This document shows positions 1-64,000 of a stretch of DNA of 64,000 bases, piece by piece (within the stretch, counting starts at the first letter, position 1; every line of letters begins with the position of its first letter). The notes beneath the pieces were generated by a model, which made no database searches, was not told the DNA's origin, and saw only the letters and a list, made by a program, of their open reading frames with translations. Location of the stretch: the NCBI GenBank assembly GCA_020536535.1, contig JAHLWZ010000625.1, positions 1 through 64,000 on the forward strand, read 5' to 3'. This DNA is from Pelomyxa schiedti (taxonomy: Eukaryota; Protista; Evosea). The position numbers were made by a program, and so were the translations under genes.

Positions 1-1119
<1,119 letters not shown>

Positions 1120-1445
1120 ACCAAGGACCACCACCACACACATCAGACAGCTACCGGAAGGAGACGGACCACAGAGCTTCATTGGGCGGCATGCGGGAAG
1201 TTGACAGGAGTCTTGTTGAACGTGGCGAGTAAGGGCTCTATCCCCCCTCCTCTCGTTTCGCGTTGTGCCACTGGTTTGGCCGACGTGGGACCAGATCGAG
1301 TTGGGGGGAAAAGGAAACCCTTTGCCTGCCAAGACACACTCCTTCCCGTGCCTGATGGGGTTCTGGCCGTCTCTGGTTGTTGGCTACAAAGAAAATAATA
1401 AACTGTTCTTTTTGTCATTTTTCTCTTCCAGTTTTCTTTCCACTG
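1120..1445 (+). repeat. Actin 3' UTR, copy 1 (near-identical to 11878-12200); folds into a long rod-like hairpin
   Basis: Direct repeat at an offset of 10760 nt. Self-complementary arms at 1147-1383, followed by AATAAA near 1397. Confidence 0.9.
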
Positions 1446-1792
1446 CCCCGTAAGCTTAGTCTAGGGGAAAGAAGGGCAAAAAACAAGGGTGCCCGTGGCT
1501 GGTCACTGTAGAGAAGTTTTCTAACAGTTCCCTTGTGTCTCAGTTGGGATCCTGAATCTTTGGCGGCAATGCTAAACTTCCGGGAGATGCATCTTTGTCT
1601 GCTGTAAGTTGCACCATCACCGAAGCTCTACATTCTTTACCCCTGGTCTGTTGGACGGCAATGACACTGTATCAAATGGGTGAAACGTCCGATCCATGTT
1701 GACCTCTGGTTTCCCACAGCGGGAAAGAAAATAAGCCAGAAACCAAGTTTTTTCTTTTTCTTTTTTTAGTTCCAGAACAAATAGACATGGCT

Positions 1793-4038
1793 TTATGAAG
1801 AGCCGAACGAGAACCACTTGCGGCCTGTGGATGTCGAAACAGGGGGGCCACTGGACGAAGGGGCAGAAGGGGTTGATGCAGTTGCTGGAGAAGCCGCGGT
1901 CGTGGTGGCTGCCCTGGTGGTTATCATGCTGAGAGCGGCTTGCTCTTGTTGTGCTTGTGCTTGGTCTCGCTGGGCTTGGGCCTCTTCCGCGGTGATCCAC
2001 TTGGTGTATTCTACAGAGTACACCAGAGTCTGTACTGTATGCGGGGAGGTCTTGAACTATTTGTGGGGTGTTAGTGTTTGCAAAATCTGAGGTGAGGAAG
2101 TAGGGGCACCTCAAATAGACAGTGTGTTGCTGGATTGCCAAGTTTAGTGGGAGTGATGGCTGTGTTGTTAAGGAAACAGGCACCAACCACCCATTCATTC
2201 CAGCGTGGTTGCAGAGGCTCAAATCTAACCTGGGGGTTTTTAGATTAAAGGTGGTTGCTAGGAAGAAAAAAAAATACAATTTTGTCAGCCCCTTCCTTTC
2301 GCTTGTCTTTAACAATTAATTGCATGGTTTCAGAAAAAATATGATCTCGTTTGTTGACTGTATTGTCAACTTTTTTGTATAACACCTGGGGGCAGTTTAT
2401 TAACAACATGACTATAAAATTGAGGTAAGTCACCTCCAAGAAAGTGCACGGTTCAAGGGCAAGTCGAATAAGTCCACCTGAGGCAGTGTGTGCAATGCTC
2501 CTTGAGGCTGCAAAATTCTCTAGGCCAAGAGTGGTATCACCCCACTTGTGCATTGACAATATGCTTCCTTGAGGAAGTGTGGTCTCACCATATTTGTTGT
2601 TCAGATTCTCAAATTCTAACACTGAGGAAACCTGTTGTAGTGTTGGGAACTTTGGGCAAACACACGTTACAGGTGAACACACCGACATGGGATAGTAGTC
2701 CGAACTACTCCTGTCAATGTCGGGATACTTCCGATATTTAAATTGGTTGGCGGCATAGAGTTGGCTCTGCTGATGAATCACAGTGTAAAGCCTAACTGGG
2801 ATTACAGCCTCGAGGAAAGGAATAGTTGTTGTTCCCTGTTAGCGATTTTAGCATTTTTCTAACCATCACCCACTTACCTCTGGGATGTCGATAAGACGAT
2901 TCAGTGAGTAGGTCTCAGTGACACGGGATATTGTGGCTTTTCTTTTTTGCCTCTTTGATGACTCAAAAAGGCTACTTTTACTAAATCTTTCGGATGAGGG
3001 CGCGTCATCATAGGATGACGGTGCAGAAGTAAATTCAGTGAGCGCTGCTAAAGAGGCTGTATAATCGCATCCACAACTATTTGTTAATGTATCTGTTCAA
3101 TGCGCGGTCAGTAAACCAATAATAGATAAAATTTCACATACAAGTGCCAAAGAAAGTCATCTCTGTGGCGTTGGCATTTAAAACTGCATGGTAACTAGCA
3201 TTCCACGAAATACCAGTTGTAGTATACTTAACGGCCAACTACATACATCAATTATAAAACCCCCACAGTTTACACTAAACCTCATGCTGTTGTGATGTAC
3301 TCCTTGTGCTCAACGATCCAGAGACATATGGTACATTGAAAAATGCAGATGGAGGGGTACTGCTATTCAATTTTACATTCACGAGCGTTTCCTTTGACAA
3401 AACCATATTTCCAATTGTGTTCTCAGTGGAGGCAGAAGCTGAAGAGGATGATGGAATAGAAACTAATAAAACAGCGTGTGGTCCTTGATCTTCAATGGAG
3501 ACAAGGACTCCACGTTTCCATGAATTATCTTTGAGATCACTTGCAGTTTGGAATTCAATCTCCTAGATCTCCTAGTCAGAAACAAAACTGGAAATCATAA
3601 GGGGCGCTCACTCTATTGATCTGAGACTTGAGTATAGAAGTTGCATTCGCAGGAGGACAAGGACTTCCCATAGAGTGATTTACAGAAGCAGGGTCAGTCA
3701 AGGACCTAGAGAATGTCACATCGTCAAAGTTTAATTATTCGTTTTCTTGACCGTACCTCACAGTTAAATGAGAGACTTTGGTAGGTACGGGAGTTAGTAC
3801 GAATTCTCCAGCGCTACCCACCATTACATTGGTTTTCTAAACGTCATCAATTAAGAAATTAAGACTACACAAAACGAAGGAAACTAAACCTGATCAACCA
3901 AAGTCTGGATCTCAGCGTTTCCACGAGGAATAGTAAGAGCAGTCCTGGAGTCCAAAGACGGCGGAGATCCCGACTTGGACTCGTGGATCCGGAGCTCGAA
4001 TCTGTCTCCGCTGCCACAACAACAACAACCGACGACAT
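1793..4038 (-). CDS. DUF4139 domain-containing protein, multi-exon (start uncertain)
   Basis: Exon peptides LAVKYTTTGISWNASYHAVLN, TYSLNRLIDIPE, VLEFEN...TTLPQG, IAHTASGGLIRLAL and C-terminal YSVEYTKW follow the DUF4139 pattern as I recall it. Stop after GRKWFSFGSS at 1793. Confidence 0.6.
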
Positions 4039-4327
4039 GCTTTGACGGTAAAGTTTTTAGTTTTGTTTTGTTTTGTTTGTTGTGATCGAATGTGATGAAA
4101 AAACGGTTAAGAAGCGCAGGCGTCTGGGGGGTTTCAGAGAAATAGAATTGTTGGCCCCATCCCAGTAAATATGTGGTGCTCTAGAAGAGTTGGAATAGAG
4201 CTCATCTCTAAGAAGAACTGAACTGAGCCAGGTACTTCGCCATTCCGCCAGCCCATCAAGCCCAATTTGGGGAACCCAACGTTCTTTTTCGCCACAAAAA
4301 TAAATAAAAAAAAGGTTATCGGTGTTC

Positions 4328-6396
4328 ATGAAGTGGGGTTTTGTATCACCTCGTGGCCTGGGCTACACCCAGTCCCGAGCAGATTGTATTATTATTATTC
4401 TTGCCACACTGCTCCTCTCAGTCTCACAAGCACATCTCCCATCATCAGCGACAGCCTCTGGGCGCGCTCCCGCCGCCGCGGGCACCTCGTGCACGTACGT
4501 AGGCTACGGCGGGTTCTTCGACAGCAACCAGCGGACGTTCCAGACCGCACTTGTGGGACAGGACATCCTGGTCGAGGTCCACGCCTACTCCCTCGGGTTC
4601 CTGCACTTCACCGAGCACGCGGACGGCGCCTCCCTGTGCGACTTCTCGCTCTCGAACCCCAACGGCTGGACCGTCGCCCAGCTCAAGACGTCCACGGACC
4701 CCTGCGCCCAGAACGTCACCAAGACCTTCGACGCGGCCGAGTACGAGGCCCACTGCGGGTCCCTGTCGACGACCGAGACCGGCGAGTCGCTGCGCACGAC
4801 AGCGGAGGACGTATCTGTAAACCTGTGGTACAACAAATTGCCGAATGGCGACGACTATTACGTGAACGCCAGCGCTGTGTTTCAGACTGTACGCAAAATT
4901 TCAAACGTCAATTCCAATGAGAACTAAATAATCATATTCTCACACCAGTATAAGACAAACATATAAATATTTATATATATAGATTGGTTCTCTCGTTTTC
5001 ATTTGTGATCTGTTTTTTTTTAATTCCCATTAACTATGTGGAATTCACTGTGTTTGGGTTGGGGGCGGTTTGAACAGACCCTGTTGCTTCAGACAAGCGT
5101 AAATTCTTCGCTGATCGCATATACTGTCACGCCACTTGCCTGTGGTGCTGTAGTTTATGGCACCTCGGGTGTCTATGGGGAAAACATTTTTGCAAATATC
5201 ATGGCTCAAGTCACAGCCCCATACTTCATTACTGCGATTGAGTCTATACCTATAGCTATTCCTTCAACCCAGTATGCTGCAACTGTTCTGACAACCGGCA
5301 TTGATCACGTGGAACATGGGTACTCCTCAGCATTTGGTCTGCTAACTTCCATTCCCAGACAAGGTAACCTACTTTAGGATTTGGTTATCCTTAACACATA
5401 CTAGATTGCTATTGCTATGGCAACTTCACTGTGAAGTTCTATCTGAGCTGCTCTCCTTATGACGCGTCTTGTGATACAGCTGTCCTTGCGGCCAACCCAT
5501 TCTTCCTTACTAATATTCTTGTGGCAGTACCAAGCTGTGCTATGCAGTACCAATCCTCGTCAGCTGCTTTGACCATAATAACATACAACGAGGATGATGA
5601 AGTGGACCTTTCATTTATGTCTGGCGACAGTGTGTTCTCAATCATAAAACTCCCAGCCTAATAAATATTCTCCAGGAATCAAAGTTAGCGAACAGATTTC
5701 TGTAGAAAACGGCCTTACACCTGCAGGCAACTGCGAATGCTCTACCACCTTAATGGTCTACGACTGGGCTGGCATTCTTCAGAGTAACTTTTCTGATGTG
5801 CAGAATGATAGAAGATTCTCTCCCGTAACTGTATCTGTTGAACCTCTTCTGAATGAATTTTGGTTTGTACCCTTTTTCCCCTCACACAGCCAGGATTGCT
5901 CACCAGACTCATTTGCAGGATAACCCTTGATTCAGACCTTTTTAACTCTCCCAACGGGAATGTAATATCTCTGTTTGGCAAATGTGTTATCAACTGGGAC
6001 GACGAAGAGGAGGCCGAAGCTCACGGCACCCAGAACCTCCGCGCCGACTCGGAAATCCCAGCTTCAACCCAAGGCTACATGTCTCTGTCAGTTGCTCCCA
6101 CAGGGGATGTTGACCTCTCGTGGGTCATTGCCCTGTGTGCTTGTGGTGGTGCTGCGGCCGTAGTCGCATTCGCTGTACTGGCTTTTGTAATTTACAAGAG
6201 ACGGCACAAGGTCCCGCAGGTCATAGTGGATGTACCATCTCAAAAACCCCACCACGAAGAGAGTGTAAGCACGATTTGTAGTTCAACCACCCCACCTCCA
6301 GCACCAACCACCACCGTGACTATTGCCAAAGCCAATTTCGCTCTCCCGCGAGTACCCACCAACGGTACACATGTCAACTATGGTACCAATTCGTAA
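4328..6396 (+). CDS. Predicted type I membrane protein (signal peptide, Cys-containing ectodomain, single TM), function unknown
   Basis: N-terminal hydrophobic stretch IIIILATLLLSVSQA, GC-rich coding exon, TM WVIALCACGGAAAVVAFAVLAFVIY followed by KRRHK, GT-AG introns between the ORF pieces. Confidence 0.7.
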
Positions 6397-6451
6397 TGTA
6401 AAAAATAATTTCTTTCCGGTATGTGTTTGTTCACAGGACCGTCACGGCCAA

Positions 6452-7469
6452 TCATAGTTTTGCCAGAGACTTCCCGGTGTTGGAATCACAAATGAAAGCT
6501 GCAAGAAGTGTAGTTGCACCTGATCCACGGTTGGTTGTCCTCGGGCCAGCTTGCACAGCACAGATTGCAGTGGACCCAGTGGTATCAACTCCATTGCTTA
6601 TCCAAAACGGAACACTACGTTCATAACTGGAGAGGGCACTCAAGTTGTAAGCACTATAGACCTCACACACTGGGTGAGATCCCGGAATTCCCCGCCACCA
6701 GGCAGCGATGTGGTCAGGATGGATCAAGGCGAGGTGTTTGCAGTTCACCGGAGGGAAAAGCTGCTGACCTGATGTGATGTTGTACACACTGCGCCATGAA
6801 CTCAGGATGTCCCTGTGGAGAGTATTGGCCTGCTGATTCAAGAGGGCCACATTTTGTTTTGGCTCGTGTGGTAGCAACACCAGCCTCCCTGGTTCCAACT
6901 GCCACCCCACGTTCAATGCTCTTCTCGAGGCCGACGAACGAAACCAGTGCGTGATCATGCTGGTAATCGCAAGAGTCGAACGGAGAAGCTTGCGGCGTCC
7001 ACGGTTAGAGGAAGATCGAGTGGCATGGCCCTCAATCAGCCACGTGTGCCGTGAGCTGAACATTGGTGTTGTTACTGCGAATCGCGTTCCTTGGGGTGTC
7101 ACATTGTTGTTTTGCCAATCTTCTTGTTCACTGGTGGTACTGCAGCGACAGCTGCACGTATAAAATTGGGGACACAAAAAAAGAGGAGCATTGCCGTGCT
7201 AAAGGGGAGAGAGGGTGATCGAGGAGACGTGACGACTCGGCGCGGGGCGATATGTTGCAGGTGGCCTGGCCAAGGAAAACCCTCTCCATTGGGCACCTCT
7301 TGGCTTCATCTCTCATCACCACACCCTCCCCTTTGTGGGTGTGGTTCTTTGTCATCTTGTGGGGCTCAGCAGCTGCGTCATCCATTTGTCTGCGACCCAA
7401 CCCATTTTTATGCCTTGACAAGGTTGTACCTGGGTGAGTCGAATTCTCAAGACCCCACAGTGTAGCCAC
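6452..7469 (-). CDS. Hypothetical protein, probably a lineage-specific family member (5' structure unresolved, may extend to about 8050)
   Basis: 241-aa ORF whose C-terminus (FICDSNTGKSLAKL) resembles those of the orphan paralogues at 25301 (LLDAPTGSLILRARL) and 27903 (VIEASSGVVVFTI). Confidence 0.4.
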
Positions 7470-8470
7470 GGAAACTCACTCTTGACCTCACTTGAAGAAA
7501 GTCAATACGAGGTTGAATTCCTTCTCTCCTTTCCAACCCCTGGCTCACAGTTCCTCAGATGCTGTGGCCGACAACTCTGAGGCACGTGTTGTGTTGCTAT
7601 TTCGGATGGTTCTGGAAGCCTCATCAGTGTTATGATTGGAAAGGACCTTTGACCCCAAAATGGAATGGGAAAGCACAAGGGTGCATTTATGAAACTGAAC
7701 ATAGTTCCCATTTGGCGAACGCAATCGCTAACACTGTGATACAATGATGATAAAAACCCCGAGGTAATGAGGTTACACTCACTTGTTTTTCCAACTTTGC
7801 ACAGAGTCGGAGTTCGTGCCACTTCTCCCGAGACCTCATTGGCTCCTGCAAGCGGTTACAGTTTCGCACACAAAATTTGTGCTTCTACTGGTAAATGCAC
7901 CCTGCTGCCAAATACAACCGAAGTAAAAAAAAAAAGGCAGCTCATATCATAATATAGAGTGTCAGAGAAACCAAGTGAAACAAAACATTTCAACACTGGA
8001 GCAGCCGCACGCAACAAAAGCACAAACAGTGGAGCCCTACTCAGTACCATGTATTTTCTTCACTACCTCTCACATTAAGTTTAATAATTAACTCCAGATT
8101 ATTGATTCCCTTAGTGTTAATGGATTTCTATGCATGTGATATCTCCAGTGCCACGTTCAATCTTGCAACTGATTCTCTTTCTTGGGGGGAAGGAATTGGC
8201 GCCACAGAGTGTGTGAGAGTTGTCAATCATTTATTTCTCTGTCAACCACAGGTTCGATTCTCACCCACAGGTTCGATTCTCACCCACAACAGATATTCCT
8301 CCAGTTCGAGCTTCCGCACAGTTGAGAGTTTTGATCAGTGTGGTCCTCACGGTAGTCGCTGCGTTGTGTAATTTCGTTGAACACGTTCTATTTGAGGTCC
8401 TACAATTAAAGGACGACGCTTGTTGAACAACAAAACGAAACAAAATTTTGGTTTTTTTTTGGTCATTCGA

Positions 8471-11185
8471 TTACAGAGAATTGTTTAGGTTGATGGCTTC
8501 TAAGGACTCTATGGTCTTGGCCCATTTCGCTTCCATCTGTTTTAGTTTGATGAGAGGGATAAAAGAAACTGAAGAACACACTATTCGGTGGTAATCCCTT
8601 TGCTGCAGGGCATAGGAATGTAGTGCACTTATTCCATCACTGAGCCGGTCGTGGTGCATGCGGTTGAGCTCGGCCATGAAAATTCCGTTATGAGCTTCAG
8701 AGGATTCCTTTGTTGACTCCAGCTTCTTTTCAACTTCATACCTGGGAGCGTTTTTTTTGATTGTATAACTGAGGAAAAATCACTTACACAGCTCTGGCTC
8801 GCTCTACACTAGCATCTGAACTATTGTCCGCTTTCAGTTTTCTATGTGTCTCTTCTAGTTTTTGGTAGGATGCTTCAGCTGCATCACGTACTTTGACAGT
8901 TTCCTGAGATAAAAATCAATTCTGGTTTCGGGGGGAAAAAAAAGAGTACCAAGAAAGAGAGTAAGACGGCAGCTGAATCTTTTGTATAGTCGCAAAAAAA
9001 AGTAGAGTTTTCTGGCTGTTTTGGCATTTCAATAAGAATTCAAGTACAATACGATAATAGACAAACTGCAGATTTATAAGCCATTGACTCAGAGTGATAG
9101 ATGGAATTCATTGTAACGAGAACTTCATTGAAGGCACTACATTGGGGACAGTCTTTTCGCCAACAGGGTTCCACTTGAAGTTGTTCAAGACGTTCCACAA
9201 ACCTATCCAACTCACTGGCAAGGGCTTGAAAGATTAGAACATTCAAGTGCTATTGTGGCAAACACACCAGCCCGTTTTGTTTGAATGGCAAAGTCAGCTT
9301 CATTTATTGCCATAAGGGCCCTCTCGAACTTGGATGAGAATTTCCTAAATGACTCTAACTATTGGAGTCAAAAATGTAAGCCAAAAACGAAGTTGCAGCT
9401 GACCTCCAAACCACATTGCTCCATGTGTTCATGAGTTGTATTGGCAATATCAACTTGAAGTGGGAATTTTTCTCCAATTTCTCTGCACTCCTTTTCCATT
9501 TTTCTCTTCCAGGGTTTCCACTGTATTGCAGGAGTAAGAATAAAACAGGGTAAAACTAAAATATTTCATTTTTCCATACTTGGGGTGTATCTGTCAAAAA
9601 CCCTTGAAAAATCACACTAAAACGAATAGCTGGATGTTTGGCACATAAATTAATGTATCTTTCAAGATGTTTTCTGCGGGATTCAATAAAATTATTATCA
9701 AATCGACCTGTTTGATTTTCATGCAGTTAGAAGTCTCTCCTCTGGAGCAGTCATAAATAAGAAACACTAAAAGAGGGAAAGTCACCGGAAATTTGTTTGT
9801 CTGGGAGACCGGGAAGAACAAGAATTGGAAAATGTTCTTGAAGTCTGGCATGCAGCCACAAGAAGTGTTTAAACCTGGAATTGTCATCTTGAATAGACCA
9901 AACGCAGTTGTAAACCTTCTTTCAACGGTTTTACCGTTGGGTAGTGTAATAATATAAAATGTGGCTTTCTTTAATCCAGAGAACTTTGCTTTTGTTTCTC
10001 CCACAGTCAAAGAAACTGATAGTGGTTCTAGGGAATCACTCCACTCATGAGAATTCTTTTTGTTTTGTGATCAGTATTGATAGAAACGCATTCAGAGTCA
10101 CATTAATACAATACAGTGGTTCTGTCGATCTTACAGTCCACCTTCTTTCGTCTGATGGTGGTGGGGTTGTTGAAGAGAGTGGGGGTGATGTGGAATGTAC
10201 TGGGGGCTTAGGACTTGATGGAGGTGCGGCCTTTGAATTAGGGGTATTTTTGCCAGTAGTATTTCTTGGCGGCGGCGGTTCAGGTGGAGTCTGTTTGCTA
10301 GATTTACTGAGATCTGCATTCGTGCTACTAGTAGTTGCAGTGCTCCCCAATGTAGTGGTTGAATCTGTGTTACTTGGACTTTTTGAACGGGAAATGTTGG
10401 CAGGTTGTGCCGCAGACAAGGCAGTTACCTTGGTTGGAGCTGGTTTTGGTGGGGCTGGTTGTGGGCGGGGCTTTGTACTGCTACTTGTGGTTGTAGTAGC
10501 ACAATGCAAGGGTGGAGTTTTTGGAGATTTGGTGGTTGTTGTTTTAGATACTGTCTGTGACTGTGCAGGTGTTGTGGCAACTTCTCGGGGAGGAAGTGCT
10601 GGGGCAATTGGGGTCACTTCTCGTGGAGGGAGTGTTGGTGCCTGCACTGGTGCTGGCTCCACAACCAATGGTGGCACATCAGGCAGTATTTCAATGAATT
10701 CTATTGGGACAAACCCAACTTTCCCATTTAACTCAGCTTCCACCCATTCAGGTGATTCTGGTAGTCGAACAAATGTGATCATATCCCCAACCTAATAATT
10801 ATAGGCAGAATAGAATATCACACTTCCAAATAGTGGTGAATTGAAAGCAAACCTTTACAGGTAAATCCTCATCAATGTCAGAGTTGTAATCAAATTTCAC
10901 GCGTGCCTTGCGCGGCAACTTGTCTTCTTCCTGTTGAATTAATTTCACGAAATTGGAGGGGAAATATCCCACTCTGCCATTCAGCTCCCCTGTAGATATT
11001 AAGTTGGACTCACGGAAAGGAAGGCCACTTATGGGACGCACGAAAACAACAAAGGCAACAAACAAACCTTCCCACCAGTCCGCAGAGCCAGTATCAGTGT
11101 TTGTTATTTTGATGGTGTCGCCGGGTGCAAATGGCAGCTCAGTCTCAGCCTCGGGCACATTTCCTGTCACTGCCTGGGCGTACAT
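8471..11185 (-). CDS. Sorting nexin 9/18/33-like protein (SH3-SH3-Pro-rich-PX-BAR)
   Basis: Two SH3 domains (ELPFAPGD...WWEGELNGRVGYFPSNFV; WVEAELNGKVGFVPIEFI), a PX domain (VERRFKHFLWLHARL...LPGLPDKQISGRFDNNFIESRR), the SNX9-type WKPWKRKMEKE linker and a helical BAR-like end (AELNRMHHDR...QQRDYH). Confidence 0.85.
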
Positions 11186-11771
11186 GTTGTGCAACAACAC
11201 AGCGCTGCTTTTCCCTTCTGTAAAAAACCAGAAGAAACAAGTTTGATTGATTACCGTGATTTCGGGTGAATTCTGATGTTTGGAAGGCGGAATACCATAA
11301 TCCAAAAAAAGGGCGCCGCCCGGCAGCAGCGGATGAGTAAATAATTCAATTTTCTGGTACAGATTTGGCAGTTCCCCTTTAAAAAAAAATTCGAAAATCA
11401 GTTTTGAATTTTTTTTCCTCTTCTTTTTGGACTTCGACGCCCAAACGATCTTCCTGAACCCTTCCGTCCCCCATGAGAAAAGGACCAAATGTTATTTTAC
11501 TGTGAAATGATCAGTCCGGCAACAGATCCAAAAAAAAATCATTCAAAACTGCATTTTGGGGGGATTGACGCGTTTGGTGCGGGTCGATGCAGGCACAACA
11601 TCGAACAGCTGCGTACCACGCGAGAGTAAGCAGTTTGGTATTAGCACGTCAAGCTAAACACCAAAAACTTTNNNNNNNNNNNNNNNNNNNNNNNNNNNNN
11701 NNNNNNNNNNNNNNNNNNNNNNNNNNNNNNNNNNNNNNNNNNNNNNNNNNNNNNNNNNNNNNNNNNNNNNN

Positions 11772-11877
<106 letters not shown>

Positions 11878-12200
11878 ACAAAGCACCACCACCACCCACA
11901 CTTCAGACAACAACCGGAAGGAGACGGACCACAGAGCTTCATTGGGCGGCATGCGGGAAGTTGACAGGAGTCTTGTTGAACGTGGCGAGTAAGGGCTCTA
12001 TCCCCCCTCCTCTCGTTTCGTGTTGTGCCACTGGTTTGGCCGACGCGGGACCAGATCGAGTTGGGGGGAAAAGGAAACCCTTTGCCTGCCAAGACACACT
12101 CCTTCCCGTGCCCGATGGGGTTCTGGCCGTCTCTGGTTGTTGGCTACAAAGAAAATAATAAACTGTTCATTTGTCATTTTCTCTTCCAGTTTTCTTTCCA
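11878..12200 (+). repeat. Actin 3' UTR, copy 2
   Basis: Near-identical to 1120-1445, with only a few substitutions. Confidence 0.9.
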
Positions 12201-12553
12201 CCCATTTCTTCGAGAAGATGCGTGTAAGGCCCGTTCTTGCAAGTCCGAAAACCCACTGAAATCGAGTGGAGACGCAGAGCTGTGACACTCTGCTTGTTTT
12301 TCGATCAACTTTGGTTTCTTTAGGTCTTACAGTTGTGTTTCCCGTGATATCTCTTTCCATCAAGGAGAAATTCCAGAGAAGAGTTTCACAAAGCAGTGCC
12401 ACTGGCTCTAGTTCTTGAACCTTATTGCATAAGTACGTTGATTCAGCCACTACTTCCCTTATGCGAAGTTCCCGAATTCACTGAATAGCAACCCTGTTCG
12501 TCGCCGAAAAAAAGGGTGCCGCACTATCTGAAAAAAGCCACAACACTCCTATG

Positions 12554-14143
12554 TTACGATGAGGGAGAAATCCCAAACTGTGAAGCCAGCCACGAGAGGA
12601 CGTGAGAACTTTTACAGCGCTGTGCTTCCTTAAGGGGCTCATTCCAGTTCCCACACAGGAATTCTTTTCCAAGGCCAAAATGCTGGCAGAGCCATGATGC
12701 AACCTCCACGTTGTCTGATTTGCATGCACCCACAATGGCCATGTACATCTCCATGTCCGGCATGAAGTTCACTGACGATTCACGTCCAGCGTTATAAGAA
12801 GGCGAAAAAGCGTGGGACACCCGGGGGTCACTTGTAAGCCACTGGGCTATGTCCAATTTACCATTTGAGCAGGCAACAATAAGTGAAGTACTAGTGCTGA
12901 ATGTGAGTGATATCTTTTACAAAGAAATTGCATACTGGATGTGGGCACTGTTCTTCCTATAGAAATCTGTATTATTGGATCCATCCAGAGGACAATTGTC
13001 TAATATCCACTTCACACTCTGGAGTGTTCCTCGCTTACATGCGTGGCACAACCAGCACCCAGTGGCTGGAGAGACTCCGGCAAGAGAACGAGGATACCGC
13101 TCAAGTAGATAGTTTGCAGCAGCAAGGCTCCCACAAGCTACCGCTGCTTGGATTGGAGGCAATTCCGGCATGCCGGAAGTTGGAGCAGGGTGTGTTGAGA
13201 ATGAAATCTTGGCATCTCCGGGCTGCATGAAGCAGGCATCAACTGGAAGGAGGTCCGATTCACGCGGGGACCAGGTTTGCTCCACAAATTGGATCACGGC
13301 TATATCGTCTCGCTTTGCTGCCACACGTAGGGCATTGTGGGCACAGCTTGGAAATCCATTCTTCTTTTTCTTGGAAAATACATCATCGTGTGGAAACTGA
13401 AGCCTGGTTTGAAGCCATTTGAGGAGTTCCAAATTTCCGCTCTCCAGCGCGAATAGCGCGGCGTTCTTCTTTCCAACTTTTGCATCATTCTAGGTGATCA
13501 ATCGGAATATAAAGTTCAAGTTAATTCTGAAATTAAAGATAGGTTTGGGAATTTATTTACCAGATTAAGTTTGAATTGATTCACCAGCCATTTCGTGAAT
13601 TCAACGTTCCCGCTTTTACAGGCGGCGGCAAAGGGATTGCCCTTGGAACTAAGTATTTCCCTGAAGGGTCCAGGTGCAATTTTATGCTTCCTCACAATAA
13701 ATCTGGCGAAGTTGATGCTTCCAGTCTTTGCCGCCACAACCAAGACCACAATGAAACCCTGAAAGCGACCCTCTACCTCGTCCCTGGTTGGGGTTCTGTA
13801 CAACAAATCTCGCTGCATCAACAAAATTGCCTTTGATATTGCAGGAGCCAACGGGAAGAGAACCTCAGCAACAGAGGCAAGTGTTTCCGTGTCCCTTGCC
13901 TGTTTGCACACATCAATGAATCCCCATTGCAGTAACAGCCGAGATACTTTCAGAATAAGATTTGCATCCTCCCCTAATCACAAGAATCATAATGAGTGTG
14001 AATTTTAAACTCTCGATTTAAAAAAAACACCCAGAGTGAGTACTTTTGTGTCCAGGGATAACCACCTTCCCCCCAACAGGTTGCACATATTTCCAGTCAT
14101 ACACCAGGGCATCAGGTGCTGGTGGTGGGGGAACTGTGTCCAT
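12554..14143 (-). CDS. Ankyrin-repeat-like protein (lineage-expanded family)
   Basis: Repeated motifs AAACKSGNVEFTKWL, ACKRGTLQSVKWIL, ACKSDNVEVASWL. The N-terminal family motif is VSRLLLQW...VAEVLFPL. Confidence 0.8.
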
Positions 14144-14241
14144 TTGTTATTTTGTTTTTAATTGGCTGTTTCGCTTATTTGTTGTTGAAGGGGTATGCCA
14201 ACGAAACGGCAATACCCGTAAGACGTTCGAATGCAGTTCCA

Positions 14242-17200
14242 CTAAATAACAAGTTTTTGATCGATGCAGATTTTCCCGGAAACCGTGTAATGTAGATGGC
14301 CGCAAACAAACTTGTTTGTGACGCTGTGCGCTACTCGGAAGATGCTTGTTACAGCTCTTTCAACACAGGAAATCATATCAGCTGGTACCTTTGAAAATGC
14401 AGGAATAGTGGGTAATAGTCGGGAGAGGAAGAAGAGAAAACATTACTGTGTGGAATGGCAGGTCTGACAGAATTTGAATGGCTTATGTAAAAGGGGTGCG
14501 ACCGTCACATGCAAACTGGATGGGGATACAAATGGGAATTGTAAGACTTCTACCTCAGGGAACGGAGGGTAGTGTTCACAGTAATTGGGTGCTTACTGCT
14601 GGTTCGAGCTCAAACGGGTGGGGTTTCATTGCACGCAATTTATCAATATGGTTTAGAAACTCTATATCTTTTTTCTGGAAATCTTGATTTGCCCTTTTCG
14701 TTACATCCTGTTTGAAGAGAAGGCTCAGTAGGGAGGTTTCCTTCAAAGGCGGTACTTGAAATACTGGCGGAAACAAAGACCTATGGATCATAAGTCTCAG
14801 TTTATCTGCATCTCCATCTTGAACATGGTACTGTGTCTTAATTTTCAAAGAGAAGTTCTACGTTGGTGATGATTATTTTAGGATCTACGCATAGGAAAAG
14901 GTTACCTCAATGAACTGGACAATGTCCTCTGGTCCAATATCCACGGAATTAGATGCAATAGTATTACAAAAATGGTGCACTTGTTTTCCTGTGCCGATTA
15001 ACTTAAGAGAAAGTGTAAGTGAAGTACCAGACTCGGTTCTGGAGTCCCTGAGCCAGCAGTCAAATTTGGCCTGGTGTTTGGGGTTGTATGCATGGAAACA
15101 AGGGATTTCAGGGTTTACAACTGCTAGCTGTAGTAGGGCATGCAGTCTATTTTTTTTCCCCAACCTTGTCAGTGTACTTGGATCATTCTAGGATAATTTC
15201 TTTTACCTTCCCTCACGGTTGTCGGGATAGAGGTTTTTCTATGATTTGCTTACTTTCTGCTTCAAACATTTCAGTAAAGCAGTTTTTTGCTTGGCGATTT
15301 TCTGTTTTGGGTAAGTCTACATGGCCAGGGGAGGGACAAAAATGGCTAACAGGCAACCGTGAGGACTTTTTTCTTGTGTTCAATGGCTGGTGTCGAAAGA
15401 AGGAACTGGGTATCACGGAAAATTTTGGGATGTCTGAGTAGAAAGTTAGCTTTCTTCTAGAAAAATGCCGGCATACACAACAAAAGGTGTCCCTGCTTTG
15501 TTCAGCTTTGCTACATATCTTACATCACCCATCTTCTGTCCTGCATGAGCTTAGAAACTGGAGTAACGGGGTTGAGATCGAGGCACCTAAGATAGACATT
15601 TGTTCCAAAACAATTTCTTCTCGAAGCTTGAAGTTGAGGTATTTGACCATAGCCACAGCACGAGCACTACTCGAGTTAGGGCCATGGTTGTTTGCACAGG
15701 GCATACCATTTGTACAATGAGTTGTTTGCCCATCCTTTATACTTCGTCATCTCAATGGTAACTTGTACTTGAAATTCTTTCATTTGCATCTTACATTTTG
15801 ATGCCTGAGGCGACAGTTTTTCGAGCACACTTTCCAGTGAGTTGAGGAGTCTTCTCAACACGGTTTCCCTGAAAGAAGAATAAAAGGTGCAGCAGATTAA
15901 TCTTCGTACAATGAAATAAACGTGGAAAAAACCTCTTTTCTCCTGGCCTTCTCCTCTTTGCTGAGTGGGATGGGCTAGTTCAAGTTAAAAATCGAAGTGC
16001 TAAAGTAGAAAATGGCACACCTTGTCTGGCTTCTTGTATTCAAAGAAATCACAACCTTCAAGAACAATATTGGGATCTGATGGTTTGGGGGTGGCAGTGG
16101 GAGGCATAGGCGGCTGCGATTTTTGGCGTGGTGGATCCCCCTCCTTAACAACAGGTTTTGGAGGAGGTCTTTGTGGTGCTTGAACGAGTTGTTGTGCTGC
16201 TTGCTGTCGGGCTTGAACGTGAGGTGTTGACGGGTTGCGGAGATTTGTTTGGAAGGTGTGGCAGTTGGTTCGCTTACCACAGCTGGAGTTGAGCTTTGTG
16301 ATGGTGTAGGTGGTGCTATCGATGCCGTAGGTGTTGTGGCAGGTACAACCTGAGCAGGTGTAATAGAAGGAGTGATAGAGGGAGCAGAGTGGCTCGTTCG
16401 TATTGGTATTTCTTGCTGTGCAGGTGAAGGCGAAGGTGAAGGTGAATGTGGAAGTGCTGAGGCTGAGCCAACACCGGGTTTGTTTGAAGATTCTGCAGGA
16501 GTGGTTGATGATGGTGGAGTGCCAGTCTTCTGCTGCTGTTGGACTTGTGGTGCTTCCGGCTCATCCAGAAGCCAGTCGAGCCCGGAATCGACTCTCTTCT
16601 TTGAAGCCAAAGGAGGGAGTCGGAGCCGGGGAAGTAGAGGCCACGGACAGCGACGAAGACGACGAGGACAGCGACAGCGACGGCGACGGCGAGAACACCA
16701 GGTCGAGGTCGTCGCCGTCGGCGGCGGACAGCTCGACCTCCTTGATGAGGGCCGCGAAAGGGGTCCCAGGGACAGCGGCCCGTCGCCGCCCCGCGGCCGC
16801 CCGAGGCCCAGGCCCAGCCCCCCGACGCCCATCTCCATCCCGAGGCCCAGCCCCAGGCCCAGCGGGTCCTCGGGCTTGTCGCCCGAGCTGTCCAGTATCC
16901 TGCTCTTGCCGGTGGTGGTTGGTTTGGTGTGCAGCACGGATGCCCCCAGCGTGACCTGCGACGTGTTGGCGTTGAGGACGGCATCGACGAGCTCCTCGTC
17001 CACGTCGTTGGTCAGACTCCATTGCCGAGCCACCAACCCCAGCCCCGCTGGTGGCGCCTTTGGTGTTGCAGTTGCTGTTGATGATGACGACGTCGACGAC
17101 GACGAAGAAGGAGTACCTTTTGGGTTGGCAGCAAGCAGGGCGTCGATGCTTTCGTCGTCCGCGTCGTGGTCTGGGAGGTGGTGCTCGGTCTTGCGTTTGT

Positions 17201-17301
17201 TGGTGGGCTCCCATAAGTCCAGTGGATCGGTTATCGCCAGGGCCTTTTCTGCCGACGCCGTCGACGGCGCTCGGCGGCCGCCGGTACGTCGTCGTGGACA
17301 T
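14242..17301 (-). CDS. Large hypothetical protein: low-complexity N-half and a possible VPS9-like helical C-terminus; frame irregularities in the GC-rich 5' part
   Basis: Chain of minus-strand ORFs joined by GT-AG introns. The C-terminal exons AIQILSDLPFHT|VPADMISCVERAVTSIF loosely resemble the start of a VPS9 domain. Confidence 0.5.
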
Positions 17302-19445
17302 CAAACGTTTGATGGGGAAAAAATCTGAAGTTAGCATTCATCACCTCTGAAAAAAGGCGATTGCGTTCGCACATGTGGTCGGGCCTATTTGCGGTGGGTT
17401 CACCTAAGCGAGATAGGTGCCTCAGAGTCCACGCTTTTGCAGCACACTAAGTAGCAGAAGAATACACAGGATTCTGGCGTAGTTATAGGTGGCTGCTGGC
17501 ACTCCGCATCAGCTCTCGTAGCACGATGTGAGAATGATCACCGCTCCGTTTCCTTTGGCTGTGGAATTACAGTGAGGAATGTACTAGACTTACCCAATGA
17601 CATAGAGACAAGTAAAAACTCTCAGGACCTCACCTTAACTATTGTTACTAAGGCGCGAATTTCAACATGAATTGCCTGAAGGAACTGCCTGAAGCTCAAA
17701 AGAAGTGCGAGTGACCGGCACTGAAGTAGGACTCAATTCTGTGATAAATGATAGTCCCGCTGCTATCCACGGAAGTAGGAATTGGTGTTTGTTAGTGGAG
17801 TTGATTTAATACAAGGTGTTTATCAAAGTCTATTTCGCACTTACCTTCAATTTACGGAACTCACCTGTCTAAGAGCTTTTTTCAGAATATGTACCCAACC
17901 TGGTTAGTTGCCAACAGTTGTACGCATGTACCAATTCAAATTATGCACCCATTAAGGCATCCCGAGGGAATAGATTGCAGAAAATTCATGTTTCACGCAA
18001 TGAGTTGTAGTGCACCAGAACCAGTATCAATGCTCTGAAAGGAATGGTGGTATGGTGAGAGTAGTAGGACTCAGCTCGCTCATTCTTGTTGGATTTCACA
18101 TCATCAGATTCCGTAAGGTTTTGATGGCCCAACGGCCAGTAACGGATTTGTTTCAAACAAACCCAACTTGGATGATGTGTGGTCACCGACCCTGGCATAA
18201 AAAACACACAAAACGTGAATGACATGAACATCAGTGCCATTTCTGTGCACACGCCAGCATACCACAAATTTGTTTGTCCAAATTTGACGCCAGTAAAAAA
18301 TGTGGTCATACACCCATTCCAAACAAGTGATTTCTGCGGAGTACCAATAGAAATTATATGCCACAAAAACCGTACCGAGAAAGGTTGCACATGGTCCACA
18401 CAGACGATACATACGAGTACGACCACGACCCAAACAAGAAGATCCACAGTTCTCCAGCCTTCACGCTACTTCATCCAAGGTCCCTCACTCCCCTACTCAT
18501 CACGCATCGTAAGATCAAGATTCATCTGCGTCTGCCTCAAGATCTCAGCCTCGCCGACACTATGACCCCGTACCTACGTGCGTGACACCGCATGTTGTTT
18601 ATTTCTGTGGTGCCTCAGCGATGCTGACACATCAAATATGTAACGACGCTCAAAACTAAAATAGATTGAGATCTGCAACTGATCTGCAACTAGCTCAGTT
18701 GCAATTTTCGGCTCTTTATATCCTCCTCGAGAGGCATTTCGGCATTTTTTTCTTAAAAAACTGAAACGCAGCACAGTCAACGGCATATGACCTACGTGTA
18801 GGCATGACCTACGGATAGGCACGATCTCTTTGGTATGAATTGTTTTATGTTGTGGTTTTTTCCCCCCCCCCCCCCCCCCCCCCCCCCCTGCTTTTTTCTG
18901 GTGACACCAAAGTCGTTGTCGTGTTTTCTCACTATGCTCTGCATTGCACTAACAGCCAATTCCGTAGACAAAGAAACATATTTTTCTGCCTACTAGCACC
19001 AGTACAAGTAAAACAGCTAGAAAGGTAATGCAAGGTACTACAGTGGTGATAACTGTTTGGAGCGTGGGTGTACGTAGTGGGAATAGAGGGACGAACGGCA
19101 GTGGGGTCAATTTGATAACTCTGCATTAGCACGAGGTGGATCTCTTGAAAGGTTTCAACCCATTCACGAATTATGACTCCTCATCTAACCAAATCCTAGA
19201 CTCTCTGGTGTGTTTGACACTTGCGAGCGTTACCGTTTATCAACCTTGCACAGTTGTTTTGGTTTTGTCAAGACTGTGTTATAACCACTTGTTTGCACCC
19301 TATGTGCTGAACTTTTTCTTTTTGAGAATTCTTTAGTTTCAATTTCTGGTAGTTTGGGTATCTGGTACTATGGACAAGCCGCCGAGATAAAATGTTACAG
19401 AGTTTTGATGAATGCAATTTAAGGCAAAGAGAGGAGTGTCAGGAA

Positions 19446-21534
19446 TTAGATAAGAACAGGTGAGTCTAGAACAGCTAAGCCATTGCATACGGCACCATCA
19501 GAGGATGATATGTCCTTGATGTGGAGGTGTCCAGCTGCTTCGTTAACAATTTCCTGTTGAGTTCTCTTGTTCCTAGTGCAGGAGTGAACCGAATTGGTAC
19601 TTATTAAACATACAACCTTCTCAGAACTCCAAAAATGCCAAGCTCACGGCGTTGAAGAGAGTAGGCAAGTCATTTGTGGGTGTCATAACCCAAGTGGGCC
19701 TGGCCTTTGGCTTGATCAACTTCTGAATGGTGTAACTAATTGGTATGTTATTCAAGTGCTAAGGTAGTATTTAAAGAACAACCTACTTAGCGCAGAAGAC
19801 TCTAGTGCTTCAACCATTTTTTTCCCGAAGAGATTATTGCCCCCTCCTCCGCGTTGAAGTTTCATCACCCAATCATTGGGATCTTTAATAGCTTGCTGCA
19901 CAGACTGGGGATTTTCCACGTAAAAAGCAGTGAAGCACTCTTTGCAAGTTTTTTGATCCGAAGGGGTCGTCAGAAACCTTAAGTTGGAGTTAGGAGAAAA
20001 GTTTTTTGGTTTGCAACAGAACAAGATGTGTAATTACCTTTCAAGAACACCAGGAACAGCCAACCTTTCTTGCACTTTTTTCGTACCCAAAAGTAACATC
20101 ACCAGCGTTGGACATTTAATAGCATAGGATTGCTCTATCATTTCTACAGCCTTGAACTCTAAATCTGAGGACAAACTGTATCCTACAAAGCAAGGTTAAT
20201 CAAGGGCAGAGAGAGTGCCTACATGCCTATCCTATAATATGACACAGCAACCTCCACACATCCATCTCTGACATGCCGTGAAACCTAGCAAAACGAGTTT
20301 TTACCACTCACATGACGAGAAGCCGCTTTTCCCCTATCAGTTGTCCCCTGAGTGCTACTTCTTCCAGAGAAGATCTCTTTACCGAAATGTGGTGGATTTC
20401 CCAGAGAAGGAATTCAATTGCCCTTTGCTCATAGCAATTCTGCTCAGAGGTGGAAACGTTAACAGCACTATTGGCAGGTCTCTCGATTTGATAAAGACGA
20501 AAAGCATGAGCCAGGCTATTGGGAATCTTAATGTGACTTATATTTGGAGGCAAGACAGTTTCTGTATGGCAATTGAACAAGATGGGTTTCGCACAGATAT
20601 CTAAGGGAGACTTATAAGTCTTCACATCGATGAACAAAGCAAACCTGTGCAAGTCGAATACCAGACTTCCAAAATGAGAAAATGCAGTGGATGTAGTATT
20701 GGATTCCACGTGTTTTAGTTCACACTTGCCTTTGCTACTACAGTCCAGCATATAGTCAACGCGGGATATGCATAGTTCGATTTCCTGTGGTTTTTTTGAA
20801 GTAAGGGAATACTCTGTAATAAACAGTGAAGCACCTGAGAGCTCGGGTGCCCATTGATGTAACTGTGAATAGATAAAAGTCGTTGAATCAAGGAATCATC
20901 GTGACATCTGTAATTGTTTTAAAAGCCAGGCTCAATTCTTCAACACTCACTTCTGAAGCACTCCTGTAATAAATGAAGGAACTGCACAAATAGAGTGAAA
21001 CAGTCTGTTGAATATCATTGCAAGACTTTGGGCTTTTTCGAACATTTTCCTTGGCCATGGGAAGGGTGACAAAGAGTAAGGTGCACTGTGAATCCCTACT
21101 TTGATGTCCCTTGATTTGCCCATCATAAACAGGCCATGAGTCACCGACCAGGAAGATGCTGTCAGTACAGAAGTACTGAAGAATGGGTGCGAACCAAAAC
21201 TTGCATCAAGGGAGACGGTAACATTACATAAAGCTGATGCAATTTGTGCTGTGTGACGATACTTTGATAACGCACTTTCAGAGGTTTCCCCAATGCAACA
21301 TACTTGGATACTCAAGTGCTCCCGCTGTGGGCATAACAGAACCACTCCAGTTCCATTCGTTTCCGAGGAAAGTGACAGATTTTGTGCCTTCATTGCGAAA
21401 ATGAAATCACCAATAGGAAACCGTTGAGGAATCTTTACAGTGGCCAGCAGGCACCACCGCGCATTACATGTGCCCCCAACAACGCAGTTGATCTGTCCAA
21501 GTGAAGTATACACGTATTCACATCCACAAAGCAC
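19446..21534 (-). pseudogene. gss: Eukaryotic-type glutathione synthetase, degenerate, fused in frame to an upstream ATP-grasp-like (PGM1_C-like) segment
   Basis: THGLFM...HSAPYSLSPFPWP, ISRVDYM, VESNT, AIKCPT...GTKKVQERLAVPGVLER, ELGIFG and VLDSP* are all present. The KPQREGGGNN motif reads KLQRGGGGNN, and frameshifts occur at about 20555 and about 19645. Confidence 0.8.
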
Positions 21535-23040
21535 TCAGGATAAAGGGTGCCTGCAAAAATCACCAGTCAACCCACAGCACAATCTTATCCCAATCACATA
21601 GAGTTCTTTCCTCATAAAGAAGCAATAGCGACAAATGTTCAAGTCTTTCGGAAGTATAGGTTCCAAGAGTGATGAATAATGATATAACATTGAATGCCAT
21701 TTCTTGTATTTTCGAAGAGAGACAAAAGAGATTTGTTATGATCGTTTTTCAGATGATCCTTGGTCAAAAAGGAGCACGTCCTCTCAACAGTGCTGCTTAG
21801 ATTGTTTTTGTTTTGAATGAAAGTCTTCACTCCAGGAACTTTACCTTGGAGAAGGAAGATTCCGATGCAGTCCGCCACTGGATTCATTTTATACTCGTCA
21901 GGTAAGTCTGAGAATAGCCATTGCTTTCCTTTGTATTTAGCAAGTATGCACCTCCCCACAGACTTGATGTGCGACACTTTCAGACTATGGGAAGAAAGGT
22001 AGGGTGGCACAGGGTGGGTTGGCATCAAATAAGTCCAGCACTCTGAAAACGGTCGTCTGATTTCAGAAGCTTCAGGGTGGAGTTGAATGTATCGGTGTAG
22101 AAGCTGACACATTTGAAATGTGTCTATTTGACAACTAAATCCGCAATCTATCTTCAGGCATGTCTAAGGAAAATATGTGTGTTGTTATTTTATTTTATAT
22201 TTCAGAAGAGTTGCAACTGTTCAAAGCTCTGTCAAGCGGAGCAGACTTGGGAATTTCTTCCTCAAAAATTGTTTTCAACCTTCAAGTTATTTATTTCTTG
22301 TCTATGAAGTATAAAGGAGAATTACTTTGCTATCTCCAGTGTACAGAGCGTGTTCAATCGGCATTACACTGTTGGAGTCAATGACAGTGTAATTCACAAG
22401 AAGGATCGTATCACCTGTAAACGTGTAAAAAATCGCCAAAAATGAGCTGCCCTACAACCTTTCGCATGGCTGTTTTGACTTCCTCAACGTACTCGTTGTT
22501 CATTATCCCCCCTGAAATCACCAACACAGCGCACTGAGGTTGTTGGGTTGCTCCGTCACAGAGTCCAAGGTGAAAAGTTGAGCCACAGCCACCCGGTTCT
22601 CCATTGGATATCCTTCACCCATAGAGCTTCGCAACTTCTTCTCTTGGAATACGGTACAAAAGTGGAAAGAAGTTCTTTGTTTGGTGCTTGTTGGAACTGT
22701 ATCTACGTTGGTCCCATATATGCAACATTTACAGTGATGTTAGAAACTGATTTCCTGGGTATCTTTTCTCCTTGCCTTGTGCCAAGAACCTCAATCAAGG
22801 TCGCGAGTTGGTGGTACACTTTTGCATATCAGTGCCACCAAAGATACCCCATTTTCCAAAACGGAAACGGTCGGTCGTTACGGAAAAAAAAAAGGGTTGA
22901 CACAGAAAAAAACCTCGACGGGCAGCCGACAACGGACAATTTGGGGCAGGGCGGTACCCTCCAACGTGAACGCGTGCTGCTGTTGTTTATCAACGGCAAC
23001 ACTCAGTCGTTCCCCTTTTATGGTTCGCAGCGACACTGGA
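21535..23040 (-). pseudogene. Disrupted upstream part of the same locus (possible TIR-like segment and ATP-grasp N-half)
   Basis: Broken frames with peptide CAVLVISGGIMNNEYVEEVKTAMRK / GDTILLVNY and a 157-aa ORF at 21639-22112. Stops and frame breaks cannot be removed by obvious introns. Confidence 0.35.
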
Positions 23041-23142
23041 AAAAAAATCATAATTGGCTGAATAAAATAATCAACAGACCGGAACGCTGTCATTTTCTGC
23101 CAATTGATAATTGCGAACTTGCCAGTTCGTTGAACGAAACTC

Positions 23143-25216
23143 ATGGCAACGACACCAACCAAGGCGGGGCGCGCCCTCATTACTGGACCGGTGGGAGTGG
23201 GAAAAACTACTCTCATCGAATCGTAGGCTTTTTCGTCATTTAAGAAAAATGAGTATATATTTTTCCCTGTTTCTCTTACTCGTTTTCAGGTACTGCAGTG
23301 GGTGCTGGCGAGAATATTCATACGAGGGATCACTAGAGCCCTGTGTGTGTATTTAACCTAATTTGTTTCCGCTTCCCCTTTTTCCCTTAACGAAACCAAA
23401 AAGTGGAGGAAACAAGTTACGGTTGGGAGTACTGCAGTGATATTGGATTTGGAGGAGAGGTTATTGCTCCACCAAGTTTATATCTTGCTCTCTAAACACA
23501 ACTAAAGTTATGGACAAGAGGAGTTCTCAGCAATGCGAGAGATGCTGTATGTTTGCTTGGTCTGGTTCTTTTGTTGAGAACCTCATCTTTGTGATTTAGT
23601 TTCAGAAGAGCAAATGTTATTTTGATTTGTTTCTCCGTTGCGGACAGGGATTCTTTTGTTGAGGCAATAGATACTTTTTATCCAATGGTAGATAGAATTT
23701 TGGAAGAACAGGTTTCCCTTTGTTTCCTGTAGTTGTTTTCACCCTCACATCTCTCAAGAGGCTGCTTTTTCTTGTTGGCTTAAAGTTAGACCTTGTTGGC
23801 ACATCAGGTGCTTGGTTTTGTTTTCCGTAGTTTTGTTTCCTTAGTCAGTTGTTACTGAAGGCCCTTTTGTTACATTTCAGGAAGGGATTTCAGCAGCCAT
23901 TAAAATTCAGGCCTATGGTTATTTTCAATGCAGGTTGAATTCAACATTGTTGGGATCTTCTGATGGATAGCTAGTTCAAAGAAGTATATTGGCTTGAATC
24001 ACCTGTTCGACGAAGTGGCAAAGGCTGGTCTGTTCTCTACTGAGTCAGATACAAAAGTCTCAAAGAAATCTGGATTTTTTGGGTTCTTCTCAAGAAAATC
24101 CAGCAATGTACCCAAAGTAAACCGTGGTATTGTCTTCCCTATTTCCGGGTATGTATTCTCCGTAAAACAGCAACGTTAACACTTTATATAGTAAAATTAA
24201 AACCCAAAGATCCTTGGCTATTCTTCCAAAAGAAGTCTGGTTGTGTACGGAATACTTGCTGGTAAAATAGGCATAACAACTATTATTAGATATCCTGGAA
24301 TACCTTGACTTTATTTCACTCATCCGATTATCTCGTACCTGTAAGCAACTCTATCACCTCGCAAAAACAGAGCCAATATGGTCAAATGCATCCGCCAGGC
24401 CATGGAGTTACCCAGGTCTCATCAAAGAGCAGAGTTGGAACAACACAAAATTTTCCTGGAACCCTGCCATGTGCTTTCCTGATTATGTTCCTCCCTCACC
24501 AAGGAGAGTGAGTATCCTGTCCTCACCTTTTCTTCTTTCCTAAAACGTACAAAAGTCGAGTTCTCCTGTTTGCTTTGGCCCAAATTCCACAATCAAGATG
24601 TCCAATGGCAAAGAGTGCCGAATGAAAGATATTGCTGTTGGGGATCAAGTTGAGTACCACCTCATTGGAAATGAAATGAATTTGTACAAGTCATTCGGCA
24701 CTATTCGTTGCATTTGGAAGTATGACTTTTCACTGTACGTCTAAATTCCTAACGCAATTGTACAGATGTTCAATGCCAAAACCAACAAAAATGGTTGTTA
24801 CAAAAAAGAAAACCCCAGAAGGAACAGAATCCATTCTCGAAATCACCCTTGATCACCCAGTGCTTCAAGATTCCCTGACCAACAAATGGTGCATGCCGGC
24901 ATCTATTCTCGGCGATCCTCACTTTTTCGACATTGACTGTGTTTACAACCTAGTTGTGGATTCAGCTCCATCACCACTACAAACTCAAAGTCAACAACAA
25001 GAATCCCGGGAACCTGAACAGCCACACACAGAAGTGGTTCAAAGTCAGCCAGAGCCGCAGAGAGGAGGGGTTGTTGTTGGAGGACATGTGTGTTGCACCC
25101 TTGGAATGAATGTTCCAGGTCTGGAGGATTCATTCTGGGGAACTGAATGTGTTGTTAAGTGGCTTGAGAAGAGGCCAGACTTCCCAAATGTACACACATA
25201 TTGTGCTGGGGACTGA
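23143..25216 (+). CDS. Atypical Ras/Rho small GTPase - F-box - Hint (Vint-type) fusion protein
   Basis: P-loop GPVGVGKT, G3 region LEESYGQEEFSAMR, G4 VGLKLDL. F-box LAILPKEVWLYILEYLDFISLIRLSRTCKQLY. Hint blocks CFGPNSTIKMSNG...IAVGDQV, ITLDHPV, WCMP, VYNLVVD, VVVGGHVCCTLG. All joined in frame by GT-AG introns where checked. Confidence 0.85.
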
Positions 25217-25300
25217 GGTCGAGTTTCACTTCGTACAAACCATGGGAATGTAAATTGTCAGTACCAAAAAATATGGGTATTGTATATTTGTGTTATTTAT

Positions 25301-26542
25301 TTATGAACTGCAGACAGAGTCTGTAACAGAAACGAGGTAGGCCGTTGGGAGTGGTTCTGTGCGGGTGTCATTCCATAGACGGGCTCTCAGAATGAGGGAA
25401 CCGGTGGGGGCATCCAGTAACCAAACTTCCAACTGGTTGTCTGCATTTTGTTGTGCTTCCAGAATGAAGGAACCCTGGATTGAGTGGCCACCACCTATTT
25501 CCTGCACAAAGCAGGGGGATTCCAGGCTGTTGGCATTGTACACCTCAAGTGGATTATCGCCAAAGAATTCGCTGGTAGCGGTAATTGCAAAGTGTGAGTT
25601 ATCCATAGCGTAGTAATGATACCCCTGCAGTGGGATTGTTTGGGAAACAACCCGAGACGAAAAGGGAGACGAGAATCTCAGCACGCCAGAATCGGGCACA
25701 GGTAATAGCACGCGGTCTTCAATTGCAGGAATTCCAGGAGAGAGCACAAGCACTGATCTGGCAGTGAATGCACCTATATCTAATTGGGTTCTGTTTGTAT
25801 AAACCAGTGCGCATCCCTCACGTTGTTCTCGCAAGTCAGCAATTACAATTTCAGTCAAACATCCACCAGTCAGTGGATAGCCCATAAGAATGAGGTGGTT
25901 GGAGTCATAAATGAACCTTAACCAAAAGAATGACAGCACACCAGTGGGTTTCAGAATCTTCATGTGAGGCTCCACCACGCCCCACTCTTGTTCCTTGTTC
26001 ACTTTCCAAAGGTGAATGTCACCGCTTGGCTGCGTAGATATTGCAACCCACTTGGAACTGAAGTCAAAGCAACTGCATTTCTCATCACCACAGAGTAAGG
26101 TCCTTCTCGGAATCCCAGGGGTGTTTACATTCCTTAAACTTGGAATAGCAGAATATCCACCCCCATGCAGGATTTGAACACCGCAATTGATCCAACCCGC
26201 GATGCTATTATAGTCTTCTCCCGTTGATATGTATTTCCACCCAGTGACCCCCAATGTCAGAGACACGCCGAATGCAACATATTGCCATCCCGGACTGGCT
26301 CGTGACAATGCGACGGTAACCACAGTGCTGGTCGGAACCACCCAATTCCTGCCAATGGATTCGATCAAGTCGCGGGACAGGCAAGCGGCGCTGCTGCGCC
26401 AACCGCGATTACGCAGAGCGCAGCACGCAAAGGCAATGAATTGTGGGTGGGAGAACAGTACGTGGCCCTCAACCAACGAGTAGTGGTGCACGTAGTGGCC
26501 CTCGAAATTCCCCATTCCTCCTTTCGTGGCCCCTTGCCCCAT
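25301..26542 (-). CDS. Lineage-specific orphan family protein (QFxAF...R motif), single exon, Met-Gly start (possible myristoylation)
   Basis: Long intronless ORF with HPQFIAFACCALRNRGWRSSAACLSRDLIESIGRNW, followed by a beta-rich region. Confidence 0.8.
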   Translation of the reverse strand: MGQGATKGGMGNFEGHYVHHYSLVEGHVLFSHPQFIAFACCALRNRGWRSSAACLSRDLIESIGRNWVVPTSTVVTVALSRASPGWQYVAFGVSLTLGVTGWKYISTGEDYNSIAGWINCGVQILHGGGYSAIPSLRNVNTPGIPRRTLLCGDEKCSCFDFSSKWVAISTQPSGDIHLWKVNKEQEWGVVEPHMKILKPTGVLSFFWLRFIYDSNHLILMGYPLTGGCLTEIVIADLREQREGCALVYTNRTQLDIGAFTARSVLVLSPGIPAIEDRVLLPVPDSGVLRFSSPFSSRVVSQTIPLQGYHYYAMDNSHFAITATSEFFGDNPLEVYNANSLESPCFVQEIGGGHSIQGSFILEAQQNADNQLEVWLLDAPTGSLILRARLWNDTRTEPLPTAYLVSVTDSVCSS

Positions 26543-26598
26543 CTCCTTGAAACGGTTTATGTTCAGGGAAATCTCGAAAAAGGATTTTGATTGATGTG

Positions 26599-27903
26599 AT
26601 GGCGACAATCACCAGTAGGGGTGGGACTGTGAGGATTGTTCTTAATGCACGTGAGCAGTTTGTTGCGTTTGCTCTTTCTTCTCATGTCAGGTGCGGGAGT
26701 GAAAGCCCTGCGCGGGTCATTTTTGCCTACGGCGGACCGCTTCTGCTTAGGTACATGTGGCGTCTCATGTCTGGTTTCAGGCAAACTAGCACTCACCGTT
26801 CAGAGGTAGGCTCATCGGATTTGGGCTCTGGGGAGACTGGCTTTGATTGCTGGAGAGATGGGAGGTGGTGGATAAAGTTCAAGTGCAGAACTGTTGCTCG
26901 GGCATACGAGGCGTGGGCTTGGCGTTGGTGCACGGCCTGGGTGTCACCTTTGTTGTTGGGTGTCATTGGTGATGTTGTGGTGGAGAGGGTGGAAGAGAAT
27001 ACGCAGGGTTTTACGAGATATGGAACAGGTGGGTGGGTTGACCCTGCGCATTTAGTTGGGGTAAGGTTGGAGCCTGATGGGGTGTTTAGTTATCTCAGGA
27101 ATTGTGTCACCGGCGAGCAAAAGCGCCTGTTCAAATGTGGGGATGACACTCTGGCTCAGGAGGTTGCCGGTGGGAAGTGGCTGGTCTGGTGGGGCTCTGA
27201 TGGTGATTCTGACAAATTGGTTATTGTTGACCTGTGGGATCCACGGCCGGAGGAAACCCGCGTAGATTTTCACATCGCTCCAAGAGGGGATGGGAGTCAT
27301 ATGGAAGATAATGCGGCGCTTATAGCAAATAGGTGGGTGTTGGATCGTATAGTGATTTTGACTGTTCCGGAACGGAATGTGCTGGAATTGAGAGAAATTG
27401 ACTTGCCGCTCACACGGGCAACGAATTATATTGTTACAACAGGTATGACAAGGTGTGGGCCAATACAGGAGATGAAGAGTGTGTCAAAAGTGCTATTTTT
27501 CAAGAACTCCTGGGGAATGGAAGCAAATTCATTCATTGGTTTGATTACAACTGATAATGAGGCACAAAGAAGTACTGTAATAAAAATTGATTCCACTGGG
27601 CAGATAGAAAATCTGGAAGTTGGAAAGCGGCTCTCTTTGAGTCAGCTCAACAAATCCCTGTTCGGGGTTGTCAAGAGCAACCTAAAGCATCAAAGGATAC
27701 AGTTCGAAATCTGGGATACAAACAACACAAAAGGTCCGTGGAGAGTGATTCAACTGAATGACCACCAGAGCCTGACCACAGGTGCTGATGGGTTTATTTA
27801 TCAGATTGATTCTAACCCCCAGTGGCAACACCGTATTAGTGTTATCGAGGCAAGTTCCGGTGTTGTTGTTTTTACCATAGAGCACCACTTTTTGTCGTTG
27901 TAA
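26599..27903 (+). CDS. Lineage-specific orphan family protein (AREQFVAF...HVRCG..SPA motif), single exon
   Basis: Long intronless ORF, paralogous in motif and layout to the divergent neighbour at 25301-26542. Confidence 0.8.
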   Translation: MATITSRGGTVRIVLNAREQFVAFALSSHVRCGSESPARVIFAYGGPLLLRYMWRLMSGFRQTSTHRSEVGSSDLGSGETGFDCWRDGRWWIKFKCRTVARAYEAWAWRWCTAWVSPLLLGVIGDVVVERVEENTQGFTRYGTGGWVDPAHLVGVRLEPDGVFSYLRNCVTGEQKRLFKCGDDTLAQEVAGGKWLVWWGSDGDSDKLVIVDLWDPRPEETRVDFHIAPRGDGSHMEDNAALIANRWVLDRIVILTVPERNVLELREIDLPLTRATNYIVTTGMTRCGPIQEMKSVSKVLFFKNSWGMEANSFIGLITTDNEAQRSTVIKIDSTGQIENLEVGKRLSLSQLNKSLFGVVKSNLKHQRIQFEIWDTNNTKGPWRVIQLNDHQSLTTGADGFIYQIDSNPQWQHRISVIEASSGVVVFTIEHHFLSL

Positions 27904-28187
27904 TTTACAGACAAGCAAAAAGAAAGCTATTTTATTTGGGTCCATGATGCTCTCAAGAATCGTTAGTATCAACCAAAGTTGGGTTCCTCTGGAGCATGGA
28001 ATTGTGGGCAGGATGGGGAACCGACCCAGCTCAATCATCATCAGAGAAAGACAGTGGCAGTGGCACAAAAAAATTTCTTTCAGAGGTGCTTGTGTATGAT
28101 GGTCAGACAGGTGCCGCGCCGCTCATGAAAAACCCGTTGAAACTGTTTTCTGTGTTTCCGGACATGAAATATCTCCAATAATAATAA

Positions 28188-30337
28188 ATGGACAGAAGGA
28201 GGCTCGACGCCGACCGCGTGTTGTGTATATCGCGAATTGTGTGGGAGTGCACCCTTAAGTGTCGCCACCTCCCACATCGAACAACTGACGAAGAAGTCTT
28301 CGACTCTGCCGTATCGCTAATGGCAGTGGCTGAAGCTCTGTTTCCCCTCGTGGCACTGGCCTGCAAGAAAGTATCCTCAGAGAATCCCTCTCAAAGCACA
28401 TACTTTTCACTCGAGTGCGCCGGCGCGGCCGGCAGCCGAGCGTGCGTGACGTGGATTCTATCCCATAAGCCCCACAGAGCCATCAACAAGGAATGCCTTG
28501 CGGTGCTGTGGGGACTGTGCGGCGGCGGCCATTTGGAGCTCGCTATGAAACTGGCCGGCTCCCGGCGCGGTTCCAATCTTCCACCCGTTTCTATTGGCGG
28601 TGAGACCGGGACTGAGAATGTAGATAATGGGAGCAATAGGAGTGAGACTGAGGGGTGGGCTGGATTGAAGTGGTGCGGGGATGATGATGATGAATTTGTC
28701 CAGGAAGTGAGGAGTATAGGGAACCTGAACAAATTCGGTTTTTGTTCACTTCTACACAATGTGTGCGGAAATGGGCACCTTGACGTGGCCAAGTGGGTGG
28801 TTTCTAGGTTTGGAATGAAGGAGCCTTGGGAATTTGCTGATTCACTTGCGAGAGCTTTGCATATGGGACAACTTGAAGTGGCACAGTGGCTGATTGACAC
28901 GGTTCCCTTGAAGGACCTTCAGAACTCCAAGCATGCTGACTTGCTGTGGTGTGCGTGTCACAGTGGGAAAGTAGAAGTTGCTGAATGGTTAGAAGCAAAC
29001 TTTCCCGACGCTGTAGAGGCCCGCAGTTCTTCCACAATTTGGTGGTTTACCAGACAGAAAAATATAACAAACACTAACCTTATCAAAATGAGCCAGTGGC
29101 TCGAAGACCGGTCAATTTCCAAAGCAGACCTACAGTCAATTTACAATGAGGAAGTCGTCAAATGGGCAGTTGACTTTTATGGAATCACTGTAGCAGAAAA
29201 TGATTTAATCCATTCAGTGGACTTGGGGAATTTATGCCTTACCAAGTGGTATGTTTTAGAGAAGAATGTCTCTCCAACACCAGCTGTGTTTATTGCAGCT
29301 TGTGGCAACTTTGTTGATGAAGTTCCTGTTGTTCGGTGGTTATCAACTAGGCTTTCTTTTCCACTAACACAACAATACCTTCGCCATGCTCTCTTCCAGT
29401 CACTGAGATCAGGAAACATCAGGATTGCAAATTGGTTGGAAGAAAATTTCCGCATTACGAGTCAGGATAATGATTTTATGACATCCCCAACGACAACTAT
29501 AGGAGAGCTATGCAAAGAAGCGGGGGCTGATGGAGCAGAGAAAGGTATCAAGTGGTTCCTCCAGCACAGCACAAAGGGGATTTTATGGTGTGAAGAGGAG
29601 GCGGCTCGAATTCTCGAAATCTCCCTTAGGAAAAATGAGGCACCAGTGCAACTACTTCTGCTTGACACCTTTGGCCCAGCAGTTTTTCCGTACAACAAAC
29701 ACCGGGACCTCATGAAAAGGATACTGAGAGAAACAGTTTTCTGTGGACTTCCAAAAATACAGAGCCTGATTTCCACTGTTGGACCAGACTTCTTCACCAA
29801 AGCCGAAGTGGCAGAGTCCCTCACAAATGATAACAGAGAAATTTCCAGTAAATCTGCCAAGTGGCTTATAACTCAGTTTGGACTTGCTAAAGAGCATGTT
29901 ACACGAAATAACCACATTTTATTGTGGAGCATGCTATCTCACCGGCACAACAAATGTGCGGAGTGGCTCATCCGGACATTTAATATCTGTCTCCGAGAGG
30001 TTTTGAGTCTCAACATCGAGATGCAAATTAATCCCAACAATAGATGCACTCCCCACCAGTAAACATCTTGTGGGGCAACGTTGTCTCCACGGACTTGGAG
30101 ACATGGAAAGTGCTACTGAGAGTATTCCCAACAGAACTGACCCCACAAATCGTCAAGAAACGCTTCTCGAAGTTCGTTATTGCATCTCCCATAACAGCTC
30201 AGTTCGTAATGCAGCATTTCCCCGGTGCCATCACAACCGAGGAAATCAGCCAAGCATCCTCCTCTTGCCCCTTCCATTTTGTCACTCTGGAGACCTGTTG
30301 CTGGGTGAATTCCCTTCGTTCTTCCCCTGGTTCTTGA
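28188..30337 (+). CDS. Ankyrin-repeat-like protein (lineage-expanded family)
   Basis: 624-aa ORF with LCGGGHLELAMKL, VCGNGHLDVAKWV, ACHSGKVEVAEWL. A 44-nt GT-AG intron (30000-30043) links it to the last exon. Confidence 0.85.
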
Positions 30338-30467
30338 TTCCCAAAACAAACAAAATTAAATGTGGCAGTTTGCGTTGTTGATTCTCAATCTATTACTTCA
30401 ATTCCCAGTGTTGGAATTCTTCGGCTAAAACAGTTTCGTATCGAGCCGCACCCGCACGAAACAGAAA

Positions 30468-31374
30468 ATGACCACCACTAGCACAAAACACCCCGAACTC
30501 GCCAAGTTAGAACACGTAAACGTAGATGACTTGATGACACAAGGTCCTGTTGACAAAGACGGTTACCTCAGCAAGGCACAAACAAAACCCAAAACAAACA
30601 CTTATCACCAAGCAAAAACAAGCGTTTTGTATTTTTGTGTAATTCTTTTTTTCCCAGGAAGGTGGCCACTTCAAGTCTTGGAAGAGACGCTGGTGCGTAC
30701 TACGTGGAGCCACAAGTATCTCTTTATTATTCCATTACAATTACTGCTTTTTGTGCTTACATTTCCTTTTTTTTCCCCCTTCCATCCCCAAAGTGTACTA
30801 CTTTGCAGCTCCACATTCATGCACATGCAAGGGAGCTGTTGTTCTTGACCCACACGCGGAGGCTGTTCCCGGAACCCCTTTCCACAAGAGCGATTCCAAA
30901 CACAACTACTTCAGCCTCAAAACTCGGCAGAGGATGCTCTACATGTGCGCCATCTCCCAGGCCGAGATGGACTCGTGGATATCCACCATCAATCTCATTG
31001 CCAAATCGCTCCTCCAGCAAGTACACGACCGGTCCCTCGTGAACACATCCGGCGACTTACCAACCCCACTGACGCTCTCGTCTTCCACCACTCCGGATAT
31101 CAGTAATAGTCATTCCAGCAATAGCACAAGCTGCGGAAATTCCACTGGGAGCTCATCAAGTAACTCCACAGGGAGGTCTTACAGCGTTTCTGTCAATGCT
31201 GCGAATGCAAATGGTTCAAATGGTGCTAGGTCTAATAGCTTTGGTGCAGATGGCCCTGTGGCTGTGATTCCTTCTCTAGTGGCTATGCCCCTTCCTCTCC
31301 ATGTTCCTCAGTCTAGCACTGCAAAGAGCAAGAAAAAAGCCACAGCTAATGAGGGTGATGACCTGGACTTGTAA
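30468..31374 (+). CDS. PH domain protein
   Basis: KDGYLSK|EGGHFKSWKRRWCVLRG...YYF...FSLKTRQRMLYMCAISQAEMDSWISTI. The first intron (30576-30657) is GC-AG. Confidence 0.9.
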
Positions 31375-31486
31375 CAACTAGCTAGTTGTAGTGGTTTTAA
31401 TTTTTGAAAAACTGTATTCCATATTCCCAAAAGTTTTTGTTGTAGCATAATTGGTGGTAGGTGTTTTTGGGGGATTCTGACTGTGC

Positions 31487-33720
31487 CTATACGGTCTGGT
31501 CAGCCCGGAACTCACGAATGATGACGGGTACAGAGGTAGGTGGCAGCATTCCAAACTCTGTGATGACCATGGAAATGCTCTCAATTGGTGTCACATCATA
31601 CATTAGGTTGAGTATCTTCAAGTTGTCGGGAAGTGTCTTCGCGGGTGTGAGTAGGGAATGGGCAGGAGGAGGGAAGGGGGATCCTGCTGATGTGGGGGTA
31701 ACTCCTAAGCGCTGTCTTGGTGGGTATTGGGGTTGGAATGGCTGGGCAAATAGATGGGGGTCATCCAGTTGATTTTTGCAGAAACTGTCAAGTAGGACAC
31801 TATCTGAGAATTTGTAGGTCTCACAGCATACAATGAAGGGTACTCGGTAAGCTGTGCAGAGGGAAGCTATCATGGCTGTGCCAACCCTGGACATCAAAGA
31901 ACCGTTACTGTACATGGCAAAGGCACCAACAAGAACCTGTGAATTTTGTGAGAATGCAGCTGACATCCAAAATAAATCGAAGTTTACCTTTGTCACGCCT
32001 CGCATGACATAGGACAACGCACGGGGTAACACGTAGGTGCACTTAAGGCCTTTTACACTCAACTCTCGGGCCATAGTAAGGCCTTCACACAGTGGCCTAC
32101 TATCTACTATGACAACACTAAAGTTCTTTCCTAAGCTGTGCGCAGTAAGTAGAATCCGCTTCACTACATGTGAACTGGCATGTGTGAGAATCACGTCTCC
32201 GTTTGCGATTTTCAATACAGCAGTTGACACAATGTTGTCATCAGCCATCAAAATGCGCTTTTGAATAAAATCGTCTATACACTCAAGAAGGTATTTGCGC
32301 TCCTCTTCCACACTGGCCTAAAAAATGTGTAAATGAGTTTCTCGAGGTAATACGAGTACTTTATCACGAGCCAGCCCAATGTGTCTCTTTAAATATTTGA
32401 TTGCATTTCCCATACTTGCTGATATCTGTTCAGAATTGGATAAGTAAAGTGAAACCCGTTCAAAGGTACTTACAGGACGACAGGAAACCATAAATTTGAC
32501 CATCAATTTTATTCCTGGTTCTAGTTCGCGGGAAAGTGTGGATGAGTGGACTGGTTGTGGGTAGGTTGAAATGACTTTCCGGAATGCTGATAGCATAGCA
32601 AGACAGCGTGCATTGGAGCCGAGAATCTATGTCAAATGAGACACCAAAGGAAATTTAAAATGTGGGGTACCGAAAAATTAGCATACTTCAGTCCAACATC
32701 TATTATCGCAGGAGGAATTGGGGATGTTCCTGAAAAAGGAATGCTGGCAGTAAGAGAACAAGTGTGCTGGTATTGAGGCAAGTGGCTAAACAATGTAACC
32801 TAACAGTGCCAAATTCATCAGGGGAATTTAGAAGGTTTCAAAAGCAACCTGTTCGGCATCCTGCGGAGTTGTTACCTTCTTGTCAGCTGGTTTTTTGGCG
32901 GGTTCGTGCTTTTGCTTTGATGCACTATCCCCGCCACTTTCCACTGCAGGTGATGGTGCCTGAGGAACCTCCTTTCCAGCCCCTTTTTGCTTTGATTGCT
33001 GCTGTCTCTTCTGACCCACTTGTGCACCATCCGGCGATGCTGACTGAGCTGCAGACGCGTCCTGAGCTTGTTGCTGCTGGCGCTGCTGCTGTTGCTTGGG
33101 CTTCGGTTGGGTAACCTTTGGCAACTTTGCCTGCTGTTGCTGTTGCTGCTGCTGCGGGCTCTGTGGAGTCTCCCCATGCTGTTGCCTTTGCTCTGCACCC
33201 TGAGGTTGCCTCGCCTCCGGCGCAACAACAACACAAGCCTCTGCATTTGAGGGTTTTTATTGTTAGTGACATCACTGCAACTGCACAACATTTAAATCGC
33301 AGCCACACACCCAAAACAAGCCGACAAACAAAGCATACCATTCGTAGTCGTAACAGATGGGGCCGAGGAAGCGGCGCCAGTCGCCGCCGCCGCCGCCGCC
33401 GCCGTCGTCGTCGTCGTCGCCGTGGGCTGCGGCGTAGCCGGTGCGCTCGGCGTCGTGGCGGAAGCCGCCGTCGTCGAGGGCGCAGGGGCGGGGGCGGGGC
33501 TCGACGCCGTGGTCGTGGTGGCAGTGGCAGTGGCAGTGGTCGTCGCGGCCGCGGCGGCGCCCGAGTCGGCGGAGGTAGTGGCCGCGGTAGTGGTCGCGGC
33601 GGGCGAGGGCGACAGGGACGGGGACGGCGACTGGGGCGACGGCGACGCCGGCGGGTGCATCGGCTTGGGCAGTTCGGTCCATCCCACCAACGAACTCTTT
33701 CTTTCTCGGTTGCCCTTCAT
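31487..33720 (-). CDS. EIF2B4: Translation initiation factor eIF2B subunit delta
   Basis: Low-complexity N-terminus, GSNARCLAML, CRP|ISASMGNAIKYLK, IANGDVILTHASS, VDSRPLCEG, NGSLMSRVGTA, CCETYKFS, LNLMYDVTP, ITEFGMLPPTSVPVIIRE. Confidence 0.95.
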
Positions 33721-33892
33721 TGTCTTCTACTCGCGGCGGCACAAAGGACCCTGTTCTTCTTGTGTACTTTTTAATGTGGTTTCTTTTTTTTTCCTTCGCG
33801 AATCTAATGGGGGGTGCTGGGGGAAAAAAGGGATTATGAAGAAGAGGCGGTGTAGTATGTTGCAATCATTTAGTTGAGGGTGTTTTTGGGAG

Positions 33893-36590
33893 TTAGGAGG
33901 CCAGCTCTGTGAATTCTTTGGTGAATTTGTGGGGGCAGTGGAGCCAGACTCCAGAGCTGTCATCTCCAGAAGCTAGTATTAATGTACCTGGCCAGTCCTC
34001 ACTCGTAACAGTGACAGAGGTTACAGCATCCTGGTGGCACGAAAGAGAAAATAACAGAGGGTCTCCCTTTCGTAGGTCCCAAATTCTGACCTTGTGTGTG
34101 CACTTAGAGTTGCAAACCACCAATTTTAGTAACTTATTTGCGTACTTTGGTGTCCTCACCACCAGTTACTAGCATGCCGGTACTTGTCCAAAAAGGGTAA
34201 TTAGCTGGACCTTGTGGCAGGGTCTTTTTCCCGTGATCCCGTTGAGTCTTGGAAAATTGCTGTTCAATATCAGCTGGATCCACTTGGAAAAATCACTTTG
34301 GGGGGAAAATTGTACATATACATACAGTGGTGCACAAGTACGGAGAGGGGTTTTGATGGGAAGCGAATGTCGAACACTGGAATTGTATTGTAGGTTTCGC
34401 CTGCTATGGCAAGGAAGGTATCGCAATGGCTAATATGACACACATTCAGCATACTCTGAGTACAGAAAGATTCCTGGGGTACCTGATAGAGATACCATTC
34501 ATCTCTGAATGAGCTGTACGAAGAGATGCCACAGACTCATGAGAGCGAAAGTCATAAACAAGTGCCTGGTGGTCCGCACCTCCAAGGACAAATAGAGGAG
34601 AATATCGAAAACTGCAGACACAGGTGGTAGAACGTTGATCGGGCACATATTGTGCATTTTCGGGTCTGCTGTATGGGAAGTACAGTGCACTTGGTGTTTG
34701 AATCTTAAAAAAACCAGAGTTGGTTCTTGAAATTTACTATGAGGATTTACACAGTCTTTATGAGCAACAATAAGATTCTCTGAGTAGAGTCCATAACCAA
34801 AGGCCATTTCAAAAATCCTTTCCCAGAATTAGTAGTGTAGAGTTTCGTGGCTAGCGCAACTCTTCATGTATATCCTTTTCAGCTTGCGGTTCAGTGCCAT
34901 TATAAATATCCCAAACTGCAACACTACAATAAAATGAGTTCAGCACATGTATTCTTCCTCCCACAAACCGGTCATCGTTTCCCGCAGAAATAAGTAAGTT
35001 TGCTTCTGTGTGGTGGGTCAGGATGCGTGATACGGAGGTTTTGTGCTTCCAAATCCTGTGGTTTGGGGTATCAGGGTCAAACCCTAAAACAGATGGGTGA
35101 CTCCACACATCGGTGATAGGCCACACCTGTGGAGTTCCATTTCAAGGGGAAATAAGGCAATGAGAATTACTTTTATTAAACCATCACTCCCTGCAGTTGC
35201 AACCAGTGAATTATCACAAGTCACACTGACCTCATTTACGGTCTTGCCCCCATGACTTAGGCTCCGATATGTTCCTGTCCACAAGTTGTTCAAAAAAGTA
35301 CTATATAAAGTCCAAGGTACCATCTTTGAAGTCAAATATAAATGCTTCAGTTGGTTGATCAATACCCTCATAAATTGTACCACACCCAACAAGATACAGC
35401 CTAGAAGAATTAAAAAGCAGTACAAGGTGGTTTTTCATACTTGTCAGACGGTTTATTGTACAAAAACTTCAATTCAACAATGGATCCACAGTGAATTTGG
35501 GACAAGCTCATTCTTGGAGTGATTTTTTGGTAAACTTGGCAGTATATGTCATGCTGAAACTGAGGTGTCGGAATTTTCTATTCGAAAAGTAAACTGGAAG
35601 CCAGCAGTACATTGATGAAACGACAATCAATGGGGAAAGAATGTATTTACCCCATACTGTGCAGCGAATAGTGTTTGAGGAGTGGAACTTTGGATAGTTA
35701 TATTATCACAGAGAGAGTGCCTTTTGCATCTATTTGTATGTACCTACTAACCGTTAGTGCCGATAAGAAATGAAAGTGTTACTTGATTATGGAGTTGGAT
35801 GACACTCTTCAACATGAATATCATTTCTTTTGCTTTATCCTGCAGCTCACGATTTAGATAGCAAGCTGCAGAAGGAATTGTCACCTCGTCAAAACAGACG
35901 TTTTCAGCTACTTGATGAACCTTGTGACTCCAGGATGGCTTTGTATGTTTCTCGAATCTCGACTTGAGATATGACGGCGGGGAAGTATCTGGGGTCACTT
36001 TCTTATTCCTAGCAACTGCAACTGGAACTGGAACTGGGGGTTTCCGATGCCGTAGGAGTATGTACGCTGAACTGATGAATTGTCAATTGACCTTTTGTAG
36101 GCACGGGTATCTCGTGTAGTCTTGTCCTTGGTGGATTTGGAGTTACTGGAGCCTGATTTAGACATAACAGCGGAATTTGCACAGGAATCAGTGTTGTGGT
36201 GTACAGCAGAATGCAATGTTTTGGGTCTGTAATTTGGTTGCACTTGTGGTTGAGGGGCCGCAGGGCTTATCAGTGGGTCTTTCTTCGCTATAAGAGCCAG
36301 TACCACCTCACACCTGCCGAGAAAACACATGAGCGAGCAGAAAATTGTGGGAGGCCCCACCAGTGCATCGTAGTGGCAACTTCCACATGTTCTGGTGTAA
36401 AATCAGCAATTGGATACAGAGCATTTTCGTAGTGTTTTGCGTTGTCCCTGTCGGTCATCTATGCCCTGGATTAGCAATACAATTTGGTTTTTTCGTCTGA
36501 AAAACCTAAAGAATTGGCGCTCCGTTGTCTGTGGTGCATCGTGTCTCACCGTTGACACAATTTCCCTGCGTCTACGAAAAATGTCATCAA
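33893..36590 (-). CDS. WD40-repeat protein, multi-exon (start uncertain)
   Basis: LVATAGSDGLIK|VW, LLISAGNDDR|SVAVWD, GGADHQALVYDFR, VRIWDLR...HQDAVTSV...LASGDDSSGVWL. Confidence 0.75.
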
Positions 36591-36846
36591 TGAAGGGGGT
36601 AGGACAAGAATTTGGTAAGATCCGTTAACGATTTCTTGTTGACGTTTGTGGTTGGCGGTTCGGGGGTGGCGGTGGTAGGTAGTACTCGCGGATCTCGGAT
36701 CTCACCTCACATCTGACACGTCACGTGACCGTGCTGTTGGAGTTGCGGGGATGTTCTTCCCTTCGGGTGTCCTTTCACTATCAGGCGTGATATGTTATCA
36801 TCGTGTGTTTCTTCCAACCTTTTTCTTTCTTTTTCTTTATTTTATA

Positions 36847-37461
36847 TTAGGCATGTGCCCACAGCGCAGTTGTTTCCGTCGATGACATATCAGTGTACAA
36901 CTCACTCGCTGTAGTATGTATTGATTCTTGTGGTCTTACTGGAGGCTCTCCAATGTAGATTTCCTTACTTTCAGAACCGTTGTACCCGCACAGGTAATAG
37001 TGGCAGTTGCGGCTATGTTTAAACACCATTTCAAAATATGTAGAATGAGCCCCACGCTTGGCATTTTCTTTTTTTTCTTTTCCCCCAGGGTCTGCTGGAA
37101 CTCCCAACCCAAGCAGCTCTCCTGCTAAGTAATTACCGATTCTATCGTTCTTCAAACTAATTGATACCGTAATAGAAGAGGGGGCTGGCCACTTGCCCAA
37201 GGCTTTCGGGTGAGCTGTTGGACCCACTTTCATTTGATTGAGCAGGTTCTAACGTCACCACTTACCCATAAACTAAGTAGCAGCTGAGAAGTTCCGCGGC
37301 AGTCCAAATTGGACCCAAATCCAATGGCGGACTTGTACACAAAGGTTAAAGGGAGAGGGAAACGAAACAAAACAAAACAAAAGTAGCTTCCCCTGAACAA
37401 ATCGATAGACCTGGGTGGGAATCCCAAGCAGTTCAGTGGAAAAAGTACAATATATTAACAT
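36847..37461 (-). CDS. Small spliced hypothetical protein or gene remnant
   Basis: Short exons can be joined in frame by GT-AG introns (LSCYLVYG|GSNSSPESLGQVASPLFYY|AGELLGLG). No recognisable family. Confidence 0.3.
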
Positions 37462-37570
37462 GTTGGGGAAAAAACAGCAGCTAGAACAAGCTGATGATTC
37501 TTTCTTTTTAATCTTTTTCATTTTTTTTTAAAAAAAAGGCACCCACCACGTTTGTTTGTGGTGAGCGCCA

Positions 37571-38354
37571 GCGAGAGACACTTGAGTGAGTGTGCTCGCC
37601 GTCGTAAGTTGTTTGGCACTTCGGTGAGTGCCTGTTGTGGTTTGTTGGTTGGTTAGAGCTGCCTACTTGGGTAGGTAGGTTTGTGCTCGTAGTTTTTAGT
37701 TGTAGTTGACACTGCAGTGAGTGTCGTTGGTTTTGTTTGCACAGAGCGACATGCAGTTGTGGGAAGAGAGCAAGAAGCCGAATGAAGAGGGCGTCTGTAG
37801 AAAGAGAGCACCGGTTACAGCCGAGAGCGAGTCAGTCGGTGCCGACAAGACCTCTCGATGGCAAGCAAAAAAACACATAACAATAGGGTTGAAAAAAAAA
37901 ACAAGGTTGTGTTTTGTTTTTTTTTTCTTGTTGGTTGGGGGGGGGCCTACTTGGGTAGGTAGGTTTGCCCCTCTTGTTTTTGACGCTTTGGTGAGCGCCG
38001 GTTTTTTGGTTTGGTAGGTTTTGCTCGTTTTCGACACCTCGGTGGGTGTGCTCGTAGTAGTAGTAAGTTGTTGGTCGAGCCGCCCACTTGGGTAGGTAGG
38101 TCTGTGCTCGCCAGTTGTTTGACGCTTTGGTGAGCGCCGGTTTGATTTGAGCCACCTACTGGGGTAGGCAGGCGGCTGCTCGTGGTTTTTCGAGCCGCTT
38201 ACGGGGGTAGGTAGGCGGCTGCTCTTGTTTTTGGTTCGAGCCGCCCACTTGGGTAGGTAGGTTGCTCCAACCAAAACGAGCCGCCTACTGGGGTAGGTAG
38301 GCGGCTGCTCGTGGTTTTTCGAGCCGCCTACGGGGGTAGGTAGGCGGCTGCTCG
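37571..38354. repeat. Array of palindromic hairpin repeats of two types (8 type A, 6 type B)
   Basis: Type A: CGAGCCGCCTAC-NNGGGTAG-GTAGGCGGCTGCTCG. Type B: GRCRCY-NNNGTG-RGYGYC. All in the same orientation, mostly with T-rich linkers. Confidence 0.92.
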
Positions 38355-39267
38355 GGGTTTGTTCAAACAAAACACGACAACAACAAAAAAAAAACCACGG
38401 GGAGGGGAAAAAGCCCAACACGAAATACCTTGCTTCAATACACACCCGACGCGGACGAACGACACATGTGTCTCCCACCAAACACCAACTCCAACGCCCC
38501 CCCGTCCCACACACGCCGCACCGGCTCTTGTTGCATATTGGTCGAGATCTTGATCTTGTCGGTTGTTGTGAGTGTTTGGTTTTTTTATAATATTATGACT
38601 TTTGATTTTTCTTGTGGCTTTTATACAGAAATATCAATTTGACACGTCGATATTTGCGTACAACTGCGATAGAACAAGTCGGAGTAGGGAATAGAAACTC
38701 TTTCTTAAAAAAATTTCCAGATCTGAATGAAAGGAGACGAAAGCCTTGGGCAGACACCGATGGTTCTCTGTTGTTTGGGAGCTCGAAAAAAAGGGTTCTT
38801 TGTGTTGTCCAAGGCAAGGCCTTCGGAATGGATACACTACAAGGGATGGGCGCAATCACATTGCAACCCCTTTCCGATTTATATTGGGATGTGGGATTTT
38901 GTGCCATCCTCGTTGCCCTCCAAAAACATCGACTCTTGAAAGAACATAAATTGAGTCCCTGTCATCGATGGGGAAAAAACAAGAACAACACACGACAAGT
39001 AGTCCTTACTTTGAAAATATGGCACTTGGCAGCCTTTCTCGAGGCGGCACATTTGTTCACACATGCACTCCCAAGTGACTTAACGATCTTAAAGACAACC
39101 AACAGCCGGCGCGAAACACCGGCACCAACAGATTCTGTTCGAGATCTTCAGAACATGTCAACGCGTCCAGCGCGGCCCACCGTAGGGCACGTCTTTTGCC
39201 TTTTATTAAATCAAGTACTCTTCGCAATTCCCGTAACTGAACCGGGAAAAGAAAAGGGCAGAGAGAG

Positions 39268-40289
39268 ATGCGATCGTCAGAGCCGGAGGCGCAGGAGACC
39301 TACATGGACAAGGAGTACTTGGTGTTGGTTGACGAAAATGATAGATCTACGGGTGGATCAGCTTCGAAGCGGGAATATATCCAACCTCTGAATCACTTCC
39401 GTCTATCACTGTTTTCCTTAACCCCAACGCACGCCACTTAGTGAAAACGAGCGGGGAAGTTGGCATATTGCACCGTGCTTTCAGCGTGTTCCTTTTTGAT
39501 TCTCGTATTTGTCATCCCGATCGTTTTTTGCAGGCTTTCTAAACTGTGTGCCAGAGAACCGACTGCTGGTGCAAAAGAGATCATCTGACAAAATTACTTT
39601 TCCGCATCTGTGGGCAAACACTTGTTGTTCTCATCCTCTCACCAATGCTCCAAATGAGACTGAGCCAATTTTGGGTTTGTTCGGCCACCTCAACCCCAAT
39701 TGCGCAAGTAGCAGGTGCCAATTTCACCAAAGGAGTCAAGCGAGCAGCCCAAAGAAAACTTGGCCATGAACTCGGAATCGCGGCCTCGCAGCTTCCTCTT
39801 GACATGTTCCAGGTGGCAACTAAAGTGCACTACTGGGCCAAGTGGAATGAAACATGGGGTGAGAACGAAGGTATGAAGAGTATAACTTACAATGGCTTAA
39901 CTGTTTCCTTTTTATTGGTCAAACAGTGGACACTATCCTCATTTGCCAAGGTAACCAGTTTCGCTCAACATTTCCGCTTATGTATCCATCTTATAGGGAA
40001 TGTGGATATGACGCTGAACCCCAGCGAAGTCTCCGATGTGCAATATGTTACCAGAGAGCAACTTTCCTCTCTTCGCGAATGCACCTGTGTGCCTTTTTCC
40101 TTAATACAAGTGGATTTCCTAACCAAATGAACAGGTTCAGGTTCTTCCTGTACTTGCCAAGGCCAGACCATTTCCTGCTTCTGTCAACTAACACCATGGT
40201 TCGCCCGTATCATTAAAGCCAACCTCCTCTTCAAATGGTGGGACTCACTACACTCCATCACATGTGACAACGAAATCCACAGATTGTAA
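39268..40289 (+). CDS. IDI1: Isopentenyl-diphosphate delta-isomerase (type 1, Nudix fold)
   Basis: LVDENDR...SKRE|CHL...[52 protein letters not shown]|VD, LNPSEV, LTPWF...KWWDSL. Confidence 0.97.
39377..39432 (+). other. U12-type (minor spliceosome) AT-AC intron
   Basis: 5' ATATCC, branch site TTTTCCTTAAC (39412-39422), 3' CAC. Removal gives the conserved K-R-E-C-H-L. Confidence 0.9.
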
Positions 40290-40354
40290 ACAAAACAGCT
40301 TGTACCCAAACTTTTTTTTTACAGAGGTTCTTGTTTTACAAACAAGTGGTACCC

Positions 40355-41174
40355 TCATACCAAAGCAAACACCATTTGGACGTTGACTTCAACACTGAGT
40401 GAGCCTGGAGCAATTGGAGGAGTTGTGATGGAATATGCCGAGCTGTAGTCATACTGCACCTTGGTTGTTGTAGTTGGAGGCTCACTTACAGCCAGGAGAT
40501 TGCCCAGTGTTTTTTTGCTAAGGGTTGCGAGGTTGGCTGCTTTCACTTGAGCATCGGCTACGGCAAGGGCCCTTGCTGCTATCAGAGCCTAGGAAAGAGT
40601 GTAAATTTGGATACCCAAGAAGTAGCAGTGTACCGGTGAGTAGTCTCTCGACTGGAACTGGACTCCTTGAATGCGATTGGCACCGGCAAGTAGCGCAGCT
40701 TGTAGAACTTGTGGAAGCAGGGGAATGGGAGAGGTGACGGTCAGCATGTTAGTCATTTGCCACTATAGAATGTAGGTTTCAGATTACAGAGGGTGGTATT
40801 CCGTACCTCGCTTATAACACCTTCCGAGTTTGTCATGGGATATAAGTTGATGAATGTAGTTTTGAGATCCGAGTTCGGGATGCCTGCATTAAGCACCGCT
40901 TGAATAACAGCCTATAATAATAGAAAAAAGTGGTTATATCGCCAAAAAGCCAAAAAGGGGGAAAAAAAAAGTAAGGATTGCACACCTGAGAAGTCTTCGA
41001 GTTTGTATCCACAACGTCGAAAACACTGGTCCCATTAGTGAAGACACCGATCTCAAAAACGGCAACGTCAACAGTACTGTTGGATATCCCAGTACCAATC
41101 ACCGTGAGTTGGCACCTAGCGAGTGACACAACCAAAGATACAGTAGCCAGAAACACAAGTAACGATGACGACAT
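40355..41174 (-). CDS. SIMPL/DUF541 (BP26-like) secreted protein
   Basis: Signal peptide, LTVIGTG...DVAVFEIGV, AGIPNSDLKT, AGANRIQGVQF, ARALAVADAQVKAANLA...LGNLLAVSE, PIAPGSLSVEVNVQMVF. Confidence 0.88.
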
Positions 41175-41508
41175 GGATTCCCTTCAGGTGTGTGCTGTTG
41201 TTGTTGTAGGTTGCGTGTTGTCTTGGACTCGTCTATTTACTGTGCGCCGAAGACGGTATAAAAGGACCGTGGCACCACGCACGCCATGGGAGCCAAAAAA
41301 TGAAATTATGGGATTCGTCATGGAGTGTGACTTGGCGTCGGGGACTGCACAGTGTTCGGTGTCGTCTTTGAGGTGATCCACTGAGCAACGAAAAAGTCGG
41401 TTCCCAAAAATGGGTGCTGTGTTGGTTGGAATTGAGCAAGTGATTTCTTTTTCCTGAAAGGTACTCCGAATAAAAGAAAACTTAAAAGAAAAAAAGCACA
41501 AACAAACG

Positions 41509-44500
41509 ATGGAAACCGCTGTTAGTGGCACCAACACGGCCGCCAGTTTGGAGACTACAACACACGTCGACGACCACCCTAACACAACGGCAAATGAGCC
41601 CGTAGTAAGTACAATTGGTACCACGCCGGGGATTGGTGCCACATCGGCCGAGCCGAACCACGCGTCTACACCAACGTTGCCCCAGCAACAACAACACGGC
41701 AGCCCCAGGCCTCAGTCTCCAAAGGCGCCGCAAAGCCCCAAGCCGCTGACGACGCCCAAGTTGGTCCAGAGCCCCGGCCGGCAGCCAGCGGCGGCCACCG
41801 GTGTCCAGCCGTCGAGCCCCAAGCCCCACTCCCAGACGCCCAACTTGGTCCACGCCAACAGCCCCAAGCCGCCACAGTCCCCGAAGCCCGCCACACCCAT
41901 AATCTCGTCGAGCCCCAAGCCCCACTCTCCAAGGATTACCGTCGCTCACACGCCAACCTTGGCCGTGGCACCTCCGGCGCCCCACGAGCCCGAGTCTACC
42001 CACGTCGTCATGCTCCCGGAACACGAGCACGACCACGACCACGATCACGTTTTGCACCATGACGTCACCATCACAGCAACTGCAGGCCCCGCCGCGCTCC
42101 ACGAGGAGCAGCAGCATCACCACGACGAACCCTCGTTCGACGTGCACGTGGACGTAGTGCCGATAACAGCAAACGAGCCGGAACCCCAGATTCCCGTCCA
42201 GGTTCAGATTCAGGTTCCGAGCTTGGATCCGAGTCAGAATCAAGACCAGAGCCTGCTGGGTGCCACCACAGTGGTGGACGTGCACGACGCCATACAGATC
42301 GCGAACGACGCGTCGCTGGCGGTCAGTGCGCTCGAGGCTGAGATCGCGGCGGAGCTCGGGACCAGCACCATTCAGATTGAGGCGCAGCCGCCGATTATGG
42401 GCATCAAGGCTGAACCCAAGGCCGAGGTTCAGATTCAAATCCGGACTGAGGAAAGTCATTCCAGGCCTCAGTCTCCGTCGCGGTCTCAGTCGCAGCCCAG
42501 GCCCAAGTCTAGGCCTCAGTCTCAGTCTCAATCCCACCGGCCTCAGTCACAGCCCCACACGCAATCCAATTTGGGATTGTTCGACCAAAGTGTCGAAATA
42601 ACCAAGGAACACGTGGAAACTCACATCGAAATCCACGGGGAAACCACCGCCGCCGCCGCGGTTGAGATTGTTGGACTCACCGAACTGAAGGATGAAATTC
42701 ACTTAGGGGATGACAAGGGCCCTAAGGTGGAAGCTGCAGTAGAGGGCGTCGATTACAATTATGGGGGGCTAGACGACCTGGACGAGGACGCTTTCGAGCC
42801 GACAAAATCTGCTGCCACTACTATAATTAATAAAACAGAGAAAGTTGATATAGAACTGACCAACACTGTTGAACTGAAAAGTGAAAACTTGAATGTAGAA
42901 CTACAAATTCCAACTCATTCAACACCAAAGCACTTGGATAAGTCCCCCTCAATCCCCAAGCTCAACGGGGATAAAATCCATTCTACACCCAAACTCACAA
43001 CAGACAAGTCCCATTCATCCCCAAAGCTCCCACAAGATGGGTCTCATTCAACACCAAAACTTCACTCAGGCAGGACAAACCAAATTCAAACAGATATCAA
43101 TCTCTCTGTAAATACAACCACCGTAACAATATCCACTCCTACGGAGGATAATCTTCCTCCTGAACCTGCAGTTATTCCTGCTAGTGAAATGGGAACCACC
43201 AACTTTATTTCCACTGAACCTGAAACTCAAATTGTTTCCACTGACCCTACAGTTCCTGCTTACACTGAAGGAACATGTGTCACCTACAACGATCCACTCA
43301 ATGAAACCAACTGTGCCAATGTTAATACAACAGAAAATCTGAACGTGTGTGGCATCAATCAAGGTGAGAACGCTCCAACAGGAACAGGTAACCTCCAAAA
43401 TATGTTCCCTCTCACTTATTAGTACAGCTGAAAATCAGGGCACGGACAATGGTCAAGATGCTGATACCCTTGAGCAAGCTATTATTCCAGCATCAGATCC
43501 TGACTTCGAACCAGTAGACGACGAACCGAAACAAATTCCTCAAGTTCGATTTCTCTTACGTGTGCTTAAGAATGACTATTATGTTGTAGCAGTCCAAAGT
43601 TCAAGAAAAACCAAAACCAAAACCAAAAGCCAAGGCGGCCGCACCCAAGTCCAAGACAACAGCATCGCCTGTAAGTGTAAGGATATTTACACTTAAAAAC
43701 TAATGGTTTTACAGCCAAGAAACCGTACCGATCAAGTTAGAAAAGAAAGCATTCGTATGCTACACCCAGAAGATCCTTTTAATTAACTTCATTGTCAGCT
43801 CAAATCACTATGCCGAAGCACGAGCCTTCCCGTGTTGTGATAAGACCAGGTCAACAAACATTACAAAGTTACGGCTCACATTTACAGATCCCATTATCAC
43901 ACCTGGAAGAAAGCTTACTGACGTAATTGTGGAAAGAGAAATTACTATAAGTAAGCTAAAAGAAGAGATCAAAACCTTGCAAAGGGTACACACCGCTACA
44001 AGAGACTGTTCTAATCTATCTTCAGATGCAAAAAATTCAAGAGAAGGCAATAAATGAGCTGGACAAAGATGTTGGGGGAAGACAAACTGAAAAGATCAAG
44101 TCTCTCACAGAAGAAAATCGTTGTCTTAGGTATCCAGTATATAGTAATTCCACAGTCTCTGATATCGAACAAGGTCTAAACTACAAGAAACTGCAGCTAA
44201 GCTTCTTCAAAGTGAATCTGTTGCAAAGGCTACTCACCTTAACATGATTTCTGCCAAGGTTAATTGGTCAACCTTTTCATGTGTAATTGATTGGTGTTAC
44301 AGGAAAAGTGCACAGAATTAACTCAACTCCTTGCGGGGAAGGGGAACACAAAAGAAAAGGAAGAAATGGAGTCCTTGAAATCCAAATTAGCTGTATACAT
44401 TTTCGATTTGGATAATGCAATTTTGTTAATACTTGAAGGATACGGAGCACAAACTCGATATAATGATAAGAGCAAAAGAACAACAAGATGCCATGATCAA

Positions 44501-45244
44501 GACACTCACCTCAACAAATAAAAAGCTGAAAGAGAAAATTGATGCCCTCACATCTCCCACTAATGTAACATCAGCCTAATTTGGTGAATGTAACCTCTTG
44601 TTAGGCACCACCTGCTCCAGCCAGACAGACTCACCCAACCTCAAAAAATCGTCAACCTCACACAAAACCAGCGCCCCACTTTGCTACAAATAAAAAAAAT
44701 ACCAAACCTGCTGATGGAATGCCATACCAATTCCCGCAACCTGAAGCACCCTTACATGCCGAAGCTCAGTCCGAACCTAAAGAAAAAGCCCACAGTTCTC
44801 AACCACACGAACCCCAAGACTTGCACGGTGAGAGCACAGGGTCTAATCAACCACAAGACACGCACGCTATAGATATCCCCAAAGAGAGTTCTCAGGTTCT
44901 GTCTTCTCACTTCTAATCCCCACTCACTCTCATTTTAATAGCCGGATGAAAAACCAGGGCATTCTCCCAAAGCCGATCCCAAGAACGGTTCCACCCAAGA
45001 GAGCAATCACAACAACAACAGCCCCCCAGACAACATTGAGCTGGAACTACCCAAAGAACCGCAACAACACTCCGAAAACCCCGCATCATCATCAACAGCC
45101 CCCACGACCACAACCACAGCAACAACAAATTCCACAACACCAGCAACAACATCCACACCACCCCAGCCCAAGAAGCTAGTACTTAGTTTCCCCAAAGTGC
45201 CAAATTCCAAGGCCAAGCCACCTGCCGTACGAGGAACTTCGTAG
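41509..45244 (+). CDS. Large low-complexity / coiled-coil hypothetical protein
   Basis: 637-aa first exon with SPK, HD and SQ repeats, followed by coiled-coil exons (KIKSLTEENRCLR|SKLQE...; EMESLKSKLA) and a Thr/Pro-rich last exon ending TAG at 45244. Confidence 0.7.
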
Positions 45245-45489
45245 AAGTCCACGAAGCAGTTCCCCTCCCTGTATGGAATCCATGTTTCTTACCTTTCTGT
45301 AAAAACCCACTTTCGCGCTTCGCAAAAACAAAAAAAAACTAGCCTTTTTAATTTAATTCCAGAAAATCTGCACACAACCAAAAAACAAAACCACCCGTTG
45401 CGAGCGGCCCGACCGTAGACGACGAAACAGAAATAGCGACGACGACTTGAACTTCGAGACGAAACCTTGGGGCGTGAGTGAGCGGAACA

Positions 45490-48019
45490 ATGCGGGGTGG
45501 TGGCAGGGCGCTCCTGCGGCGGTGGTTGTGGGCCGCCGCGGCACTTTGGCTCGTGGAGTGCGCGGGGGCCTGGCGGGGGCCCGCCTCGTATTTCCGCGGG
45601 GGGTCCGGGGGCAAGGGAGCGGGGGGCGGCGGGATGGCGAGGGGAGCGGGCGCCCAAGGGGGAGGAGCAGGGGGGGCGGGGCCCGCGGGCCTTGGCGGAG
45701 GAGGAGGGAGCGGCGGGGGGCTGCCGCTGTATGTGGGGTCGGGCCGCAGGCAGCACTTGAATAAGCAGGTGAAGGCTCCGAGGAGGGTAAAAGTGGCAAG
45801 GGATGTGAATGGGAGCTCGGCCTCGGACTCGGTGTCTGGTGGTGATGAGGAGGAGTATGTTGAATTCCAGTGTGTCAATTTTGACCTCGAGACTTTGGAG
45901 ACGAGGAATTGCTCGATTGTTGATGAAGGTCCTGTGCATGCTTGGGTTGGAGTGTATGTTTTTTTTTCTTTGCTTGAGTTTTGGGTTCAGGAAGGTAATT
46001 TTTTTATATTGTTGTGCAGGTATGTAACTGGAATATCTAATGTGGATCCCTTTTCCAATACATTTTGGGCCATGGGCTATACATGGCTCAAGTTCAAGAA
46101 CTGTGCAATGATTGACGGATACCCATATGCGTATGCCTCGTGATGACTTTATTGCTATTTAAATGTCTCCCAGTGGGAGTACTATCGAGTTTGAAAACAC
46201 CTTTGATTCTACAAATACGAAGCCTGAAATCAATGCCCCAGCACTTGTAGATTATTATGGTCCGTATTGTGACCAACCAGAAGCTGGGTGGATGTATTAT
46301 CAGTTCTTTTTTACAAACCAGGTTTGTTGAGCGCTGTTAGTTTGAGCGCTTTAAAGTGACTAATCTTCTGGACCAGTTTTCAATGTCATTCCAATTTTCA
46401 AAGTATCCTCTTGACACCCAGTATCTCATGATAATGTTTGAAGACATAAAATATGACGAAAGTATAATTTAGTCCATCGCTGTAAAAGCTTACCACTCCC
46501 AGGCTCAGTTATTCTTCACCCAGATAATACATCTGGCTTCCACTGGTTTGCATTCCCTGTTTGCATTTTTTCGTAATTAACCTGTTCAAGGACTGTGGAT
46601 ATTCCCGGATTCAAAGTTTTTTTTTTCTCAATTTTGCCCCTTTAATACTCCCTAGATTTCTCATCTTAGAAGCCGCAACTCCTCCAGCTACTACGCTACC
46701 ACCTTTGGATACCCTGGTAATGAAGGGGTGTCCTATTCACATGTGGAACTGGGTGTTGAAATCAAACGGAAATCAGTGTTTTTTATTGCCAAGGTTACAA
46801 TCCCTCCTCTTCCGCCCCGCCCCCCTTTATTATAACCGAATTTCTATCTAGATTCTTCCACCAATTATTATCACTGTAGGGGTGACAGTTGGTAGGAGAG
46901 AATTTATATTATTTTTGTAATGACTTTTTTGTAGTGGGTATTATGCTCGATCCTTTCAGACTTGATGCCCGACTTGCAATAGGAACTGGAGGTTTGCTGA
47001 GTTTGGTTTTCATTGCCATGGCAACCGGCGATAAAATGCCTGATATTGGACAAGTAAGTTTTGTTGTAAACGTTCAAGAAACTGTAAAGTATCAGTGCAT
47101 TGACTATGAAAAAGGTAACAGTGGCGGACTGGCTTTGTGACTGGTGCTTCTTTCTTTTACTTGTAATTTTTGCTGAAATGATTGTGGTTCATCGCTGGCT
47201 CAAGTCCCTGGAGCATCTTCTTATGAAGCACTCTATTAAGGACCATAAAAAGAAGAAACCAATACTTCCCATTGGTGACACCACCGAAGCACAAGAAAAT
47301 TTAATAATGGCACCCGTCGACCCTCCACCTGAATCTGAAGCGGAACCTGAACCACAACCTGAGATGGAAGATATGAAGGCAAAAGCTAACGAAGATAAAG
47401 AACCTGAGGGGACAGATGAGGAACCAAAAGAGCAAGAGACGCATAAGCATCATCATCAGCATAAGGATCAAGATAAGGATCAGGATCAGGATCAAGATCA
47501 AGATCAGGACCAGAATCAGAATCATAGTGATGGAGCTGAAAAGGCAGAACCTAGCCCAAGTGACGACGCTGATGATACCAGTGCTGTTGAAATGGAAAAG
47601 CCAGTGGACCACAAAATTGAGGATGTGAGTGCCAACAAGGAGGCCCATTCAAAAAAACATCAAAGTAAAAAATTCAAAGATATCTTTGGGAAAGAACCCG
47701 AAAATCACATGTCATTGCTTCTGAGACTACAAGCCAAAGCCAAGAAGAAGAAGGAAAAGCACCAAAAAAAGAAGGCGAAGAAAAACGTATGTACCCACTA
47801 CTCAGCTCAAAAACAAATATGTCTAACTAATTTTTTCCTCTCCAGCTCCTTCTAACCTACGATCTTGCCGTCGCCAAAGCTAAAAGAGTGGACAAAATGG
47901 TACCGGATACTGACAACCTTATTTTTCCATATCTCACGTATCAATAGGTACTCTGCTTGATAACCGGCCTTGGCACTATAGGCACCACTGCTGTTGTAAT
48001 TTTGGCTACCTACTTGTAG
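45490..48019 (+). CDS. Pentameric ligand-gated ion channel, Cys-less (Pro-loop) type, with a large M3-M4 loop
   Basis: Signal peptide, VGV|YVTGISNVD...FWAMGYTWL, FQFSKYPLDTQYLMIMFED, EIKRKSVFFIAK|ILPPII (M1), DARLAIGTGGLLSLV (M2), MPDIGQ|VTVAD (M3), KRVDKM|VLCL (M4). Confidence 0.88.
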
Positions 48020-48374
48020 GAACATCTGACTTCAATAGTTCCACAACATCACGTTTGTGGCTGTTTTTTTTCGTTGTTTATATTGATATATACGAAATTT
48101 CTTACTTAGTGAACGGGAATCCATTTCTATTAATCTGTCGTTTTATGGAAAATACTCGGTACAGCCCACAATCCAAAATCAGATCTTAGCTCTTCTGTTA
48201 AAGCACATCTGGCAGAAGAAGTGCTCTTCCAAGAATTTTGATTTTCGAACATCAAAAAAGGGGGAAGAAAAGGGACACATCGAGACCAAAAAAACACCAA
48301 GAACAAATTTACAGAATAAATAATCACTTAACAAAAACAAAGTTGCACCTTGTGCAAGTAACAGGGCCGGCCAC

Positions 48375-51300
48375 ATGCAATCAAGACTTCGCTTTTTGTT
48401 AGCTTTATGCTGTGTAGTATTGGTGGCGATAGCTCCTGAGGTCTCAGGATCCAAGCAGTCACAATTCCCTGCTTTTGACATGTTGAAACTGACGCAGGGG
48501 AGTACTGCCTCTTTCTATCAAAATACTGCGAGGTTACTTGCGGACCACTTTGCCCAGACTGAGCAATTAAATACGAGATCTACACCGGCTGCTAGCAGCG
48601 GACCCAGCGCTGGATCCCGTAAGGAATGCCAGGCGGCTTTCGATCAGTGGTTCAATGGCTCGTACCCTGGCGGTTTGATGATGCTGCTATCGTCCGGCTT
48701 TCCGGGTAGCTACAGTGACTGTTCGGCTATCGATACTGCTCACTACTGCTCTGTCGAATACGTGGTAATTTTCCTTGGTTTTTGTTTTTTTCCGTACTTA
48801 CGATGTTTCGTAGCTGAATACGACAGCGTTGACTACCATCAACATTACTACCAACGCGTCGGCCCCAGCAATTAATATCACCAATTTTATATCCCAGCAG
48901 TTACTGGAGGAGTGGATAGCTGCACTGAAAACCATGTCAACTGGAGAGGAAGAAGACCTTCCTATGTATTTTTCCGCAAACCATTTTCACTACTGAGTTT
49001 TCTTGAAGCAAAGTATGGATATGTGCCCCAACAGCTTGTACTGCTGATGACCTTCTTGTGGAATTCCATAAATACCTAGGATTAATGTTCCTTCCTATCA
49101 ATTTTTTTTCATGTTAACCCGTTCTAGTTTGCAACTTTTTGGCATTGATGTGGATACCTTCACTGCCGGCAACAGAGGCGTTTGTACTGAGGATAGGATG
49201 AGACTGAGCGACTCAACTGGTGCCATTACAATGGTTGCTATACTTAGCTTTCTGGGTTTGGCGGCAATTGTTTGGTGTGACCTTGGATGCGTCTATCTGT
49301 CTTTAACCCTTTACAGTACTAGCTATGAGATCTACAAGGAGTACACACAAGAACCCCCAAACCCTGATAAGAAATTAGCGAGACCGTACGTTTCCCTCTT
49401 CTTTATTCAACTCTCAAGTGCATCTCAGGCCGAGAAAAAATAAAAAAGAACGTTGGTTTACATCATTTGGCCTTATATCAAATGCCGAATCTCTCTGTGT
49501 GGAAGATGAACCGGCATATCTCAGTTGGTTTAATTGCTTCCGTACTTGTTCAATGTGCTGGATTATGATGGTATTCCAGATTTCCAGTTCTTCTTTAACC
49601 AAACTTTAGGCCCATTTCTTCTTGTACCATCTTGAAGCTGCTATTCCGTCAAACCTTTTTTGGATTCTTAAAACTGTGCGTTCGCACTTTTCCATTTCTT
49701 GCGTTTCTTAAAGCTCTAAAGTGGTTTGCCCGATTCACAACAAACCTTATACTGAGTGCTGATCCCTCTATGGAAACGTTCTTTTTCATGGGTGGACTGC
49801 TTATGGCGAGGTCCTTATATAAAAAACTTAAGGATGGCTCTATGACAGCCAAGGAGTGGCTCCTCCATTTTGTACACAGGTTGACATATGATGTCCCTTT
49901 TTCAAATTACTGATATATGCAGATACATGAGACTCACACCGATTTATATGCTGATTTTATTCTCCCTACATTATCTGACACCCATCATGGTCCGGGTAGG
50001 TCAATTTCTTTGTAGGTTGAAATTCTAATTTTATTTTATTCAGGGTCCTTATGCTATGTGGATTCCAGAAGACCTTGACCACTGTGGTATACCCCTCCCA
50101 CATTTTTTTTCCTTGGTCCTAATTTGACTAAAAGGACAATACTGGTGGACAAATCTCCTGTAACTACTCTTTTTCTCACTTTTATGCGAAATTTTAACCT
50201 TGAATCCAGCTATATAAACAACTTTATTCCATATGTATGTTCTTTATGACTTCCGGTTATCTCTTCTGATTGGATTTTTAGAATGCATCTGCTGAATGCA
50301 TGGGACAAGCTTGGTTCCTTGCTGTGGATATGCAGGTTTAGCATTCTTCCACCCTTCAAAATATCTCATTCGAGCAGCTTTTCTTCTTTATTGGAACTCC
50401 ACTGGTGGTACTTTTGTGGTGGCAACCAATTGTGGGAATTGTAACTGCAATTTGCGTCATTATTGCTAGGTTTTAAGTTGGCAAAACCACCCTGAAACTA
50501 AACTTGCCTGTTTAGTTTTGGAGCAAACTTCGGTCTTGTCTGGGCTGAAGACCTGCCAGTTTGCAAGGGGAACATCAATTGGATTTTATTCTATGACGAC
50601 GACCACGTGGTACGTTGAAAGCACAGTATTCCATATGGTTTACTTCTTTCAAGAAACCTTGGATGCGAATGGGAGCCTATGCAATTGGCGTTCTGCTTGG
50701 GATTGGTCTGATTGAGAGTGAGAAATACAAAGAAAAAATCAACAAGTTTATGAACCAAGCATTGAGAATCGCTTTGTTCTTAATCACTGGAGGGACCATG
50801 CTTGCCATTATACTATCAACATACCCGCTGTACAAAGACGGGTACGGGTTTTTTTTTTCTGAAGTGTTACGACTAAAACAATGCACAGCCTATACGAATG
50901 TTGGACTAAGTGGAACAAATTCCAGAATGCTCTGTATGTTTCTTATCCAAGAAATGTGACACTTACTTTTTTCAAAGATATTGGGCTGCAACAAGACCAG
51001 TGTGGGCGTTATGCCTTGGAACATGGACATACCTATTTTGGCTTGATAGGACTGGCGTTTTGTGCCGTTTCCTGTCTGCATATGTATCCCTCAAAAAGAG
51101 TTTTCCGAAGAACTTAATCCATTTTCAGATCTGGGCCATTCCCAGCCGTTTAGTCTATTGTGTCTACTTGGTAATAGCGAACTTGGTAAACTTGCCTTTT
51201 TTCTTACTTCATTCAGTTCCATCCCGGCTTTATTATGGTTCTCGTTTTCAGCACCGTGGCTCCCTACACCTACAACGACCTTGATTTCACACAAGACTGG

Positions 51301-51468
51301 ACCGGACTTATTCTGATGGCTTTTGTACTAGGAGCGGTTTGGCACCTCTTCGGAGAAAAGCCATTTGGAAATGTGGAATCCCTGCTTACGTCGTATATCC
51401 CCGAATTAGACTGCTTAAAGAAGACAAAGATGCCCAGCGAAAAATCACCACTTATAAACCAGCCCTAA
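48375..51468 (+). CDS. NRF-6 / O-acyltransferase (Acyl_transf_3) family membrane protein
   Basis: Signal peptide, GSYSDC...HYC, METFFFMGGLL, HR|YMRLTP, C|GQYWWTNL|LYINNF, CMGQAWFLAVDMQ, KPWMRMGAYAIG, EKPF. Confidence 0.92.
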
Positions 51469-51552
51469 ACATTCACTGAACACCCCCACAAAAACAATAA
51501 ATTTGTAAGTTTCTACAACTACTCGTTACGACGAGTTTTATTCTTCCTACTT

Positions 51553-52507
51553 CTACTCAATGTTGTCAAAGACTTTGTGCCATTTTTCACGTGTTAATTC
51601 CGTCCCGTCGGCCGTGAGCTGGTCAACAACGGCACTTGCCTTTGCCATACGTGGCTCAATCAGGTCCTCACTCTGTCCAAGAGCATGCAAAACCTAGTGA
51701 AGGTTACGAAAAAAAAAAGTAGGGAAAAGTGTGAAAGGGGAAATGATAGGGGAAGTAGGGGGAAACCTTTTTGAGACCAATACTTATTTCTTCTGGGGCG
51801 AGGCAGCCGTTGTGGTTGGTATCTAAGAGGTCGAAAATGAGGTTCATGAGGGCTTCCTTTGTTGAGTTAGCTGGAAGGCCAAATGATATGAAAGCGGGGG
51901 CAAAAATGGAAACGCACATCATCGTCAGAATCTTCATCGATGAGAGATAACAGACTTGTCCAAAGACAGAATTCACCTGGGTTTTATTTAAGTGAGGAAA
52001 ACTCAAAACCAGACACAAAAACAAATAACCCCACAGAGCAAGACAAATAGGTCCACGTACTGAAGGATATTCCTCCACTGTCATTAGTGTCAACCAGTCG
52101 GAACAAAGATTCCCAGCTTTCCCTTCTTGCATCAACAATAGAATGTACCAACTTTGTATATGTTTAAGGACTCTAGGTTATTCCATTTTATTACATAAAT
52201 GCAAATAGTTATGAAACACAATGTAAGACTCACATCTTCGTTGACTTGCGCAAAAAGAGTCTCGAATTCTGCCCTGGACAATTCCACAGTAGGACCTCGT
52301 CCCTAAATTTTCAGAAAAAACACAATTAAAAAAAAGACCCAATGAGGCCGAAGTGGAACAGCAACAAAAACAAAAAACCGAAAAAAAGAAAAACCAGTTG
52401 CCTACGAGTTTTAAGAATTCCTGGTGGATTCGTTCCAACACCTCGGGCCTCATTTTAGTAGCACGCTCCAGTACCCTACGTGTCTCTGTATCCCCAGCCG
52501 CTGCCAT
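51553..52507 (-). CDS. EF-hand calcium-binding protein (NCS / calcineurin-B-like)
   Basis: EF loops VDTNDSGGISF and FDLLDTNHNGCLAPEEI; N-terminal LERATKM..EVLERIHQEF. Confidence 0.8.
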
Positions 52508-53408
52508 CTGTTCTTTCGGCAGGCAGTTTTTTTTTTTTTGTTGTTACTTCTCTTTTTCCACGTTTGGCTTTCGTCGAAGCCTCTGTGATGGGTCTCTGGT
52601 GGGACTTTGAGAAAAAAGAGCGAAATCAGCCACACTGTTGCGAATGACAGCGAATCGTCGTGTTGTTTTTGGGTTGGTGTTGTACGTTGCACTGGCCACA
52701 GACTTAAGCCTGTGTCAATGCATGGGTGATGAGTGTATTCAGGGGGTTGGCTCGTGTCAAAATCAGGACGCTGGTGAGTGCAGCGGGTTTTTGTTAATTT
52801 AAGTTATTTTGAGCTGATAAATACAAGAATTGTTGAGCTTCTTGGATCCCGTGCACTTTGCTGTCGAGGTTTTTCGTCGTTTTTCCTATGGTATTTGGAA
52901 CACTAGTTTTTAGATGCAACAAATTAACGCTCAATGTTACGGCAATATCGAGTGCACTCTGAGGGCAATTGACAAGTCGACACAAAACAGACTCACTCAG
53001 CCTTGTGTGATGTGCATTGCACAGGTTGATCCCGTTCTGCTTGAAGATATTGAGCTTACTTTAATTAGAATTGTGCTTGTGTTAATGCCCAGTGCGAGTC
53101 TGTTTGCAGTATTACGTGGTTTTCACCCTTCTGTTTCAAATGCAGGGCGGTATGGCATGCCTTTGAACAACCGTAAGTTCACTTATTTTTATGAAGGAAC
53201 ACTGCCAAAAAGAATTGTTGGAGTGCAGTGGTTTGGATGCAAATTCCTTCCCACACTTAATAAAAGGCTCAAGACCAAAACAAGAAGATGTATGCAATTG
53301 GTAGGCAATTACAATGGTTGTCACTATACTGTGAAATAGAAGGGTTTATTTTTTGTTACCCATGTTCACAAACAAATAATTTTGCTTCTTATTTTTGTCT
53401 TTGGGTGT

Positions 53409-54423
53409 CTACGGTATGATCCCGAGGAACCAAAGAAGAACGAGAATCAGAATAAGAACGATAAGCTGTTTGTGTTAAGTTGAAAGTAGAAGAGAACTAT
53501 GTAAGAAGGTACCAAGCTGCAACCAACAGAGATGAGGGTCCATTTTGCGTTTCGGCGGCACATTTTTCTCTTAAGTGCAGTACTTTTCCCATGATAGGTG
53601 TGAGCATTTGTGTTCAGCTTTTCAGTGACTTCCACGAGAGTTTCTATTTTCTCCTGTCTTTCAAGTACTTTGTCTGTTCACTTATTAACTTTTTCTGTGG
53701 GAGCTGCAAAAAATTACCAATGTTCTTGGTCACAATTTGTTTTACATTCTCAACTTCAGTCCTAGCTGCTGTTAGTTTGTCAGCTTCGTGAGCACGATTG
53801 GTAAAGAAATCCTAAGATTGATTAGCTCCGAGTGCTGGGATGAGTGGTACCATTTTGTCATGGAGAACCCTAATAAATCCCTCAAATTGGCGGGGAACAA
53901 GAGTTGCTTCGTTGATTTGAGTGTTGTATGTCCCAAAAAATCTGATAAGCAAGCCTGGTTGAAAAAGAAATAGTGGGAAAGGATAAGTACTGATTTTGGA
54001 TGTCCTCCAAGAACAAGAAAGGAAGTCGATAACCTTTTGGAATTAGACTACAATTCAATTTAGTCCAATAAAATACCATACTCAGCATCCGCAAGGACAA
54101 GGAATACGACTCCTTTGCTTACAACGTAATGGAAGATAAACCTATCCCTCCATTTAGACAGCAAAAAGAAAATAGGAAACATACGCTTGATGAGTCAAAG
54201 ATTTACGTGTGTCACCAGGTGGTAAATGCGAAAGAATGTGCTGTACGACCTCTTTATAAGATCCCGTCTTCATGGAGTCCTCGGCCAAAATAATACCATT
54301 CTTCGCCACTACACTGTAGATCATAGATCCCTTAACGATAGCGCCACCACTTGGGCTCGTAGGTGTCGCTCTTGCGGGTGGCGGAGACGTTGCCGGTGCC
54401 GCTGGTGGTGCCGCTGCTGCCAT
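53409..54423 (-). CDS. VAMP7: Longin R-SNARE (VAMP7-like)
   Basis: MIYSVVAKNGIILAE, FIFHY, RLPFLFLEDIQ, EVENVKQIVTKNI...LERQEKIETLVEVTEKL...LKRKM, C-terminal TM. Confidence 0.88.
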
Positions 54424-54794
54424 CGTCAAAGGTCTATTTGTTTAGTTATTTGTTCTGTGATTTGCAGCAATTCTGTGATTTCGTGTTAAGATTTTAACCG
54501 AGGCTACAAGAGGCATTTCTATAACCAGCAACCAGCCCCGGGCTGTATTTTCTCTGGGTTCCACACCGATTTTCTAACCTGAAACTGCCAGACCAAGAGG
54601 GGGACAGGTGATAACAGAAGAAGTACAATTCAACGAAGTGCAAGGCAAATCAGTTGAAATCAGGGCCCGCCGATGAATTGTTCAAGTGCAATTGTGCCTT
54701 CTTCGGCCTTTATAAAGACCCCCTCGAAAAACCAGAAACACCAAAAAAACCCAAGCACCAAACAACAGTTACTTAGTGACTACAACAGCACTAA

Positions 54795-57241
54795 ATGGAG
54801 CGCATATTCAACCCCCAGAGCATCGCGATCATTGGCGCTTCATCCAAGCCCAACAGCATTGGAAACCTCGTTGTACAAAACCTCATCGACAGCAAGTACG
54901 CCGGAAAGATGTTCCCCATCAACCCCACTGCCCCCGACGTAAGTATTTTTTTTTCACACACAAATCAATTTTCGTTTCCACAATTCCGTGTTTTCCGGAA
55001 AAACCTGGTTTCGTTTTCTGTCTTGACAATCAAAACAGATCAATGGCATTAAGGCGTACCGCACAATTGGCGACGTGCCCCTTGACGAGATCGACCTCGC
55101 GGTCTACACCGTCCCGGCCAAGTTCGTCGTCTCGTGCGCCAAGGAGGCGGCGGCCAAGCGCGTCAAGGGCCACGTGGTGATCACGTCCGGCTTCAGCGAG
55201 GTCGGCAACACGGCGGAGGAGGAGGAGATGGTGCGCATCGCCCGCGCCACCGGCGGCCGCGTCGTCGGGCCCAACATCGTCGGCCTGCTGCTCAACAGCT
55301 GCAACGCCAACGCGTCCTTCGCCCCGTACCTGCCGTACCGCGGCGCCACGGCCCTCGTCTCGCAGTCGGGCGCGCTACTCATCGCGCTCGACGGCACCAC
55401 GTTCCTCAGGCACTTTGGGTGCAGCTCCATGGTCTCGCTGGGAAACATGGCCGACGTCGACTTCGCCGATACCATAAGCTACTTGTCGAGCGACCCGACG
55501 ACGCAGTGCATCGCGCTGTACATCGAGGGCGTGAAGAACGGCAGGGCGTTTATTGAGGCCGGAAGGAACTGCACAAAGCCAATTGTGGCACTCAAGAGCG
55601 GAGTCTCTGCTCACGGAGCTGCGGCCGCTGCTTCTCACACTGGGTCTCTGGCCGGTGCCGTCAAGATTTACGACGCTGCTTTCAATCAGGTTTTTTCCCC
55701 CCTCTTTTTTTTTTTCCCCCCGAATTCAGTACGGAGATGCATGGTGATTTACATAAAATAATGCGGTCTAAATATATTATTTTACTGATTGTGGTTTGTT
55801 AGGCAAAAATCGTAAGAGCAATGGACTTGGAGGAACTACTTGTCGCATCTCAGGCTCTTTCTATGCAGCCACCCATGCATGGAGATAACATACTTGTTAT
55901 CACCAACGGCGGAGGCATTGGTGTTTTATCGGCTGATGCTGCTGAGTTCTGTGGCATTCCCCTCAAGTCTGCACCAAAGGACTTGCAGGTATTCATTACT
56001 TCACTGGTACTTCTTGTTTTAACATCACGTCTTCCAGGACTTGTTGTACAAGTGTATGCCCAGCTTTGGCTCACCCAAGAACCCCGTTGATATCACTGGT
56101 GGTTCTGGTGCTAAGGGCTACGAAGACACAATCACCATTGCCTTGCAGCACGAGTGGGTTCACGGTATCGCTGTTCTGTATTGTGAGACCAGTGTCACGA
56201 ACCCAATGGCAATTTCGGAGTCTATTGAGCGTGCATACAAGGCCTCTCCCATCAAGAAGCCCTTGGTTTGCTGCTACGTCGGTGGTCAGCTCAGTGTTGA
56301 TGCCAGCTACTACCTGATGGATAAGGCTATTCCAGTTTATGCTGACCCCAAGAGCACAATGTCCGCACTGTCTGCCCTCCACAAATATGGACAGTTCCAG
56401 AGCCGACCATACACACCTTTTACTCCATTCCCTGATACCATGACCTCTAAGGAAAGAGCAATGGCCATCATCTCTGGTGCCCGTGCACAGGGAAGAGACT
56501 TGCTTACTGAGCCAGAGTCTAAGGCTGTCTTTGTTGCCTACAACTTGCCTGTTCCCAAGTTCCTGGTTGCTACCTCTGAGGATGACGCTGTCGCCAAGGC
56601 CAATCAAATTGGTTACCCCGTTGTGATGAAGATTGTCTCCCCTCAGGTATAAATTCCCAAAGAATGCATATTCCCACAAACCCTAATTGCTTTGACAGAT
56701 TATCCACAAATCCGATGCCGGAGGTGTAAAGGTCAACGTTCGCGACGACGCCACTGTTCGCCTCTGGTACAACAAGATAAGAGAGAACGCCCTTGCATAC
56801 AACTCGCACGCCGATATCCACGGAATCATAGTATGCAGCATGGCCGACTGGGGAAAGGAAGTCATCGTCGGTTCAGTGAACGACTCCACATTCGGACCCA
56901 CAGTCATGTTTGGAATGGGAGGAATATTCGTCGAGGTGCTCAAGGACGTCACATTCCGCGTTGCTCCCTTCACCGTTGAAGAGGCCCGAGTGATGCTTCC
57001 CGAGATAAAGTGCTACCCAATGCTGAGCGGAGCCCGCGGAGAGAAGCCAAGAGACGTGGAGGCTCTGGCGGTTGCAGTTTCTCGCATATCCCAGATGGTT
57101 CACGACCTCGGCAGTGAGGTTTCTGAGGTTGATGCAAACCCAATCATGGTGTACGAACAGGGCCAGGGCATATTCGTCGTCGACGGCAGAATCATCCTCA
57201 AGTCCACCAAGCCTGTTGCTAAGCCCACTCACGGACACTAA
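54795..57241 (+). CDS. acs: Acetate--CoA ligase (ADP-forming acetyl-CoA synthetase), fused alpha/beta type
   Basis: IFNPQSIAIIGAS, VITSGFSEVG, RVVGPN, VSQSGA, SLGNMADV, AASHTGSLAG (phospho-His), TNGGGIGV, NPVDITG, GYPVVMKIVSPQ|IIHKSDAGGV, FGPTVMFGMGGIFVE, EVDANP. Confidence 0.97.
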
Positions 57242-57293
57242 AAAAACTGCTGTGTTTTCTTCATCTGGTAACAAAAAAAAAAAAAAATACGAA

Positions 57294-58223
57294 ATGGGTA
57301 GTGCCCACAAAGAAGCGGACGTTTCTGATGATAGTAATGACGAAGTTCTAGTGGTTGTTACGTTTTTGGCAGGATGGCACGTAAGGTGTGGTGCAGGGAG
57401 TGTCATGTCGACGTTGGGAGCGCCCCATTGGGTGGGGAGGGAAATTGTGGAGTTCTTGATTGGTAGCTAGTGTGTAATTTTTATTGCGTTGGCACTCGTG
57501 GCCATCGGTCTCATCCTCTTGTTTGAATAGCAGGTGTGGTGGCACACTATTCACTGGGAATGGGAAAGTGGAGGACAATTGGCGCTATTTCCACTCAGGG
57601 GGATACAATTTCTTGGATACTACCTGTTGGGTGTGGAAACAGCGTTCTAGGGAGGATTGCTTGGTTGGAACCTTCTCTTCAGACAGTGGCACGCTTTACA
57701 GGGCGAGTCTCTTGGGGTTTTCAAGTGTCAGTCTTACCTCGCTATGGGTGCCAGGTCTTCAGTAATTACCATACCTGGTTTTCATTCATTACAGGAAGGA
57801 TTTGGGGCGAGTTCGAGTTTGATTGGACTTGACCTAGAAAATACCGTTAACCTTGGCGGGGGCTACTTTCCCGTAACATGGCCAACTCTTTGTAAAGAAA
57901 GGGGAGCAAAGTCATTTGGTGTCTCTCTTACAGGATCAATAGAAAACCGCGTGCTAGGTAACCGGGTAGATACCCCGGGCTCTACACCCCCCAAATCCAT
58001 GAATGCCAAGCAGGATGACCTGTTTTCATTTTTCCTCCACTTTGCACCTGACCAACAGCATGCAACTGTGCACGTGTTTCTCAACTCAGAGCCACTCTTC
58101 ACACTGCAAGATGTTGACACATCGCTACCACTCTACCCTACTGTCAACATCTGCTGTGCACAGACATCTCACAACTTTGTGAGGAATCCACCAGTCCCTC
58201 CTTCTCTCAGAGGGCAATGGTAA
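57294..58223 (+). CDS. Orphan family protein (HVRCG motif) with a SPRY-like C-terminus
   Basis: TFLAGWHVRCGAGSVMSTL; the C-terminus FLNSEPLFTLQDVDTSLPLYPTVNI resembles SPRY termini. Confidence 0.6.
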
Positions 58224-58357
58224 CTTCATTTCACCAAAACCGGCTTTTTCGAGTTTTCTCTGTTTCCGCGATTCTTCCGCAAATCAACACCAGCAAGGAG
58301 ACCACCATTAGAAGAAACCCCAACGCCTAATTAAAAAAGTAAAACTTCGAGGAGTAA

Positions 58358-61300
58358 ATGGGAGGAGATACCTACGAGCCACCCCCGGATCCTTTTGTTC
58401 TAACAGAGGAGCAAAAAACGGTGAGCGCAAAGTGTTGTAACCAATGATAGTATTAAAATGTGAGTAGGAATTGCTTGCTGCCACCAAGATCGCAGGCTGT
58501 CATGCCGATTTGCTCCCGCATCGTATGATGCCTTGCAATCATAAAAACCCGGTAGTAATTGGTGTGTACCAAAACGACTGTGATCGCCACCTAACTTGGA
58601 ACAAAAAAACAAACAGGACTGGACGTTACTGGCTCCCAGCAACGAGTTTACGCGTAAGTTGCCTTTCGTTCACCTTCATCGTTTACTTACTTGTTGCAGA
58701 TATATCCTTGGTAAATGCAACGTTATTCAAAAAAAAAAATAAGAACGTACTGTTTACAAGCAAATAAACTAACTCTGACACTGTGTCATCGGAATAGCGC
58801 GCCTACCAGAGATTGGTAAAAATACATTAATTGGTTTCTAGAGTGTGCTCACTATCTATCAGTTCATTCAATATTCAGAACCCTGGATGACTGTGCCATC
58901 AGCCTTGCTTTCATTGGGGATGCAAGTGTTGACCCAAGAGCGCCTCTTCAGGGTCAGTGTTAGCACATAAAACATTTTAAATAACAGTAATTTTAGTCAC
59001 GCCATTTTGCACAACTTTGGAAGAACTGCAGAGCTTTGTTTTAAAGTTATCACTTGAACAAAACTCAGCACTTGTTTACCGTAAGTTTCCATTTTACATA
59101 GCAAATTTCTAACTTCTCTTTTCTATTTGACAGCTGCGAGACCTGGCGGAAATAACGGCGTAGAAAGCTATGATCTGTGTGCGCTGCACTATGCACTGAG
59201 ATCCCAGCTAAGTCACAAAGGCTTATTCATCATTGTAGGGGATGAACTTATTCCTGACAGGACAGAAGAATACAGTATCTCACGAGGTAAGTTTATGTAC
59301 TAGAAAAAATTCTTTCCGCTAAATCCCCTAGTTCTCGATCTACGTGGTGAAACATCAAAAATTCCACCTCAAATTTTTAAGAGTCTCAAGCGGTTCTATC
59401 ATCCCATTTTCATCCACTCTGATTATGGGTATCCCGTGCACTCCGTTGTTCATTGTTACTATGAAAATGACACCGTCTCAAGAAAGTATCAGCAGTACGT
59501 TATTTTTTCTATCATTTACTCTTTTGTAAGGTACTATACAAACGTTGAAGCCCAATGGCAATCCCTTGTTGGACCAGAGTGTGTAACTCAAGCCAATACA
59601 CCACATGAAGTTCTCCTGCAAATCATTTCAGCAGTAGAGAGTTGGTCTAGACGTAAAGCAGCTGGGATTGCGGATGTAATTGAAACCCCGCAACAAAGTC
59701 GCATCTCCAAAATGCCAGAATCTACTTCTTCAGGAAAAAGCAGCCGTGTTGAGTGGATACCACTTGTATCACGAGCGGTTTGGATTGTCTTGAAGAGAGA
59801 GTTTTCTGTGGAACTATCCGCCAAGAGGTGGGCACATAGCGATAGTTCAGCTGATGAAAGTGATTTAGTTCTCGTATCTGCCGGGGAAGCAGTCTTTCCC
59901 CTTCGCGCTTGTGTCGGAAAACTTTTGGTTTGGTTCTTCTCTTCATTCTCCCAGTATCTCAACACAGAACAAAGAAATCCCTGTGTGGAGTTACCCTTTA
60001 TATATTAAAGTGCTGCGTTATAAAAGATGCGCCACGGCTGGCACAGTGGTACTGTGACTACTATGGAGTGACGAAGTCAAAGGATCCTTTTTATTCCTTG
60101 ATCAATACACCCAAAAGGAACAGTTTGCCATATTACACTTTGTTTGCAATTCTTGGGAATGCAGATACTCCAAGCAAAGTTGAACTTGTGGATTGGATTG
60201 TAAAATACTTCCAAATTCCCTTACCTTTGCTCTCTTGTACTATTCAAAAGTGCATGAAATTGGCTTCTTCAAGCAAATCTTATGACCTTTTGATGGCGCA
60301 TTTCAGCCCCACTCTTCGCTCCGAGTACAGGAAGGCTGAAAGGCAATCGGAGTTTGTGAGTCTTTCTGCGCTGACTGATTGTCTTGAGACTAAGACGTTG
60401 AATGGCAGAGAGATAGAAATTTTCACTGAGCTGTTTGACGTTTTTCCGATGGCAGAGTTTGAGAAGACCAACTACATCCTTCCAGAAACCCGCAAACACG
60501 ACACAGCAGACTTCCTGGAGTGGATTTTGCCGCAAACCAAACTTACAGAAGAAAAGGCACGTGAAATAATTCGGTATATGGAATGCAACCGATCCGTGGA
60601 GTTACTGCTCCCTTATGCTCACCTCGAGGCTAGCCCACCTACCCTGAACACGCTATTAGAAAATCTGATAAAACGTGATCAGATAGAGTTTGCAAAAAAC
60701 CTCTGGATATCATGCGGCTCACCACCCGTGCCATCAAGCCTGCTTAACGGTCACGATTACTCCCTGATTCGGCAAACTGTTGAAGCTTTTCCACCTCTTG
60801 TTCCATTCATGGCGTCGCATGCTCGTTACATTGCTGTCGATCTCTGGCTGCATCAAAAACCTGGATTCAGGGACACCCTCAAGTGGTTGTTGGACCAGGT
60901 TTCCATCCCATCAGATTTGCGCTACGACGTCATGCAGTCCTTGGCAGCGTATACCGGATCTGTAGAGGGTTTGGAGTGGGCCTTCAATACAGTTGGTCCT
61001 GAGCTCAGGACAGCTAATGTGGAGTCTGACAATGCTGCTATGATCAAGGCAATATTCCATTACGTTATGAGATATAGTTGGAATCACAAACAAGAAGTGT
61101 CAGTGCTGAATTGGCTAGAGAGTAAAGTCGGAAAGATTCCACAGGAAGCAACAACCTCATACCTAGCCACCTATATTCATTCTGCTATGGGAGGTAGGCG
61201 ACTTGATCTTTTGAACTGGATTTTTGGCCGCTTTGAAGTCGCAGTGAAAGATATCACTGACCGCATACAGCCCCTTTTGGACACATGCTGTGACATATGT

Positions 61301-61809
61301 GTCGGTACAGTGGAAGGAACTCAATGGATGATAGACCACTTCCCTGATAGAGACATCCTGCTGAAGGTTATTCAAATTCCATTTACCAATTTCGATGCCA
61401 CCTCTAAAATACAACAAAAAGATGCTTGTCTCAGCACTTGGCAAAAAAGTCAACAGAGTGACCTACGAACTAATTAAATCACACATGTCACCACCACCAA
61501 CGTTGGAAGAACGGAGGTCCAAACGGTGCTCTTGGGACCCTCCATATTTCTATTATGGGCTCAGCAGTATCCCCCACATCAAGTGGCTAGTAGAGGAGTG
61601 CGCAATCACGAGGGGAGATCTGGTGGAAGGCAAACTTCTAACTGTTATGGACCCATCATATGTAGTGTTTCTTCACCACTAGTTACACCACTAACAAGCT
61701 TTTCTTATAGGAGGATTACACAGCTGTACTGCTGAAGAACATTGCCGAAACAAACCCATTGGCTGCCCAGTGGTTCTATGATAAATTTGGCATAGCGTTC
61801 CCGTTTTAA
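58358..61809 (+). CDS. vWA domain + ankyrin-like repeat protein, multi-exon
   Basis: PVVI|GLDVTGS (MIDAS DxTGS), AFIGDA..D..APLQ|V, GGNNGVESYDL, KGLFIIVGDE, then the family motif VSRAVW...GEAVFPL and helical repeats (GSVEGLEW, RRLDLLNWI). Confidence 0.72.
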
Positions 61810-62041
61810 TGCATAAAAATATTCCAATCCCTAGTCGTTCTGCCTTCATTTGTTTTCTTTTTCGTCTTTCCAGACTTAGATGGGGTGCCTACGTTGGCAC
61901 GACGTCGGCCAAACAAAAAAAAGGAAAAAGAAAAAATTGATCCGAGAAGGAAGGAAAAAATCTGGGCAGTATTTCCCTGCTGTTCTGTCTCCATCGAAGA
62001 GAAAGCATAAATACTGATAAATAATCACCTACGTACACGAC

Positions 62042-64000
62042 ATGCATCTGCAAAAGCGACACACTCACGCACCGGGGCCAGTAACATCTGCGGTTGGTGT
62101 TGTTGGTGAAGTGAATACCTTCGTCGGCGTTGGTGGCGACCCGTCTTTGTCGTACCAGGGCGGCGTTGTTGACCAACAACAAGCGGGAATTGGCATGGGA
62201 ATGGGAATACCTTACGGCGACCCTCAGTTCGATTTCCTGCTCGGTTTCGATTCCTCCTCGCAACAGCAACCCCTTCCTCTGGGTCTCTCACCAGGGACGC
62301 CACAACCTTTCGGGTCACCCTTACCTCTTTCGTCTGTGGGTTCCCCTACACAGCAAAATTTCATTCCTCAACAAAAGCAGCAGCAACATGAGTACCAAAA
62401 TAGCCAAGTATTACCGCTCCCTTTGGACGGAGAGTCCACTTCCCCCAGCTCTTCGAATGTGTCAACACCCGCCAATGGGACATCGGCTTGCAACACACCG
62501 AATGGAGCACAGCAAACTGATCAGTCACCTTTCTATCCTGACCCTGCTGGCATCGTGTCCAATATGCAAGGCGGTGAGACTTGGTTTGAGCCACAGCAAG
62601 ACTTCAGTGGACAACAATCCCTTCCTCAAAACGTCATTAACCAACAAATTCCGACAATGCAGTACCAGTTGCAACCACAGTACCAACTACCAGTTCCTGT
62701 GCTCCCGCAGAACTTGCATCCTTTCCCACAACCACCTCAAATTCAGTATCCTGTTCTACCACCTGCCGAAAATCCTCCAAGTGAAGTAAGCAATTATTTT
62801 ACATCCATATTATACTAAATCGAATAGAGATCACGGAAGCGCAGCAGGGTAGACCGTAACACCACGGATGCAGCTCTCACCATTCCGCCGGCTACAATCT
62901 CTAACAACTCCAATCAACCCCAGAGTTGCGTGCACCTTTTTACACCACCAGCCCTCAGCACACCTGCTCCCTCTCCCACAGTACTTCCGTTTCCACTCCA
63001 AATTCAACAGCCGTATCAACCTGGCACAGCACCCACCCCAACACCTGTAACCCCCATATTACCACAGACCTTCACTATACAGACAGAAGAAGATCTCACC
63101 CGGTTGAACAGCACACAAATCGAGGCATACATCAATGCTCTGAAACAAAGTGGCACTCTGGACCCTTCCCTGGAGCGCCGGTTGAGAAAAGCAAGGAGGT
63201 TTACTTCTACCACCATTTTTACCACGCTAAAACCAGAAAACCAATAGAGCAATAAAAAATCGCGAATACGCGCAGCAATCCCGCAACAAGAAAAAAGCAG
63301 CACAAGGCAACCTGGAATTGGAACTGAAACAAGCTCAGGCTGAGAATGCTACCCTGCGCAGTCTTAATGACCAATTAGAGACCGAAAACTCGAGGCTTAA
63401 GGCTCAGGTTTTTCTTTCCCTTTTTTAAACATGTTTCACGAACCCAACACCTTAAACAACAGTTGGAACACCTTACAGCTCTCGTTTCTCATCTCAACGC
63501 CACTGGAAGATCGGCGCACCCCAAGCCAAATCCGTCAACTCCTCAATTTCAAAAGTACATTTCTATTAATGCACCTGAAGTACTTAACAAAATTAAGGGC
63601 ACCTGTGTCGGTTGCTGCTTGCATTCTATCAGTTTTGTTCTTTGCAGTACTTGTTCACTTCCAAAGTCCTCAAATGGATCAAGACAAACAGTTGGCACTC
63701 AGTGGACATGTTTTATCGTAAGCTTTCCTTTTATTCAGTAGAAGTTTTAACACTTTTCCTGTAGGCCGCCTTCTGTAAGGACTCTTATGGAGGAAGGGCT
63801 GTCCCACCCACAGCACAGCATGTGGTGGGTGTCACATAGTCTATGGTGGCTTGTACCGGAACCCTTCCACATCAACGACGGAGCTCTGTCCTCCTGTGAG
63901 GACTCCATTTCCCCCGAGATACTTGCCAACTACACAGAGCGACTGGCCTGCCGCTGTCACAACTGTGCCTGCTGTGTTGACCCCATTATGTTTGGTACTC
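62042..64000 (+). CDS. Membrane-tethered bZIP transcription factor (ATF6/CREB3/bZIP28-like), runs off the window
   Basis: Q/P-rich N-terminus, RRLRKARR|AIKNREYAQQSRNKKK plus a leucine zipper, TM VSVAACILSVLFFAVLVHF, lumenal RTLM. Confidence 0.85.

Follow-up and report, generated by a model that had tools for sequence, protein, structure and literature searches.

A transcribed hairpin array carrying a 5' splice-site-like motif at three paralogous loci of Pelomyxa schiedti: a candidate docking or decoy RNA for U1-type snRNPs

Background

Whether an array of short hairpins in the genome of the amoeba Pelomyxa schiedti is a structured RNA, a DNA-level element or a palindromic minisatellite is the question raised by a locus within the 64,000-nucleotide stretch of DNA analysed here (contig JAHLWZ010000625.1 of assembly GCA_020536535.1, positions 1 to 64,000 of the forward strand, referred to as the window). 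A first-pass annotation, made from the letters of the sequence, had described 14 hairpins of two types, A and B, with constant loops and covarying stems and had proposed that their structure is selected, the candidates being a multivalent protein-binding or sponge non-coding RNA (ncRNA), a UTR element, or DNA sites of the kind found in bacterial REP/BIME mosaics, HUH-type element ends, origins or centromeres. We looked at the anatomy of the array, its copies elsewhere in the genome, its transcription and its potential to pair with the spliceosomal RNAs of its host, the evidence base being three loci in one species.

Results

Anatomy of the hairpin array

The hairpin array occupies 37538-38353 of the window and contains 15 hairpins, eight of type A, six of type B and one further hairpin, H0. 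The eight A and six B hairpins originally annotated can all be read directly in the sequence at the places given for them, whereas the start proposed for the array, 37571, had to be moved since H0 (37538-37569) had been overlooked. Both loop patterns proved constant, with 8/8 A loops (starting at 37667, 37951, 38088, 38160, 38203, 38249, 38289 and 38332) fitting NNGGGTAG and 6/6 B loops (starting at 37583, 37621, 37714, 37988, 38039 and 38127) fitting NNNGTG. With up to one mismatch allowed the core A pattern CYWCNNGGGTAGGYAGG matches eight times, on the plus strand in every case, where shuffles lead one to expect 0.03 matches. Tandem Repeats Finder reports a 43-nt period over 38149-38360 and a repeat search of the window recovers the same repeat families as the annotated units.

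The array begins directly after a T9A8 tract (37521-37537), at which the block shared by the three loci described below becomes well conserved in the three-copy alignment. H0 has 12-bp arms, an 8-nt loop and G/GTGAGC in its 3' arm (the slash marking the splice-site boundary); on the plus strand it contains two A-C mismatches that correspond to G-U on the minus strand, and the copy of H0 at the locus C373 is perfect. The units that follow all lie on the plus strand, the B units being placed by stem alignment and the A units by pattern match combined with alignment (units 1 to 3) or with the 43-nt period (units 4 to 8). They start with B unit 1 (37577-37594, GTGAGT), a GTAAGT linker that is kept in 3/3 loci (37604-37609, three-copy alignment), B unit 2 (37615-37632, GTGAGT), A unit 1 (37656-37688) and B unit 3 (37708-37725, GTGAGT). 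The array is not continuous, as a non-repetitive purine-rich core of ~150 nt (37757-37905, plus strand in the three-copy alignment) interrupts the hairpins; this core is conserved in 3/3 genomic copies and is the best conserved block among the loci. The repeat search also finds an A10/T10 inverted repeat with 14-nt arms that are 100% complementary (37891-37927).

Downstream of the core lies A unit 2 (37940-37972, loop at 37951), in which the GGGG/CCCC swap of the outer stem noted by the first-pass annotation is indeed present. It is followed by B unit 4 (37982-37999, GTGAGC), a decayed A-like remnant recognised from its repeat family and a site at 38014 (38006-38028), which keeps GGTAGGT and has lost its 5' arm, B unit 5 (38033-38050, GTGGGT), a second GTAAGT linker read from the sequence (38063-38068), A unit 3 (38077-38109) and B unit 6 (38121-38138, GTGAGC). 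A units 4 to 8 close the array at 38149-38181, 38192-38224, 38238-38267 (this one with a short 11-nt 3' arm), 38278-38310 and 38321-38353. Beyond them a unique plus-strand tail (38396-38900), by sequence comparison ~80% homologous to the copy at the locus C1363, includes a candidate 61-nt plus-strand intron, GTGAGT ... TACAG (38568-38628), which is proposed from sequence only, without RNA support; its GT and AG are both kept in C1363.

Three paralogous copies in the genome

A and B units are found at three paralogous loci only, namely C625 (the window), C1363 and C373. Whole-genome searches with the pattern of each unit type, the array itself (861 nt), its two flanks and GGTRRGT triple clusters as queries singled out these loci, with the remainder at control level and the B pattern outside them at background level. 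Scanning metagenome contigs for the exact pattern produced 97 isolated chance matches and zero arrays. Homology among the three loci runs as a 2-kb block on both sides, which has the look of a gene-like block and not of element ends. The oldest copy is C373, which is ~73% identical overall and has ~150 nt between the stop codon of an upstream phospholipase B-like gene, on the plus strand, and its array. The arrays of C625 and C1363 are ~90% identical in their aligned parts, no higher than their flanks, so this comparison reveals no extra constraint on the array. The array has been kept at the three loci, which differ in their flanks; units have come and gone between copies, and an 8-nt deletion has destroyed one B-like hairpin in the window.

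Covariation of the stems

The covariation claimed for the stems is borne out for type B and not for type A. In the B stems both sides change in 5/6 stem pairs and the covariation score is 0.598 compared with 0.293 in shuffles, 0/500 of which reach 0.598, while controls with slid pairing score at most 0.246. The inner stem of A scores 0.160 against 0.137, a value that 95/500 shuffles equal or exceed and which is not significant; its support comes from palindromy, as 85% of its cells are paired, a share that drops to 27-49% once the pairing is slid. RNAalifold on the three paralogous copies was confronted with too little variation among the sequences for covariation. The earlier observation that wobbles favour neither strand is confirmed by ~14 G-T cells against ~13 A-C cells. 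Covariation is no proof of selection on RNA structure because template switching, as a DNA-level alternative, can create compensating changes in short palindromes.

A 5' splice-site-like motif complementary to U1-type RNAs

The feature common to A and B is a 5' splice-site-like motif, G/GURRGY, which the first-pass annotation had overlooked. RGTRRGY is present at the junction of loop and 3' arm in 37/37 units over the three loci; one C373 unit (L006 8291-8327) has a perfect hairpin and has lost the GT. The loop holds positions -2 to +3 of the motif and the 3' arm its positions +4 to +8. When the plus strand is folded as an ensemble, unpaired states prevail at -2 to +2 (0.53-0.67) and paired ones at +5 to +8 (unpaired 0.06-0.18). 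The alignment of A units has eight invariant columns in the motif against two in its 5'-arm complement, and the invariant columns of the B alignment are motif positions +1, +2, +3 and +5 plus the partner of +5. We arrived at the splice-site reading after the motif had been seen, and if A and B share ancestry the match represents one coincidence and not two.

Counting as a site at least eight contiguous pairs to the U1 arm with GT at +1/+2, we found 18 sites on the plus strand of the 871-nt array of C625 against one on the minus strand, corresponding to 20.7 per kb (array, plus strand) compared with 0.5 per kb elsewhere in the window and to 1.2 +/- 1.1 sites in the shuffled array. The same count gave 16 plus-strand and one minus-strand sites in C1363 and 10 and 0 in C373. 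The array sites thus have the seven to eight or more contiguous pairs to the U1 5' arm, with GU at +1/+2, by which a U1-binding element is recognised.

The genome contains 18 or more U1 genes that score above the Rfam cut-off, with the 5' arms ACUUACC, ACAUACC or ACGUACC, together with an unclassified four-copy U1-like Sm-type RNA with the arms ACCUACC and ACCCACC. Of these last two, ACCUACC is the exact complement of the GGUAGGU of A units and ACCCACC that of the GGUGGGU of B units. Predicted duplexes of the array motif with the arms have energies of -15.5 and -16.3 kcal/mol, and seven real donors of the window, each with its best arm, range from -1.7 to -9.7 kcal/mol. G/GURRGY, which is complementary to the 5' arm of canonical U1 and forms Watson-Crick pairs with the arms of the U1-like RNA, is by this complementarity a very strong 5' splice-site motif. 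Ten real donors seen in this analysis are weak and mostly without G at +5, so the term splice-site-like rests on snRNA complementarity and not on the donor usage of this genome. The host genome has ~7 introns per gene, weak donors and several U1 variants with different reading arms. A CCCATAAT-like element, found ~55 nt upstream of U1 and U1-like genes, is missing upstream of 37906, which speaks against an snRNA-type promoter in the core.

Transcription of the array and upstream exons

The RNA evidence consists of Logan contigs from four single-cell libraries of one study, which are unstranded and which we compared over 5601 nt around the array. Mapping them, as the first-pass annotation had suggested for RNA reads, shows that the array is transcribed, with contigs covering 37906-38413 in 4/4 libraries at a depth of 13-25 and silent flanks on either side (depth 0 at 35600-36720 and 38592-39339). 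Genome and contigs are colinear over five of the A units and over two or three of type B, contigs of this kind showing neither strand, ends nor minor spliced forms. No splice joints inside the array are listed in the four libraries, two repeat joints having been dropped from X4, and no contigs in these libraries join the spliced upstream exons to the array. One contig (X1) starts exactly at 37906, right after a conserved AG, and the chance probability of a start directly after AG is roughly 0.06-0.1. No RNA contigs were placed on 37486-37905, the core included, a gap which proves nothing because k-mers shared with C1363 or masked low-complexity tracts may cause it.

Upstream of the array an RNA contig supports a first exon at 36851-36993 on the plus strand. 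Between 36993 and 37176 lie 85 contig letters, exactly the length of 37044-37128, and by this arithmetic exon 2 is placed at 37044-37128 and a probable 50-nt intron with GT..AG ends at 36994-37043. A 47-nt GT..AG intron at 37129-37175, with its joint in two runs, is identical at 46/47 bases in the C1363 copy. It leads into exon 3, or at least an RNA-covered stretch (37176-37485, from contigs and depth bins), which stops before the T/A tract and whose first ~95 nt are 92% identical in C1363. The upstream exons contain no ORF, either in exon 36851-36993 in any frame or in the spliced plus-strand exons. Every splice signal in or near the three loci that has RNA support or is conserved falls on the plus strand, and the local intron size is 44-74 nt.

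Comparison with known classes

No Rfam 15 family matches the window at its gathering threshold, the best hit at E<=10 on 36700-38900 scoring 23.9 bits against a cut-off of 58.8. A tRNA- or SINE-like array is discounted by ARAGORN, which finds no tRNA or tmRNA in the window, and a cluster of miRNAs would need stems of ~22 bp or more while those of B are 5-7 bp and those of A 8-11 bp long. A protein-coding repeat is at odds with a 43-nt period that is not a multiple of 3. A 272-aa minus-strand ORF is a base-composition effect, with no Pfam match above threshold, and falls into three pieces in C1363, and the frame of an ATG-started ORF over the core differs between copies through indels of 5 and 1 nt.

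Discussion

A docking or decoy RNA for U1-type snRNPs

We tentatively favour the possibility that the array is a multivalent docking or decoy RNA for U1-type snRNPs with hairpin-gated access. On this reading the array would be the repeated part of a small family of RNA polymerase II loci that are transcribed and apparently non-coding. Each plus-strand unit would fold into a short hairpin, rich in GC, with a U-rich linker behind it, and both unit types preserve G/GURRGY and not any particular stem. The exposed loop may act as a toehold while the stem gates or tunes access, and the RNA could in this way dock many U1-type snRNPs without productive splicing. Possible outcomes are that the RNA is retained in the nucleus or on chromatin, that 3'-end formation of the carrier transcript is controlled, or that the U1 class reading a purine at +4 is titrated. 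A more specific form, which we regard as rather unlikely, is an ncRNA dedicated to a single U1-type snRNP class (canonical U1 and/or the U1-like RNA), for which it would act as multivalent sponge or docking array; in an amoeba with several U1 specificities side by side, the array would set the free amount of the class that reads a purine at +4.

Tandem-repeat lncRNA platforms acting by multivalent binding include the Xist A-repeat, NORAD and PNCTR. Like the Xist A-repeat, which lies within a spliced non-coding RNA, the array has ~8 short GC-rich hairpin-forming cores with U-rich spacers between them, but there is no sequence relation to any of the three and motif and likely partner differ, so the resemblance would seem to be one of way of working and not of family membership. 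The P element carries pseudo-5' splice sites. In Rous sarcoma virus (RSV) a negative regulator of splicing, the NRS, is a purine-rich region beside a decoy 5' splice site (PMC3082916). The array likewise has a purine-rich region near apparent decoy 5' splice sites, which in the RSV and P-element cases bind U1-type snRNPs unproductively; those are viral or transposon systems with one or two decoys, whereas here the arrays are cellular and present in three copies, and that the core at 37757-37905 might act like the purine-rich region of RSV is only a guess. 5' splice-site motifs or U1 sites are also known to keep RNAs nuclear or bound to chromatin (PMC4380460, PMC9074902, bioRxiv 10.1101/310433). 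These have in common with the array an apparently unused consensus 5' splice-site motif, complementary to the U1 arm, in a non-coding RNA or terminal exon. The mammalian motifs are single or scattered, while the array offers 10-18 strong sites per locus, half buried in hairpins, in an amoeba with several U1 arm variants, where binding and retention are putative. The 5' splice site of MLV is attenuated by RNA secondary structure (PMC2794156), and the array is similar in that its donor motif is partly sequestered in a stem, which may tune U1 access, but the MLV type concerns single functional donors and the array many apparently unused donor motifs. New here are the motif shared by all 37 units and its complementarity to the 5' arms of canonical U1 and of the U1-like RNA.

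Alternative explanations

Covariation of the B stems, a loop motif in 37/37 units and transcription of the region argue that the array is not a plain minisatellite, as had been proposed, and through them what is left of the original candidates is a multivalent ncRNA that binds proteins or acts as a sponge, or else a UTR element. The same transcription, B covariation and invariant loop motif would suit a structured platform, within an ncRNA or a 3' UTR, for a different RNA-binding protein, with an incidental likeness to splice sites, where the G-rich loop motif (GGUAGG, GGUG) is offered to for example an hnRNP A1-like UAGG binder. UAGG does occur twice in each A unit, and GC-rich hairpins with U-rich linkers resemble known multivalent lncRNA repeats. 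GURRGY however covers both A (GGUAGGUAGG) and B (GGUGAGUG) and we know of no single protein motif that fits the two, leaving such a platform somewhat unlikely. We give less credence to a neutral palindromic minisatellite in non-coding or UTR sequence that is passively transcribed and whose arms owe their complementarity to quasi-palindrome correction in DNA by template switching and to unit turnover, with no part for selection. The near equality of G-T and A-C mismatches, the lack of significant covariation in the A stems, the gain and loss of units between copies, the B-like hairpin killed by an 8-nt deletion and an array identity no higher than that of the flanks would all follow from it, but five different B stems pair at four positions while the loop GTG and a C-G pair stay invariant, the motif persists in 37/37 units with those of the old and diverged C373 included, and the array survives at three loci whose flanks differ.

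An RNA read from the minus strand, whose C-rich loops (CUACCC.., CACCGA) resemble the 5' arm of U1 and U1-like RNA and might pair with 5' splice sites or G-rich targets, has in its favour a larger fold z-score (-11.9 compared with -7.8 for the plus strand), better pairing of H0 and of the GACGCT/AGCGCC units, a U8 run directly after H0 and RNA contigs that are unstranded; perfect pairing of H0, of A unit 4 and of the GACGCT units depends on G-U pairs of the minus strand. It is nonetheless improbable given that the splice signals described above are all on the plus strand, that the pair between A-stem positions 8 and 27 is a plus-strand G-U in nine distinct units (C-A on the minus strand), that summed hairpin energies give the plus strand a slight advantage and that the C373 array lies 3' of a plus-strand gene. 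We think it a little less probable again that the motifs are real donors, either alternative ones joined to a common acceptor such as the AG at 37904-37905 or 38627-38628, or recursive ones by which 43-nt A units are removed at TAG/GTAGG, a sequence with the form of a recursive site. The start of X1 on the base after the conserved AG, the stretch 37486-37905 without any placed contig and an A period close to the local intron size would agree with this, but the contigs are colinear over five A units in 4/4 libraries, no joint within the array is listed, with two repeat joints dropped from X4, and a contig start after AG is expected by chance at the rate given above. Least probable is a mobile-element or DNA-structure feature. 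The array shares with bacterial REP/BIME two types of imperfect palindrome in mosaic order and units containing GTAG, and its hairpin-then-T-run pattern is enriched (15 sites compared with 1.8 +/- 1.2 in shuffles), recalling intrinsic (Rho-independent) terminators with their GC-rich hairpin followed by a T/U run. Intrinsic termination belongs to bacterial RNA polymerase, though, and the array RNA contigs pass five such units, while REP/BIME are prokaryotic, RAYT-linked and dispersed in tens to hundreds of copies. Here the contig is eukaryotic and nuclear and has spliceosomal introns, and the units lie at no more than three paralogous loci within gene-like homologous blocks, so they are not a dispersed REP/BIME-like or transposon repeat, and no RAYT (Y1/HUH) transposase is found among the ORFs adjoining the three loci. 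Helitron/HUH elements are marked by a 3' hairpin near a CTRR terminus, TC at the 5' terminus, a Rep/Hel gene when autonomous and many copies; the three loci are instead joined by a 2-kb homologous block on both sides, and their adjoining ORFs include no transposase-like ORF and no Rep, helicase or transposase domain. These results do not support the REP/BIME, HUH-end, origin and centromere proposals.

Conclusions

Even without a link to U1 the array stands out as a clear candidate structured repeat lncRNA, from a lineage of protists for which the literature open to search holds no description of one. If the docking or decoy reading is true, these loci would offer a natural case of a genome encoding arrayed decoy splice sites that are gated by hairpins, and of a cellular RNA built for engaging many U1-type snRNPs at once. 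The balancing of several U1 specificities in one cell would then become directly testable, and U1-dependent retention or decoy regulation would extend from animals and viruses to Amoebozoa.

A small paralogous family of hairpin arrays

The eight A-type and six B-type hairpin units, described by the first-pass annotation as sharing one orientation, were all found where it had placed them, and in that orientation, on reading the sequence. A repeat search of the window recovered the same unit families. The A core pattern gave 8 matches in the window against 0.03 expected, and Tandem Repeats Finder detected a 43-nt period at 38149-38360. Absent from that annotation were H0 (a 12-bp hairpin at 37538-37569, immediately 3' of a T9A8 tract), the decayed remnant of an A-like unit at 38006-38028 and a purine-rich, non-repetitive core of ~150 nt (37757-37905) that divides the array into two halves.

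The array-bearing contig is nuclear DNA of an amoeba that lives anaerobically and averages 7.4 introns per gene (PMC8887013); in the RNA contigs the array is surrounded by short GT..AG introns. When the assembly (52,367,397 bases, 5337 contigs) was searched with the 861-nt array, the only matches were the array itself (contig C625) and copies at C1363:2674-3511 and C373:15953-16536. With at most 1 mismatch the A core has 8, 8 and 3 copies in C625, C1363 and C373, the last carrying one decayed unit in addition; genome-wide outside these loci it gave only scattered single chance matches and the B pattern stayed at control level with no excess, while triple clusters of GGTRRGT likewise pointed only to the three loci. 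Homology with C1363 forms a block of ~2 kb from 36795 to ~38900, broken by indels and a single small inversion, and that with C373 spans 37422-38257. The three loci are thus a small paralogous gene-like family and not a dispersed repeat. C373 and C1363 also share a downstream segment (locus coordinates L006 8537-8750 and L005 4115-4424, ~81% identity) that is absent from the window; in C373 it abuts a truncated A-unit loop at a TGGG microhomology, in what looks like a deletion of ~900 nt.

Transcription and gene context

RNA contigs from four single-cell libraries of one study were compared over 35600-41200 (5601 letters); they carry no information on strand, ends or level. They cover 37906-38413 in 4/4 runs at a depth of 13-25, with zero coverage in the four libraries at 35600-36720 and 38592-39339, and these silent stretches beside the array argue against DNA carry-over. 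A second group, from 36851 to ~37480, contains a plus-strand GT..AG joint at 37129-37175 in 2 runs, contig arithmetic gives a further plus-strand GT..AG intron of 50 nt at 36994-37043, and the spliced upstream exons hold no open reading frame. The 37129-37175 intron (47 nt) differs by 1 base from its C1363 paralogue, which is statistically unremarkable at ~8% divergence; the exons that precede it have been rearranged relative to C1363, with a small inversion at 36898-36972. The gap in RNA contigs over 37486-37905 is uninformative because k-mers common to C1363 or masked low-complexity tracts could produce it; one contig begins exactly at 37906, right after a conserved AG, to which we gave no weight.

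At C373 a phospholipase B-like gene on the plus strand has its stop codon ~150 nt before the start of the array, and its last exons (C373:15191-15759, L006 7192-7760) match positions 391-462 of 487 of Pfam Phospholip_B. At each of the three loci the array therefore lies downstream of plus-strand transcription. RNA contigs of 3/4 libraries have A at 38205 (third G of the loop of A unit 5) where the assembly, pooled from seven cells, has G, which may be allelic. In the gene downstream of the array, the intron at 39377-39432 is typical of the U12 type (ATATCC start, TTCCTTAAC branch site, AC end).

Folding and covariation

Each strand has a much more stable predicted fold than its shuffles (plus -360 kcal/mol, z -7.8; minus -300 kcal/mol, z -11.9). 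The covarying stems claimed by the first-pass annotation hold for the B units, in which 5/6 pairs changed on both sides and the covariation score (0.598 vs 0.293 in shuffles) was reached by 0/500 shuffles, slid controls giving at most 0.246. They do not hold for the inner A stem, which shows no significant covariation (0.160 vs 0.137, reached by 95/500 shuffles) and is a conserved palindrome, 85% paired vs 27-49% when slid. In the A stem the 8-27 pair is found in G-C, G-U and A-U versions, CCTAC/GTAGG changes to CCTGC/GCAGG with both intermediates present, and the outer stem has been swapped to GGGG/CCCC. As previously noted, wobbles favour neither strand (~14 G-T vs ~13 A-C cells), and since unit energies tilt only slightly to plus (A -288 vs -268, B -128 vs -116), structure picks no strand. 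Four G runs, of GGGGGTAGGTAGGCGG at 38203-38218 and in other A1-type units, could form a two-tetrad G-quadruplex competing with the hairpin on the plus strand.

A splice-site-like motif and its potential partners

The B alignment is invariant at the loop GTG, the next-but-one G and its partner C, and the A alignment has 8 invariant columns in GGGTAGGTAGG vs 2 in the complementary 5' arm. In both unit types the motif G|GTRRGY spans the junction of loop and 3' arm and is present in 37/37 units at the three loci, as GTAGGT or GTAGGC in A and as GTGAGT, GTGGGT or GTGAGC in B and H0; two conserved linkers contribute GTAAGT. This shared motif has the sequence of the consensus 5' splice site. In the predicted plus-strand ensemble its positions -2 to +2 are largely unpaired, and +5 to +8 are for the most part base-paired.

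At least 18 U1 genes lie above the Rfam cut-off in the genome (loci L007-L010, L108-L127), often as head-to-head pairs, with 5' arms in three versions, ACUUACC, ACAUACC and ACGUACC; among deviant copies one has AAACUUACCUAG and two ..ACCUAA. Variant U1 arms were already known in Archamoebae (bioRxiv 10.1101/2022.06.08.495308). A further Sm-class-like RNA gene of ~215 nt has four copies, 90-100% identical (C987:2888-3113(-), C734:6128-6353(-), C4:74530-74753(+) and C609:5199-5422(-); L131-L134), and no Rfam match even at E<=10. This RNA combines a free 5' arm with two AUUUUUG sites and a terminal stem-loop, and its gene is preceded by a conserved CCCGTAAT element that resembles the CCCATAAT found 5' of U1 genes; the body is kept and the arm differs among copies that are otherwise 90-98% identical (ACCUACCU, CCCUACCU, ACCCACCU, UCUACCU). 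Two of its arm versions, ACCUACC and ACCCACC, are perfectly complementary to the A motif and to the GTGGGT B motif. Their duplexes are predicted at -15.5 and -16.3 kcal/mol; for real donors of the window with their best arm the range is -1.7 to -9.7.

Interpretation

We tentatively read the array as a putative multivalent docking or decoy element for U1-type snRNPs. The sponge RNA or UTR element proposed earlier gains from the array being transcribed and from the motif recurring in every unit, the snRNP docking itself being only inferred. The splice-site reading is post hoc and A and B may share ancestry. Another RNA-binding protein as the partner is somewhat unlikely. Docking assumes a functional plus strand, which has 18 sites in the array that pair with the canonical U1 arm over 8 or more contiguous positions, against 1 on the minus strand, 0.5 per kb elsewhere in the window and 1.2 +/- 1.1 in shuffles; the ten RNA-supported donors of the window are far weaker (e.g. 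GTAATA, GTATTT, GTTTGT). A minus-strand RNA with U1-arm-like loops is improbable, and so is a role of the motifs as real alternative or recursive donors.

A neutral palindromic minisatellite is unlikely. Comparison of the paralogous loci found no excess constraint of the array over its flanks, and the earlier claim of selected structure is only partly borne out: B stems covary, but compensating changes do not prove selection at the RNA level because DNA template switching in short palindromes also yields them. The REP/BIME, Helitron/HUH and origin readings fall because the family is small, paralogous and gene-like and no transposase, Rep or reverse-transcriptase domain turned up in the neighbouring ORFs; a mobile element or DNA structure, for all the palindromes, is thus highly implausible.

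Rfam holds nothing similar, and in the literature searched we came across no account of arrays of this kind, whether from Pelomyxa or from other Archamoebae. In Xist the A-repeat consists of hairpin repeats with U-rich spacers, which the array resembles in layout. Unused 5' splice-site motifs cause nuclear or chromatin retention (PMC4380460, PMC9074902, bioRxiv 10.1101/310433), and the array motifs are candidates for this class; we count as further parallels the negative regulator of splicing of RSV, in which a decoy donor accompanies a purine-rich region (PMC3082916), and donors tuned by secondary structure (PMC2794156). As its function is inferred, we do not rate the array categorically new, and regard it as kin to repeat-built structured non-coding RNA and U1-site elements. 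In the docking or decoy reading the carrier would be a non-coding RNA, or at C373 a 3' UTR, in which the loop would serve as a toehold for the U1-type snRNP and the stem would gate access to the motif.
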